From Escherichia phage vB_EcoM-Sa45lw, in the sequence record MK977694.1: a stretch of DNA of 64,000 nucleotides; one strand, written 5' to 3'. The notes under the pieces are model-generated. The model saw nothing but the letters and a program-made list of their open reading frames with translations. It did no database searches and had not been told where the DNA came from. Both the position numbers and the translations under genes were made by a program. Positions 1 to 64,000 of this stretch are shown in pieces. Every line of letters begins with the position of its first letter. Within the stretch, counting starts at the first letter, position 1.

Positions 1-761
1 CTTACTCTATTGAATTAGCACAAGACCTCCGCGCTGTTCATGGTATGGATGCTGATGCTGAACTGTCTGGTATTCTGGCTACCGAAATTATGCTGGAAAT
101 CAACCGTGAAGTTGTTGATTGGATTAACTACTCAGCACAGGTTGGTAAATCTGGTATGACCCTGACTCCGGGTTCTAAAGCTGGTGTATTTGACTTCCAG
201 GACCCAATCGATATTCGTGGTGCTCGCTGGGCTGGTGAATCCTTTAAAGCTCTGTTGTTCCAGATTGACAAAGAAGCAGTTGAAATTGCTCGTCAGACCG
301 GTCGTGGTGAAGGTAACTTCATTATCGCTTCCCGTAACGTAGTTAACGTTCTGGCTTCAGTTGATACCGGCATTTCTTATGCTGCACAGGGTCTGGCAAC
401 TGGCTTTAACACTGATACTACCAAGTCAGTATTTGCTGGTGTTCTGGGTGGTAAATACCGTGTATATATCGACCAGTATGCTAAACAGGATTATTTCACT
501 GTAGGTTATAAAGGTCCGAACGAAATGGATGCTGGTATTTACTACGCTCCATATGTAGCTCTGACTCCACTGCGTGGTTCTGATCCGAAGAACTTCCAAC
601 CGGTAATGGGGTTCAAAACTCGTTACGGTATCGGTATCAACCCATTTGCAGAATCCGCTGCTCAGGCTCCGGCTTCTCGCATTCAGAGTGGTATGCCTTC
701 TATCCTGAACAGCCTTGGTAAGAACGCTTACTTCCGCCGTGTATATGTTAAAGGTATCTAA
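1..761 (+). CDS. 23: Major capsid protein gp23, C-terminal part (5' end lies outside window)
   Basis: Open frame from window edge; translation ...YSIELAQDLRAVHGMDADAELSGILATEIM...FRRVYVKGI matches remembered T4 gp23 C-terminus. Confidence 0.93.
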   Translation, partial: YSIELAQDLRAVHGMDADAELSGILATEIMLEINREVVDWINYSAQVGKSGMTLTPGSKAGVFDFQDPIDIRGARWAGESFKALLFQIDKEAVEIARQTGRGEGNFIIASRNVVNVLASVDTGISYAAQGLATGFNTDTTKSVFAGVLGGKYRVYIDQYAKQDYFTVGYKGPNEMDAGIYYAPYVALTPLRGSDPKNFQPVMGFKTRYGIGINPFAESAAQAPASRIQSGMPSILNSLGKNAYFRRVYVKGI

Positions 762-776
762 TCTTTGACGATTTAA

Positions 777-797
777 GGGACCTTCGGGTCCCTTTAG
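777..797 (+). terminator. Rho-independent terminator after gene 23
   Basis: Hairpin GGGACC-ttcg-GGTCCC followed by T-rich tract. Confidence 0.7.
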
Positions 798-809
798 TTG
801 TTTTTATGG

Positions 810-817
810 TATAAATA
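810..817 (+). promoter_or_regulatory. T4-type late promoter (TATAAATA) for gene 24
   Basis: Exact TATAAATA about 28 bp upstream of the gene 24 ATG. Confidence 0.7.
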
Positions 818-844
818 AATCATATAAACTGAAAGGAAAGCGCA

Positions 845-2128
845 ATGGCTAAAATCAACGAACTTCTGCGCGAATCAACCACAACGAATAGCAACTCAAT
901 CGGTCGCCCAAATCTCGTTGCTTTGACTCGCGCTACCACTAAATTAATATATTCTGACATTGTAGCAACGCAAAGAACTAATCAACCTGTTGCTGCTTTT
1001 TATGGTATCAAATACCTTAACCCAGACAATGAATTTACATTTAAAACTGGTGCTACTTACGCTGGCGAAGCTGGATATGTAGACCGAGAAAAAATCACAG
1101 AATTAACAGAAGAGTCTAAATTAACTCTCAATAAAGGCGATTTATTCAAATATAATAATATCGTTTATAAAGTATTAGAAGATACACCATTTGCTGATAT
1201 TGAAGAAAGCGACTTAGAGTTAGCTCTTCAGATTGCAATTGTTCTTTTAAAGGTTCGTCTATTTTCTGACGCAGCGTCAACAAGCAAATTTGAAAGCTCT
1301 GATAGTGAAATTGCGGATGCTAGATTCCAGATTAATAAATGGCAAACCACAGTTAAATCTCGCAAACTTAAAACTGGTATCACAGTTGAATTAGCACAAG
1401 ATTTAGAAGCAAACGGATTCGATGCTCCTAATTTCTTAGAAGATTTGCTTGCAACCGAAATGGCAGATGAAATCAATAAAGATATTCTGCAGTCTTTGAT
1501 TACAGTATCAAAACGTTATAAAGTTACAGGAATTACTGATACTGGATTCATTGATTTGAGTTATGCATCTGCACCTGAAGCTGGTCGTTCATTATACCGA
1601 ATGGTATGTGAAATGGTTTCGCATATCCAAAAAGAATCAACTTATACAGCAACGTTCTGTGTTGCTTCTGCTCGTGCCGCTGCGATTCTTGCTGCATCAG
1701 GTTGGTTAAAACATAAACCAGAAGATGACAAGTATCTTTCACAAAATGCCTACGGGTTCTTAGCTAATGGTTTACCGCTTTATTGCGATACTAACAGCCC
1801 ATTAGATTATGTAATCGTTGGCGTAGTAGAAAATATCGGTGAAAAAGAAATTGTTGGATCAATTTTCTATGCTCCGTATACAGAAGGTCTAGACTTAGAT
1901 GACCCTGAACATGTAGGTGCATTTAAAGTTGTTGTTGATCCAGAAAGCTTGCAACCGTCTATCGGTTTATTAGTTAGATATGCTTTATCTGCAAATCCTT
2001 ATACTGTAGCAAAAGATGAAAAAGAAGCAAGAGTAATTGATGGTGGAGACATGGATAAAATGGCGGGTCGTTCAGATTTGTCTGTTTTATTAGGTGTTAA
2101 ATTACCAAAAATTATTATCGATGAATAA
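845..2128 (+). CDS. 24: Capsid vertex protein gp24
   Basis: 427 aa, same length as T4 gp24; gp23-like fold expected; SD AGGAAAG upstream. Confidence 0.93.
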   Translation: MAKINELLRESTTTNSNSIGRPNLVALTRATTKLIYSDIVATQRTNQPVAAFYGIKYLNPDNEFTFKTGATYAGEAGYVDREKITELTEESKLTLNKGDLFKYNNIVYKVLEDTPFADIEESDLELALQIAIVLLKVRLFSDAASTSKFESSDSEIADARFQINKWQTTVKSRKLKTGITVELAQDLEANGFDAPNFLEDLLATEMADEINKDILQSLITVSKRYKVTGITDTGFIDLSYASAPEAGRSLYRMVCEMVSHIQKESTYTATFCVASARAAAILAASGWLKHKPEDDKYLSQNAYGFLANGLPLYCDTNSPLDYVIVGVVENIGEKEIVGSIFYAPYTEGLDLDDPEHVGAFKVVVDPESLQPSIGLLVRYALSANPYTVAKDEKEARVIDGGDMDKMAGRSDLSVLLGVKLPKIIIDE

Positions 2129-2134
2129 AACAAA

Positions 2135-2155
2135 GGGACCGAAAGGTCCCTTTTT
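2135..2155. terminator. Bidirectional terminator between convergent 24 and rnlB
   Basis: GGGACC-gaaa-GGTCCC hairpin flanked by A-run and T-run. Confidence 0.65.
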
Positions 2156-2157
2156 AT

Positions 2158-3162
2158 TTAGCTCACCAACTCAATCCAAGCTGGACGAAGTACATCTTGC
2201 ACCATTTTAACTAATTCCTTTTTAATCAAAGAAGGATTATCCGCTTGAGTTAGAGTAATACCTTCACGAGAAGTTTCTTCCAAAATATCTTGGACAGTTA
2301 GCCCCATCACCTTTCCAAAATCTTTAGGACCAATTTCGCCAATTTTAGAAATAACGTTATTTACTCGGTTCAGTGTAACGTAACAAGCTAAAATTCCCAC
2401 TAATTTGTTATCAGCTTCTGATAGTTCAACTTTAGCTTTAATAGGCTTATCAGACTTTTTCTTTTCACTAAATTTGGAATTCTTGCATTTAATTGCTACA
2501 CGATTTCCATTACGAAGCCAAGAAGGATAACAAGGTTTCAATACATATCCTTCAGCGGTAAATACTTCGCCTTTTGCTTCGGCATTCCAAACGCATTTAT
2601 TTGCATCAACTAATCCAGCATGGTCTACTGTAAAATTATAATCTTGGACGACAGAATCTAAATCATTTGGCAATTTAATAAGCTCTTCAAATTTACCGCG
2701 ACCTAAAAGTGGAGCCATTTTAAATTTAAATGTATTGCAGAATGATTCCATCATATAATCATCGACATAAGTCACGTCACCACTTTCTGTAGTGACAATA
2801 ATGTCAAATACATAGAAATCTTTATCACCATAATCAACATTCTTCTGAATGCCAGGTCCAGCGAATTCGCCAAAAACTTGATAAGTCACAACAGCTGAAG
2901 TTTCCATAATATCTTGTACTGCTTTAATGGAATCAGCGTAATTCTTTAGAATAATTTCATACCCAAAGAAATCTTCAGCAGGAAGAATCGGTCCAGTACG
3001 TTTAGCGCAAGTTACTTTATCACGCTCAATAATCAAAGAAAAGTTTGTTCCATGAATTTTTTCACGAGCTACCCATTCGCCGCCAGTCAATCCCAAGCTA
3101 TAAAGTTTTTCAATAAATTTAGAGTTGTAATGATTTTCAAGACTGCTATACTTTTTAAACAT
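2158..3162 (-). CDS. rnlB: RNA ligase 2 (Rnl2)
   Basis: 334 aa; ligase motif I KIHGTN; N-terminus [16 protein letters not shown] matches remembered T4 Rnl2. Confidence 0.93.
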
Positions 3163-3171
3163 AATTAATCC

Positions 3172-3450
3172 TCAAAATGTAATTTCTAACCAATCACCAT
3201 CACGCTGATCACTATTGACTTTAAAATTAAATCCTTCTTTTCTCAGCCAATCACCAATTTCTTCAGTAATCAGTTTATCGCGAGCAGTACAATAATAACT
3301 AAAATATGTTTTACCTTGTTCAGCTGCTTTATTAGCAAGTTCTGAAAAATCTTTAATAAAACACTCTAGCTTAAACTGTTTACTTTTTAATGCTTTTTCA
3401 CGTAATTGATTAGCAAAAGATTCATTTTCATAAAGATCATACTGTTCCAT
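3172..3450 (-). CDS. Hypothetical protein (positional equivalent of T4 24.2)
   Basis: 92 aa ORF, synteny only. Confidence 0.55.
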   Translation of the reverse strand: MEQYDLYENESFANQLREKALKSKQFKLECFIKDFSELANKAAEQGKTYFSYYCTARDKLITEEIGDWLRKEGFNFKVNSDQRDGDWLEITF

Positions 3451-3652
3451 TTTTCACCTTTTTATTAATGTGTCTTTTTCTATAGACAACTTTTTCTCGA
3501 GTCTCAAATTTATTCTTTGCAGTCATAGCTCGAGCCCATAATACAGCCACTTCTTTCGCCTGTAAGTTTAATTCACGAGCAATTTCAATGAATGACTTTC
3601 CAGACTCATGAAGCGTAAACACCACAACTTCAGTTCTCATAATCAATCTCAT
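3437..3652 (-). CDS. Hypothetical small protein (positional equivalent of T4 24.3)
   Basis: 71 aa ORF, synteny; possible helix-turn-helix (SFIEIARELNLQAKEVAVLWARA). Confidence 0.5.
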   Translation of the reverse strand: MRLIMRTEVVVFTLHESGKSFIEIARELNLQAKEVAVLWARAMTAKNKFETREKVVYRKRHINKKVKNGTV

Positions 3653-3710
3653 GTTATCGAGTTGGTGCCATTATATACATCATTTTCTGATTGTGTTTTG
3701 TGTGCTTTCA

Positions 3711-3735
3711 AAATGAAGAAAGGGGCCGAAGCCCC
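3711..3735 (-). terminator. Terminator downstream of hoc
   Basis: On - strand GGGGC-ttcg-GCCCC followed by TTTCTTCATTTT. Confidence 0.6.
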
Positions 3736-3741
3736 TTTCGA

Positions 3742-4872
3742 TTATGGATAAGTATAGATGATACCAGTTTCTAAAGCAGTTTTATGAATGATGTATCCAT
3801 TGCGTGATTCTTGAACATCAACTTCTGGATAGTCTTTCATCATCTTCTGAAGAGTGTAACGATGCAGGTAGTATTTACTGTCTGGATCTTCAGTTTTCCA
3901 ATCTTTACCTTCTTCGGTCATTTTTTGGATTTCATCCATAACCCACCAACCGCACCAGATATAAGCTGAAGTACGATGTGGAAGAGGATGAACATAAGGC
4001 AATTCACCTTCTGGTTCCGGAGCAACTTTATCAGTTACCTGAACTTGGCCTGTTGCTTTAACTGTTTTACTATCATAGTCGGTTGCTGTAACGACAGCAG
4101 TAACTTCAATAGTTTGACTTCCAATAGATGAGGTGTCAACGGTGTATACGTTAGTTGACCCTTCTACAGGAGAAGAATCTTTCTTCCATGAATAAGTAAT
4201 TTGCGCTGCTTCAGGTGCGCCAGTGACATTAGCGGTAAATGTAGCTGAAGCATCTTGCTGAACGTTAATAGAAGGAGGAGTCAATGTAACCTGCGGATTC
4301 ATTGTCTTCTTATTAACTGTCAATGATACTTCATTAGAAGTAACTTCCTTTTCATTGTAATTTTCTGCTGTTACTTGGGCTACGCATTTAATTCTTTTTA
4401 CTCCACTTGTAGTTGGAGTATAGCTAAATGTAGAGTTAGTTTCTCCACCAACTTGAGAATCATCTACATACCATTTATATGTAGCAGACGCTCCATCAGG
4501 TTGAGAAGCTAAGGCAGCAGTAAATTGAACTGGGGTTCCAATTACTCCTGCTGGAGGACTATTAGGAGTTACTGCCAATGTAGTTGTCTGAGTTTTATTT
4601 TTAACCGTTATAGTAGTTGATGCTTGAGCTGTTTCAGGACTACTATCTGCAACTTGGTTTGTTGCAACAACTTTAATAGTCTTTTGACCAGCAGGACCTT
4701 TTAATACATAATCAAAAGTTGCTTCAGACCCATCTTGTGGAGCATTATCTACACTCCAAGCATAAGTAATAGTTCCACCTCCAGTTTCACCACTGGGTGC
4801 AGCAGTAAACTGCTTGGTTTCATCAATAACCCCTGTCGGTGTTTTAGGAGTTATATCAACTGTAAAAGCCAT
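3742..4872 (-). CDS. hoc: Highly immunogenic outer capsid protein Hoc
   Basis: 376 aa; N-terminus MAFTVDITPKTPTG; three tandem Ig-like repeats visible in the protein. Confidence 0.9.
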   Translation of the reverse strand: MAFTVDITPKTPTGVIDETKQFTAAPSGETGGGTITYAWSVDNAPQDGSEATFDYVLKGPAGQKTIKVVATNQVADSSPETAQASTTITVKNKTQTTTLAVTPNSPPAGVIGTPVQFTAALASQPDGASATYKWYVDDSQVGGETNSTFSYTPTTSGVKRIKCVAQVTAENYNEKEVTSNEVSLTVNKKTMNPQVTLTPPSINVQQDASATFTANVTGAPEAAQITYSWKKDSSPVEGSTNVYTVDTSSIGSQTIEVTAVVTATDYDSKTVKATGQVQVTDKVAPEPEGELPYVHPLPHRTSAYIWCGWWVMDEIQKMTEEGKDWKTEDPDSKYYLHRYTLQKMMKDYPEVDVQESRNGYIIHKTALETGIIYTYP

Positions 4873-4881
4873 AAGTTATCC

Positions 4882-5562
4882 TTATTTTAATGTTACGAAA
4901 GAAGAATTGCGTGTTTCACGAATTAAAACTGATCCGTCGCGATTAATGTAATAAATTAAGCTAAACAAAGTTTGGTGTGCTGACGCGTGCTCAAAACTAG
5001 TTGGATGAGATTTCCAATCAGGAGTTTCAGCGATCCATTGATAAATCCACCAAGGAACCGTACAGAATCCTGGATTTTTCCCCAATAATTGAAGATTCGG
5101 GCTAAAGTTTTCCGGAAGAGTAAATACAGACGGCTTTTCATATTCAATAATCTCAGCTACAGCTTGTTCGAATTTTTCTTCAACAAAAGGAGTATCTTCA
5201 ATCAAAACATCAGTATTTTCAGGAATTTTATCCGTTTCTACCACTTCAATTTTAATATCAGATTTAACTGGAGAATCAATCAGAAGTGCTGCTTCTGGAT
5301 TAACTTCTTCATCGTCATATTTTAATCCCTCTGCAGCATCAGCAGCATCAATTAAGTCTTTAATAGATAACCCATCAGTCTCTGGCATAGGTTCACTAGC
5401 GAGCTTCTGGAGGGCTTCTTCAATATCAGCAACGATATTATCAAAAGATTTATTCTTTTTGACCTTTATACCAAACTGTTCAGCATATTCAGCTAATTTA
5501 GCTTTAGCTTCTTTATTATCATCAAGAGCCTTCAGCTCTGCAATATAATCTTTATCTATCAT
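4882..5562 (-). CDS. inh: Inh-like protein (inhibitor of prohead protease)
   Basis: 226 aa acidic protein at the T4 inh position between hoc and uvsW. Confidence 0.7.
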   Translation of the reverse strand: MIDKDYIAELKALDDNKEAKAKLAEYAEQFGIKVKKNKSFDNIVADIEEALQKLASEPMPETDGLSIKDLIDAADAAEGLKYDDEEVNPEAALLIDSPVKSDIKIEVVETDKIPENTDVLIEDTPFVEEKFEQAVAEIIEYEKPSVFTLPENFSPNLQLLGKNPGFCTVPWWIYQWIAETPDWKSHPTSFEHASAHQTLFSLIYYINRDGSVLIRETRNSSFVTLK

Positions 5563-5575
5563 AATATTTCCTCAG

Positions 5576-5583
5576 TATAAATA
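5576..5583 (+). promoter_or_regulatory. Late promoter (TATAAATA) for uvsW
   Basis: Exact TATAAATA about 30 bp upstream of the uvsW ATG. Confidence 0.65.
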
Positions 5584-5612
5584 TAGATATATTTATTACA
5601 TGGTATTTAGAC

Positions 5613-7124
5613 ATGACTGACATTAAAGTACATTTTTATGATTTTAGTCACGTGAGAATTGATTGTGAAGAAAGTACATTTCATGAACTCCGTGATTTCT
5701 TTAGCTTTGAAGCTGATGGGTATCGTTTTAATCCGAAATACAAATATGGCCACTGGGATGGACGAATCCGTCTTTTAGATTATAATCGTCTTCTTCCATT
5801 CGGCTTAGTCGGGCAAATTAAAAAGTTCTGTGATAACTTTGGCTATAAAGCCTGGATTGACCCACAAATTAACGAAAAAGAAGAATTATCAAGAAAAGAT
5901 TTTGATGAATGGCTTTCTAAATTAGAAATCTATTCAGGAAATAAAAGAATTGAACCACACTGGTATCAAAAAGATGCAGTGTTCGAAGGATTAGTTAATC
6001 GTCGTAGAATTCTTAATCTTCCAACATCCGCTGGTAAATCGTTAATTCAAGCTTTACTCGCTCGGTATTATTTGGAAAATTACGAAGGTAAAATTCTTAT
6101 CATTGTTCCAACAACTGCTCTAACAACTCAGATGGCTGATGACTTCGTTGACTATCGTTTATTCAGTCATGCAATGATAAAGAAAATTGGTGGCGGAGCA
6201 TCAAAAGATGATAAATATAAAAATGACGCACCAGTCGTTGTTGGTACATGGCAAACTGTAGTTAAACAACCGAAAGAATGGTTCTCACAGTTTGGAATGA
6301 TGATGAATGATGAATGCCATCTTGCTACAGGAAAAAGTATTTCATCTATCATATCAGGTTTAAATAACTGTATGTTTAAATTTGGTCTATCAGGTTCATT
6401 ACGTGATGGCAAAGCCAATATCATGCAGTATGTTGGAATGTTCGGTGAAATATTTAAGCCAGTAACGACTTCTAAATTAATGGAAGATGGACAAGTAACT
6501 GAGCTAAAAATTAATAGTATTTTTCTTCGCTATCCCGATGAGTTCACTACTAAATTAAAGGGAAAAACTTATCAAGAAGAAATAAAAATTATTACTGGGC
6601 TTAGTAAAAGAAATAAATGGATCGCTAAATTAGCTATTAAGCTTGCGCAAAAAGATGAAAACGCTTTTGTCATGTTTAAACATGTATCACATGGTAAAGC
6701 TATTTTCGATTTAATTAAAAATGAATACGATAAAGTTTATTACGTATCAGGGGAAGTTGATACCGAAACCCGCAATATAATGAAAACCTTAGCTGAAAAT
6801 GGTAAAGGAATAATTATAGTAGCTAGTTATGGTGTATTTTCTACTGGTATTTCAGTTAAAAATCTGCACCACGTTGTTTTAGCACACGGTGTTAAATCAA
6901 AAATCATTGTATTACAAACAATCGGTCGTGTATTACGTAAGCATGGTTCTAAGACAATAGCAACAGTCTGGGACCTCATAGATGATTGTGGTGTTAAGCC
7001 AAAATCTGCTAATACGAAAAAGAAATATGTTCATTTGAACTATCTTTTAAAACACGGCATTGATCGTATTCAGCGCTACGCAGATGAAAAATTTAATTAC
7101 GTAATGAAAACAGTTAATTTATAA
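5613..7124 (+). CDS. uvsW: UvsW DNA/RNA helicase
   Basis: 503 aa; Walker A LPTSAGKS, DECH box; N-terminus MTDIKVHFYDFSH matches T4 UvsW. Confidence 0.95.
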   Translation: MTDIKVHFYDFSHVRIDCEESTFHELRDFFSFEADGYRFNPKYKYGHWDGRIRLLDYNRLLPFGLVGQIKKFCDNFGYKAWIDPQINEKEELSRKDFDEWLSKLEIYSGNKRIEPHWYQKDAVFEGLVNRRRILNLPTSAGKSLIQALLARYYLENYEGKILIIVPTTALTTQMADDFVDYRLFSHAMIKKIGGGASKDDKYKNDAPVVVGTWQTVVKQPKEWFSQFGMMMNDECHLATGKSISSIISGLNNCMFKFGLSGSLRDGKANIMQYVGMFGEIFKPVTTSKLMEDGQVTELKINSIFLRYPDEFTTKLKGKTYQEEIKIITGLSKRNKWIAKLAIKLAQKDENAFVMFKHVSHGKAIFDLIKNEYDKVYYVSGEVDTETRNIMKTLAENGKGIIIVASYGVFSTGISVKNLHHVVLAHGVKSKIIVLQTIGRVLRKHGSKTIATVWDLIDDCGVKPKSANTKKKYVHLNYLLKHGIDRIQRYADEKFNYVMKTVNL

Positions 7125-7149
7125 GGGCTTCGGCCCTTTGGAGAAAAAG

Positions 7150-7383
7150 ATGTTACTAGAATTTAAACAATTTCTTTATGAAGCTTCTATTGATGAATTT
7201 ATGGGTAAAATTGCCTCTTGCCAAACGATAGAAGGTTTAGAAGAACTTGAAGCTTATTATAAGAAAAGAGTTAAAGAAACTGAATTAAAAGATACTGATG
7301 ACATCTCAGTCAGAGATGCTTTGGCAGGAAAAAGAGCTGAATTAGAAGATTCAGACGATGATGAAGTAGAAGAAAGCTTTTAA
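7150..7383 (+). CDS. uvsW.1: UvsW.1 small acidic protein
   Basis: ATG at 7150 preceded by GGAG; ORF track start at 7138 is a TTG lying inside the upstream hairpin. Confidence 0.65.
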   Translation: MLLEFKQFLYEASIDEFMGKIASCQTIEGLEELEAYYKKRVKETELKDTDDISVRDALAGKRAELEDSDDDEVEESF

Positions 7384-7438
7384 ATTAAAAAAGGCCCAAC
7401 CAAAAAGGAAGGGCCAAAACTATAGACTAAAGGTCACA

Positions 7439-7606
7439 CTATAGCAAAAGTTGTGTTTCATTTAATTGTTCTTCCGAACTTTCTGAAACTGGTAGTTCTT
7501 TAATGTAATTATAGCAAGGCCCAGGATGTACAGGACCTTTGTCTGTTTCAACAACCAATGCAGAATCGATTGGAGTTTTACAGACAACACAAATCTTATC
7601 TGACAT
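7439..7606 (-). CDS. Small Cys-containing protein (uvsY.-2 position)
   Basis: 55 aa ORF MSDKICVVCKTPIDS..., below the ORF-track cutoff; SD GAGGAG upstream. Confidence 0.45.
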   Translation of the reverse strand: MSDKICVVCKTPIDSALVVETDKGPVHPGPCYNYIKELPVSESSEEQLNETQLLL

Positions 7607-7631
7607 GATTGTCTCCTCTGAATTATATATC

Positions 7632-7639
7632 TATTTATA
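7632..7639 (-). promoter_or_regulatory. Candidate late promoter (TATAAATA on - strand) upstream of the small ORF at 7439-7606
   Basis: Plus-strand TATTTATA, 26 bp upstream of the ATG. Confidence 0.4.
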
Positions 7640-7729
7640 ACCCCATCTTAAAGCGCATTTCTTGTACACGCTTTAAACATGCTTCCATTTCTGCTAAAAG
7701 TCTAAATACTTCTTTATAATTTGTCATAT

Positions 7730-7957
7730 TTACCCCATATCTCTCATATGCATATCAATGCCCATATCTTTAGAATAAAAATATTCATCAAGATATCCGG
7801 CAAATTTTCCTTTAATATAAAGGACATCTTCACCACACGGGTGGTCGGCCAGGATACGAATATCCTGACGCTTAAGATTATGCTTTTTCATTAAGAATTG
7901 AATCTCAGTTTCAAATTCTTCTTCATAATTAAAAGCATCATCAATGTTATATCTCAT
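7730..7957 (-). CDS. Hypothetical protein (uvsY.-1 position)
   Basis: 75 aa ORF directly downstream of uvsY. Confidence 0.6.
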   Translation of the reverse strand: MRYNIDDAFNYEEEFETEIQFLMKKHNLKRQDIRILADHPCGEDVLYIKGKFAGYLDEYFYSKDMGIDMHMRDMG

Positions 7958-8370
7958 TATTTTCCAGCCTCAAATGCCCGCATGTCTTGAATATGCTTAA
8001 TAGCAAATCCACGTGATTTAATAGCATCAAGAGCTCCGCTACAGAAATCCAATAAAATTCCCCAATATTGTAATGAAGTATCAACCTTTAAAACATCCTT
8101 ATCAGCTGATAGAACTGTTTTCATTTCTGATTTCTCGTAACGATCCATACTAAATTCATCACCATCTCCTCGTCCCGAGTAGTAGTCTAATTTAGCTTTA
8201 AGAGCAACTTTTTTCTGTGCTTCAATTCTAAGCATTTCCTTTTTAATACTTGAATGCTTATTAAGCCATTTACTATATAACATCACATTATTAGCTGCTT
8301 CATACTGTAATTTAGTCGAATCTATAAACACATCTTTCTTCAATTCTTCTTGAAGATCTTCTAATCTCAT
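7957..8370 (-). CDS. uvsY: UvsY recombination mediator
   Basis: 137 aa; MRLEDLQEELKKDVFIDSTKLQYEAANN matches T4 UvsY. Confidence 0.95.
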   Translation of the reverse strand: MRLEDLQEELKKDVFIDSTKLQYEAANNVMLYSKWLNKHSSIKKEMLRIEAQKKVALKAKLDYYSGRGDGDEFSMDRYEKSEMKTVLSADKDVLKVDTSLQYWGILLDFCSGALDAIKSRGFAIKHIQDMRAFEAGK

Positions 8371-8410
8371 ATTGTTCTCTATTCAATTGTTATTGGATGG
8401 ACTTAGATTC

Positions 8411-8436
8411 ATTATACCACGTTTATACGTGAAGCA
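8411..8436 (-). promoter_or_regulatory. Candidate MotA-dependent middle promoter for uvsY
   Basis: On - strand TGCTTCA (MotA-box-like), 13 nt, then TATAAT. Confidence 0.5.
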
Positions 8437-8835
8437 TTATACTCTATTACTGGAAGCCAGTTGTAGTTTTATCTGCTCAATATCATCAGGGTTATCGATG
8501 ACTGAAAAGCGTATTTCTACTATCAAAGTATAATCATCATAAACCGGTATTACATTAACTGCTAATTTATCAATACGTGGCTCATAGTTTCTTACTGCGC
8601 TTTCGATATTACGCTCAACCGTGTCAGCAGTAAGAGGAGTCATATTCTCAAAAAGTTGGTCAGATAAATCGCATCCAAATTCAGGGTCAAACGGTCTTGA
8701 ACCTTTTCTTGTTGTAATAATTCCTAAAAGACTATTTTTAATTGACCTTAATCCAAGTGATCTTGAAACGTCTTTGTTCCAATCCATTTTCATCTCTGGG
8801 TCAATATCAGAATAAAGCTTATTAATATTTGCCAT
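8437..8835 (-). CDS. 25: Baseplate wedge protein gp25
   Basis: 132 aa; [19 protein letters not shown]; T4 gp25 size and position. Confidence 0.93.
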   Translation of the reverse strand: MANINKLYSDIDPEMKMDWNKDVSRSLGLRSIKNSLLGIITTRKGSRPFDPEFGCDLSDQLFENMTPLTADTVERNIESAVRNYEPRIDKLAVNVIPVYDDYTLIVEIRFSVIDNPDDIEQIKLQLASSNRV

Positions 8836-9461
8836 TACAATAGCTCAAAGAATTCTTTGAGTCCTCTTATTACATGAGCGTGGGTTTTTCCACACTCTGG
8901 ACATTTAATTGGAACAGCCAAATAAACAGTAGGCTTTAAAAGCATATCTTTTATAGCTACAATATCTGACTCTGTGATGATAGAATATAAATCTTCCAAT
9001 TCTTTTTCATTTAAGTCTTCAACTGGAATGCTTTCACCGTTAGCATGAATCGTTTCTATACATGATACTATCATGTGGGCTATATTTTTATCATCAAAAA
9101 TTTTAGGGTAATGGAATTTAATTTTAATGTCACCCAGTGTATACCAGAGGTCTTCTGGTGCATCTATTTGTGTATGTAATAGATTTATATGGGTTGGTAT
9201 TTCAGTTCCACAGGTGCACTTCCAGGAGTTTTCGTGATTAACTTCTCCAAGAGAATGCGCCCATAAATGAATCAGTAATAGTTCTGATTCTTGGCGGTTT
9301 AAATCTTTTGCATTTGTGCAGTCTTTGATTAGCTTTTTAACAATTACTTCTACGGAACCATTATTTTTGGCAGTAATAAGTTCTAGATATTCTTTAAGAG
9401 TAAATGCACGACAGTTGATTATTTTAGAACCAACTCTCACGTCAAATTTGTATTCATACAT
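8835..9461 (-). CDS. 26: Baseplate hub protein gp26
   Basis: 208 aa at the T4 gene 26 position. Confidence 0.85.
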
Positions 9462-9483
9462 ATTTAGCTCCTTTATTTATCAT

Positions 9484-9491
9484 ATTTATAA
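9484..9491 (-). promoter_or_regulatory. Late promoter (TATAAATA, - strand) for genes 26-25
   Basis: Plus TATTTATA, overlapping the divergent + strand late promoter. Confidence 0.6.
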
Positions 9492-9494
9492 ATA
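9487..9494 (+). promoter_or_regulatory. Late promoter (TATAAATA) for gene 51
   Basis: Exact TATAAATA 18 bp upstream of the gene 51 ATG. Confidence 0.65.
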
Positions 9495-9511
9495 GAATAA
9501 AAGGAGCATCT

Positions 9512-10261
9512 ATGGCAAACATTATTCGTTGTAAATTACCTGATGGTGTTCATCGTTTTAAACCATTTACGGTAGAAGATTATCGAGATTTTTTGTTAGT
9601 TCGAAACGATATAGAACATCGGTCATCACAAGAACAAAAAGAAGTAATTGCTGATTTAATTGCTGATTATTTTGGAGACTATCCAAAGACTTGGCAACCA
9701 TTTATATTTTTGCAGGTATTTGTAGGTTCAATAGGTAAAACTAAAGTACCAGTCACATTCATATGTCCAAAATGTAAAAAAGAAAAGACAGTTCCATTTG
9801 AAATATATCAAAAAGAATTAAAGGAACCTATTTTTGATGTAGCTAATGTTAAAATTAAATTAAATTTTCCTTCTGAGTTTTATGAAAATAAAGCAAAGAT
9901 GATTACTGAAAATATTCATTCTGTTCAAGTAGATGAAATGTGGTATGATTGGAAGGAAATTAGTGAATCAAGTCAAATAGAACTTGTTGACGCCATCGAG
10001 ATAGAAACATTAGAAAAAATTCTCGATGCAATGAATCCTATTAATTTAACATTGCACATGTCGTGTTGTGATAAGTACATTAAAAAATACACTGATATAG
10101 TAGATGTGTTTAAGCTATTAGTTAATCCAGATGAGATATTTACTTTTTATCAAATTAATCACACGCTTGTAAAAAGTAATTATAGCTTAAATTCAATAAT
10201 GAAAATGATTCCTGCCGAGCGCGGATTCGTATTAAAACTGATTGAGAAGGATAAACAATAA
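9512..10261 (+). CDS. 51: Baseplate hub assembly protein gp51
   Basis: 249 aa at the T4 gene 51 position, divergent from 26. Confidence 0.85.
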
Positions 10262-11433
10262 TGAGTATGTTGCAACGCCCCGGATATCCAAATCTCAGCG
10301 TTAAATTATTTGAGAGTTATGACGCTTGGAGTAATAATAGATTTGTTGAATTAGCTGCTACTATTACCACATTAACTATGCGTGACTCTCTTTATGGTCG
10401 AAATGAAGGAATGCTACAATTTTATGATTCTAAAAACATTCATACAAAAATGGATGGAAATGAAATAATTCAGATTTCTGTAGCTAATGCAAACGATATT
10501 AATAATGTTAAAACACGAATTTATGGATGCAAGCATTTTTCCGTGTCAGTAGATTCAAAAGGCGATAACATCATTGCTATTGAATTGGGAACTATTCATT
10601 CTATAGAAAATCTTAAATTTGGTAGACCATTTTTCCCTGATGCCGGGGAATCTATAAAGGAAATGCTTGGTGTCATTTATCAAGACCGCACATTATTAAC
10701 TCCAGCAATAAATGCTATAAATGCTTATGTTCCTGATATTCCATGGACTAGCACATTTGAAAACTATTTGTCATATGTAAGAGAAGTTGCTCTAGCGGTA
10801 GGAAGCGATAAGTTCGTATTTGTATGGCAAGACATCATGGGAGTTAACATGATGGACTATGATATGATGATAAATCAAGAACCATATCCAATGATTGTAG
10901 GTGAGCCAACTTTAATAGGTCAATTCGTCCAAGAATTGAAATATCCATTAGCATATGATTTTGTTTGGTTGACTAAATCAAACCCGCATAAACGTGATCC
11001 AATGAAAAATGCTACTATCTATGCTCATTCATTTTTAGATTCTTCATTACCAATGATTACTACAGGAAAGGGTGAAAACTCTATTGTAGTGTCAAGGTCA
11101 GGTGCTTATTCTGAAATGACTTATAGAAATGGATACGAAGAAGCTATTCGTCTTCAGACTATGGCGCAGTATGATGGTTACGCTAAATGTTCTACTGTCG
11201 GTAATTTTAACTTGACTCCTGGCGTTAAAATTATTTTTAATGATAGTAAAAACCAATTTAAAACAGAATTTTACGTTGATGAAGTTATTCACGAATTATC
11301 AAATAATAATTCCGTAACTCATCTTTATATGTTCACTAATGCAACGAAACTGGAAACAATCGACCCAGTTAAGGTTAAAAATGAATTTAAAACTGATACT
11401 ACCACTGAAGAAAGTAGTTCTTCCGATAAGTAA
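10261..11433 (+). CDS. 27: Baseplate hub protein gp27
   Basis: 390 aa; T4 gp27 size and position. Confidence 0.9.
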
Positions 11434-11914
11434 TAAAGAAGTTTCTATTCCTAAGATGGGTCTTAAACATTATAACATTTTAAAAGATGTTAAAGGTCCT
11501 GATGAAAATTTAAAGCTTCTTATTGATTCTATTTGTCCGAATTTATCACCAGCAGAAGTTGATTTCGTTTCTATTCATCTATTGGAATTTAATGGAAAGA
11601 TTAAATCTCGTAAAGAAATAGATGGTTATACTTATGATATTAACGACGTTTATGTATGCCAAAGATTGGAATTTCAATACCAAGGAAATACATTTTATTT
11701 TAGACCTCCTGGAAAATTTGAACAATTTTTAACTGTAAGCGATATGTTATCCAAATGCTTGCTTAAGGTCAATGATGAAGTTAAAGAAATTAATTTTCTT
11801 GAGATGCCAGCATTTGTTTTAAAATGGGCAAATGATATTTCTACAACTTTAGCAATTCCTGGCCCTAATGGTCCAATAACCGGAATTGGCAATATTATTG
11901 GATTATTTGAATGA
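11381..11914 (+). CDS. 28: Baseplate hub distal subunit gp28
   Basis: Start placed at internal ATG ([11 protein letters not shown]...) to give 177 aa as in T4; overlaps the gene 27 3' end out of frame. Confidence 0.8.
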
Positions 11915-13683
11915 AAAAGCCACAAGAAATGCAAACGATGCGTAGAAAAGTTATTTCAGATAATAAACCAACACAGGACGCGGCTAAATCCGCTTCTAAT
12001 ACTTTATCTGGTCTTAATGACATTTCTACAAAATTAGATGATGCTCAAGCTGCTTCTGAATTAATAGCTCAGACTGTTGAAGAAAAATCAAATGAAATAG
12101 TTGGAGCAATTGATAACGTTGAAAGCGCAGTAAGTGATACTACTGCCGGTTCTGAGTTAATTGCTGAAACTGTTGAAATTGGAAACAATATTAATAAAGA
12201 AATCGGTGAATCGCTCGGAAGCAAATTAGATAAATTAACAAGTTTACTGGAACAAAAAATTCAGACAGCTGGAATTCAGCAAACTGGAACGAGTTTAGCA
12301 GTAGTCGAAAATGCTATTCCTGTTAAAGTCGTCGAGGATGATACAGCTGAATCTGTGGGTCCTTTATTACCGGCTCCTGAAGCAGTTAATAATGATCCTG
12401 ATGCTGATTTTTTCCCTACTCCTCAGCCAATTGAACCAAAACAAGAGTCTCCAGAAGAGAAGCAAAAAAGAGACGCATTTAACTTAAAAATATCTAATGC
12501 ATTAGATAAATTAACAAAGACAGTTGATTTCGGATTTAAGAAATCTATTTCAATTACTGATAAAATATCTAGTATGCTATTTAAGTATACCGTCAGTGCT
12601 GCTATTGAAGCTGCTAAAATGGTTGCATTGATAATGGCTGTTGTTATTGGAATAGACCTGCTGATGGTTCATTTTAAATACTGGTCAGATAAATTTTCAA
12701 AAGCCTGGGATTTATTTAGCACTGATTTTACTAAATTCTCTAGCGAAACCGGAACATGGGGTCCTTTATTACAGAGCATCTTTGATTCTATTGATAAAAT
12801 TAAACAACTTTGGGAAGCTGGAGATTGGGGCGGATTGACAGTAGCTATTGTTGAAGGGCTTGGAAAGGTTCTTTATAATTTAGGAGAACTTATTCAATTA
12901 GGTATGGCTAAATTATCTGCGGCAATTCTTCGAGTTATTCCTGGTATGAAAGATACCGCTGATGAAGTAGAAGGAAGAGCGCTGGAAAATTTCCAAAATA
13001 CTACAAATGCTTCTCTTAGCAAAGAAGATCAAGAAAAAGTTGCAAATTATCAATATAAAAGAATGAATGACGATCTTGGTCCAATAGCAAAAGGATTAGA
13101 CAAAATTGCGAACTGGAAAACTCGTGCTTCTAACTGGATTCGTGGTGTTGATAATAAAGAAGCACTAACGACTGATGAAGAGAGAGCAGAGGAAGAAGAA
13201 AAATTAAAGCAACTTTCTCCGGAAGAAGCTAAAATTGCTTTAATGAAAGCTAATGAAGCTCGTGCTGCTATGAATCGTTTTGAGCAATATGCCGATTCAG
13301 CTGATATGAGTAAAGACTCAACAGTTAAATCAGTTGAATCTGCCTATGAAGACCTTAAAAAACGGATGGATGACCCGGATTTAAATAATTCACCGGCAGT
13401 TAAAAAAGAACTTGCTGCTAGATTTTCTAAAATTGATGCTACTTATCAGGAGCTCAAGAAAAATCAGCCTAATGCCAAACCTGAAACTTCTGCTAAATCA
13501 CCAGAAGCAAAACAGGTCCAGGTGATTGAAAAGAACAAAGCACAACAAGCTCCTGTTCAACAAGCATCTCCTTCAATCAATAATACTAATAATGTTATTA
13601 AGAAAAATACTGTCGTTCATAATATGACACCTGTCACAAGCACAACTGCTCCTGGTGTATTTGGTGCGACGGGAGTTAATTAA
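11911..13683 (+). CDS. 29: Tail-length tape-measure / baseplate hub protein gp29
   Basis: 590 aa, T4 gp29 length; ATGA overlap with gene 28. Confidence 0.9.
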   Translation: MKKPQEMQTMRRKVISDNKPTQDAAKSASNTLSGLNDISTKLDDAQAASELIAQTVEEKSNEIVGAIDNVESAVSDTTAGSELIAETVEIGNNINKEIGESLGSKLDKLTSLLEQKIQTAGIQQTGTSLAVVENAIPVKVVEDDTAESVGPLLPAPEAVNNDPDADFFPTPQPIEPKQESPEEKQKRDAFNLKISNALDKLTKTVDFGFKKSISITDKISSMLFKYTVSAAIEAAKMVALIMAVVIGIDLLMVHFKYWSDKFSKAWDLFSTDFTKFSSETGTWGPLLQSIFDSIDKIKQLWEAGDWGGLTVAIVEGLGKVLYNLGELIQLGMAKLSAAILRVIPGMKDTADEVEGRALENFQNTTNASLSKEDQEKVANYQYKRMNDDLGPIAKGLDKIANWKTRASNWIRGVDNKEALTTDEERAEEEEKLKQLSPEEAKIALMKANEARAAMNRFEQYADSADMSKDSTVKSVESAYEDLKKRMDDPDLNNSPAVKKELAARFSKIDATYQELKKNQPNAKPETSAKSPEAKQVQVIEKNKAQQAPVQQASPSINNTNNVIKKNTVVHNMTPVTSTTAPGVFGATGVN

Positions 13684-13691
13684 GGAATAAT

Positions 13692-14786
13692 ATGGCAATT
13701 GTTAAAGAAATAACTGCTGATTTAATTAAAAAGTCCGGTGAAACAATTTCAGCCGGACAGAGTACTAAATCAGAAGTAGGAACTAAAACATACACAGCCC
13801 AGTTTCCAACTGGGCGTGCTAGTGGTAATGACACTACAGGGGACTTCCAGGTAACAGATCTATATAAGAATGGATTATTATTTACTGCATACAATATGTC
13901 ATCTAGGGATTCTGGAAGTCTTAGAACGATGAGATCTAACTACTCTTCTTCATCTTCGAGTATTTTACGTACAGCCAGAAACACTATTAGTAGTACAGTA
14001 TCAAAACTATCAAATGGATTAATATCAGATAATAATTCAGGAACAATAAGTAAAGTTCCTGTTGCAAATATTCTTTTACCGAGATCTAAATCCGATGTTG
14101 ATACATCATCACATAGATTTAACGATGTTCAAGATAGTCTTATTACAAAAGGTGGAGGTACTGCTACTGGCGTGTTAAGCAATATGGCTTCAACTGCAGT
14201 ATTTGGAGCACTGGAAAGTATAACACAAGGTATAATGGCTGATAATAATGAACAGATTTATACGACAGCCAGAAGTATGTATGGTGGTGCTGAGAATAGA
14301 ACTAAAGTGTTCACTTGGGATTTGACTCCGCGTTCCACAGAAGATTTAATGGCTATTATTAATATCTATCAATATTTTAACTATTTTTCTTATGGTGAAA
14401 CGGGTAAATCTCAATATGCTGCTGAAATAAAAGGATATCTAGATGAGTGGTATCGCTCTACTTTTATTGAGCCATTAACTCCAGAAGATGCAGTTAAAAA
14501 TAAGACGTTATTTGAGAAAATGACATCGAGTTTAACTAACGTTCTTGTAGTTTCAAACCCGACAATTTGGATGGTTAAAAACTTTGGCGCAACTTCTAAA
14601 TTTGACGGCAAAACAGAAGTGTTTGGACCGTGTCAAATTCAAAGTATTAGATTTGATAAAACTCCGAATGGTAATTTTAACGGATTAGCTATTGCTCCTA
14701 ACCTTCCAAGTTCTTTTACACTCGAGATTACTATGAGAGAGATTATTACGTTAAACCGTGCTTCTTTATATACGGGGACTTTCTAA
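13692..14786 (+). CDS. 48: Baseplate tail-tube junction protein gp48
   Basis: 364 aa, T4 gp48 length. Confidence 0.9.
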   Translation: MAIVKEITADLIKKSGETISAGQSTKSEVGTKTYTAQFPTGRASGNDTTGDFQVTDLYKNGLLFTAYNMSSRDSGSLRTMRSNYSSSSSSILRTARNTISSTVSKLSNGLISDNNSGTISKVPVANILLPRSKSDVDTSSHRFNDVQDSLITKGGGTATGVLSNMASTAVFGALESITQGIMADNNEQIYTTARSMYGGAENRTKVFTWDLTPRSTEDLMAIINIYQYFNYFSYGETGKSQYAAEIKGYLDEWYRSTFIEPLTPEDAVKNKTLFEKMTSSLTNVLVVSNPTIWMVKNFGATSKFDGKTEVFGPCQIQSIRFDKTPNGNFNGLAIAPNLPSSFTLEITMREIITLNRASLYTGTF

Positions 14787-15751
14787 TGTATTCTTTAGAG
14801 GAATTTAATAATCAAGCAATAAACGCAGACTTCCAACGTAATAATATGTTCAGCTGTGTTTTTGCTACAACTCCATCAACTAAAAGCTCATCGTTAATAA
14901 GCTCAATTAGTAACTTTGCTTATAATAACTTGGGTCTAAATTCAGATTGGTTGGGATTAACTCAAGGTGATATTAATCAGGGAATTACCACGCTAATTAC
15001 CGCTGGCACACAAAAACTGATAAGAAAATCAGGGGTTAGTAAATATCTTATTGGTGCCATGAGTCAACGTACAGTTCAAAGTTTATTAGGCTCATTTACA
15101 GTTGGTACATATTTAATTGACTTCTTTAACATGGCATATAACTCATCTGGATTGATGATATATTCTGTAAAAATGCCAGAAAATAGATTATCCTATGAAA
15201 CTGACTGGAACTATAATTCTCCTAATATTCGTATAACTGGAAGAGAATTAGACCCTTTGGTTATTTCATTTAGAATGGATTCAGAAGCTTGTAACTATCG
15301 TGCAATGCAAGACTGGGTTAACGCCGTTCAAGACCCAGTAACTGGATTGCGTGCTTTACCGCAAGATGTCGAGGCAGATATTCAGGTCAATCTTCATTCT
15401 CGCAATGGATTACCACATACTGCGGTGATGTTCACTGGCTGTATTCCAATATCTGTGAGTGCTCCTGAGTTATCATATGATGGAGATAACCAAATAACTA
15501 CATTTGATGTTACTTTCGCTTATAGAGTCATGCAGGCTGGAGCAGTTGATAGACAAGCTGCCCTTGAATGGCTTGAATCTGCTACTATAAATGGTATTCA
15601 AAGCGTTCTCGGAAATAGTGGAGGTGTTACTGGACTATCTAATTCGCTTTCACGACTTAGTAGATTAGGGGGAACTGCAGGAAGCATTTCAAATATTAAT
15701 ACTATGACAGGAATTGTCAACTCGCAAAGTAAAATATTAGGAGCAATATAA
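14786..15751 (+). CDS. 54: Baseplate tail-tube initiator gp54
   Basis: 321 aa; T4 gp54 size and position. Confidence 0.9.
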   Translation: MYSLEEFNNQAINADFQRNNMFSCVFATTPSTKSSSLISSISNFAYNNLGLNSDWLGLTQGDINQGITTLITAGTQKLIRKSGVSKYLIGAMSQRTVQSLLGSFTVGTYLIDFFNMAYNSSGLMIYSVKMPENRLSYETDWNYNSPNIRITGRELDPLVISFRMDSEACNYRAMQDWVNAVQDPVTGLRALPQDVEADIQVNLHSRNGLPHTAVMFTGCIPISVSAPELSYDGDNQITTFDVTFAYRVMQAGAVDRQAALEWLESATINGIQSVLGNSGGVTGLSNSLSRLSRLGGTAGSISNINTMTGIVNSQSKILGAI

Positions 15752-15755
15752 CAAT

Positions 15756-15778
15756 GGGGACCGAAAGGTCCCCATGTT
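15756..15778. terminator. Bidirectional terminator between 54 and alt.-3
   Basis: GGGGACC-gaaa-GGTCCCC hairpin followed by T-run. Confidence 0.65.
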
Positions 15779-15779
15779 T

Positions 15780-16070
15780 TTATTTACGGAATGAAATAAA
15801 AGCAGCAACTGAAGCAACAGAGGTTTCTTCAATATAAACCTCAATTTTTACCGGAGCTTCTGACTCAAATTTACCTGTTACTACACCCTGAAAAATACTT
15901 TCAGTCTGTTCTGGCTTTGAAAAATTTTCAGAAGGAAAAATTCCAAACTTTTTATCGGTTCCGAAAATTTTAATAAATTCATCGTAAACTGCTTCATTAA
16001 AAGCATTATCAGCAGGAATAACGCCTTCAACTACAAGTTCTTGACCTAAAAAGCGCAAAGAAGATTTCAT
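15780..16070 (-). CDS. Hypothetical protein (alt.-3 position)
   Basis: 96 aa ORF; strong SD GAGGA and early promoter upstream. Confidence 0.6.
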   Translation of the reverse strand: MKSSLRFLGQELVVEGVIPADNAFNEAVYDEFIKIFGTDKKFGIFPSENFSKPEQTESIFQGVVTGKFESEAPVKIEVYIEETSVASVAAFISFRK

Positions 16071-16077
16071 TTTGTGT

Positions 16078-16131
16078 TCCTCATGTTATGTCAGTAAGAC
16101 TACTATAACACAACACGAGGGACTTGTAAAC
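16078..16131 (-). repeat. 54 bp promoter-leader repeat, copy 1
   Basis: Identical to 31872-31925. Confidence 0.9.
16102..16131 (-). promoter_or_regulatory. Early promoter (GTTTACA, 17 bp, TATAGT) upstream of alt.-3
   Basis: sigma70-like hexamers with TG-extended -10; part of a 54 bp block repeated at 31872-31925. Confidence 0.6.
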
Positions 16132-18188
16132 TACATTTTGAACTTTTTAGACATTCCGTTAATGTTAACCAAAGAAGCTAAGATTTGAGAAACTTCGTTT
16201 TCCTCTTCTTTTGATTCTTCTACAAGGAATTGATTAAATCCAGCCATTGGACGAACTTCACCAGTTTCCATTAGATGGTCGCCATCATATACTGATTCTT
16301 CTAATTGTTCAGAAGGAGGAACGATTGTACCTTCGATTAGATACTTGTTATAAGCAGTTTCTTTCATAAAGTAAGTACTTACTTTATTAATCTTCAGTAA
16401 AATTCCACGTGGTAGAATAACTTCAGCTTCTGATGGAAATCCTGATAAATGACCCGGAACGATAACTTTAACTCGTTCAGCTCCTTTAATTACCATACCC
16501 ACGCTAGTTTCAGCATCTTCATTAGCATATGTAGAATGACTACCCATATGCATCAAATCTTCTGCATCAACGGAACCTTCTCCTTCACCAGAAAATACTG
16601 CTCCGGAATCATCTAAGGCCATATAATTTTTACCATACTCACCAAAGATATTTGGTTTAAGTGATGTAGATACGAAGTTCTTGAAATAGAACATTTTATT
16701 TTCAATGTTATGACGCAAAGTTTTAAAAGTAACTTCTTGTCCACGGTAAAGTGTAGTTCCTGGAGGAAGAACTGAACCTTTAGCAAACGCAGAATCCATA
16801 GTCTCGATGTGCTTAATAGCGCGCTCCATGTATTCTTCACGTGTAGAATCAGGTTTACCTAAAAGGAATGAGTTCATTTCAACATACGAATCTGCACAAT
16901 AATCTTCAATTACATCAGATTCAGCCTGAGTCAATCCTTTTGGAGTTACTTCAGTGCTTGCATATTCATACGCCTGAGCAGCGGATTCATCAATTAATTT
17001 ATAAATGCCATTCATGACAAATTGAATAATAGCTGTCTTTTCATCTGGCGTAGCTTTAGAACCTTTAACTAAATCATTGACAATTTTCTTAATAACATCA
17101 AAGCTATTAGAAATATTAATGTCAGCAAGATCGCTTAAAATTTTATCAGTTTTATAATCAAAGAATTCTTTATTCTTTAAATATTCTTGAGAACCTTGAT
17201 ATGTTATATCGCTCTGCAGCTTGATAGATGGATCACGTAAACGTGCATGGGCTAATGCAATATGATTTCGGAAGCTTTCTAGTTCATAATCACTAGATTT
17301 AAAACGAGAAGCACTCCTCATACCACCGATAGCTCCTTTGCCGAAGTTTGAACCAATCTGAATAACGCCAGAGTTCATTGGTCCTTCTGCTTTATATACC
17401 GGAACTTTAGATTCAAACTCTTGATATTTCTTAGCAGCAAAGCTATCACCCTGAAGTGAAGCATCAACAGTAGAATATTGAGCTTGTGCTGCTAATCGAC
17501 GACTAATTTTAGTTTTCTGAATAACAGCTTGATCCGTACGCTTATCATTTTCTAAAGCAATAGAAGCAGCAACTGCGACAGCTTTAGGAACAGCATTACC
17601 TGTTTTAACGTCTACATAAACATCACCGACTTTCGATTCAACTTTTGTGAATAACTCAGTTGAAATAGGAGGTACACCTGGAATGTCTTCTAAATTGGCA
17701 TTTTTACGGTAAACCATAATATATGCATATTTCTTATCATAGTCCCAGATTTCCTTTAAAAGAACATATCGACCTGCTCCTTTAGTACGTACTAAACGGT
17801 CAGCAATAACTTGCATTTGACGAGCAGCGCCATTTGTTTTACTTTTTAGTACGCGGAATAGGCATGCATCAATTTTATACTGTTTCATTGTTTGAAGAGC
17901 AGTATCAAAAACCGCATTAATGACACCAATTGGATTTCCACCCAAGTTTTTAAGCTTAACTAACGATAATTTCTCATTAACACCTATCATTACGATATGC
18001 ATCATTTTGTCGCCTGGCTTAACGTTTTTATTCGTATCACCGCCAGAGGTGTATGTACAAAATCGAAATCCAGGAAGAACGCTTTCTTCACCGGCTTGAA
18101 TAGCAAAAATTTGAGGTATTTTATGCTTAGGATTTAAGTTAACAACCGGCGCCGAAGCGCCGTCAAATAATTCTGTAATAAGTTCCAT
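16131..18188 (-). CDS. Alt-like ADP-ribosyltransferase paralog (intact)
   Basis: 685 aa; N-terminus MELITELFD as in Alt; ART motifs YRGQ, FVSTSL, EVILPRG. Confidence 0.85.
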   Translation of the reverse strand: MELITELFDGASAPVVNLNPKHKIPQIFAIQAGEESVLPGFRFCTYTSGGDTNKNVKPGDKMMHIVMIGVNEKLSLVKLKNLGGNPIGVINAVFDTALQTMKQYKIDACLFRVLKSKTNGAARQMQVIADRLVRTKGAGRYVLLKEIWDYDKKYAYIMVYRKNANLEDIPGVPPISTELFTKVESKVGDVYVDVKTGNAVPKAVAVAASIALENDKRTDQAVIQKTKISRRLAAQAQYSTVDASLQGDSFAAKKYQEFESKVPVYKAEGPMNSGVIQIGSNFGKGAIGGMRSASRFKSSDYELESFRNHIALAHARLRDPSIKLQSDITYQGSQEYLKNKEFFDYKTDKILSDLADINISNSFDVIKKIVNDLVKGSKATPDEKTAIIQFVMNGIYKLIDESAAQAYEYASTEVTPKGLTQAESDVIEDYCADSYVEMNSFLLGKPDSTREEYMERAIKHIETMDSAFAKGSVLPPGTTLYRGQEVTFKTLRHNIENKMFYFKNFVSTSLKPNIFGEYGKNYMALDDSGAVFSGEGEGSVDAEDLMHMGSHSTYANEDAETSVGMVIKGAERVKVIVPGHLSGFPSEAEVILPRGILLKINKVSTYFMKETAYNKYLIEGTIVPPSEQLEESVYDGDHLMETGEVRPMAGFNQFLVEESKEEENEVSQILASLVNINGMSKKFKM

Positions 18189-18191
18189 GAT

Positions 18192-20285
18192 TTATCCTTG
18201 AACGAACTTGTAAGGCATGTTTGTAATATCTATGCAAGACGCAATAATTCCAAGAGATGATTCTACTTTCTGTTTAATATTTGATGAAACAAATGATGCA
18301 AAGTCAACTCTGTCTTCTATTTCAATATCACCTGTCATTGCAACCAATTCACCAGTTTCCATTAAATGGTCTCCATCATAGATTACCGATTCGGTGAGCT
18401 CTTCCGTGGTCATAACTTCAGCTTGAATGAGTTTTGTATTATTAGATGTTGTTCCGTCATTATTAGAAGCATCAGTTATTTTATTAACCTTGACCATCAA
18501 TCCGCGTGGTAGAATAACTTCAGCTTCTGTTGCTATTCCGAGACTTCCTGGATATACAACATTAACTTTATGAGCTCCATCAATTGCCCATCCTATTTGA
18601 ACTTTAACATATTCAGGATTTTCTTTATACGCTCTTATTTCGTTTGGATTAATAGTTATTCCTTCTTCATTTTTATCAACTGTTAATTCGTTACGAGCTT
18701 CTGGTTCTAAAAGACCAATACCAGCATGTGTGATTCCAAAACGTCCAAAAATGATAGGAGTTAAAGAAGTAGATACAAAATTTCTGAAGTAGAACACTTT
18801 ATTTTTAACTAACGCTTCATATATAGGAGCAGTCATACTTTGAGCACGATAAACTGTAATGCCTTCTGGTATACGGTCACCATTTTCAAAAGCTGAATCT
18901 AAGTTATTTATAGCAGATTCAATTTCTTTTTCACTCATTACATCGTATCGTTCTGGATTGTAACGACCTAAAAGAAGATTATTGATGTCAGTATATCCTG
19001 AACCGCAATATTCTCTAATGCCACGCTTTTGTGATGGAGTATATTTAGAACCATCGCGGGCAATAGTAATATCAATCATTGGACCAGCACCAATTCCAGA
19101 AAAACTGTAAATCATTCGTTTGAGGAATTTAGTTTTTGCTGCGTTCCAGGAATTTTTAGTTATTTCTTCCCAGACTTCATCTGGTTGTCCTTTACGATTT
19201 TTATTATGATTAGCAAGCCATTTATCTTTATAATCTTCAAAGAATTGATTTACAGCTGCTGCGTATTTCTCTAAACATTTTATTGAAGTAGTTGGTTCAT
19301 TTTTAATTGCATTAAAAATTACTTCTTTAATTTTTTCTGAAACTTCACCGACTTGACTCATTGGAAAGAATTTATAATCATAGTGAAGTTCATCTGCCGT
19401 TCCTTCAGCAATAATTTTTGCTGCCTTTGTTTTAGAAGCTAATGAATTAATTCCAATTTTCATTTCTTCTGCTTCGGGAATTAAAGGTGCAGTAGCTGGT
19501 TTATTAAAATTAGCTGCTGTAGATTCATACTTCTGGAATAATTCACTTTCAAATCTAGAAGATTCCAATGACTGACTTTGTGCAATTGCTCTACGGGAAA
19601 TTTTAACTTTAACGATTACGGCTTGGTCAGAACGTTTATCATTTTCTTGTGCAATAGATGCAGCAATTGCCTCATTTTTGGTTACTTGAGCTCCAGTATC
19701 TTTATTGATATAAACATCACCGACCTTCGATTCAACTTTAGTAAAAAGCTCGGTGCTAATTTCTGGAACTCCTGGAATGTCTTCTAGTGATACATTTTTA
19801 CGATGTATAAGAATATATGCATACTTTTTATCGTAATCCCAGAGTTCCTTAAGAAGGACGTATCTGCCACCTGAACGACTGCGGATGAGTCTATCAGCAA
19901 TAAGTTGAATTTGTCGAGCTTGACCGGCGGTTTTAGACTTAAGAATACGAAGCATGCAGGCATCAATTTTATATTGACGCATTGTTTGCATTGCAACAGT
20001 AAAAACTGAATTGATATAATTAATCGGGCTTGGACCAAGACCTTTTAATTTAGCAATTGAACCTTTAGCAGTTAATGTAAAAGGAACAATGTGCATCATT
20101 TTATCGCCCATCTTTAAATCACGATTAGTATCACCTCCAGATGTATAGGTACATAAACGAAAGCCTGGTTGTTCAATTGCATCATCAACATGAACTGAAA
20201 AAATTTGTGGTATTTTCTTCTTTGGATTTAAGTTTGTAATCGGAAGAGTAGTATCTTCGTCAAATAATTCTGTAATAAGTTCCAT
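18192..20285 (-). CDS. alt: Alt ADP-ribosyltransferase (capsid-packaged, modifies host RNA polymerase)
   Basis: 697 aa; MELITELFDEDTTLPITNL...; ART motifs YRAQ, FVSTSL, EVILPRG. Confidence 0.92.
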   Translation of the reverse strand: MELITELFDEDTTLPITNLNPKKKIPQIFSVHVDDAIEQPGFRLCTYTSGGDTNRDLKMGDKMMHIVPFTLTAKGSIAKLKGLGPSPINYINSVFTVAMQTMRQYKIDACMLRILKSKTAGQARQIQLIADRLIRSRSGGRYVLLKELWDYDKKYAYILIHRKNVSLEDIPGVPEISTELFTKVESKVGDVYINKDTGAQVTKNEAIAASIAQENDKRSDQAVIVKVKISRRAIAQSQSLESSRFESELFQKYESTAANFNKPATAPLIPEAEEMKIGINSLASKTKAAKIIAEGTADELHYDYKFFPMSQVGEVSEKIKEVIFNAIKNEPTTSIKCLEKYAAAVNQFFEDYKDKWLANHNKNRKGQPDEVWEEITKNSWNAAKTKFLKRMIYSFSGIGAGPMIDITIARDGSKYTPSQKRGIREYCGSGYTDINNLLLGRYNPERYDVMSEKEIESAINNLDSAFENGDRIPEGITVYRAQSMTAPIYEALVKNKVFYFRNFVSTSLTPIIFGRFGITHAGIGLLEPEARNELTVDKNEEGITINPNEIRAYKENPEYVKVQIGWAIDGAHKVNVVYPGSLGIATEAEVILPRGLMVKVNKITDASNNDGTTSNNTKLIQAEVMTTEELTESVIYDGDHLMETGELVAMTGDIEIEDRVDFASFVSSNIKQKVESSLGIIASCIDITNMPYKFVQG

Positions 20286-20308
20286 GTTATCCTCTCTAGT
20301 GTTTATTC

Positions 20309-20316
20309 TATTTATA
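20309..20316 (-). promoter_or_regulatory. Late promoter (TATAAATA, - strand) for alt and the downstream alt paralog
   Basis: Plus TATTTATA, 24 bp upstream of the alt ATG. Confidence 0.6.
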
Positions 20317-20323
20317 AAATTAA

Positions 20324-20337
20324 AGGCCCGAAGGCCT
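20324..20337 (-). terminator. Terminator hairpin downstream of ORF 20342-20527
   Basis: AGGCC-cgaa-GGCCT with T-rich flank on - strand. Confidence 0.5.
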
Positions 20338-20341
20338 TTAA

Positions 20342-20527
20342 TTAATAGAGAGCTAAAAGAGTACGATATACTTCAAACTTTGGACCTTTTTCATATGGAT
20401 CAAATCTTTCCGTGAATTCATCATATGCTAGTTTATCTGGGAATTCAAGAATAACCTGCGATACCGCAGTGGAAACATCTCCACCTTCTTTTTGAGCCAC
20501 GACAATTGTTTCTAAGTAAGCTTTCAT
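20342..20527 (-). CDS. Hypothetical protein
   Basis: 61 aa ORF, ATGA-type overlap with gene 30 stop. Confidence 0.5.
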   Translation of the reverse strand: MKAYLETIVVAQKEGGDVSTAVSQVILEFPDKLAYDEFTERFDPYEKGPKFEVYRTLLALY

Positions 20528-21987
20528 AAACCAGTTACCTCATGAAAATCGCCAAATACATCTTCGAACGTATTAGCTTTAGTTTTATCTTCACGTAAAC
20601 GAATTGCAATTGGAAGAAATAGCTTAACGTAATCAGTACGTCCATCTAATTTTACCCAGCCGTTGCATTCGCACTCTAGAATTTTTCCAATATAATAATT
20701 TTGGTTTTCCATAATGCGAGTACGATCAAGTTCATGCGATTTTATACCGGCTTTATCTTTTAAGCCTGAACCAGCATTTACTTTAATTTTTCCACACTCT
20801 GATTCAAGAATGAAACCACCTGCTTTAGTAGGGTCTTTACGGTGAGGATAAATTCCTACAATTTTTAAATCAACATCAATTACTTCTTTAAATTTATAAA
20901 GATTTTTTGAACGAGCATTTTCCCATAATCCATCGATATTTTTGAGAATAATACCTTCAAGACCTTGGTCAATATACTTTTTATAAATTACCTTAGCTTC
21001 ATCTAGGTTATTTACTATCTGGTTTTCAATTAAAATTACTTTATCATAGCCTGATGTCATTTGTTCTAGTTTAGAAAAACGTACATCATATTTTAAACGA
21101 AATGCTGGAAGACCATATATTTCTACTAATGGAACATAGTCCCAGACCTGAAACTTCATGCATTGTGCTTCTTTTTCAGAAATGGTTCCCTTTAAAGATT
21201 TATTAGCGATTCCATTAGAAGTAGTACGTGATTCAGCTACTTCGGCGAATTCTTTAGCTTTACTAATTTCAGGATAAGCATCAAAAAGAAAATCTAGGCC
21301 TTCTGGTTCCTTTTCAACTTGCTCATGGTATACCAATTCGCCATCAATTAACACACCTTCTGGATGAATCTGGCGAGCTTCTGCAGTCATTTTGATTAAC
21401 TCTTCCTTGAGAAGATCTAATCCTAGATATTCATTACCAGCTCGTGATAAAAGACGAACATCATCTAATTCATCACCTCTGACTTCAGCAAAGCACCGAG
21501 CTCCATCAGCTTTTAACTGGGCAAAAGCTGGAAATTTGATATTCTTATTAATGCCTTTTTCATCATAAGAACTTGCCAGCATTTGAGGTTGTTCAGGAAT
21601 TAAACCTGGCCAAACTTTGTTTGCAATAGATACTGATGCACCACATTCAAGGTCTCGCATCATCACCCGACGCAAAACTTCAACATCATCTTTTTTACCG
21701 TCAGCAATATATCCAGTTAATTCCTCAATTGCCGCATTTCCGGTCAATTTCCGAGTAGCTAACGTGAATTCAATGAAGTCAAGCATATCGGTAAGAGTCA
21801 ACATTCCAAAACTCTGGGTAGTAATACCCGGTTTAGGCCATTTCTTGATATAATACTGTAACCCACGAGAATAAGTCAGACGATATACTCGTTTAAGCAA
21901 TTCATTATCTTTATTCTTTTCAAGAATTGCTTGCTTCTGCTTAGTTGAACCAATAGATGCTATTTCGTTCAGAATTTTAAGAATCAT
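20524..21987 (-). CDS. 30: ATP-dependent DNA ligase
   Basis: 487 aa; adenylation motif KADGARC; MILKILNEIASIGSTKQKQ matches T4 ligase. Confidence 0.97.
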   Translation of the reverse strand: MILKILNEIASIGSTKQKQAILEKNKDNELLKRVYRLTYSRGLQYYIKKWPKPGITTQSFGMLTLTDMLDFIEFTLATRKLTGNAAIEELTGYIADGKKDDVEVLRRVMMRDLECGASVSIANKVWPGLIPEQPQMLASSYDEKGINKNIKFPAFAQLKADGARCFAEVRGDELDDVRLLSRAGNEYLGLDLLKEELIKMTAEARQIHPEGVLIDGELVYHEQVEKEPEGLDFLFDAYPEISKAKEFAEVAESRTTSNGIANKSLKGTISEKEAQCMKFQVWDYVPLVEIYGLPAFRLKYDVRFSKLEQMTSGYDKVILIENQIVNNLDEAKVIYKKYIDQGLEGIILKNIDGLWENARSKNLYKFKEVIDVDLKIVGIYPHRKDPTKAGGFILESECGKIKVNAGSGLKDKAGIKSHELDRTRIMENQNYYIGKILECECNGWVKLDGRTDYVKLFLPIAIRLREDKTKANTFEDVFGDFHEVTGL

Positions 21988-22253
21988 TGTTCATCCTTTA
22001 GAGTTTGGTTTACAGCTCTATTATAAATCAATTCATCATTAAGCTCAGTCAAAGACCTGTGATACGTGGTTCTAACTTTATTTCCTTGCATCCAGTGCTT
22101 GACGTAAATGAAACCTTGCTCTACACATTTTTTAAAAATTCGTTCGTCTTTTTGAGCTCGGAATTCTGGATTGCATCTAAAAAATTGATTTACGTGACCG
22201 TAATCACGTGTAGTATTACCTTCATTTTCATAAATAGTGTGAACAACAAACAT
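21984..22253 (-). CDS. Hypothetical protein (30.1 position)
   Basis: 89 aa ORF, synteny. Confidence 0.55.
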   Translation of the reverse strand: MFVVHTIYENEGNTTRDYGHVNQFFRCNPEFRAQKDERIFKKCVEQGFIYVKHWMQGNKVRTTYHRSLTELNDELIYNRAVNQTLKDEQ

Positions 22254-23089
22254 TAGAATGCTCCTTGGAAAATATTATCACCGCTAGTAGGTCTATTATA
22301 CAAATACTCTATGCCACCAGGTTTAATATAGTTCCATGTCTGAAACGGATGCGTCTGATATGGATGATATAGATTATAAGGATTAAATCCAGGAGTTCTC
22401 CAGGTAGTGTTCCAAGGAAAAGAATCGTTTTTAATCATCTTTTCAATTACATCTTTTATAGCTTTTTCACTATCAAAACTTTCTTTATTTTCCTTCGATG
22501 GAAAAAGCTTATTCTCTACATCATTCCATGTATAAACTCGCTGTGCAGTTTTTGGAATACTGTCACGCTCCCCTCGAGCCATCCAATAAACAGGAACATT
22601 TAATATTTCACTCGCGTGATCGCAGTGGTGAGCGAGATCGTCAATATAACAAATTACGTTATATTTCTCTTTTGCCTTTTTGAACAACTCTTCTTTTGAA
22701 GAATCATGACCACACATCAATACTTCTGAGAAGGCACCAGGAAAAAGAGCATTCAAATTAAATTGACGATTCAGCAGAGCGTCAATAGAATCACCCAATG
22801 CTGTAACAGCTACAAAATTATAATCTTCTTTTAATTTGTTAATTACACATAGAGCATCTTTATATGGAGACAAATAACGAATAAAATCTGAACGATTATA
22901 CTTTTCGATTAATTTAACACCAAGTTCTTCATCGCAATTAAAGAGCTTACCAGGAGAAATAAATTTTTCGTCCTGAATCATTTTTAAAATATGTTCTAAT
23001 GGAAGATTATATTTTTGGGCAAAATAAGGAAGACCTGATTGCCAGCTTAAACATACACCATCAATATCAGTCAAAATAGTAGGCTTCAT
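22253..23089 (-). CDS. HAD-superfamily hydrolase-like protein (30.2 position)
   Basis: 278 aa; N-terminal HAD motif I ILTDIDGV. Confidence 0.65.
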   Translation of the reverse strand: MKPTILTDIDGVCLSWQSGLPYFAQKYNLPLEHILKMIQDEKFISPGKLFNCDEELGVKLIEKYNRSDFIRYLSPYKDALCVINKLKEDYNFVAVTALGDSIDALLNRQFNLNALFPGAFSEVLMCGHDSSKEELFKKAKEKYNVICYIDDLAHHCDHASEILNVPVYWMARGERDSIPKTAQRVYTWNDVENKLFPSKENKESFDSEKAIKDVIEKMIKNDSFPWNTTWRTPGFNPYNLYHPYQTHPFQTWNYIKPGGIEYLYNRPTSGDNIFQGAF

Positions 23090-23550
23090 AGAGAGTCTCT
23101 TAATAGGTTTAACACATCAATAAATTCAGCTTCGGTTAGTATTGTATCATCTTTTGTTAGACCACTAGCCATGCTGTGCTTCAAAACTTTTCCTTTCGAG
23201 GCTTGTAATGCATCACGAAAGCCCTTGTTTTGGATCGCTGCTTCAAAATATGCATTTGTGTATAATTCTTTCCACGCCGGGGAGTATCTTGAAAACGGAA
23301 CTCCAAGCCAGAAGAGGGTCCCACGGTCCTGAGCTCTAGCATAAGACCTTCCAGCTTGTTGGGCGGCAAGCCCGGATAACCCAAATATACGACGTTGTTG
23401 TTCAACATTTTTCACCTTGCATCCTTGGAGGAATCCTTCAAGACCTCCAAATTGAATACCATCCATAACGAAAGGCCATTGGGCGAAATTACTTAATGCA
23501 CATGATGGCCACCTAAAATTGCTTCTAATCTCTAACTCAGACATTTTCAA
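23086..23550 (-). CDS. Hypothetical protein (30.3 position)
   Basis: 154 aa ORF. Confidence 0.55.
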   Translation of the reverse strand: MKMSELEIRSNFRWPSCALSNFAQWPFVMDGIQFGGLEGFLQGCKVKNVEQQRRIFGLSGLAAQQAGRSYARAQDRGTLFWLGVPFSRYSPAWKELYTNAYFEAAIQNKGFRDALQASKGKVLKHSMASGLTKDDTILTEAEFIDVLNLLRDSL

Positions 23551-23743
23551 TGCTTATAATTTCAACATCAGCCCAATGACCATAGCAAGGAAGACGAAAT
23601 TCAACTGGCCAGTTAGGGTCCTTTTCTAATATAATAGACTCAACTCGTGGTTCTTCATGTTCATCAGTATATGGATTTTTATCTGTTACTTTATATGTGA
23701 CCTTAATGTACTGAATTCCAAAAATCTTATTAATTATATTCAT
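23537..23743 (-). CDS. Hypothetical protein
   Basis: 68 aa ORF. Confidence 0.45.
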   Translation of the reverse strand: MNIINKIFGIQYIKVTYKVTDKNPYTDEHEEPRVESIILEKDPNWPVEFRLPCYGHWADVEIISIENV

Positions 23744-23937
23744 ACTAATTCCTTTAATCCGTAAATAGGAGATAATTCATCACCCATGCGAAGGTCTTCA
23801 TTTCCATCTACCCAAGAAACAATATAAGCCTCTTTTATTTGAATACCACTCCATTTAAATGGAGGTAGAACCTTAGAAATTAATCCAGGTATACCAACTC
23901 CCTTTAATTCAACAGTTTGACCTAAAAAGAATTTCAT
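23740..23937 (-). CDS. Hypothetical protein
   Basis: 65 aa ORF. Confidence 0.45.
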   Translation of the reverse strand: MKFFLGQTVELKGVGIPGLISKVLPPFKWSGIQIKEAYIVSWVDGNEDLRMGDELSPIYGLKELV

Positions 23938-24224
23938 TAGAACCTCATCTGAAAGCCGTGTGATTTAACATTACCGCCGCCAATATCAGAAATATTAATT
24001 TCACGCGCAATTGAAGGGTCAATGTCAATTTCACGATTAAGTTTAGCTATAGCTAAAGTATCACGCCCATTTACTGTACGGAATTCTAAAGGACAAACCA
24101 CATCAACATAATTTTTAATCGATTCACTGGTAGGTTGCAAATGAGCAGGAAGGTCTTTAGGCGCCTTAGAGAAAACAACTTCACAGAAATTTTTGCGGGT
24201 ATCAAAATAAGTAGTCATAAACAT
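23937..24224 (-). CDS. Hypothetical protein
   Basis: Start moved to ATG at 24224 (SD GAGGA 7 nt upstream); the longer ORF-track start would read through a GC hairpin. Confidence 0.5.
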   Translation of the reverse strand: MFMTTYFDTRKNFCEVVFSKAPKDLPAHLQPTSESIKNYVDVVCPLEFRTVNGRDTLAIAKLNREIDIDPSIAREINISDIGGGNVKSHGFQMRF

Positions 24225-24264
24225 AGTATTTTCCTCAGTAAGGGGCCGAAGCCCCTGTTTTATT

Positions 24265-24630
24265 TTAAATATCAAATTCGTTAAGAACTACATCAAAGAT
24301 TGCTTCAAGATGCTCAGGTTTAGCTCTGTTACTCAAAATATGACGAATCCAAGTTTTAACCAGAAGCTTACGATTAGCGCCATTCCAGCAAGGATGGGTC
24401 CCTAAATCGCGTTGACGAAAATCATCATCCAGAGCGATTTTGAAGTTTGAACCTTCCATTGTGATTGAAACCGTGATGCCATTTTCAAATCGCATATAAA
24501 CGTAGTTAGGAGTCATATACTGTTCAATTTCGCATACTGATCCATTTTGATGTTTCCAAAGGCAAATAGTATCAATAGAACCTGCAATACCATTAGAAAC
24601 ATATTTACGTTCAAAGTTGATGTAGTTCAT
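24265..24630 (-). CDS. Hypothetical protein
   Basis: 121 aa ORF, early promoter upstream. Confidence 0.55.
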   Translation of the reverse strand: MNYINFERKYVSNGIAGSIDTICLWKHQNGSVCEIEQYMTPNYVYMRFENGITVSITMEGSNFKIALDDDFRQRDLGTHPCWNGANRKLLVKTWIRHILSNRAKPEHLEAIFDVVLNEFDI

Positions 24631-24667
24631 TTTTATTCTCCGAGATGTTTAATTGCGGTACAGGTAT

Positions 24668-24696
24668 ATAATATCATATCCTGTACCAAAGTAAAC
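24668..24696 (-). promoter_or_regulatory. Early promoter (GTTTAC, 17 bp, TATTAT)
   Basis: Hexamers on - strand; -10 embedded in the 8 bp inverted repeat GGTACAGG/CCTGTACC. Confidence 0.55.
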
Positions 24697-24698
24697 AA

Positions 24699-25031
24699 TT
24701 ATTTTACTACTTTCCAGTGCTTCATGTCAAGTTTACCAACTTTTTTCATCTTCTCAATCAAACGTTCGGCACGTTGGCGAGCTGTAACATAATACCATTC
24801 GCCTAATTCATTTTGTTCAATTTTTCCAACGATTACTGTATTCAATTCATAAATCCAACCAGTAAAGAAATTATGAACTTGAATTGTAAAGGTGAAATCT
24901 GTTCCCATACCTTCTGTTGTTTCTACTTCAATAATATCACCTTCAATTGCCATTAAGAACCACATAGTTTCATCATATTTACCATTGAAGCATTTAGTCT
25001 TAACTGCAGCGTTCAGATTAATCGTTTTCAT
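24699..25031 (-). CDS. Hypothetical protein
   Basis: 110 aa ORF. Confidence 0.55.
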   Translation of the reverse strand: MKTINLNAAVKTKCFNGKYDETMWFLMAIEGDIIEVETTEGMGTDFTFTIQVHNFFTGWIYELNTVIVGKIEQNELGEWYYVTARQRAERLIEKMKKVGKLDMKHWKVVK

Positions 25032-25058
25032 TTTATTCTCCTTTGTTTGTGTAAGATA

Positions 25059-25088
25059 ATACTATCACAAAGGAACCATACTGTAAAC
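25059..25088 (-). promoter_or_regulatory. Early promoter (GTTTACA, 17 bp, TAGTAT)
   Basis: Hexamers on - strand upstream of ORF 24699-25031. Confidence 0.5.
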
Positions 25089-25117
25089 AACTTTATGCAA
25101 TCTTTGGAAAATAAAAA

Positions 25118-25138
25118 AGGACTCCCGAAGGAGTCCTT
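25118..25138 (-). terminator. Rho-independent terminator
   Basis: AAGGACTCC-ttcg-GGAGTCCTT followed by TTTTTTATTTT on - strand. Confidence 0.75.
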
Positions 25139-25141
25139 AAC

Positions 25142-25318
25142 TTATGCTTTCTGCTTACCAAAACGAGAAGCATCATCTCGAAGAACCGCACGTGCTCGGC
25201 GCATGATCTTCTCAACAGTTTGATTGATACGAGAGTTCGACCCACGCTTGTAGCCAGCGCGTTTAGAATCACCAACTTTCTTTTCAACTGCTTTCTTTGC
25301 TTTAGCTTGTTTTGCCAT
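25142..25318 (-). CDS. Small basic protein (30.9 position)
   Basis: MAKQAKAKKAVEKK...; start choice uncertain (alternative 25360). Confidence 0.45.
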   Translation of the reverse strand: MAKQAKAKKAVEKKVGDSKRAGYKRGSNSRINQTVEKIMRRARAVLRDDASRFGKQKA

Positions 25319-25561
25319 TATAAATTCTCTTTTAAATGAAAATGCAGGACTTATTGGCATTGCCTGCGCAAGCCCTCAAGGGGAACATAGGTTTTGGATA
25401 TTTAACGACAGGATAACCATAAACCCGTCATCATTCACATTCAAGAGGTACACCATAAAACTGCCGGGATCTTAAAACTATAATGATTCGCAAATCATTA
25501 ATCAGACAGTTCGATGGCTCCTCGATTTTAGCTCACACTAAGGCAGTGAATCTCCAATAAA

Positions 25562-25810
25562 TTACTTCAGTGTTACCACAAAGTGACGAACTGCTTTTCG
25601 TGCAGCAGAAGCCAGAGGCTTAGCATACTTAAGTTCATCTTTTTCCTGAAGCTCAGCAGCTAATGCAGTTTGAGCAGGATTCAGATGTTTGAAATAACGC
25701 AGGATTTCAAGAGCTTCGGCTTCAACATCAATAGATGCGCCATAGTTTTCGTGACCATTATTCCATGCGTTTCGTTGCAGTTCAAGAGCGTGTTGTAATT
25801 GTTTAATCAT
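25562..25810 (-). CDS. rIII: rIII lysis-inhibition accessory protein
   Basis: 82 aa; MIKQLQHALELQRNAWNNGHENYG matches T4 RIII. Confidence 0.9.
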   Translation of the reverse strand: MIKQLQHALELQRNAWNNGHENYGASIDVEAEALEILRYFKHLNPAQTALAAELQEKDELKYAKPLASAARKAVRHFVVTLK

Positions 25811-25949
25811 TTAAAAATTCTCGTTAGAGATTAAAACTCGGTAGTCACGTTCTTCTGAATTTCATCTTCTTTCGACAGATCTCTCAGTTGTAGACTACCA
25901 CATAGAATTGTTCGGTTAACTTATTATTCCGACACCCAATTCATATTAT

Positions 25950-25957
25950 TATTTATA
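25950..25957 (-). promoter_or_regulatory. Candidate late promoter (TATAAATA, - strand) upstream of rIII
   Basis: Plus TATTTATA immediately after the gene 31 stop. Confidence 0.4.
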
Positions 25958-26293
25958 TCACTTATAAAGACACGGAATAGCTTTATAGTGACAAGTAACG
26001 AATTTTTGTTTAATTTCTTTTGGCTGCTTAAGACCCAGAGCTACAAAAGGATGCGGAACATTTCGAATTTGACCAACTGGAAGAGAAGTCAAATCACCAA
26101 CTTCGCAGAAACCTTCAGGAACATCAGGACCGACAGAGTGAACTACACACAGTTCAGGAACTTCACCTTGAACACGTTTACCGATAATAAGTCCTGATTC
26201 TGTAACTTCTTCATCACCGGCTTGTGCGGGTTCAGAAACTAAAATAACATATTCACCGACAGCACGAATTGGTAACTGTTGTACTTCAGACAT
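25958..26293 (-). CDS. 31: Co-chaperonin gp31 (GroES analogue)
   Basis: 111 aa; [26 protein letters not shown] matches T4 gp31. Confidence 0.95.
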
Positions 26294-26349
26294 CGTTTTT
26301 CCTTTTTGTTAACAGATGAATTAATAATAACAAATAATTCTTAAAGCAT

Positions 26350-26658
26350 TTATTTACCAATAAATTGGAGTAAATGCTCAACTTTCATACCATTAACAGA
26401 AATCAATTTGTCAATAGAAAAACCTCGCCACTCGCCAAGCTCAACATCAAATACTGGAATCATGTCAGTAGATTCTTTCCGAGTAGATTCAGTCAATTTA
26501 CCAGTTTGCATAGTTGGCATAAAGTCTGCATCACGCGTACCTTTCATAGTACGAATAGTACCATCAGACTTTTCAAAAACTACGTTTGAAACACCCATGG
26601 ACAGTTTAGTTTTCAAAATTTCACGAATTGCTACTTTCTGCTCAGTTGTCAGTTTCAT
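26350..26658 (-). CDS. Hypothetical protein (31.1 position)
   Basis: 102 aa ORF. Confidence 0.55.
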   Translation of the reverse strand: MKLTTEQKVAIREILKTKLSMGVSNVVFEKSDGTIRTMKGTRDADFMPTMQTGKLTESTRKESTDMIPVFDVELGEWRGFSIDKLISVNGMKVEHLLQFIGK

Positions 26659-26895
26659 TTATTTACCTATCACAGTTTTAATATGAGTTGTTCCACGTTC
26701 TTTAAGGGTGGAAAGTAATTTTTGGCATTTTTCTAAATCAGATTTCCAACTATATGGTCTATCAATACTAGTCCAATCAGTTTTATAATACTGTTTCCAT
26801 TTAGAGAAAAAATATTTCTTATACTCTACAGCAAACGAGATGTTCTCGTTAGAATAAGAACTAATTGCTGTAAGCTTTACCAAACGAAATTTCAT
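26659..26895 (-). CDS. Hypothetical protein (31.2 position)
   Basis: 78 aa ORF. Confidence 0.5.
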   Translation of the reverse strand: MKFRLVKLTAISSYSNENISFAVEYKKYFFSKWKQYYKTDWTSIDRPYSWKSDLEKCQKLLSTLKERGTTHIKTVIGK

Positions 26896-27476
26896 TATTC
26901 ACCACAGAATTCGTTGATATTTTCCCAGTTTAACTTATTCAAGTTTTTCTTAGGAACATTAAACACTTCAATACCTGCATTTCGCAGAATATCATCCCAG
27001 CCAGGTTTATTTTTATCGTATGTTTCGCAATAAACCAGTTTTTTAATACCAGATTGAGCTATCGCTTTTGCACAATCTGGACAAGGAGAAAGTGTTACAT
27101 ACATAGTAGCACCTTCAATAGAAGAACCATTTCGTGCAGCAAACAAAATTGCATTTAGTTCAGCATGAATTTCATTTTTAGACGACCATTCAGAGTGAGC
27201 ACTACGATGTTCTTTAGCCAAGACAAAGCGATCAGTTGAACCAAATGATACGCATTCAGGTTTATGGCCTTGAATGATAGTGTGTTTAGGCTTATTCAAC
27301 AACCAACCTTGCTCAGCAGCATAATCACAACAGTTCACACCACCAGCAGGTGAACCATTATATCCGGTAGAAATAATACGTCCATTCTTTTCAATTACTG
27401 CTCCTACCTTCCAGGAGCAACATTTTGATTCCTGCGATACTAAATATGCAATTTGAAGTACTGTACTCGCTTTCAT
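26895..27476 (-). CDS. cd: dCMP deaminase
   Basis: 193 aa; zinc-binding deaminase motifs HAELNA and PCPDC. Confidence 0.95.
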   Translation of the reverse strand: MKASTVLQIAYLVSQESKCCSWKVGAVIEKNGRIISTGYNGSPAGGVNCCDYAAEQGWLLNKPKHTIIQGHKPECVSFGSTDRFVLAKEHRSAHSEWSSKNEIHAELNAILFAARNGSSIEGATMYVTLSPCPDCAKAIAQSGIKKLVYCETYDKNKPGWDDILRNAGIEVFNVPKKNLNKLNWENINEFCGE

Positions 27477-27811
27477 TTCATAATCACCAGATAAGCAGAT
27501 TTAGCAGTTTCAACACGATAAATTTCGTGACGAAGTTTAGTTATACTTTTAATAACAGAACTAATTATATTCTGCCCATCTTTAAAGCGGTTTTTCTTAT
27601 CAATAAAAATTGCACCAACCATCTTTTTGTGAAGCTCAACTGGATACTTCGTCACAATAATAGCATCATACACAGAAGGATGAATACTATTCACTAGAGT
27701 GTCATTCATTAAAGTTATTCTAATGAACTGAGCTGTTTCAGAGTCAAGCGCTCTATGATCGCCAGTATCATTTTCAAGACAATTATCAATTATATCAGTT
27801 AAATTCATCAT
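27473..27811 (-). CDS. Hypothetical protein (cd.1 position)
   Basis: 112 aa ORF. Confidence 0.5.
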   Translation of the reverse strand: MMNLTDIIDNCLENDTGDHRALDSETAQFIRITLMNDTLVNSIHPSVYDAIIVTKYPVELHKKMVGAIFIDKKNRFKDGQNIISSVIKSITKLRHEIYRVETAKSAYLVIMK

Positions 27812-28044
27812 AGTACGCCATACACCCTTTGTGCTTCAACTAATCCATCAAAATCCAATTTGAGATGTGTTATTTGGTCACCATCACCTGGATTCACAAT
27901 TACTAATACTGAACGAGGAGTTTCTGTAATAACACGAACCGATGTTTCTGGAAATCGTTCAGAAACCTTATTTACCAATTCTTGAGCAAATAGTTTAACT
28001 TTTTCTTGGAATTCTTTAACAGTAATTGGTTTTTCGCTTAGCAT
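27808..28044 (-). CDS. Hypothetical protein
   Basis: 78 aa ORF. Confidence 0.5.
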   Translation of the reverse strand: MLSEKPITVKEFQEKVKLFAQELVNKVSERFPETSVRVITETPRSVLVIVNPGDGDQITHLKLDFDGLVEAQRVYGVL

Positions 28045-28565
28045 GTTGATCCTAGCTCCTTACTTTCAACGTTTTTAACTAATTTGACAGAAACTAATTC
28101 AGCATCTTGGGTAATCATTACCGGGCCTTCTTCATACTCTTCAAGATATTCTAGAGCTTTGTTTTTAGCTTCTTCCTTCGTATCAGTTTGAGCATAGATA
28201 TAGAACATACAACCAGTAATACCTACTACTTTCCACTTAATTTCTTTATCAGTTTTAATTTCAAATTTACTGACAGAATCATCTTTTTGAACTTCTTCGA
28301 AAAAAGAATATTCTAACATATAAGTAATTGAAAATAACGGGCTAACTTTATAGGATTCGCCCATTACATCAACAGCTTTATACCAACAGTCATCAATTTC
28401 GCGTTTAATGCTAATAACATTTTTCGCAGGATCTATTTTTACTTTAAATGAATTTTCCCCAATAAACTGGGCAATTCGTTTATTAGCCCCGCAAGTTTCA
28501 TTAAAAATATCTTTATACCCAGTTTTAAAGCGATAAACCTTATCTTCTTCAAACCATTCGCTCAT
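28038..28565 (-). CDS. Hypothetical protein
   Basis: 175 aa ORF; SD GAGGA; early promoter upstream. Confidence 0.55.
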   Translation of the reverse strand: MSEWFEEDKVYRFKTGYKDIFNETCGANKRIAQFIGENSFKVKIDPAKNVISIKREIDDCWYKAVDVMGESYKVSPLFSITYMLEYSFFEEVQKDDSVSKFEIKTDKEIKWKVVGITGCMFYIYAQTDTKEEAKNKALEYLEEYEEGPVMITQDAELVSVKLVKNVESKELGSTC

Positions 28566-28595
28566 TTCAATTTCCTCGTTTGTTTTGGTAGAGCT

Positions 28596-28625
28596 ATAAT
28601 ATCACAACTCTACCGTAAAGTAAAC
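28596..28625 (-). promoter_or_regulatory. Early promoter (GTTTAC, 18 bp, TATTAT)
   Basis: -10 flanked by 7 bp inverted repeat GGTAGAG/CTCTACC. Confidence 0.5.
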
Positions 28626-28627
28626 TA

Positions 28628-28903
28628 TTAAATTGCTTTGAATTCTGATGTCTGTGATTCAAAACGAATGTCGCCTTTGATAACTAGCTCAGCATCAAGA
28701 CCGAATACAACAATGATATGCGCGGAACCTGGATACAACGTGATGGCAACAGAATCCACCTGGTCTGGAAGCAAAGTGTTCAATACATGAGTCACTTGAG
28801 CATGAATTCGAAGCTCGGCTGCGTTATCAAGCTTTTCAAACATATTATTAGCGATAATTTGACTAAACACTACTTCTACAATTTTAGAATAAGTCGGAAA
28901 CAT
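28628..28903 (-). CDS. Hypothetical protein
   Basis: Start at ATG 28903 with GAGG SD (91 aa). Confidence 0.5.
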   Translation of the reverse strand: MFPTYSKIVEVVFSQIIANNMFEKLDNAAELRIHAQVTHVLNTLLPDQVDSVAITLYPGSAHIIVVFGLDAELVIKGDIRFESQTSEFKAI

Positions 28904-28905
28904 AT

Positions 28906-29106
28906 TTACCTCACATAATTTTCTTCGAGCCAATCAATAACATCCAACGCATTATCAAAAGTTGAACCATCTACTTTGTCTTCTGTTTCATAATCAAGAA
29001 CATCTAAGCCTAATCTTCCGTTAACAATAGGCCATAAACAAAATAGATATTTCTTTTCTTTTTCAATTTTATCACAAAGACGATAAATCTTTTCTATGTT
29101 ATTCAT
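28906..29106 (-). CDS. Hypothetical protein
   Basis: 66 aa ORF. Confidence 0.45.
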   Translation of the reverse strand: MNNIEKIYRLCDKIEKEKKYLFCLWPIVNGRLGLDVLDYETEDKVDGSTFDNALDVIDWLEENYVR

Positions 29107-29292
29107 AAGTTTTCCATGGTAAAGGCAGTTTAGTTTTCTTTACTGTTAGTTCAACATCAGGATTCTTTTCTCTTAATTTAAGGCATTCCTCCCAAGCTCT
29201 GATTTCACTAGTGAATACACAAAATTGCCCATTACTAGTACCGACTAAACCACTATTTACAATAATAGCCCAAGTTTCATGATGCCACGCCA

Positions 29293-29293
<1 letters not shown>
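29099..29293 (-). CDS. Hypothetical protein
   Basis: 64 aa ORF. Confidence 0.45.
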
Positions 29294-30493
<1,200 letters not shown>

Positions 30494-30497
<4 letters not shown>

Positions 30498-30724
30498 TTA
30501 TTTTTCTCAACCAATGATTGAATATAATCATGCAGGTCTTTAGATGCTTTACCCCACTTATTTTGATATTCATTTTTGAGATTAGCGCGTGATTGAGCTA
30601 ATAAAACATCATTAGTTGGAGGTAAAGATTCTAATCGTTGAATCTGTCGTCCATAAATCATTGCAGCCATCTCGGATTCATAAATTAATCCTTTTAGATG
30701 TTCAAATTGATACCATGAAATCAT
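30494..30724 (-). CDS. Hypothetical protein
   Basis: 76 aa ORF. Confidence 0.5.
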
Positions 30725-31020
30725 TTACATTTATCCTCTTTTAGCTCTTGACGATAATAACATATCATAGTTTTCTGGTCATGTACATATCGTTTTACAT
30801 CATTAAGCCAAATACGAAATTCCTGAGAATCTTCAAATGGCATACCTACCCAAGCTTTACCATCAATAACTTTAACTTGCCAAGATAGTTTAGCTTCGTC
30901 ATATGACTTTATTTGCACAGGCCAATTAGGATGAACTGTTTCTTTCTTTACTTCTAGAGGCTTTGTCGAACAACCAACTAGAAGACCAATAGATAATATT
31001 ACTGCAGATAATTTAATCAT
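30721..31020 (-). CDS. pseT.2: Outer-membrane spanin lipoprotein (Rz1 equivalent)
   Basis: 99 aa; lipoprotein signal MIKLSAVILSIGLLVGC with lipobox LVGC; follows the i-spanin gene. Confidence 0.7.
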   Translation of the reverse strand: MIKLSAVILSIGLLVGCSTKPLEVKKETVHPNWPVQIKSYDEAKLSWQVKVIDGKAWVGMPFEDSQEFRIWLNDVKRYVHDQKTMICYYRQELKEDKCK

Positions 31021-31370
31021 TTAGAAAGGTCCTGGATGTCTTCTGCGAACTTGTTGAAGGAGTTGTTGATTTGTTTTTCAACCAATCCTGGCTTACGAGC
31101 CACCACATCCGCCTTCTTTGCATCTTTGCGCAGTTTTTCATTTTCACGCTCAATAGCAGCAATCGCCTCACGATTTTTATTATTCATCGCATCAATATAA
31201 TTATACTGAATTCGCAAATTATTTAATGCTAAGGCGTTTTCATTGGCCGTTTTTGTAATTTCTACAACAGACGTTTCTAATCTTTCAATTTTATTTTTTA
31301 AAATTAAAGAAGTTCCGCCTAATGCAATTACAATTAATAGCAAACCTGCTGTCGTATTACTTAATTGCAT
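31017..31370 (-). CDS. pseT.3: Inner-membrane spanin (Rz equivalent)
   Basis: 117 aa; N-terminal TM helix GLLLIVIALGGTSLIL then coiled-coil periplasmic region. Confidence 0.7.
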   Translation of the reverse strand: MQLSNTTAGLLLIVIALGGTSLILKNKIERLETSVVEITKTANENALALNNLRIQYNYIDAMNNKNREAIAAIERENEKLRKDAKKADVVARKPGLVEKQINNSFNKFAEDIQDLSK

Positions 31371-31867
31371 AAAGTTTTAATAACCTCTATAATATCGTCT
31401 TGAGAAAGACCGTTAATTAAAATATGATGTTCAGCTGGAGATTTAGAAATTTTAAAGCATGCCGCAACATCTTCTGCCATATCCGATGCGCTACGATTTG
31501 GATTACTAATTCCAAGACGATGTTTTCCCGTCAAAGGATTAACGATGATATAGCATTTACAGTTGTTGATATGAACATTAGGTTGAGTCTGATTAATAAA
31601 CACTTCACAATCATACTTAGCGAGTTGATTTTCTAAAAAGACTTTCATCTCCTCAACCGCATTAGGAAGCATATCACGGGCTTGCTCAAGACGACGATTT
31701 CGATATTCTTTAATGGTCGTTTTCCGCTTGACTTGCTTAGCTAAATCTTTCTTAAGATCAGTGATATATCCAACTCGACGATTTCCTTTGAATACAGAAA
31801 TCCCATCTGTAGTATCACCGTATGCTTCAGCGACCATTTCAGTAGTAATAAGCTGCAAATCCATCAT
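31361..31867 (-). CDS. alc: Alc, inhibitor of host transcription on cytosine-containing DNA
   Basis: 168 aa at the T4 alc position between pseT.3 and rnlA. Confidence 0.8.
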   Translation of the reverse strand: MMDLQLITTEMVAEAYGDTTDGISVFKGNRRVGYITDLKKDLAKQVKRKTTIKEYRNRRLEQARDMLPNAVEEMKVFLENQLAKYDCEVFINQTQPNVHINNCKCYIIVNPLTGKHRLGISNPNRSASDMAEDVAACFKISKSPAEHHILINGLSQDDIIEVIKTLCN

Positions 31868-31871
31868 AAAG

Positions 31872-31925
31872 TCCTCATGTTATGTCAGTAAGACTACTAT
31901 AACACAACACGAGGGACTTGTAAAC
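31872..31925 (-). repeat. 54 bp promoter-leader repeat, copy 2
   Basis: Identical to 16078-16131. Confidence 0.9.
31896..31925 (-). promoter_or_regulatory. Early promoter (GTTTACA, 17 bp, TATAGT) upstream of alc
   Basis: Part of 54 bp block identical to 16078-16131. Confidence 0.6.
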
Positions 31926-31928
31926 AGC

Positions 31929-33516
<1,588 letters not shown>

Positions 33517-33543
33517 AATAAAATGGGCCTTGCGGCCCACTCC

Positions 33544-34722
33544 TTAAAAGTATTTTTTAAAACTCATCATAACTTTATCATCAACATCATTATCAATCTG
33601 TGCAACAAGATAAGATGACAGTTCTACTTCTTGCGGCGCGGATTGAACATTATCAGAATTAAGGTATTCACGAATCCAAGGATATGGATGTTTAACCGGA
33701 GCATCGGTAATCGGGCATGGAAGACCACACTGTTTCATACGAGATACAGTTAAGTAATCAATAAAGCTCCACATGCTATTTGTATTTAATCCAGGAACAT
33801 CGCCATCTTTAAATAAATGAACTGCCCAATCTTTTTCTTGGCGGTTAACTTCCATGAAAATATCAACTGCTTCTTGTTCACACTCTTTGGCAATTTTAAC
33901 CCATTCATCACCATCAGTGCCAAGTTGAAGTTGACGAATAATATATTGGGTGCCTTTAAGGTGAAGCTGCTCATCACGTGCAATGAACTTCATAATCTTG
34001 GCATTACCTTCCATGATTTCCATGTTCTTATGGAAGTTAAAGGTACATGCGAAAGATACATAAAAACGAATAGCTTCCAATGCGTTGATTACATGCAGAC
34101 AAAGGTAAAGAGAACGCATTAGTTCGTATTTGCATTCTTCTACATGCATAAGGCTATTTGAATATGCGTCCAAATCATATTCATTCTCTGAAAAACACCT
34201 AAAAATTTCTTTTGCGTTTTCCCATTCACGAGTTTTCTCAATAACATCATCATAATAACGACCAATAGATTCAGCACGTTTCATGATAGCTTTATCTAAT
34301 ACAATCTCATCAAATACCTTTGACGGATCAGTATAAAGATTTCGCATAATATGAGTGTATGAACGACTGTGAATAGTTTCACTAAAAGTCCATGTAGCAA
34401 CCCATGTATCAAGGCTTGGATCTGAAATTAATGACATAAGTACAGCAGACGGTGCACGACCCTGAATGCTATCTAAAAGTGATTGATACTTCAGGTTATT
34501 AGTAAAAATATCTTGCTGATACTGGGGAAGCTTGTTAAATTGTGCAGCATCCATCATCAAGTTTACTTCTTCAGGACGCCAGAAAAATGACAATTGCTTT
34601 TCGGTTAAATCTTCAAAAACTTTATGACGTTGAATATCATAACGCGCAATACCAAGACCTGAACCGAAGAACATAGGTTCTTTTAAAACATCAACTGGAT
34701 TTGTATTAAAAACTGTGCTCAT
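33544..34722 (-). CDS. nrdB: Ribonucleotide reductase small subunit, uninterrupted
   Basis: Continuous 392 aa ORF; no intron. Confidence 0.95.
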   Translation of the reverse strand: MSTVFNTNPVDVLKEPMFFGSGLGIARYDIQRHKVFEDLTEKQLSFFWRPEEVNLMMDAAQFNKLPQYQQDIFTNNLKYQSLLDSIQGRAPSAVLMSLISDPSLDTWVATWTFSETIHSRSYTHIMRNLYTDPSKVFDEIVLDKAIMKRAESIGRYYDDVIEKTREWENAKEIFRCFSENEYDLDAYSNSLMHVEECKYELMRSLYLCLHVINALEAIRFYVSFACTFNFHKNMEIMEGNAKIMKFIARDEQLHLKGTQYIIRQLQLGTDGDEWVKIAKECEQEAVDIFMEVNRQEKDWAVHLFKDGDVPGLNTNSMWSFIDYLTVSRMKQCGLPCPITDAPVKHPYPWIREYLNSDNVQSAPQEVELSSYLVAQIDNDVDDKVMMSFKKYF

Positions 34723-34773
34723 AAATTTTCCGCTTAGTTAATAGATAGTGACTCGTCCGTGAGTCAAATTATA

Positions 34774-37038
34774 TCATAATTTACAGGATGAACAATCTTC
34801 AGCTTTTGGAGTTTCTATTTCATAATCATCAGTACCAGAACCGTCACGGGTATTATGATAATAGAAATTTTTTCCGCCAAAATACCAAAAATACAAAAGG
34901 TCATCAATCATTATTGACATTGGAACCTTTCCTTTTGGAAAAATCTGTGGGTCATAATATGTATTCGCTGAAGCTGATTGACATACCCATTTCAGCATAA
35001 TAGCTACCTGCGTAAGATAAGGTTTATTACCTTTCTTAGCTAATTTCCATGTATAATCATATAGGTCTATGTTATGTTCAATATTGGGCACGACTTGATT
35101 AAAGGAACCCTCTTTTGATTCTTTAACAGAGACTGGTCCACGTGGAGGCTCGATACCGTTTGTACTGTTAGAAACTTGGGAAGATGACTCACATGGCATA
35201 AGTGCTGATAGTGTGCTATTACGGATGCCAAAGAGCTTAAGGTCTTCCCGCAGCGACGACCAGTCACAAACGTATTTTGGAGCTGCGATTTGGTCAATCT
35301 TTTTATTGTACCAGTCGATAGGTAATTCGCCTCGAGACCAACGAGTGTCTGAATAATATTCACAAGGTCCTTTTTCTTTGGCGAGTTTAATGGATGCTTT
35401 AATGAGTCCATACTGTAATCTCTCAAATAGTTCATGTGTTAAATCGTTAGCATCTTCATAAGAAGCAAAGTTACTTGCCAACCAAGCTGCATAGTTAGTA
35501 ACACCTACACCGAGGTTACGACGCTTTTTAGCTTTTTCTGCTTCAGGAACTGGATATCCTTGGTAATCCAAAAGATTATCAAGAGCACGAACCTGGACTT
35601 CTGCCAATTCATTAATTTTATCTTGGTCTTGCCAGTCAAAATTATCTAATACGAATGCAGAGAGAGTACACAATCCAATTTCAGCATCAGGACTATTCAC
35701 ATCATTTGTTGGAATAGCAATTTCACAGCACAAGTTACTCTGACGAATAGGTGCCTTTTCACGAATAAACGGAGTATAGTTATTCGTATTATCAATGAAC
35801 TGTACATAAATCCTTGCTGTTCCTGAGCGTTCAGTCATGAGCAATTCAAATAGTTCACGAGCTTTAATACGCTTTTTACGAATATTAGGGTCTTTTTCTG
35901 CGGCTTCATACAATTCACGGAAACGGTCTTGGTCTTTAAAATAAGAATAATAAAGCTCTCCGCCCATTTCATGGGGACTGAACAAAGTAATGTAATCGTT
36001 CTTTCCGAATCGTTCCATCATCAAATCATTCAGCTGAACACCATAATCCATATGACGAATGCGGTTTTCTTCTACGCCTTTGTTATTTTTCAAAACAAGA
36101 AGATTTTCAACTTCCAAATGCCAAATAGGATAATAAGCAGTAGCAGCGCCGCCACGAATTCCACCCTGTGAGCATGATTTAACAGCAGTCTGAAAATGTT
36201 TCCAAAAAGGAATAACACCAGTATGGCGTACTTCACCCATGCCAATCTTAGAACCTTCAGCACGAATCATACCAACGTTAATACCAATTCCAGCACGTTT
36301 AGAGATATATTCAACAATTGAAGCGGAAGCCTTATTGATAGACTTTAATGAATCACCTGCCTCAATAACAACGCATGAACTAAACTGCCGAGTTGGAGTA
36401 CGGCAACCAGCCATAATAGGAGTTGGTAATGAAATCTGTCGAGTAGATACCGCTTCATAAAAACGGATAACATGTTTTAATCTATCAGCAGGTTCATCTT
36501 GATGCAATGCCATTCCAATAGTCATAAATGCAAACTGTGGAGTTTCATAAATTTGACCAGTGGTTTTATCTTTAACTAGATATTTTTCTTTTAATTGCAT
36601 CGCCCCAGAATAAGTAAATTCCATATCCCGCTCGTGCTTAATTTTTGATTCTAAAAATGTAATTTCTTCTGCTGAATATTTTGACAATAATTCAGGGTCA
36701 TATTTACCTTCATTTACACAGTAAGAAATATGGTCAATAAATGAACGTGGTTCATACTGCCCATAAACATGCTTACGAAGAGCAAACATTAAACAGCGTG
36801 CAGCTACATATTGATAATCAGGTTCTTCAACCGAAATAGAATTCGCAGCGGCCTTAATGACAATAGTCTGAATATCATCAGTTGTCATTCCATCACGGAG
36901 ATAAGATTTAATATTTTCATATAATTCATAAGGATCTACTGATGTTCCTTCAGCTGCCCAAGATAAAACTTTAATAATTTTTTGTGGGTCAAAGCTCTGA
37001 GAAACACCACTACTTTTGATAACATTAATTAATTGCAT
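34774..37038 (-). CDS. nrdA: Ribonucleotide reductase large subunit
   Basis: 754 aa; active-site NLCCEI; ATP-cone N-terminus. Confidence 0.97.
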   Translation of the reverse strand: MQLINVIKSSGVSQSFDPQKIIKVLSWAAEGTSVDPYELYENIKSYLRDGMTTDDIQTIVIKAAANSISVEEPDYQYVAARCLMFALRKHVYGQYEPRSFIDHISYCVNEGKYDPELLSKYSAEEITFLESKIKHERDMEFTYSGAMQLKEKYLVKDKTTGQIYETPQFAFMTIGMALHQDEPADRLKHVIRFYEAVSTRQISLPTPIMAGCRTPTRQFSSCVVIEAGDSLKSINKASASIVEYISKRAGIGINVGMIRAEGSKIGMGEVRHTGVIPFWKHFQTAVKSCSQGGIRGGAATAYYPIWHLEVENLLVLKNNKGVEENRIRHMDYGVQLNDLMMERFGKNDYITLFSPHEMGGELYYSYFKDQDRFRELYEAAEKDPNIRKKRIKARELFELLMTERSGTARIYVQFIDNTNNYTPFIREKAPIRQSNLCCEIAIPTNDVNSPDAEIGLCTLSAFVLDNFDWQDQDKINELAEVQVRALDNLLDYQGYPVPEAEKAKKRRNLGVGVTNYAAWLASNFASYEDANDLTHELFERLQYGLIKASIKLAKEKGPCEYYSDTRWSRGELPIDWYNKKIDQIAAPKYVCDWSSLREDLKLFGIRNSTLSALMPCESSSQVSNSTNGIEPPRGPVSVKESKEGSFNQVVPNIEHNIDLYDYTWKLAKKGNKPYLTQVAIMLKWVCQSASANTYYDPQIFPKGKVPMSIMIDDLLYFWYFGGKNFYYHNTRDGSGTDDYEIETPKAEDCSSCKL

Positions 37039-37355
37039 AAGTCCTCAACTTGAAAATCGTCTTTAAACAATCGGTTAACTATATGAGCTATTATATCACC
37101 ATGACACGGCTTTGGTTTACATGTGCATCCTAGCCTCATTCCACGTAAAGGCTCTAAATGTGCTTTAGTTATTTCTCCGGATTTAATTCGACGTATAAAA
37201 TCTTTTTTGAATAATTCAATGGCAGCCTCCCGGCTGCCAGCATCTTTACCGACGTAATTTCCCCAAAATGTACCACGGTGAATATTAACATCAAAGTCGG
37301 ATTTATATTTATTCACTACTCGGCATATACGGCCTGCGCGGTTGTAAGTGTTCAT
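37029..37355 (-). CDS. Hypothetical protein (nrdA.1 position)
   Basis: 108 aa ORF. Confidence 0.55.
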
Positions 37356-37572
37356 ATTGTTCTTCCGTTAAAACAGTAATATCGTAGTAACAGTCAGAAG
37401 AAGTTTTAACTGTGGAAATTTTATTATCAAAATACTCACGAGTCATTTTATGAGTATAATATTTTTTGCCATAAATGATAATAGGCTGATTTGGTCCTGG
37501 AACTTCTAACTCACTTGGATTAGGAAGTGTAAAAAGAACTACACCAGAAGTATCTTTAAATCGTAAAATCAT
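37309..37572 (-). CDS. Hypothetical protein (nrdA.2 position)
   Basis: ATG at 37572 (ORF-track start is TTG); 87 aa. Confidence 0.45.
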
Positions 37573-37592
37573 ATATCCTCGCAATAATAAAA

Positions 37593-38453
37593 TTACACCG
37601 CCATCTTTCCTTTAATAGGAGGATGTGATTCATAGTTGTTAAGAACAAAATTATGAGGCTTTGCAAATTGACTCAACCAAAATACCTGCGATTCTGTGTC
37701 CCATTCATCAAATTCATCTGGAAATTTTAATTGTAATTCGCATAAATCCATAGGTTCACGACATAAAATTTCTTTACATTGTTCTACGTGATTCATATAG
37801 ATATGAGTATTACCACCAGAAAATATCAAATCTCCCGGAATAAGATTACACATCTTAGCTACAATATGAACTAACGTAGCATATGATGCAATATTAAATG
37901 GAAGACCGAGGAAAACATCTACCGAACGTTGATACCACTGAAGGTCAAGGTATCCATTACGCACATTAAACTGATAGAACATATGACAAGGCGGTAATGC
38001 CATATATTTAAGTTCAGCTGGATTCCACGCAGAAACAATTTGACGCCTATCATTTGGCAGTTTTTTAATACGATCAATAACTTCTATAATTTGATCTACA
38101 CCGCCAAAATCACGCCACTGTTTTCCATAAATTGGACCAAGTTCACCGCTATGGTATCCTAAATCTTTTGCTTGATTTTCGTAATTTTCATCCCAGACTG
38201 TTTTGCCTTGAATTAATGAATCATGTTGAATTAATCGCAAATCATTGACATTTGTGCTTCCTGATAAAAACCATATTAGCTCAGCAATGCATGCATTCCA
38301 GGCGAGCTTTTTAGTTGTTACTGCAGGAAAACCTTTGGTTAAATCCCAACGCAATTTAGTACCGAACAAAGCAATTGTTCCTGTACCCGTTCGGTCATCG
38401 GTTTCATAGCCATTTTCAAAAATGTCTTTAATTAAATCTTGGTATTGTTTCAT
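37593..38453 (-). CDS. td: Thymidylate synthase, uninterrupted
   Basis: Continuous 286 aa ORF with active-site LPPCH; no intron. Confidence 0.97.
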
Positions 38454-38498
38454 TTAGTACCTTATATAAATTATAATACATTTTATGAAGCTAAATAA

Positions 38499-38846
38499 TC
38501 AATACGGTTTAGCATCAAATTTTCTCTCAATTTCAGGCGTGAAATATAATTCTTTACCGCGTTTGGAAAAGCGACCAATAATATGATAATTATTCTCATC
38601 AAACGTGATATTACCAATATCCATAGCTTTCAACCAAATATCGATATTTCTATCCAGCTTTATGTCAAAATTCCAATACGGAGAACTATTACCGAAAATA
38701 CTACAAGCGGATTCAGTGAAACAACTGCTATAAATCTTGTCTTTAGGAACTACTAATTGATAGACACCTTTAATAAACTGAGGACCCTGCCACTTTGGCT
38801 GTTTCTCATCTTTTTCTAATAGAATAGGGTAATAATTAAAATTCAT
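38499..38846 (-). CDS. Hypothetical protein inserted between frd and td
   Basis: 115 aa ORF MNFNYYPILLEKDEKQPKW...; no recognisable motif. Confidence 0.6.
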   Translation of the reverse strand: MNFNYYPILLEKDEKQPKWQGPQFIKGVYQLVVPKDKIYSSCFTESACSIFGNSSPYWNFDIKLDRNIDIWLKAMDIGNITFDENNYHIIGRFSKRGKELYFTPEIERKFDAKPY

Positions 38847-38865
38847 ATTTCCGCCACGCGTTATT

Positions 38866-39824
<959 letters not shown>

Positions 39825-39877
39825 TTTTTAAAGCATTGCATAATAGAATTCATCATTCATAAACTCAAATACAAAAA

Positions 39878-40237
39878 TTATATTATCTCCCATCGAAAAG
39901 GGTCAGGAGCATATCCGATAGAATTAATCATTTTAACTAAAGTTACCATTCCTTTGTTAACTGCTTGTGCGATTTCATCAAAAACTTCATCGCTATCATC
40001 ATAAAGGTCATTAAAAAGTTCTAACACGTTCTTCTGAACTTTTAATTTACAGCCAACAAATTCGCCTACAGTAAATTCGTTTCCGCCAACTCCAGCGTAA
40101 AACGTAATTACACCAGTTAATGGTCTTTCACTAGAACATAGGTCGTGTGATAAATTAATATAAGCCGTCCCGGGTGCAGTTTTAAGTTGGCAACGAATAC
40201 TTACTCGAGCAATTCCAGCTACACGAATGTCAGACAT
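39878..40237 (-). CDS. Hypothetical protein (frd.2 position)
   Basis: 119 aa ORF. Confidence 0.55.
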   Translation of the reverse strand: MSDIRVAGIARVSIRCQLKTAPGTAYINLSHDLCSSERPLTGVITFYAGVGGNEFTVGEFVGCKLKVQKNVLELFNDLYDDSDEVFDEIAQAVNKGMVTLVKMINSIGYAPDPFRWEII

Positions 40238-40247
40238 ATTATTTTCC

Positions 40248-40490
40248 TCAAATAGACTTTTTCACAATTTTCCAATCAGCTTTAAACTGCTCGACGTCAG
40301 AATGGTAAATCCAAAATCCTGCGCTTTCTCCATCCTCATAAAGAGGGCATCCATCACATTCATCTTCCCATCCCATATCGCGTAAAAGGTGTTCAGCTTT
40401 TTCAACAAGTTCAGAATCTTTACCGATGATATTAAAATACCATTTACCTCTAACTTCTGAATCTTTGATACTCTGACGTTGTAATCTCAT
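40248..40490 (-). CDS. Hypothetical protein (frd.3 position)
   Basis: 80 aa ORF. Confidence 0.5.
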   Translation of the reverse strand: MRLQRQSIKDSEVRGKWYFNIIGKDSELVEKAEHLLRDMGWEDECDGCPLYEDGESAGFWIYHSDVEQFKADWKIVKKSI

Positions 40491-40599
40491 TTTATTCTCC
40501 TTAGCAAGCTTTAATCAAAAGATATAAACAGACCAACATAACTGCTGCCATAATATAAGGTGCGAACATTTTCTTTTCTCCATTAGTTTTGATAGGGTA

Positions 40600-40629
40600 A
40601 TAGTATCACACTACTACCCCGTTGTAAAC
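40600..40629 (-). promoter_or_regulatory. Early promoter (GTTTACA, 17 bp, TACTAT)
   Basis: Hexamers on - strand; followed by GGAG and a 22-codon hydrophobic mini-ORF. Confidence 0.45.
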
Positions 40630-40631
40630 AA

Positions 40632-40892
40632 TTATTTTTGAATTTTATCGAGCCACTTACCAAGCTTAATCATTTCTTTAGTAGCCTTTTCCATACTTCT
40701 GAACTTAACCAATAGAGGATAGGTATCGACACCCATAACTAAACTGGTTACAAGACTGTGTTCACCCACAAGCCATAATGAATACGTTTGAATATCGAGC
40801 CCGTAATTTCTGTCTTTATGGACCCGTACACCCATCACTTCAAATTTCTCACTAGCTTTTTCTACCGCATCCAGGAAATCATCTTTAGTCAT
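40632..40892 (-). CDS. Hypothetical protein
   Basis: 86 aa from ATG at 40892, one nt after the stop of the upstream ORF. Confidence 0.5.
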   Translation of the reverse strand: MTKDDFLDAVEKASEKFEVMGVRVHKDRNYGLDIQTYSLWLVGEHSLVTSLVMGVDTYPLLVKFRSMEKATKEMIKLGKWLDKIQK

Positions 40893-40893
40893 A

Positions 40894-41295
40894 TTAGGCC
40901 TTAAAAGTTTTTCGCAAAAGTTCAATGATTTCATCTACATTGTTTTCATCAACAATGCAGTGAATTTTTGTCACGTCAGAAACCTTGTCTTCGATTTCAT
41001 CTTCTTCAGAAGTCGGTTCTTTATATTCGCGGAAACAATAAAACTCTTCTTCACGAAGTTCAAAATAATCATCATCCATACCATCATCATTATAGATTTC
41101 ACCATTAGCACAAATGATTTCGGTTACATAATCAAAGCCATCTAAACTTAATATTGATTTAACTTCAAACCAACCACCATTTTCTTGAATGATGCCGACC
41201 ATACTAGCATTTAATGAACTAATATCAATGAAAGATTTAATATGACGTGGATTTAACTCGTATTTTTTTTCCAACTTCCACTTTGATTTCCTCAT
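40894..41295 (-). CDS. Hypothetical acidic protein
   Basis: 133 aa, net charge about -15, D/E-rich C-terminal half. Confidence 0.55.
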   Translation of the reverse strand: MRKSKWKLEKKYELNPRHIKSFIDISSLNASMVGIIQENGGWFEVKSILSLDGFDYVTEIICANGEIYNDDGMDDDYFELREEEFYCFREYKEPTSEEDEIEDKVSDVTKIHCIVDENNVDEIIELLRKTFKA

Positions 41296-41327
41296 TTTAA
41301 CGGGGCTATCAAATAGCCCCTTGATAA

Positions 41328-41558
41328 TTATTGTTCAATCAGTCCCATGTAAAATTCTGCGTCTTCAGAATCCATGCCATCGCAATATTCATTAGCCATA
41401 AAGCGGGTAAGGTCTTCAAGAGGACCTTCAATGACAATAGAAAAATTGCAATAATTGGGATCATCATGAATACTTGTGATACTAAGTTCAGGATAACGAT
41501 TACGAATAATCTCTTCAATATATTCAAAATCAACGATGTCAATATCAACTTTAGCCAT
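41328..41558 (-). CDS. Hypothetical small acidic protein
   Basis: 76 aa from ATG 41558 with SD AGAGGAAA; net charge about -15. Confidence 0.5.
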
Positions 41559-41601
41559 ATTATTTTCCTCTTTAATCATCAGCAGTATTGCCGATAGTTG
41601 T

Positions 41602-41631
41602 ATAGTACCATAAAGCCTTATGTTTGTAAAC
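41602..41631 (-). promoter_or_regulatory. Early promoter (GTTTACA, 17 bp, TACTAT) immediately downstream of the gene 32 terminator
   Basis: Near-identical to the cassette at 58309-58338. Confidence 0.55.
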
Positions 41632-41652
41632 CGTTTTGTGAAAAAATTTTTG

Positions 41653-41681
41653 AAATAAAAAAGGGGACCTCTAGGGTCCCC
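41653..41681 (-). terminator. Gene 32 terminator
   Basis: GGGGACC-ctaga-GGTCCCC followed by TTTTTTATTT on - strand. Confidence 0.8.
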
Positions 41682-41703
41682 AATTAATTAGTAATATAAT
41701 CTA

Positions 41704-42612
41704 TTAAAGGTCATTCAAAAGGTCATCCAGGTCCGTGTCATCAGCACTAGATGAACTGCCAGAGCTTGAGCTCATAAAATCATCTTCAGTTTTTGTATTG
41801 AAGTCATCAACATTGAATGCATCCAAATCATCAGCAACTTTATCAGCTTTCTTAGCAGCAGTTGCAGCGGCACCGCCCATCACAGCAGTTCCCATAACTT
41901 GACCGAATTTAGTATTCAGTTCTTCAAACGATTTGAATTTATCTTTAGAAGTCATTTCAGAAAGGTCAACCATTTGTTCGAACAGTTCTTTCTGGAAAGA
42001 TTCATCGTCAATGTTTGGAATCGCAGATTGATTCAGGAATTTAGATTCGTCGTAGTTACTAAAACCAGAAACTTGTTTAACTTTCAGTACAAAGTTAGCA
42101 CCTTCCCACGGACAAGTTACATCAACCGGAGTTTCACCCATTTCAACATCAACTGCAATCATTGCATTGATTTTATCCCAGATTTTCTTACCGAAACGAT
42201 ATTTAAATACTTTACCTTCGTTTTCTGGAGCAGCTGGATCTTTTACAACAAGAATGTTAGCCCAGTAAGAAGTTTTACGTTTAACAAGACCGTACTCTTT
42301 ATTGTCAGTGTTGTACAAATCATTTTTACTGATGTACTGACATACTGGGCAAGAATCGTAATCACCGTGGGTAGATGAACAGTTTTCAATATACCATTTA
42401 CCATTTTTCTTGAAACCGTGATTTACAAGAATTGCGAATGGTGCTTGTTCATCATTTTTAGACGGAAGAAAACGAATTACTGCTTGACCGTTACCCGCAT
42501 TGTCGAGTTTCAGTTTCCACTCGCCTTTATCTTCAGAAGAAAAACCACCTTTATTTCCAGCCAGTTTAGCCATTTGCGCAGCGAGTTCAGCAGTAGATTT
42601 ACGTTTAAACAT
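41704..42612 (-). CDS. 32: Single-stranded DNA-binding protein gp32
   Basis: 302 aa; zinc site [14 protein letters not shown]; acidic C-terminal tail. Confidence 0.97.
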
Positions 42613-42711
42613 TTTTATTTCCTTTTTAATTTAATTAACAGTTGGTGCTATGACGATGTATGACCTCATAGCTGGTCAGTGAGATAATTATAATCTATTT
42701 ATAATAAGCAA

Positions 42712-43365
42712 TTAATACTTGCAAGATTTCACAGTTTCAATAAAAACTTTTTTAGCTTCCTGTGAATCGATATTTAAAATTTTTCTATAAGCTTTTAACT
42801 TTATAGAATAATTGTTCCAAACTAAATTATCAGTTTGTTCATCATGTTTATCAATTATATTTAAAAACGAATCAAGCAAGATAAACGTCTCAAACGAAAT
42901 TATGTTCGATTGCAGAAGTTTAAAAATATAACTTGATTGAACTTTTGGATTATATTCAAAAATTTCTTTAAAAGCAGAAACTTCAACTTTTTTACTAAAA
43001 TAATAAATGTTGCGAATATCTTCTTCAAACTTAAATTTAATTTGCTTTAAGCGTCCGATATATTCACGATAAAACACAAGTGCATCAGCGTCAGAGATGT
43101 CGCCAATCCAAGCATCTTGGTTAGCAACCAAATTACTTATAAAGATTAAAGCAAGTTCCTTTAATTTATATTTTTCTGATAACTTCTGGAAAAAATACTT
43201 ATCCCTTCGCTTTTGATAAGCGGCATCAGACACCCGCATGCACCAATTATACTTAATAACATCATACTTTCCATTCATATGTTGTTTTATCATTAAGTAT
43301 AATTTATAAACTGATTTACCATCAATGTATCTTTCACCACCAGCAGGCATGCGGAGTTTAATCAT
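42712..43365 (-). CDS. 59: Helicase loader gp59
   Basis: 217 aa, T4 gp59 length and position. Confidence 0.9.
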   Translation of the reverse strand: MIKLRMPAGGERYIDGKSVYKLYLMIKQHMNGKYDVIKYNWCMRVSDAAYQKRRDKYFFQKLSEKYKLKELALIFISNLVANQDAWIGDISDADALVFYREYIGRLKQIKFKFEEDIRNIYYFSKKVEVSAFKEIFEYNPKVQSSYIFKLLQSNIISFETFILLDSFLNIIDKHDEQTDNLVWNNYSIKLKAYRKILNIDSQEAKKVFIETVKSCKY

Positions 43366-43700
43366 AGTAGAAAATCTAATGTATTAGTTTTTTCACAGCG
43401 AACAACAGAAGGACGTAAAAGATTTTCGTCAATGGCTTCTGACTGAATTTTTTCAATTATACCCGAAGGAATAAATTTAGCAAATTGAGTTTCAGGAATA
43501 GAGTTTTCTTCCAAGAATGCTGTCGTAGCTTCAAGATAACTCATTCCAAACTCTTCTACCATTTTTTCAATGATAAATCCATTTTCTTGTCGATCAAGAA
43601 GCTTTGCGATTTCATCTTTTTCCTTTTTAAGGGAAAGTTCTTTTTCTGAAAGCCCGGCCTCATCGACCGGACGAATATCATTTAGAGAAAACTGTGTCAT
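43362..43700 (-). CDS. 33: Late transcription co-activator gp33
   Basis: 112 aa from MTQFSLNDIRPVDE. Confidence 0.85.
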   Translation of the reverse strand: MTQFSLNDIRPVDEAGLSEKELSLKKEKDEIAKLLDRQENGFIIEKMVEEFGMSYLEATTAFLEENSIPETQFAKFIPSGIIEKIQSEAIDENLLRPSVVRCEKTNTLDFLL

Positions 43701-43947
43701 AAAGTTCAACTACCTCTTCAGTTTCAGCTTCAAACACATCACGGTTATCTTTATGATATAGAGCCAAAAGACGATTAAACATCTTGCCATCAACACCAAG
43801 TTCATCTTTGGCACGAATTCGAATATCTTTAATCAATTCATTATAACCGGAAATTTTCAGTTTATGATCAGATGCTTCTTTAATAAATTTAGCCAAGTCT
43901 TCGCCGTGGATAGCTTCATCAAATTCAACCATTTCTTTTTTAGCCAT
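43678..43947 (-). CDS. dsbA: Double-stranded DNA-binding protein DsbA
   Basis: 89 aa at the T4 dsbA position. Confidence 0.8.
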   Translation of the reverse strand: MAKKEMVEFDEAIHGEDLAKFIKEASDHKLKISGYNELIKDIRIRAKDELGVDGKMFNRLLALYHKDNRDVFEAETEEVVELYDTVFSK

Positions 43948-43955
43948 TATTCACC

Positions 43956-44873
43956 TCAAAATTCATTAATGCTATTAGTTAATTTAGAAAGACCCGCTTT
44001 TACAAAATATGAATAAATTTTGCCACGCGGTGGTAATTTATATGAATTATAGTAATTCACAATGTTTGAAGCAATATTATTAGGAATATAATCAAAATCA
44101 ATTAGAACTAAATTTTCTTTATAACGATTATATTCAGATTCTGTGAGAAGCACCTTAGCTTGCTCACGGTCATTAGCAATAGCTTCAACGATTGAAGTTT
44201 TCATTGAAGGAGTTCGTTCACCTTCAACTTTGGTAAACCAAAAGTCAGATCGTACTTTAACTGAAGCAACGTTATCCTTTTTATCGCCTTTAAGGATTTT
44301 AGTCATACAGTCAATTTCAGCAGAACCGCTTTTAATTTTAACCCATTTCTTGTGCATCGGTGACCATTGCTTAACATTTGGATATTTGTGAAGTTGAGTA
44401 AAGTCACCATCAGATGAAATGATTAAAATCTTGTGTCCTTCTAAAGAGAACTTTTTAACAAGAACAGCAATGTGGTCATCTGCTTCATACTTATCGATAT
44501 CCATAACAATGTATGGCATATAAGCTTTCAATTCATCTATAACTTTATGACTGGATTCAAAATAACCTTCCCAGTCCCAAGTAGATTCTTCTCGTGCTTT
44601 TCCACGGTTTTTCTTATAATAATACGCGAAATCACGACGCCAATATCCAGATTTCGCATTATCAATACACAGTACAATTTTAGTGTATCCAAGAGTTTTT
44701 GCTTTTTTGACATTAAACTTAATTGAGTTCAATATCAAATGACGAACCATTGATAAATTAATTTTTTCTTTATCTGGAAAGTTTACCAAAGCAGTTGAAA
44801 GCGCAATTTGACTAAAGTCAATAAAGCAAATTCCTTCTTTGTAATCTTCATCCAGCATCATTTCTAAATCCAT
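43956..44873 (-). CDS. rnh: RNase H (5'-3' exonuclease / flap endonuclease)
   Basis: 305 aa from MDLEMMLDEDYKEG. Confidence 0.93.
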   Translation of the reverse strand: MDLEMMLDEDYKEGICFIDFSQIALSTALVNFPDKEKINLSMVRHLILNSIKFNVKKAKTLGYTKIVLCIDNAKSGYWRRDFAYYYKKNRGKAREESTWDWEGYFESSHKVIDELKAYMPYIVMDIDKYEADDHIAVLVKKFSLEGHKILIISSDGDFTQLHKYPNVKQWSPMHKKWVKIKSGSAEIDCMTKILKGDKKDNVASVKVRSDFWFTKVEGERTPSMKTSIVEAIANDREQAKVLLTESEYNRYKENLVLIDFDYIPNNIASNIVNYYNSYKLPPRGKIYSYFVKAGLSKLTNSINEF

Positions 44874-44935
44874 ATGAACCTCGTTCAATTAGTGAGATTT
44901 CTATTATATACCATCCAAATCTTAAAGTAAACAAG

Positions 44936-44943
44936 TATAAATA
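44936..44943 (+). promoter_or_regulatory. Late promoter (TATAAATA) for gene 34
   Basis: Exact TATAAATA 35 bp upstream of the ATG. Confidence 0.65.
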
Positions 44944-44977
44944 CTTATTATTGAAAACACAATAGGAGCCCGGGAGA

Positions 44978-47900
44978 ATGGCCGAGATTAAAAGAAAGTT
45001 CAGAGCAGAAGACGGTCTGGACGCAGGTGGTGATAAAATAATCAACGTAGCTTTAGCTGATCGTGCCGTAGGAACTGACGGTGTAAACGTTGATTACTTA
45101 ATTCAAGAAAACACAGTTCAACAATATGATCCAACTCGTGGATATTTAAAAGATTTTGTAATCATTTATGATAACCGCTTTTGGGCTGCTATAAATGATA
45201 TTCCAAAACCAGCAGGAGCTTTTAATAGCGTACGATGGAGAGCGTTACGCACTGATGCAAACTGGACAACTGTTTCGTCAGGACCTTATCAATTAAAATC
45301 AGGCGAATCGATTTCAGTTAACACCGCAGCGGGTAATGACATTACATTTACTTTGCCATCTTCTCCAATTGATGGTGATACTATCGTTCTCCAAGATATT
45401 GGAGGAAAACCTGGAGTTAACCAGGTTTTAATTACAGCTCCGGTACAAAGCATTGTAAACTTTAGAGGTCAACAAGTACGCTCAGTACTAATGACTCATC
45501 CAAAATCACAGATAGTTTTAATTTTTAGTAATCGTCTGTGGCAAATGTATGTTGCTGATTATAGCAGAGAAGCTGTAGTTGTAACGCCTGCAAGTCTCTA
45601 TCAGGCGCAATCAAACGATTTTATCGTACGTAGATTTACTTCTGCTTCAGCAATTAATATTAAACTTCCAAGATTTGCTAATCATGGCGATATTATTAAT
45701 TTCGTTGATTTGGATAAATTAAATCCACTTTATCACACAATTGTTACCACATACGATGAAACGACTTCAGTACAAGAAGTTGGAACTCATTCCATTGAAG
45801 GTCGTACATCTATTGATGGTTTCTTGATGTTTGATGATAATGAGAAATTGTGGAGATTGTTTGACGGGGATAGTAAAGCACGTTTACGCATTATAACGAC
45901 TAATTCTAATATTCGTCCAAATGAAGAAGTCATGGTATTTGGCGCAAATAATGGAACAACCCAAACAATTGAACTTCAGCTTCCAACTGATATTTCTATC
46001 GGTGATACTGTTAAGATTTCCATGAATTATATGAGAAAAGGACAAACAGTTAAAATCAAAGCTGCCGGTGAAGATAAAATTGCTTCTTCAGTTCAATTGC
46101 TGCAATTTCCAAAACGTTCAGAATACCCACCTGAAACTAAATGGGTGACTGTTCAAGAATTAGTTTTTAATGGCGAAACCAATTATGTTCCAGTTTTACA
46201 GCTTGCTTATATCGAAGATTCCGATGGAAAATATTGGGTTGTACAGCAAAACGTTCCAACTGTAGAAAGAGTAGACTCTTTAAATAATTCTACTAGAGCA
46301 AGATTAGGCGTAATTGCTTTAGCTACACAGGCTCAAGCTAATGCTGATCTAGAAAATTCTCCACAAAAAGAACTGGCAATTACTCCAGAAACGTTAGCTA
46401 ATCGTACTGCTACAGAAACTCGTAGAGGTATTGCAAGAATAGCAACAACTGCGCAAGTAAACCAGGATACCACATTCTCTTTTGCAGATGACCTTATCAT
46501 CACTCCTAAAAAGTTGAATGAAAGAACTGCTACAGAAACTCGTAGGGGTGTCGCTGAAATTGCTACGCAGCAAGAAACAAACACAGGAACAGATGATACA
46601 ACCATCATTACTCCTAAAAAGCTTCAAGCTCGTCAAGGTTCTGAATCATTATCTGGTATTGTAACTTTTGTATCTACTGCAGGTGCTACTCCGGCTTCTA
46701 GCCGTGAATTAAATGGTACAAATGTTTATAATAAAAACACTAATAACTTAGTTGTTTCACCTAAAGCCTTGGATCAGTATAAAGCTACTCCAACGCAACA
46801 AGGTGCAGTAATTTTAGCAGTTGAAAGTGAAGTAATTGCTGGACAAAGCCAAGAAGGATGGGCAAATGCGGTTGTAACGCCAGAAACGTTACATAAAAAG
46901 ACATCAACTGATGGAAGAATTGGTTTAATTGAAATTGCTACGCAAAGTGAAGTTAATACAGGAACTGATTATACTCGTGCAGTCACTCCTAAAACTTTAA
47001 ATGACCGTAGAGCAACTGAAAGTTTAAGTGGTATAGCTGAAATTGCTACACAAGTTGAATTCGACGCAGGCGTCGACGATACTCGTATCTCTACACCATT
47101 AAAAATTAAAACTAGATTTAATAGTACTGATCGTACTTCTGTTGTTGCTCTATCTGGATTAGTTGAATCAGGAACTCTCTGGGACCATTATACCCTTAAT
47201 ATTCTTGAAGCAAATGAGACACAACGTGGTACACTTCGTGTGGCTACACAAGTTGAAGCTGCTGCCGGAAAATTAGATAATGTTTTAATAACTCCTAAAA
47301 AGCTTTTAGGTACTAAATCTACCGAATCGCAAGAAGGTGTTATTAAAGTTGCAACTCAGTCTGAAACTGTGGCTGGAACGTCAGCAAACACTGCTGTATC
47401 TCCAAAAAATTTAAAATGGATTGTACAGAGTGAACCTACCTGGGCAGCTACTACTGCGATAAGAGGTTTTGTTAAAACTTCATCTGGTTCAATTACATTT
47501 GTCGGTAATGATACAGTCGGTTCTACCCAAGATTTAGAACTGTATGAGAAAAATAGCTATGCAGTATCACCATATGAATTAAACCGTGTATTAGCAAATT
47601 ATTTACCGTTAAAAGCAAAAGCTGCTGATAGTAATTTATTGGATGGTCTAGATTCATCTCAGTTCATTCGTAGGGATATTGCACAGACGGTTAATGGTTC
47701 ACTAACCTTAACCCAACAAACGAATCTGAGTGCCCCTCTTGTATCATCTAGTACTGCTACGTTCGGTGGATCAGTTTCAGCAAATAGTACATTAACTATT
47801 TCTAATACTGGAACAGCAACTCGATTGATTTTTGAGAAAGGACCTCAAACTGGAACAAACCCAGCCCAAACGATGACTGTTAGAGTGTGGGGAAATCAAT

Positions 47901-48847
47901 TTAGTGGGGAATTAGATACAACACGTTCTACCGTATTTGAAGTTAGTGATGAAACATCTAGTCATTTTTATTCTCAGCGCAATAAAGCCGGAAATATAAC
48001 ATTTAATATCAACGGTACAGTAACACCGATAAATGTTAATGCTTCAGGAACATTGAATGCAAATGGCGTAGCAACATTTGGTAATTCAGTCACTGCAACT
48101 GGTGAAATTATTTCTCGAAGCGCAAATGCTTTCCGTGCTATTAACGGAAATTACGGTTTCATTGTTCGCAATGATGGATCAGTAACGAATTTTATGCTTA
48201 CTGCATCGGGTGATCAGACTGGTGGATTTAATGGATTACGCCCATTAGCTATTAATAATGCATCTGGCCAAGTAACGATTGGTGAAAGCTTAATCATTGC
48301 CAAAGGTGCTACTATAAATTCAGGTGGTTTGACTGTTAACTCGAGAATTCGTTCTCAAGGTACTAAAACATCTGACTTATATACACGTGCGCCAACATCT
48401 GATACTGTAGGATTCTGGTCAATTGATATTAACGATTCAGCTACTTATAACCAGTTCCCAGGTTATTTTAAAATGGTTGAAAAAACTAATGAAGTGACTG
48501 GTCTTCCATATTTAGAACGTGGCGAAGAAGTTAAATCTCCTGGTACACTGACTCAGTTTGGTAACACACTTGATTCGCTTTACCAAGATTGGATTACTTA
48601 TCCAACAACGCCAGAAGCGCGTACCACTCGCTGGACACGTACATGGCAGAAAACCAAAAATTCTTGGTCAAGTTTTGTTCAGGTATTTGATGGAGGTAAC
48701 CCTCCTCAACCGTCTGATATCGGTGCTTTACCATCTGATAATGCTACAATGGGTAATCTTACTATTCGTGATTTCTTACGAATTGGTAATGTTCGCATTA
48801 TTCCTGACCCAGTGAATAAAACTGTTAAATTTGAATGGGTTGAATAA
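44978..48847 (+). CDS. 34: Long tail fiber proximal subunit gp34
   Basis: 1289 aa (T4 gp34 length); internal repeated motif TATETRRG-IA-IAT. Confidence 0.95.
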   Translation: MAEIKRKFRAEDGLDAGGDKIINVALADRAVGTDGVNVDYLIQENTVQQYDPTRGYLKDFVIIYDNRFWAAINDIPKPAGAFNSVRWRALRTDANWTTVSSGPYQLKSGESISVNTAAGNDITFTLPSSPIDGDTIVLQDIGGKPGVNQVLITAPVQSIVNFRGQQVRSVLMTHPKSQIVLIFSNRLWQMYVADYSREAVVVTPASLYQAQSNDFIVRRFTSASAINIKLPRFANHGDIINFVDLDKLNPLYHTIVTTYDETTSVQEVGTHSIEGRTSIDGFLMFDDNEKLWRLFDGDSKARLRIITTNSNIRPNEEVMVFGANNGTTQTIELQLPTDISIGDTVKISMNYMRKGQTVKIKAAGEDKIASSVQLLQFPKRSEYPPETKWVTVQELVFNGETNYVPVLQLAYIEDSDGKYWVVQQNVPTVERVDSLNNSTRARLGVIALATQAQANADLENSPQKELAITPETLANRTATETRRGIARIATTAQVNQDTTFSFADDLIITPKKLNERTATETRRGVAEIATQQETNTGTDDTTIITPKKLQARQGSESLSGIVTFVSTAGATPASSRELNGTNVYNKNTNNLVVSPKALDQYKATPTQQGAVILAVESEVIAGQSQEGWANAVVTPETLHKKTSTDGRIGLIEIATQSEVNTGTDYTRAVTPKTLNDRRATESLSGIAEIATQVEFDAGVDDTRISTPLKIKTRFNSTDRTSVVALSGLVESGTLWDHYTLNILEANETQRGTLRVATQVEAAAGKLDNVLITPKKLLGTKSTESQEGVIKVATQSETVAGTSANTAVSPKNLKWIVQSEPTWAATTAIRGFVKTSSGSITFVGNDTVGSTQDLELYEKNSYAVSPYELNRVLANYLPLKAKAADSNLLDGLDSSQFIRRDIAQTVNGSLTLTQQTNLSAPLVSSSTATFGGSVSANSTLTISNTGTATRLIFEKGPQTGTNPAQTMTVRVWGNQFSGELDTTRSTVFEVSDETSSHFYSQRNKAGNITFNINGTVTPINVNASGTLNANGVATFGNSVTATGEIISRSANAFRAINGNYGFIVRNDGSVTNFMLTASGDQTGGFNGLRPLAINNASGQVTIGESLIIAKGATINSGGLTVNSRIRSQGTKTSDLYTRAPTSDTVGFWSIDINDSATYNQFPGYFKMVEKTNEVTGLPYLERGEEVKSPGTLTQFGNTLDSLYQDWITYPTTPEARTTRWTRTWQKTKNSWSSFVQVFDGGNPPQPSDIGALPSDNATMGNLTIRDFLRIGNVRIIPDPVNKTVKFEWVE

Positions 48848-48855
48848 GAGGTATT

Positions 48856-49971
48856 ATGGAAAAATTTATGGCAGAGTTTGGACAAGGATATGTCCAAACG
48901 CCATTTTTATCGGAAAGCAATTCAGTAAGATATAAAATAAGTATAGCGGGTTCTTGCCCGCTTTCTACCGCAGGACCATACGTTAAATTTCAAGATAATC
49001 CTGTGGGAAGTCAAACATTTAGTGCAGGTCTTCATTTAAGAGTTTTTGACCCTTCTACAGGAGCATTGGTTGATAGTAAGTCATATGTTTTTTCTACTTC
49101 AAATGATACAACATCTGCTGCTTTTGTTAGTTTCATGAATTCTTTTTCAGGCAATAGACTTGTTGCTATATTAACTAGCGGAAAGGTTAATTTTCCTCCT
49201 GAAGTAGTATCTTGGTTAAGAACGGCAGGAACATCTGCTTTTCCATCTGATTCTTTATTGTCAAGATTTGACGTATCATATGCTGCCTTTTACACTTCTT
49301 CTAAAAGAGCTATCGCACTAGAGCATGTTAAACTGAGTAACAGAAAAAGCACAGATGACTATCAAACTATATTAGATGTAGTATTTGATAGTTTAGAAGA
49401 TGTTGGAGCGACAGGATTTCCTAAAAGAACATATGAAAGCGTTGAGCAATTTATGTCAGCTGTTGGTGGAACTAATAACGAAATTGCCCGTCTACCTACA
49501 GCATCTGCAATAAGTAAACTTTCTGACTATAATTTAATTCCTGGAGATGTTCTTTATCTTAAAGCACAACTATATGCTGACGCTGATTTATTAGCGTTGG
49601 GAACTACTAATATTTCAATTCGTTTTTATAATGCGTCGAATGGATATATTTCCTCGACACAAGCTGAGTTTACTGGACAGGCTGGGTCTTGGGAATTAAA
49701 AGAAGATTATGTAGTTGTTCCAGAAAATGCAGTTGGATTTACGATATATGCACAGAGAACTGCACAAGCAGGTCAAGGCGGTATGAGAAATTTAAGCTTT
49801 TCTGAAGTGTCAAGAAATGGTGGCATTTCAAAACCTGCTGAGTTTGGCGTCAATGGTATTCGAGTTAATTATATCTGTGAATCTGCTTCACCTCCGGATA
49901 TAATGGTACTTCCTACGCAAGCATCGTCTAAAACTGGTAAAGTGTTTGGACAGGAATTTAGAGAAGTTTAA
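48856..49971 (+). CDS. 35: Long tail fiber hinge protein gp35
   Basis: 371 aa, position. Confidence 0.88.
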   Translation: MEKFMAEFGQGYVQTPFLSESNSVRYKISIAGSCPLSTAGPYVKFQDNPVGSQTFSAGLHLRVFDPSTGALVDSKSYVFSTSNDTTSAAFVSFMNSFSGNRLVAILTSGKVNFPPEVVSWLRTAGTSAFPSDSLLSRFDVSYAAFYTSSKRAIALEHVKLSNRKSTDDYQTILDVVFDSLEDVGATGFPKRTYESVEQFMSAVGGTNNEIARLPTASAISKLSDYNLIPGDVLYLKAQLYADADLLALGTTNISIRFYNASNGYISSTQAEFTGQAGSWELKEDYVVVPENAVGFTIYAQRTAQAGQGGMRNLSFSEVSRNGGISKPAEFGVNGIRVNYICESASPPDIMVLPTQASSKTGKVFGQEFREV

Positions 49972-49976
49972 ACTGA

Positions 49977-49999
49977 GGGAGCCTTCGGGTTCCCTTTTT
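49977..49999 (+). terminator. Terminator after gene 35
   Basis: GGGAGCC-ttcg-GGTTCCC followed by TTTTT. Confidence 0.65.
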
Positions 50000-50002
50000 C
50001 TT

Positions 50003-50010
50003 TATAAATA
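50003..50010 (+). promoter_or_regulatory. Late promoter (TATAAATA) for genes 36-37-38
   Basis: Exact TATAAATA 24 bp upstream of the gene 36 ATG. Confidence 0.65.
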
Positions 50011-50033
50011 CTATTAAAATAAAGGGGCATACA

Positions 50034-50690
50034 ATGGCTGATTTAAAAGTAGGTTCAACAACTGGAGGCTCTGTCATTTGGCATCAAGGAAATTTTCCAT
50101 TGAATCCAGCCGGTGACGATGTACTCTATAAATCATTTAAAATATATTCAGAATATAATAAACCACAAGCTGCTGATAACGATTTCGTTTCTAAAGCTAA
50201 TGGTGGTACATATTTAAATAAAGTAATTTTTAATAAAGGAATGACTGTTCCTGGTGCTGGGTCAGGTGACAACGGTATTTTTGCCGGTCCTGGTGATAAT
50301 GCTACATATGATACTACAAATATGGATATTGTTTCATGGTATGGTATCGGCTTTAAATCATCACAAGGGGCAGCAGGTAGAACTGTAGTAATTAACACAC
50401 GAAACGGAGATATTAGCTCAAAGGGTGTAATTGAAGCATCACAAATACGCGCAACTTCGTTATCACCAGTAAATAATTATGACCTTACGAGAAAAGATTA
50501 TGTTGATGGGGCAATAAATATTGTTACAACAAATGCAAACTCTAGAGTATTACGCTCTGGAGACACTATGACAGGAAATTTAACTGCGCCAAACCTTTTT
50601 TCACAGAATCCTGCATCTCAACCCTCGCATGTTCCGCGATTTGACCAAATCGTAATTAAGGATTCTGTTCAAGATTTCGGCTATTATTAA
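50034..50690 (+). CDS. 36: Long tail fiber distal connector gp36
   Basis: 218 aa, position. Confidence 0.88.
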   Translation: MADLKVGSTTGGSVIWHQGNFPLNPAGDDVLYKSFKIYSEYNKPQAADNDFVSKANGGTYLNKVIFNKGMTVPGAGSGDNGIFAGPGDNATYDTTNMDIVSWYGIGFKSSQGAAGRTVVINTRNGDISSKGVIEASQIRATSLSPVNNYDLTRKDYVDGAINIVTTNANSRVLRSGDTMTGNLTAPNLFSQNPASQPSHVPRFDQIVIKDSVQDFGYY

Positions 50691-50698
50691 GAGGACTT

Positions 50699-53600
50699 AT
50701 GGCTACTTTAAAACAAATACAATTTAAAAGAAGCAAAACGGCAGGTCAACGTCCAGCTGCTTCAGTATTAGCCGAAGGTGAATTGGCTATAAACTTAAAA
50801 GACCGTTTACTTTTTACTAAAGATGACCAGGGAAATATTATTGATTTAGGTTTTGCTAAAGGCGGTAGTATTGACGGGAATGTTATTCATAAAGGCAATT
50901 ATAACCAAACTGGCGATTATACTTTAAACGGTACATTCACCCAGACTGGTAATTTTAATTTAACTGGTATTGCTCGAGTAACTCGTGATATTATTGCTGC
51001 TGGGCAGATTATGACTGAAGGCGGAGAACTTATTACAAAAAGTTCAGGTACATCACATGTTCGTTTTCATGATTCAGCTGACCGTGAACGTGGAATCATT
51101 TTTTCTCCTGCTAATGATGGATTAACTACACAAGTAATTAACATCAGAGTTCAAGATTACAAAGCTGGTTCAGAAAGCACTTTCGCTTTTAATGGAAATG
51201 GTTTGTTTTCTTCACCAGAAGTTTTTGGGTGGAAATCTGTATCAACTCCGGTAATTTATACCAATAAAGTTATCACCAATAAAAAAGTTAAAGATGATTA
51301 TGACATCTATTCGATGGCAGATAATGTTCCATTATCTGAAAGCACTACTGCTATTAATCATCTTCGTGTTATGCGTAATGCAGTTGGTTCTGGTATTTTC
51401 CATGAAGTTAAAGATAATGATGGAATAACATGGTATAGTGGAGATGGATTAGACGCTTATCTTTGGTCATTTACTTGGAGCGGCGGAATTAAATCAAGTC
51501 ACTCAATTTCCATCGGTTTAACACCCGGACCTAAGGATTACTCAATATTAGGACCGTCTAGTATCGCTTTAGGAGATAATGATACTGGATTTAAATGGCA
51601 TCAAGACGGATATTATTTCAGTGTTAATAATGGCACAAAAACGTTTTTATTTAGCCCTAGCGAAACAACTAGCCTAAGAAAATTTGTAGCTGGATATTCT
51701 ACTAATGGAACCGATTTAACTACTCCTCCGACTGAAAACTATGCTCTTGCTACTGTCGTGACATATCATGACAATAACGCGTTTGGAGATGGTCAGACTC
51801 TTTTGGGGTATTATCAAGGCGGTAGATATCACCATTACTTTCGCGGAAGAGGAACAACTAATATTAATACTGCTGGAGGGTTATTAGTTACTCCTGGTAA
51901 TATTGATGTTATTGGCGGTTCTGTTAATATCGATGGTAGAAATAATGCTTCTACAGCTCTGTTTAAAGGTAACACAACAGGTAGTAGTTCTGTGGATAAC
52001 ATGACAATTTCTGTGTGGGGTAATACATTTACTAATCCTAGCGAAGGTAATCGCAAAAATGTCATGGAAATTTCCGATGCAACTAGCTGGATGAGCTATA
52101 TTCAAAGACTTACTACTGGTGAAGTAGAAATGAACGTTAACGGTTCATTTGAATCATCTGGTGTTACTGCTGGAAATAGAGGAGTTCACACAACAGGCGA
52201 AATTTCATCTGGAGCAGTGAATGCTCTTCGCATTTGGAATGCAGATTATGGAGCCATTTTTAGACGTTCAGAAGGTAGTCTTCATATTATTCCAACTGCT
52301 TACGGTGAAGGCAAAAATGGTGATATCGGTCCACTTCGTCCATTTAGTATTGCTTTGGATACTGGTAAGGTTGTTATTCCAGATTTAGAATCAAGTTATA
52401 ACACGTTTGCTGCAAATGGCTACATTAAATTTGCTGGTCACGGCGCGGGTGCAGGTGGTTATGATATTCAGTATTCACAAGCTGCTCCTATTTTCCAAGA
52501 AATCGATGATGCTGCTGTAAGCAAATATTATCCTATTGTTAAACAGAAGTTTTTAAACGGTAAAGCTGTCTGGTCTTTAGGTACTGAAATTAATTCAGGT
52601 ACATTTGTTTTACATCATCTAAAAGAAGATGGTTCACAAGGCCATACATCAAGATTTAATGCTGATGGTACAGTTAATTTCCCCGATAATGTTCAAGTCG
52701 GCGGCGGTGAAGCTACTATTGCTCGTAATGGTAATATCTTCTCTGATATTTGGAAAACATTTACTTCTGCCGGAGATACTACAAATATTCGCGATGCGAT
52801 AGCTACTCGTGTTGCCAAAGAAGGCGATACGATGACTGGCAAATTAATCGTTAGAAGAGGCTCTGACGCTATTAACATTGCTGCCGATGAAAATGATTCT
52901 TGCTATTTACTTGGAACATCGGGTGGAGCGAATTCATGGTACATCGGTAAAGGAGGAGCAGATGACACTGCTTCATTTTATAATTTCAAAACTACCGCAG
53001 GAATTACTCTTAATAGTGTTGGTGATATTGATTTTAACGTCAAAAATCAAGCTACTGCAGCTTCATTAAATTTTTATCGTTTATATTTAAATGGAAGACA
53101 ATGGACAGCTACACAAGGTCACGGCTATAATAATCAATGGCAAACAGAAGCCCCATTCTTCGTTGACTTTGGTGAATCTGTTCCGAAAGATAGTTATATG
53201 CCTATAATTAAAGGAAGAAGCCAAATCATTAACGAAGGATATGCCACAAAGGCAGATTTTGGTATTATTCGATTGGGTGGAAATGCTACTTGGGGAAATG
53301 CAGTAATTCGTGTTGGTTCTGCGGAAAGCGGAGATAGCAGCCATCCTAATGCAATATTTGTGTTTCAGGCTAATGGTGATTTTAAAGCTCCGGCTGGCCT
53401 TCGTGCTGGTGTTAACTTGGGCGTCGGCACAATTCCAGTATGGGGTGGAGCATCTATCGCCATCGGGGATGATGATACCGGTTTAGTTCATGGCGGCGAT
53501 GGTCGAATTAATATGTATGCTAACGCGCAGCATATAGCATCATGGGGCACGATGTATCAATCTCATCCAGGCCTTTGGGATTCAAATGGAGCTTTTTGGA

Positions 53601-54025
53601 CAGAAGTTGGCAAAGCAATTATTTCTCATGGCCATTTAGTTCAGGCGAATGACAGCTATTCAACGTATGTCCGCGATGTTTATGTCCGCTCTGATATTCG
53701 TGTTAAAAAGGACCTAGTTAAATTTGAAAATGCTTCTGAGAAGCTTTCAAAAATTAATGGTTACACTTATATGCAGAAGCGAGGCCTAGATGAAGAAGGT
53801 AATCAGAAATGGGAACCAAACGCTGGGTTAATTGCTCAAGAAGTTCAAGCTATTTTACCTGAATTGGTTGAAGGCGATCAGGATAGTGAAGCTTTACTTC
53901 GTTTGAACTATAACGGTGTAATTGGTTTAAATACAGCTGCAATCAATGAGCATACTGCAGAAATTGCAGAACTTAAGTCAGAGATTGAAGAGCTTAAAAA
54001 ATTAGTTAAATCATTGTTAAAATAA
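50699..54025 (+). CDS. 37: Long tail fiber distal subunit gp37 with C-terminal intramolecular chaperone domain
   Basis: 1108 aa; conserved N-terminus [36 protein letters not shown]; C-terminal ~110 aa resemble the S74-type self-cleaving chaperone module. Confidence 0.9.
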
Positions 54026-54030
54026 AATGA

Positions 54031-54044
54031 GGGGCTTCGGCCCC
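54031..54044 (+). other. GC hairpin between genes 37 and 38
   Basis: GGGGC-ttcg-GCCCC without strong T-run. Confidence 0.4.
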
Positions 54045-54056
54045 TTGGAGGTTTAT

Positions 54057-54851
54057 ATGGCAGTTGAAGGACCGTGGGTAGGATGGTCTGCGAGGGTACA
54101 AACTGGAGACCCTTGGATGGGTGGTGCCGCGCAGAGATTGAGAATGGGAATTCCGTTTTGGATGAGTAATATGATAGGTCGATCTGTTGAAGTAATTCAC
54201 ACCCTTGGAGCGGACCATAACTTTAATGGTCAATGGTTCCGAGATAGATGTTTTGAGGCAGGTAGTGCACCTATAGTGTTTAATATTACCGGAAATTTGG
54301 TATCATATTCTAGAGACGTTCCTTTATTCTTCATGTACGGAGATACACCTAATGAATATGTTCAGTTGAATATTGGTGGCGGCGTCCATATGTGGGGTAG
54401 AGGTGGACAAGGTGGATGGACTCATTCCGGCGGAGATGGTAATGGTCAACAAGGTGGTCATTGTATTCAAAATGACATCGGTGGACGATTAAGAATTAAT
54501 AACGGTGGAGTAATTTGTGGTGGAGGTGGAGGTGGAGGTGGTATCGCTTATCGTCCTCACTCTGGTGCAAATTGGCAAGATATTGGTGGTGGTGGAGGAA
54601 GACCATTTGGCCCAGGAGGAGGCGGAGGTTATTCCGGCGGCGCAGCTTCTTATGATGGCCCAGGAGGTGGTTATAATTATGGTAATGCTCACTCTGGCCA
54701 GGGTGGTGATGCTGGCGCAAATGGACAAAATGCCTGGTATGATGGCGGTAAAGTTCTAAAAGTTGGAGCTGGTGGCGCTGCCGGATATGCTGTTATAGGA
54801 TCAGCTCCAACATGGCAAAATGTTGGAGTAATATATGGTCCAAGGGTATAA
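54057..54851 (+). CDS. 38: T2-type gp38 receptor-binding adhesin
   Basis: 264 aa from [10 protein letters not shown] with GGAGG SD; conserved [22 protein letters not shown] block then glycine-rich motifs (GGGGGGGG, GGGGG). Confidence 0.85.
54519..54542 (+). repeat. (GGTGGA)4 hexanucleotide repeat inside gp38
   Basis: Read directly from sequence. Confidence 0.9.
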
Positions 54852-54882
54852 TTTTGAATAAATATCCTTAAAAGGAGGGTCT

Positions 54883-55539
54883 ATGGCAGCACCTAGAATA
54901 TCATTTTCGCCCTCTGATATTCTATTTGGTGTTCTAGATCGCTTGTTCAAAGATAACGCTACCGGGAAAGTTCTTGCTTCCCGGGTAGCTGTCGTAATTC
55001 TTTTGTTTATGATGGCGATTGTTTGGTATAGGGGAGATAGTTTCTTTGAGTACTATAAGCAATCAAAGTATGAAACATACAGTGAAATTATTGAAAAGGA
55101 AAGAAATGCACGCTTTGAATCTGTCGCCCTGGAACAACTCCAGATAGTTCACATATCATCTGAGGCAGACTTTAGTGCGGTGTATTCTTTCCGCCCTAAA
55201 AACTTAAACTATTTTGTTGATATTATAGCATATGAAGGAAAATTACCTTCAACAATAAGTGAAAAATCACTTGGAGGATATCCTGTTGATAAAACTATGG
55301 ATGAATATGCAGTTCATTTAAATGGACGTCATTATTATTCCAACTCAAAATTTGCTTTTTTACCAACTAAAAAGCCTACTCCCGAAATAAACTACATGTA
55401 CAGTTGTCCATATTTTAATTTGGATAATATCTATGCTGGAACAATAACCATGTACTGGTATAGAAATGATCATATAAGTAATGACCGCCTTGAATCAATA
55501 TGTGCCCAGGCGGCCAGAATATTAGGAAGGGCTAAATAA
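54883..55539 (+). CDS. t: Holin T
   Basis: 218 aa; MAAPRISFSPSDILFGVLDRLFKDNATGK matches T4 T. Confidence 0.95.
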   Translation: MAAPRISFSPSDILFGVLDRLFKDNATGKVLASRVAVVILLFMMAIVWYRGDSFFEYYKQSKYETYSEIIEKERNARFESVALEQLQIVHISSEADFSAVYSFRPKNLNYFVDIIAYEGKLPSTISEKSLGGYPVDKTMDEYAVHLNGRHYYSNSKFAFLPTKKPTPEINYMYSCPYFNLDNIYAGTITMYWYRNDHISNDRLESICAQAARILGRAK

Positions 55540-55812
55540 TTATTTGTTCGTATACATCTCTAGATATCGATATACACCCTCAAAACCCTCGTTGAATTCG
55601 TCGATGAGGGTTTTCTTATCTTCTTGAGTTAATTCAGAAACAATTTTACGGAATGAATTCTGATTTAATTTTCTACCTTCATGCATTACTCCAATCTCAT
55701 TCAGAAATGCAATAAAATTAGCACGATTCTCAACAATATCTTCTCTGGAAAATTTAATCAAAATAGACGCAACAGTAATAATTTCACGAACTGTATCAAT
55801 ATTTTTATTCAT
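55540..55812 (-). CDS. asiA: Anti-sigma-70 factor AsiA
   Basis: 90 aa; MNKNIDTVREIITVASILIKFSREDIVENRANF matches T4 AsiA. Confidence 0.95.
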   Translation of the reverse strand: MNKNIDTVREIITVASILIKFSREDIVENRANFIAFLNEIGVMHEGRKLNQNSFRKIVSELTQEDKKTLIDEFNEGFEGVYRYLEMYTNK

Positions 55813-55824
55813 TAACTATACCAC

Positions 55825-55977
55825 TCAATTAGTTGACTTTGTTATAATATCATCAGACGTTTGTTTTGTAAACTGGTCTGTGTTATTTTCTTGAAAAATT
55901 TTTTCTACGAATTCCTTGAACGACTCACGTTCCTGAGCTACATTATGCTCGATTACTTTTTCAAGATTATGACTCAT
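55825..55977 (-). CDS. Small hypothetical protein between arn and asiA
   Basis: 50 aa ORF with ATGA overlap to the arn stop; below the ORF-track cutoff. Confidence 0.4.
   Translation of the reverse strand: MSHNLEKVIEHNVAQERESFKEFVEKIFQENNTDQFTKQTSDDIITKSTN
55844..55873 (-). promoter_or_regulatory. Early promoter (GTTTACA, 17 bp, TATTAT) for asiA
   Basis: Hexamers on - strand, GAGTGG SD-like before the asiA ATG. Confidence 0.5.
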
Positions 55978-56252
55978 TCGAAATAATCTTCAATTTCATA
56001 ATCATGGACATAAATCATTATAGTTTTTAATACATCATCAATACTTTTTCCTGGAGCTGGAATTACGTAAAAATATCCTGCTTTTGAGAGGTCTTTATAA
56101 GTTCCAATCAAGAAATCATTATTCTCGAGATGTAGTTCTTCAACTAATTCATTAACAATTGAGTGGTATAAATTTGGTAGAAACTTATACAGCTTTTCTA
56201 GAATATCAATTTTGATTGTGTATTGAACCACAGACTGAGAATCAATAATCAT
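55974..56252 (-). CDS. arn: Arn anti-restriction protein (McrBC inhibitor)
   Basis: 92 aa acidic protein at the T4 arn position. Confidence 0.85.
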   Translation of the reverse strand: MIIDSQSVVQYTIKIDILEKLYKFLPNLYHSIVNELVEELHLENNDFLIGTYKDLSKAGYFYVIPAPGKSIDDVLKTIMIYVHDYEIEDYFE

Positions 56253-56335
56253 AGACCTTCCCCTTATGTTTCTGTTTGCGATTAGATTCTTTAAACGCTT
56301 TCTTCTTATCCTTATGAACAGAAGCTTTATTAAAA

Positions 56336-56554
56336 TTATGTTTTGCGACTAAATTGTTCATAATGCTGAATTACCTCTCTTAAACATTTGCATGTGAATG
56401 AGAACTTTTTAGCTACACCACATTCAAATATATGTTCTCTTAAATCACGTGTATCAGTATATCCCATCTCAACAATAAAATGCCTTATTAGATTTTTATC
56501 TTTATCATTGAGAGAATTAAAATAATCAGATTTTGAATTAATTTCCCTGGCCAA
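56336..56554 (-). CDS. Hypothetical protein
   Basis: 72 aa ORF. Confidence 0.45.
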   Translation of the reverse strand: MAREINSKSDYFNSLNDKDKNLIRHFIVEMGYTDTRDLREHIFECGVAKKFSFTCKCLREVIQHYEQFSRKT

Positions 56555-56834
56555 ATTGAATCACCTTCAGTTGACGTTTTAATTCTTTTATCATTTCTTC
56601 GTTCATCGCAATATAAAGATCGCGTAAAGCAGGTTTTAGCATTCCATTTACCGGAGAACTAAATGGGCATACATAATCTTTTCCTACAAGCTTTTTGGTA
56701 AATTCCATATCACAAAATTTAAATGCTGGCTCATTCGCATAAATTCCCCAATTAGTTGACATCATTTTATTGGCATATTCCAATGCCTGAATTTGATTCA
56801 TAATTCCATCGATTTGAAACTTTTTAATATTCAT
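56538..56834 (-). CDS. Hypothetical protein
   Basis: 98 aa ORF. Confidence 0.5.
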   Translation of the reverse strand: MNIKKFQIDGIMNQIQALEYANKMMSTNWGIYANEPAFKFCDMEFTKKLVGKDYVCPFSSPVNGMLKPALRDLYIAMNEEMIKELKRQLKVIQFGQGN

Positions 56835-57295
56835 TAGTAAAGGTCCTCAGAGTAAAGTTCTTTTTCACTACCACCACGTTCAATACGTACTTGTCCAGCG
56901 TAAGTTGCAATAATCATTGCTTCTTCACGTGTCCAATAATTACTATATTGGTCAATAAACCCTTGGTCATCATCACAAACTTGTTGAGTAACTAATTGAG
57001 GTTTAACTACATCTAAAACTTCGGCCATATCTTTAGAATAATGACGAGCACCTGGAATAATAAGAGTTCGTCCATCTTTTAATTTAAAACGGTTGGCTGC
57101 GCAGACAATTCGTCGTTGATACTTTTGGTTTTCATCCCAATATGCAGTCTGCCAACATATTTCAGGAACTTCTTTTAGAATATCTTCTTCTGTGCATTTA
57201 TAACCATGCGCTTTAAATTTTTCAGCAAGACTTTCTGGAGTTTCACGAGATAAAGGAACATTCAGCATTTTTAAACGATTGATAAATGGGTTCAT
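56834..57295 (-). CDS. Hypothetical protein
   Basis: 153 aa ORF. Confidence 0.55.
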
Positions 57296-57621
57296 TTAAA
57301 CCATCCTTTAATACGTTGCCACAAAGTTTTCTGTTGAGCTTTGTTAACACCAATTGAGCGAATAACTGGTTGAGATTCCTGGAATTCTTTATAATCAGCA
57401 AGGTAAATTTCGTAAGCTGCATCTGTAAAGGAACTTATCGCTGCCATGAAATTATTGCGAATACCTACTGGAGCATCTTTACTTTCACGAATAATCATGT
57501 ATTTACCAGTCTTAATCTTTACAATAGTTCCAAGATAAGCTCCATGGTACCAAATATCCCAACCCTCTTGAGTAGGTTCTGCACAACGACGAAGTTCATT
57601 GACAATTTCTAACTTGTTCAT
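57292..57621 (-). CDS. Hypothetical protein
   Basis: 109 aa ORF. Confidence 0.55.
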
Positions 57622-57631
57622 TATTTATTCC

Positions 57632-58267
57632 TCACAGTTCAGATGCTACAGTGATTACAGCTTCAATGTTTTCTGCCGAGCGTTTAATGTCAAGATACAC
57701 ATTACCGTTTTTAGCGATTTTACATGACATTCCGATATCAGTAAATTTCTGAATATGATGTTCCATCATTTTGTATCCAAAAATTCGCATATTTCCATTG
57801 TTGTTAATTTCAAAATTACGAATTCCGTGAGTGCGTTTTTCTAAAATAGCGAGATAGTTACTACGATAAGTTTCGACCTTTTTAAGAACAAATCCATTTT
57901 CATCTAAAAGTTTTAACATGAGGTCTTTATCTTCTTCCATATCAGAAGTAATTTCGCGAGCTTTACGAGTTGCTCGTTTTTTCAGCAGTTCCGGAGCATT
58001 TTCCTGTGCGTATAAAGTTGCTGCGTTTGAAATAATATCCTGAGCTTCACCAGTAATGATTAATCCATCACCAGATTTCTCCACTAGGCCTTTTTTAATC
58101 AATACCCCAATATTACTATTAACTACTGCGTTACCTAAATCTGGATGCACCTCACGAACTTCTGCAGCTGTAATGAAATCTTTCTTAGCAATAGTAATTA
58201 AAATCGCAGCAGTTTTTTCATTCAGAACATCGTTAGAAGCTTTGATGATGTAAGTTACTTTAGACAT
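57632..58267 (-). CDS. motA: MotA middle-transcription activator
   Basis: 211 aa; MSKVTYIIKASNDVLNEKTAAILITIAKKDF matches T4 MotA. Confidence 0.95.
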   Translation of the reverse strand: MSKVTYIIKASNDVLNEKTAAILITIAKKDFITAAEVREVHPDLGNAVVNSNIGVLIKKGLVEKSGDGLIITGEAQDIISNAATLYAQENAPELLKKRATRKAREITSDMEEDKDLMLKLLDENGFVLKKVETYRSNYLAILEKRTHGIRNFEINNNGNMRIFGYKMMEHHIQKFTDIGMSCKIAKNGNVYLDIKRSAENIEAVITVASEL

Positions 58268-58308
58268 TTTCTAATCTCCGTAATTCTGTATCAGTAGTTG
58301 ATAGTTGT

Positions 58309-58338
58309 ATAGTACCACAGTATGCTTTGGTTGTAAAC
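58309..58338 (-). promoter_or_regulatory. Early promoter (GTTTACA, 17 bp, TACTAT) for motA
   Basis: Shares a ~40 bp near-identical upstream block with the cassette at 41602-41665. Confidence 0.55.
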
Positions 58339-58370
58339 CGGTTTGTGAAAAAAATTTTTGAAATAAAAAA

Positions 58371-58390
58371 GGGAGAGCCTCGGCTCTCCC
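58371..58390 (-). terminator. Rho-independent terminator
   Basis: GGGAGAGC-cgag-GCTCTCCC followed by TTTTTTATTT on - strand. Confidence 0.75.
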
Positions 58391-58395
58391 TAAAA

Positions 58396-58545
58396 TTACT
58401 GCATGACTGTGATAACTGTCATGATAACACGTTGAATTCCGAACGCAAGAAGACCTCCTGCTACGGCTGGAACAACACCTAAACCCGTCAGTAAAATGCT
58501 ACCGGATACTAATGCAGCGCTTGTAATACCTATGAATGGACTCAT
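58396..58545 (-). CDS. Small hydrophobic membrane peptide
   Basis: 49 aa MSPFIGITSAALVSGSILLTGLGVVPAVAGGLLAFGI...; ATGA overlap with the gene 52 stop. Confidence 0.45.
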   Translation of the reverse strand: MSPFIGITSAALVSGSILLTGLGVVPAVAGGLLAFGIQRVIMTVITVMQ

Positions 58546-59870
58546 TTGATTTCCTCTAAATCTTTGGTGTATTCTGTAACTACATTAGTAGTTTTCCAAT
58601 ATTCGTTTTCTTCTTTTTTAGCTTTAGCTTCTTCAGCAAGTTTCTTTGCTTCGTCGGAAGTCATATGAAAAATATTCATTCCAACTAATTTATCAACATA
58701 AGAAGAATACATCTCAATTTTAGAAAGTTCTTCGGTCAGTTCTTTGCGAGTTTTACCCTGTACAACAATTTCACCTGAAATTACTTTCTTAATGAAATGT
58801 GCCTTGGCAAAGGCTAAACGAAATGCTGACTCAGTTTCTTTGATTTTGTTATCAATTCGTTTTTGGACATAAGTTTTACGAACTTCAACAAAGTCTTTAA
58901 TTAAATCGACTACGTTATCGTAAACTTGTAGTTTTCCTTTCTCATTAATAACCGTAATATTCTGAGAACGACGCTCAATCAACCCGAAGTCTTTCATAAT
59001 TTTTGCGTGGCGTTCTTCTTCATTATCGCTCAAAGAATATTCTTTACGGAATTTAACTTTGAATCCAAAACCGTGCTCACCGCAAGCATCATCCCATGTA
59101 ATGAAGCCTTTATCTTCAAGTGGGTCTAAGATTTTACTCACATAAGTTTCACGATCATACTTATACGGAATCTCAGTGATATGCATTTGAGTTCGTGAAG
59201 TAAACTTATATGTTCCACGAATTTCATATTGGCCATCAATCTCAACGACTTCACCACGAAATTCTGGGAATTCTACCTTCGGTTTAGTTACTTTCTTTCC
59301 TTGAAGAGCTTGTAATACAGCTTTCTTAACAGAAGAAACACTATGAGGAAGAATGTAAGTTGCATAACCAGTTGCAATACCGGAAACACCATTAAGAAGA
59401 ACAGTAGGAATAATAGGCAAATAGAAAGCAGGCGGAATGTGTTCTTTATCTTGATGTACCGGAGCATATTCAGTATCTTTATATACGTTATAGAAATTTT
59501 TACTTACACGAGCAAAAATATAACGACTTGCTGCTGCTTTTTGGACGGTACGAGAACCAAAGTTTCCTTGACCATCTAACAGAGGAAAGTTATTATTCCA
59601 AGTGTTAGCCATCAAAGCACCTGCGTCTTGTGCAGAGTTTTCGCCATGGTGATATCCAAGGTCCGCTACACCACCTGCAATAGAAGCGAGTTTGTGAAAC
59701 TTATCTTTATTTCCTCGTGCCAAATCAAGAGCTCGAGCAATAACAAATCGTTGAACTGGCTTAAATCCATCAATCATATTTGGAATAGCACGATTTTCAA
59801 CCGTGTACATAGCATAAGCCAATGCTTCATTATCAATGATACTTTTTAAATCGCGATTATTCAGTTGCAT
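58542..59870 (-). CDS. 52: DNA topoisomerase II medium subunit gp52
   Basis: 442 aa, position and length as T4 gp52. Confidence 0.95.
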   Translation of the reverse strand: MQLNNRDLKSIIDNEALAYAMYTVENRAIPNMIDGFKPVQRFVIARALDLARGNKDKFHKLASIAGGVADLGYHHGENSAQDAGALMANTWNNNFPLLDGQGNFGSRTVQKAAASRYIFARVSKNFYNVYKDTEYAPVHQDKEHIPPAFYLPIIPTVLLNGVSGIATGYATYILPHSVSSVKKAVLQALQGKKVTKPKVEFPEFRGEVVEIDGQYEIRGTYKFTSRTQMHITEIPYKYDRETYVSKILDPLEDKGFITWDDACGEHGFGFKVKFRKEYSLSDNEEERHAKIMKDFGLIERRSQNITVINEKGKLQVYDNVVDLIKDFVEVRKTYVQKRIDNKIKETESAFRLAFAKAHFIKKVISGEIVVQGKTRKELTEELSKIEMYSSYVDKLVGMNIFHMTSDEAKKLAEEAKAKKEENEYWKTTNVVTEYTKDLEEIK

Positions 59871-59874
59871 AAAT

Positions 59875-60021
59875 TTACCATACTAGTGAATGTAGTGCCA
59901 TAATAACATCAGAAATGAAAAGCACGACTTGAATTAATCCGAACATTACTCCATAATATAGTGCTACTAATAAAGCAGCAAGGGCTAATGAATAGCCCAA
60001 GATTTTCTTAATCATTTTCAT
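59875..60021 (-). CDS. Small hydrophobic protein (52.1 position)
   Basis: 48 aa MKMIKKILGYSLALAALLVALYYG... Confidence 0.4.
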   Translation of the reverse strand: MKMIKKILGYSLALAALLVALYYGVMFGLIQVVLFISDVIMALHSLVW

Positions 60022-60160
60022 TTAATAGCCAAAACAATGATAAAATTGCTAATACGCCTTGAGCTGTTGCTTGTAAAAATACTGAAGTTTCTCCAGTTAT
60101 TACTGTTCCGGCGAATAAAAAGGACCAGCAGAAAAAGGCTATACCATAAACAAATTTCAT
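60005..60160 (-). CDS. ac: Ac-like small membrane protein (acridine sensitivity)
   Basis: 51 aa MKFVYGIAFFCWSFLFAGTVITG...; SD GAGGAAA; size and position as T4 ac. Confidence 0.5.
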
Positions 60161-60167
60161 ATTTTCC

Positions 60168-60248
60168 TCACTGGCGTCCGAAGACGCCTTTAGTTTTAAG
60201 ATTGTTACGATAGAACTGCATCACATGTTCGTTATGGAAATTACTCAT
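60168..60248 (-). CDS. stp: Stp peptide (activator of host PrrC anticodon nuclease)
   Basis: 26 aa [26 protein letters not shown], matching my recollection of T4 Stp; start overlaps ndd stop (TAATG). Confidence 0.8.
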
Positions 60249-60706
60249 TAATATGCCTGTAAAACAAATTTAAAATTATCAGCCAACATACGGTTCATTT
60301 CTTCAAGTGTTTGATACTCAGAATGATGATTACGAGTAAACGCCAGAGCTAACTGACCTTTACCAAATCCCGTCGTCAGAGGTTTCATCTTAGAAGCAGG
60401 CAGATAAAATACTGTGTATGCCATATTGTTATTTGCAATAGTACGCGCAAGCTGAGACCGGCGTTGACGAATATGACTTAGAACTGCGCTGAATCCTTGC
60501 TTAGAACGCTGATTACCTACATAAAATCGTGCTGACACACATGGATTACTAAATGGACGACCATCTAATTTACTTACTAAAAAGTAAAATCCAGGTTTAG
60601 ATAAAATATCTTTATGCGGAGTTCCCAAAAACCACTCACCGCCCTTGATTGTACCAATAACAGTAGCGCCTGCATTATTTAGATCAGTAACAGTCATATA
60701 TTTCAT
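60248..60706 (-). CDS. ndd: Ndd nucleoid disruption protein
   Basis: 152 aa from [18 protein letters not shown] with GAGGA SD. Confidence 0.9.
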
Positions 60707-60764
60707 ATTAATTTCCTCTAAATTATTTTCTACTCCAAGGCCGCATGAATACGCGGCCATTAAA

Positions 60765-60980
60765 TTAATCGTCGCAGTCGACGCTCAATTCCCAAAACTC
60801 TTCTACTGTATAAGTTTCAGTATCATTTTCAATACAGAAACGTTCATTACTGTTATTTGCTAAAGTAGCGTTAACTGTCGGTTTCTCGCTAGTGCTCTTA
60901 AGAGGTGAAATACGAATTAACTGATCACCGTTATCTAAACAGAAAATTTCACCAACTTTTACATCTTTAAAACTTTTCAT
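60765..60980 (-). CDS. Hypothetical protein
   Basis: 71 aa ORF. Confidence 0.5.
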
Positions 60981-61095
60981 AATTCACCTCAAGGAGTATA
61001 AAATCCAAATGCAGTTGTTGACCATCCCATCCAATATGGAAAATTTGCACCAATGTAAAACATAAGAATATAAAACCAACCGCTCAGCAAATTCA

Positions 61096-61293
61096 TTATT
61101 TTACACCATTCCAAATTGTTTCAACCACAGATTTTAAACCATTTTGATGAATATCAATTCCGACTACTGTCATCAAATAGATTCCAACTACAACTGAACC
61201 TAAGGCGAAAATCAGCATAAAAATGAATAAAGCCGGAAAAATATTATCGAAAAACCATTCAATAAATGTAAAAGCACCGCGTTTACGCTTCAT
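61096..61293 (-). CDS. Small membrane protein
   Basis: Start placed at MKRKRGAFTFIEWFF; one TM helix; start uncertain. Confidence 0.4.
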   Translation of the reverse strand: MKRKRGAFTFIEWFFDNIFPALFIFMLIFALGSVVVGIYLMTVVGIDIHQNGLKSVVETIWNGVK

Positions 61294-61300
61294 ATTTTCC

Positions 61301-61414
61301 TCACATAAATCCAAAGTAAACGTTTAATACATCAATCATTAAAACGATTGGGAATATACTCAAAACTATTAGTATTATAACTACATTCCATATAGCTTTA
61401 ACAATCTTTTTCAT
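61301..61414 (-). CDS. Small membrane protein
   Basis: 37 aa MKKIVKAIWNVVIILIVLSIFPIVLMIDV...; strong SD GGAGG; early promoter upstream. Confidence 0.5.
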   Translation of the reverse strand: MKKIVKAIWNVVIILIVLSIFPIVLMIDVLNVYFGFM

Positions 61415-61442
61415 TTTCTGTTCCTCCGTAGTTGATAGTTGT

Positions 61443-61472
61443 ATAATACCACAGAGGAACAGTCTTGTAAAC
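61443..61472 (-). promoter_or_regulatory. Early promoter (GTTTACA, 17 bp, TATTAT)
   Basis: Same architecture and flanking ACAACTATCAAC as the other cassettes. Confidence 0.5.
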
Positions 61473-61689
61473 AACTTTTTTAAAAATATTCGTAATAAAT
61501 GTGAATACCAACTACTACCGCTGAAACCTGTGCAACCCACCACGCACAAGCAATAAGTACAGAATTAAAAATTTTCATAATAACCTCATCACAAAAGTAA
61601 ATGTTAAACAAATTAATGGAATACTAATTAACCAAACAAAACACCACCATAATGAACTCATAGTTCAATCTCAACGATTTTCATTTTAC

Positions 61690-61896
61690 TCAATAATCCG
61701 CTAAAAGATCGACGATTGCATCACGAAGACACTTATTCGCAATACGTTTAAGAGCAATTTCAGTTTCTGGAGCATTTTGAATAATCATTGAATTCAATTC
61801 AGCCTCAGCAAACTGAAGTTCTTTAACTAATTCAGCTTTATATTTTCCTTGCCCTTTCTTAGCTTTTGCTCGTTTTAATTCAGCTGTAGTAAACAT
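61690..61896 (-). CDS. Hypothetical basic protein
   Basis: 68 aa from MFTTAELKRAKAKKGQG with GGAGA SD. Confidence 0.5.
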   Translation of the reverse strand: MFTTAELKRAKAKKGQGKYKAELVKELQFAEAELNSMIIQNAPETEIALKRIANKCLRDAIVDLLADY

Positions 61897-61930
61897 TTTA
61901 TTCTCCAAATCCGTATCAGTTGATAGTTGT

Positions 61931-61960
61931 ATATTACCACAGTCCTTGTGGTATGTAAAC
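61931..61960 (-). promoter_or_regulatory. Early promoter (GTTTACA, 17 bp, TAATAT)
   Basis: Hexamers on - strand. Confidence 0.5.
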
Positions 61961-61976
61961 CGTTTTGTGAAAATTT

Positions 61977-62534
61977 TTAAATGGAAAGATACCATCCGTT
62001 GTAGTTGCTTTTTCTTACAACCTTACGAAGGTCTTCTCTGTCACCGATGAACTTCGGAGTGTACTGGATGACACCTGGATGAATTTCTTTAGTGTTGAAT
62101 ATAATTATACAGTCAGCGACTTGATGATTTAGAATAGGCCCTAGATTTATTCCAGAACCATATGGATACTCTCCGCTGCATCCCGTTGTTACCGAAATCC
62201 AACGCGAGTCAGTTTGATGTGTCTTAACTTCTACACGAAGCCCGCAGTATCTTGGATGCGCCAATACATCCCATGCGTATGTATACGGGTCATTAACGTC
62301 CTCTTGGCCTTTGTTAACATACCCGCTTAGCCAATCTGCTACAAAAAACTCTGCGTACACCGCGATACGGCATCTTTCGATAACTTCTGCTTTATCCTGG
62401 TTCGGGTTTTGTTTTAAAGAGTATCTTGCTGTATCAGCAATTTTGACCTTCATTTCACTAGTCAAATCACTGTTCGATAGGGTAAATGTCGGAATCTGAA
62501 ATAGTCTCTGTAAACCCGGATTCGTTTTCTGCAT
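61977..62534 (-). CDS. denB: Endonuclease IV
   Basis: 185 aa, T4 DenB length and position. Confidence 0.9.
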   Translation of the reverse strand: MQKTNPGLQRLFQIPTFTLSNSDLTSEMKVKIADTARYSLKQNPNQDKAEVIERCRIAVYAEFFVADWLSGYVNKGQEDVNDPYTYAWDVLAHPRYCGLRVEVKTHQTDSRWISVTTGCSGEYPYGSGINLGPILNHQVADCIIIFNTKEIHPGVIQYTPKFIGDREDLRKVVRKSNYNGWYLSI

Positions 62535-62796
62535 TTAGACTTTCCTTTTTACCGCTGAGATAAGCGTTATATACTTTAAGAGTGCCGTAATAAATTCGGT
62601 CATTTTCATCTAAAGACTCACGGTCAAGTTCATCGAGTTCCTTTTTATCCATGACTATAACATCATTGCAATAAAGAAACCCAAGTTTTTTGTGTCCAAA
62701 CTCAAATTTATTACAGTACACAATATTAGCGTGATGATTACCATGTAGAGAAATTTCTTTTATGTCGGAATCACCGATATTCATACAATAAATCAT
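62467..62796 (-). CDS. Hypothetical protein
   Basis: 109 aa ORF; its 3' end overlaps the denB 5' end by 68 nt. Confidence 0.4.
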   Translation of the reverse strand: MIYCMNIGDSDIKEISLHGNHHANIVYCNKFEFGHKKLGFLYCNDVIVMDKKELDELDRESLDENDRIYYGTLKVYNAYLSGKKESLNAENESGFTETISDSDIYPIEQ

Positions 62797-62813
62797 AATT
62801 CACCTTAAAACAA

Positions 62814-62843
62814 AAGGGCCGAAGCCCTTATTTAAATTGTTCA
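62814..62843 (-). repeat. 30 bp repeat (last codons EQFK + stop + terminator hairpin), copy 1
   Basis: Identical to 63037-63066. Confidence 0.9.
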
Positions 62844-63022
62844 ATTCTTTTCTCTAAACAATCTGCATAAGATTTCATTGAGATAAACTGTGAAAGCAGT
62901 AATTCTTGCTCAACTGCACTAACCGTTAGAAACTTTGCGCTTTCTAAAAATTTGCTCAGTGCATTAATTTTGAGCATTAATTGATCGTATTCTTCTTTTA
63001 CTCGTGCTTGATAACCTAACAT
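62828..63022 (-). CDS. Hypothetical protein
   Basis: 64 aa ORF ending ...IEQFK. Confidence 0.5.
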   Translation of the reverse strand: MLGYQARVKEEYDQLMLKINALSKFLESAKFLTVSAVEQELLLSQFISMKSYADCLEKRIEQFK

Positions 63023-63036
63023 AATTTTCCTTAGTT

Positions 63037-63066
63037 AAGGGCCGAAGCCCTTATTTAAATTGTTCA
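63037..63066 (-). repeat. 30 bp repeat, copy 2 (3' end of rIIB + terminator)
   Basis: Identical to 62814-62843. Confidence 0.9.
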
Positions 63067-63989
63067 GTAACGTCTTCAATTACTTCGTATTGGCAGGTAC
63101 GCATTTTAGCGTCGTTGTAATCAATCGGAATTGATACTACATCACGAGGATGAACTTTAACTTTTACAACTCGGCTGGTTGAACCACCGAAGTGACGAAT
63201 ATAAGATTTAGAACACACATGCAGACCACGAGAACAAGTTTGTGTATCATCGTCATTCACACGAGTACGCGGCATTTTAACTACTTTACCAGGACTGTTA
63301 TCAAAGGTATTTGAGTGACAGTCAAAGTAATTGCTGCGAACTACTTTCCAAGCATAGAAGTAACCATCTTCTGTAATTTCAATATCGTTTGCTACCAAGA
63401 AATCAAAAAGTCGAGATACCGCTTTCTGGCTTGGGTTTTCCAGCAGATTTTCCAAGAACGGAAAATAAAATTCAAAGTTTTCGCCTTTTTCCATCGAATC
63501 AAGAATACGATCAACCAAACCAGACCGCAATTCAATATTTTGATAGAATAAGCTTCCACCTTCAATTCGAACATCGCCGGAAATATATTTTTCAACAGCG
63601 CGACGAACATTAATTTTTTGTGCCGCTTCTTCCAGCTTATCCGCTACAAGCAGATTGAGAATTTCCTGGAAGTTTGAATGAGTATTAGGTGTTGCATTAT
63701 AAGTTACACCATCGACAGTAATCGAAATGAATTTTTTAGATGCATTCCAAATAATGTCAGATTTAGTAACTGGAGCAATAACTGCATCGCTATTAACTTT
63801 AACTGTAATATCACCGCTAATAGTAACTTTAGAGCGTTTAGCTTCTTCAGCATTTTTCAAAACACGACGGATTGTATCAACCGATACACCTTGCCAATCA
63901 GCCAATTCCTGCTGAGTATAATTACCGCTTGAATACAGTTTAACAATTTCAGCTTGTTCGTTTTTGGTCAGGCATTTAATATTGTACAT
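63051..63989 (-). CDS. rIIB: rIIB membrane-associated protein
   Basis: 312 aa; MYNIKCLTKNEQAEIVKLYSSGNYTQQELAD matches T4 rIIB. Confidence 0.95.
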   Translation of the reverse strand: MYNIKCLTKNEQAEIVKLYSSGNYTQQELADWQGVSVDTIRRVLKNAEEAKRSKVTISGDITVKVNSDAVIAPVTKSDIIWNASKKFISITVDGVTYNATPNTHSNFQEILNLLVADKLEEAAQKINVRRAVEKYISGDVRIEGGSLFYQNIELRSGLVDRILDSMEKGENFEFYFPFLENLLENPSQKAVSRLFDFLVANDIEITEDGYFYAWKVVRSNYFDCHSNTFDNSPGKVVKMPRTRVNDDDTQTCSRGLHVCSKSYIRHFGGSTSRVVKVKVHPRDVVSIPIDYNDAKMRTCQYEVIEDVTEQFK

Positions 63990-64000
63990 AATTTTCCTTA

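Follow-up and report, generated by a model that had tools for sequence, protein, structure and literature searches.

Homologous recombination is frequent among T-even phages, and their genomes are mosaic. Tuerk et al. reportedly described in 1988 the C(UUCG)G tetraloop hairpins that lie between the cistrons of phage T4, and Ripley and co-workers, and Singer et al. in 1982, are said to have found templated changes between nearby repeats in the T4 rII region. The discovery of CUUCGG hairpins was made in T4 mRNA (PMC4371310). T4-type phages also carry PeSLs, cassettes consisting of a repeated promoter and stem-loop (Arbiol et al. 2010, PMC2839356; Comeau et al. 2014, PMC4122927). Through recombination between PeSLs, small ORFs are lost or gained and mini-circles arise (PMC2839356; PMC4122927), and about half of 13 T4 deletion mutants of Mosig et al. 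have been adduced beside such PeSL-mediated ORF loss. A search of the literature on denB.1, crAss001_48 and the rIIB terminator returned nothing specific to the locus described here, which carries a 30-bp direct repeat at the ends of two adjacent genes.

The window, i.e. the whole 64-kb stretch of Escherichia phage vB_EcoM-Sa45lw (MK977694.1) that was analysed, belongs to a Tequatrovirus (T4-like phage) and is 99.9% identical to vB-Eco-KMB42 in this region. The repeat region shows 99% identity to wV7 and matches 520 phage records, nearly all of them T4-like. All genes at the repeat locus lie on the minus strand (Table 1). The 312-aa protein is the RIIB lysis inhibitor (PHROG 609, E=1e-111), corresponding to T4 rIIB, and the 64-aa ORF that follows is T4 denB.1 (NC_000866 167743-167937), located between rIIB and denB as in T4. 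Its 64-aa product matches Pfam PF21825 (crAss001_48-related protein) from residue 4 to residue 61, with E=3.9e-19 and 68.8 bits (cut-off 24.8), and is a direct orthologue of T4 DenB.1, 95% identical and in the same position, from which it differs by Glu61 in place of Ala61 and by the absence of a spacer between stop codon and hairpin. The next gene is the DUF7418 ORF, which is followed by denB. By tblastn, denB.1 was detected in 652 phage records, and the gene order rIIB, denB.1, an ORF of approximately 100 aa (DUF7418) and denB is kept in four other genera, namely Dhakavirus (JS98, Bp7), Kanagawavirus (PEi20, Kosakonia 305), Winklervirus (X20) and Marfavirus (VAC36). Judged from these comparisons of sequence and position, the 64-aa ORF is denB.1, and neither an orphan nor a chimera.

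Table 1. Positions of the features at the rIIB-denB.1 locus and of a third stop-plus-hairpin copy elsewhere in the window.
Feature	Position	Strand	Remarks
rIIB (312 aa, ends ...EDVTEQFK + TAA)	63051..63989	(-)	ORF list, PHROG 609, T4 match
Repeat copy 1 (rIIB end)	63037..63066	(-)	codons 63054-63065, stop 63051-63053
Copy 1 hairpin GGGCUUCGGCCC	63039-63050	(-)	followed by UU
denB.1 ribosome-binding site and start TAAGGAAAATTATGT	63019..63033	(-)	identical to rIIB site at 63986-64000
denB.1 (64 aa, rare ...EKRIEQFK allele)	62828..63022	(-)	T4 match and Pfam PF21825
Repeat copy 2 (denB.1 end)	62814..62843	(-)	codons 62831-62842, stop 62828-62830
Copy 2 hairpin	62816-62827	(-)	followed by first UU of U-tract
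U-tract UUUUGUUUU after denB.1 hairpin	62805..62815	(-)	terminator-like with hairpin
DUF7418 ORF (109 aa)	62467..62796	(-)	Pfam PF24193, E=4e-37; gene after repeat copy 2
Long denB ORF (185 aa, as annotated in T4)	61977-62534	(-)	overlaps DUF7418 ORF by 68 nt
Third exact TAA+GGGCTTCGGCCC+TT (17-mer)	7122..7138	(+)	ends unrelated 503-aa ORF (5613-7124)

The 30-mer AAGGGCCGAAGCCCTTATTTAAATTGTTCA occurs in two exact copies in the window, 223 bp apart, the rIIB copy being the upstream one. No further copies were found in the window with up to three mismatches allowed. None of 100 dinucleotide-preserving shuffles contained a match to the 30-mer, which rules out a chance origin, and an assembly artefact is likewise ruled out, since the exact allele is common to six independently sequenced phages. 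On the minus (coding) strand each copy reads T GAA CAA TTT AAA TAA GGGCTTCGGCCC TT, and thus comprises four terminal codons (EQFK), a stop codon and the C(UUCG)G hairpin GGGC-UUCG-GCCC. The first-pass annotation had described precisely this duplication, with the same tail, stop and hairpin ending both rIIB and the 64-aa ORF, and the ORF list and the sequence bear it out. It had also regarded the two proteins as unrelated, which is borne out by BLASTP, where RIIB and DenB.1 gave no alignment over any part of their length; this lack of homology still does not rescue the idea of a gene fusion that it had put forward (see below). The two genes have a second exact match in common, the 15-nt ribosome-binding site and start sequence (two matches compared to 0.36 expected). 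Taken together with the 30-bp repeat, denB.1 shares both initiation and gene-end sequence with rIIB, and on this sequence basis a shared translational (RegA-type) control of the two genes is possible.

A large part of the repeat belongs to a structure that is common in this genome. C(UUCG)G hairpins whose stem has five pairs or more number 13 in the window and are nearly always intergenic; the CTTCGG hexamer is found 17 times on one strand and 15 times on the other, where approximately 7 are expected for each. Since the CUUCGG hairpin is recurrent, 16 of the 30 repeat bases represent a recurrent motif. Moreover, the third exact copy of the 17-mer, at the end of an unrelated gene, marks the stop codon plus hairpin as a generic gene-end module in this genome. 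The GGGCUUCGGCCC hairpin is found at both 3' ends, those of rIIB and denB.1, in essentially all Tequatroviruses sampled. Both copies have the UUCG loop, the C-G closing pair and the G+C-rich stem of the T4 C(UUCG)G intercistronic hairpins, as well as the same site directly after stop codons between early genes, and they likewise belong to a hairpin type with many copies per genome. Nothing essential differs from the T4 hairpins; what is particular here is that the adjacent rIIB and denB.1 copies have an additional 14 nt of upstream coding sequence in common.

The predicted minimum free energies of the two hairpins are similar, -10.9 kcal/mol for the rIIB copy and -11.1 kcal/mol for the denB.1 copy, and in the predicted fold of the rIIB copy the stop codon lies inside a 7-bp stem. 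The denB.1 hairpin is followed by a U-tract and gives a minus-strand terminator-like match at 62829-62814, and a terminator was annotated at this hairpin by the depositors of phage G2133. The rIIB copy has neither a U-tract nor a minus-strand terminator-like match; the sequence after it is UUAACUAAGG, and the copy runs directly into the denB.1 ribosome-binding site UUAACUAAGGAAAAUUAUG. Going by these sequence features, the denB.1 copy is the only plausible intrinsic terminator of the two, so that the earlier description of a duplicated terminator applies to the hairpin, which is present in both copies, but not to the U-tract, which follows the denB.1 copy only. At the RNA level, the hairpins would serve as stable 3' ends, either protecting the mRNA or attenuating transcription. 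No Rfam family was found at E<=1 in 61500-64000, and one chance match was obtained elsewhere. In the T4 reference NC_000866 both hairpins (GGCTTCGGCCC and GGGCTTCGGCC, at 2725-2745 and 2953-2966 of the extracted T4 locus L001) are one base shorter than in other Tequatrovirus records, and in KJ477684, also a T4 record, the 30-mer is exact at rIIB. The short hairpins in NC_000866 may be old sequencing compression errors.

The C-terminal tails were compared across genera, using for DenB.1 an alignment of eight sequences from five genera (Tequatro-, Dhaka-, Kanagawa-, Winkler- and Marfavirus). R59, I60 and F63 of DenB.1 were invariant in all eight, giving an R-I-x-x-F end that reads RI(A/E)QFK in Tequatrovirus, RISYFGE in JS98 and Bp7, RIARF in PEi20 and Kosakonia, RISNFDF in X20 and RIQRF in VAC36, while position 61 can be E, A, S or Q in the family. 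At the end of RIIB, a conserved EDVTE-x-F precedes a tail that varies: TEQFK in the window, TEQFANEYKY in JS98, TELFAE in RB69, TEKFTSEIRGYSY in PEi20 and TEAFKAGTL in X20. Of the five other genera in the RIIB alignment, four keep the TE-x-F tail, and VAC36 has TARW. In T4, T2 and T6, denB.1 encodes AQFK and has a spacer before the CUUCGG hairpin; the T4 end, GCA CAA TTC AAG TAA aataaa GGGCTTCGGCC, encodes AQFK with codons that differ from those in the window. As most Tequatroviruses, including T4, T2 and T6, have -AQFK followed by the stop codon and hairpin, both the tail and the hairpin predate the exact repeat. From the aligned tails we conclude that "QF" is native to each protein and that nothing was transplanted.

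These comparisons cover the checks proposed in the first-pass annotation. The corresponding interval of T4 and its relatives does contain denB.1 in the same position, but with -AQFK, stop and hairpin already present in T4, T2 and T6, and a form of the 64-aa ORF free of the R-I-x-x-F end did not emerge, R59, I60 and F63 being invariant in all eight sequences, as expected for a tail that is not foreign. Very probably, judging from the sequences at hand, the locus combines native tails, a generic hairpin and a rare three-change allele of denB.1, and no fusion took place.

The three changes became apparent when both 3' ends were extracted from 24 Tequatrovirus sequences. These were taken from GenBank phage records, as a protein-pattern survey of IMG/VR returned 5 loci, too few for a census. 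The rIIB end was almost invariant among the 24 sequences (GAA CAA TTT AAA TAA GGGCTTCGGCCC) and was present as an exact 30-nt match in many records; approximately 200 records had a best match of at least 99% identity, the sampled rows of this count being the rIIB copy. The common Tequatrovirus denB.1 end, on the other hand, is GCA CAA TTC AAA TAA aataa GGGC. Half of the denB.1 ends (12/24) were spacer alleles, in which GCA CAA TTC AA(A/G) TAA is followed by a 4-6-nt spacer (aataa, aataaa, ataa or aaga); these include T4, T2, RB18, wV7, CAM-21 and ime09. The remaining 12 had no spacer, and among them all four combinations of two SNPs were seen: GCA/TTC in EC.W14-2, GCA/TTT in ECML-363, ZCEC15, YwIITB1 and EPIMAM01, GAA/TTC in SHFML-26 and BCPEco_001, and GAA/TTT in the window, G2133, PaulHMueller, Sf23 and JoYop. 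The exact 30-mer arises from the GAA/TTT allele only. This allele is rare, with perfect matches to a 52-nt allele-specific query in 7 records (6 phages), and no-spacer alleles of any kind were found in approximately 25 of 429 matching records in the whole phage collection.

Compared to the common allele, the window carries GCA>GAA (Ala61Glu; 62841, T instead of G on the plus strand) and the synonymous TTC>TTT (62834, A instead of G on the plus strand), and lacks the 5-nt AATAA spacer at 62827. All three changes are toward the rIIB copy 223 bp upstream and fall within 15 bp. Among the outgroups, GCA is found in PEi20 and Kosakonia, and TTC in JS98, Bp7, PEi20, Kosakonia and X20, which identifies GAA and TTT as the derived states. 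The same outgroup codons contradict the idea that the A-type alleles represent decay of an rIIB-derived tail. TTT was present on 9/12 and GAA on 7/12 of the no-spacer alleles, and both on 0/12 of the spacer alleles. In the 24 sequences the derived ends occur on at least four denB.1 body haplotypes, each with an ancestral-type twin; in the pairs EPIMAM01/ime09 and ECML-363/CAM-21, for example, the denB.1 bodies (codons 1-60) are identical and the 3' ends different. Similarly, wV7 and the window differ at 12 sites in 61941-64000, with the three events located within 62827-62841. No general co-variation of the two ends was seen in the 24 sequences, and phages with UUUG-loop rIIB hairpins keep UUCG after denB.1. 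In the IMG/VR contig L005, the rIIB tail has TTC for TTT, as in its own denB.1 copy, which could be due to conversion in the reverse direction or to a simple transition.

The repeat represents two ordinary T4 gene-end modules, each a stop codon plus C(UUCG)G hairpin, behind adjacent, unrelated and independently conserved early genes, and the likeliest explanation for the rare allele is that the three denB.1 changes were copied from the rIIB end. The copying would have been an ectopic gene conversion over a short tract, or a template switch, with nucleation at the hairpin that both ends share and at the CAATT..AA.TAA microhomology; the converted tract, anchored on this hairpin, would not exceed 20 nt, and tracts of variable length would give the intermediate alleles. 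At 62827-62841 the changes are indeed clustered, each equals the nearby donor and their polarity is derived, the pattern by which conversion is recognized. They resemble the cases of templated mutagenesis or conversion in T4 rII in this clustering (within 15 bp) and in being directed toward a nearby imperfect repeat, although those cases were laboratory mutations, whereas here the event is deduced from natural allele variation. As to an excess over independent mutation plus linkage, derived ends do occur on several body haplotypes, but in a sample of 24 sequences, with a 5-nt loss that is prone to slippage and with mosaic T-even genomes. It should also be noted that, at the sequence level, GCA>GAA is the one change that matches the donor specifically, TTC>TTT being a synonymous transition, that the GAA/TTC allele needs either a discontinuous tract or a TTC-bearing donor, and that homologous recombination, together with tight linkage, could move one derived patch across backgrounds and so mimic a recurrent origin. 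For the statement as a whole, that native ends and generic hairpins were brought to exact identity by a three-change allele from templated conversion, the sequence evidence leaves the chances about even. As to the recombination footprint that the first-pass annotation saw in the repeat, the fusion of a tail is the part that falls away, and a short conversion tract is compatible with the three changes toward rIIB.

A broader version of this reading would treat the stop plus CUUCGG modules as promoter-less counterparts of PeSLs, that is, as portable homology patches that can serve for conversion as well as deletion. The graded denB.1 alleles would then be tracts copied from rIIB, with loss of the spacer, then TTT and then GAA reflecting different tract lengths, and the Mosigvirus arrangement would be a deletion product. 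In Mosigvirus RB69, denB.1 is absent, and what comes after the rIIB stop codon (tail TELFAE) is a single GGGGACUUCGGUCCCC / GGGGACTTCGGTCCCC hairpin, then a U-tract and finally the DUF7418 ORF (1230-1380 of the RB69 locus L024). Going by sequence, this arrangement is suggestive of an old, stem-loop-mediated loss of denB.1; it is a single observation. Like PeSLs, the gene-end modules are short stem-loops that recur between genes in an early region of high plasticity, and they flank a small non-essential ORF; they have the same potential as substrates for homologous exchange, and in one genus (Mosigvirus, RB69) the flanked ORF is missing. In contrast to PeSLs, there is no sigma-70-like promoter, the repeat reaches into coding sequence, the flanked denB.1 is widely conserved rather than an ORFan, and no deletion or insertion polymorphism was found in Tequatrovirus among the best matches from 457 records. 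We put this broader version forward tentatively, as somewhat less than an even prospect.

The same three changes may have arisen as independent small mutations without any templating, i.e. by slippage, a transversion and a transition, in which case the identity to rIIB would be coincidental. The common allele caaAAATAAAATAAggg is a perfect 5-nt tandem (AAATA-AAATA), in which one slip gives exactly TAA+GGGC, and apart from the spacer the two ends were already identical at 28/30 positions. The four SNP combinations on the no-spacer background are what stepwise change predicts, position 61 of DenB.1 is variable in the family, so that a change there is probably neutral, and rIIB itself shows a TTT/TTC polymorphism in contig L005. 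Coincidence is nevertheless strained by the agreement of all three derived states (3/3) with the copy 223 bp away, by the confinement of TTT and GAA to no-spacer alleles and by the recurrence of the derived ends on several body haplotypes with ancestral-type twins, as described above. Independent mutation is therefore a serious but doubtful contender for the origin of the allele.

It is improbable that denB.1 is itself a stem-loop-bounded mobile cassette of the PeSL type, in which the repeats would be recombination sites giving a 223-bp circle or deletion and their identity would reflect a recent insertion or exchange. The direct stem-loop repeats do flank a single small ORF, RB69 has the architecture that a hairpin-to-hairpin deletion predicts, and ORF loss, ORF gain and mini-circles have been documented in T4-type phages. 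However, no promoter-like match was found on the minus strand of the 28- and 31-nt intergenic spacers, which are filled by the hairpin and the ribosome-binding site, and PeSL membership was rejected because the promoter component (sigma-70-like) is absent. Furthermore, denB.1 keeps its position in five genera and was detected in 652 records, and in three of the four other denB.1-carrying genera sampled it is not followed by a hairpin. A synthetic rIIB-to-DUF7418 junction query, by which a denB.1 deletion in Tequatrovirus was sought, gave only two-piece matches of approximately 333-340 nt among the best matches from 457 records, showing that denB.1 is still present between rIIB and the DUF7418 ORF in these.

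Selection for a stop codon buried in the stem (UAAGGGC...GCCCUUA), a form that might be the best one for termination, translational coupling or stability of the mRNA 3' end and on which denB.1 would have converged, is very unlikely. TAA+GGGCUUCGGCCC+UU without a spacer does end three unrelated genes in the window and the rIIB form is strongly conserved, but the great majority of Tequatroviruses keep a 4-6-nt denB.1 spacer, and selection on the hairpin leaves Ala>Glu and TTC>TTT, both upstream of the stop, unexplained. Least credible of all is the chimeric gene of the first-pass annotation, with illegitimate or terminator-mediated recombination placing the rIIB tail and terminator on an unrelated ORF: the exact identity does run through coding sequence, stop and hairpin of two otherwise unrelated proteins, but DenB.1 is a full-length PF21825 domain protein (to residue 61 of 64), the RIxxF end is invariant in distant genera that lack an rIIB-like nucleotide tail, T4, T2 and T6 have AQFK in different codons and a spacer before the hairpin, and the alleles differ by one amino acid.

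The repeat is thus real, and its reading as a fusion footprint is wrong. It is made up of a T4 RNA hairpin of a well-known type and of two native tails, and the one slightly new aspect is the natural series of alleles, in which hairpin-anchored micro-conversion may be recorded. The finding matters little beyond housekeeping and is a minor curiosity at the level of alleles. If conversion is the true cause, the locus would offer a small natural example of hairpin-anchored, very-short-tract homogenisation of adjacent T-even gene ends, and the allele series and near-isogenic pairs (wV7 versus KMB42 or Sf23) are ready for an experimental test. In phages with this allele, a 223-bp denB.1 deletion or mini-circle would moreover be expected at low frequency from the exact 30-bp repeat.

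Further observations concern the region downstream of the repeat. The DUF7418 ORF is conserved across Tevenvirinae genera and largely deleted in T4 and T2; T4, T2, RB18 and EP01 have lost an in-frame internal part of it, between the short direct repeats TAAAAGAAA / TAAAAAGGAAAG. The T4 remnant is approximately 37 aa long (MIYMNIGDSDIKESLNAEN...YPIEQ), unannotated and located at about 2662-2745 of the T4 locus. In relatives that keep the DUF7418 ORF, denB is annotated with 477 nt, starting at window position 62453 (MKVKIADTARY...), and from the sequence the N-terminal extension of T4 denB may be an annotation artefact of the DUF7418 deletion. Finally, a 61-nt direct repeat with 70% identity, containing GTTGATAGTTGTATA(A/T)TACCACAG, is found at 61394-61454 and 61882-61942, where it adjoins promoter-like sites in the hyperplastic ndd-denB region; it is possibly a promoter-proximal repeat of the PeSL kind that flanks small ORFs.
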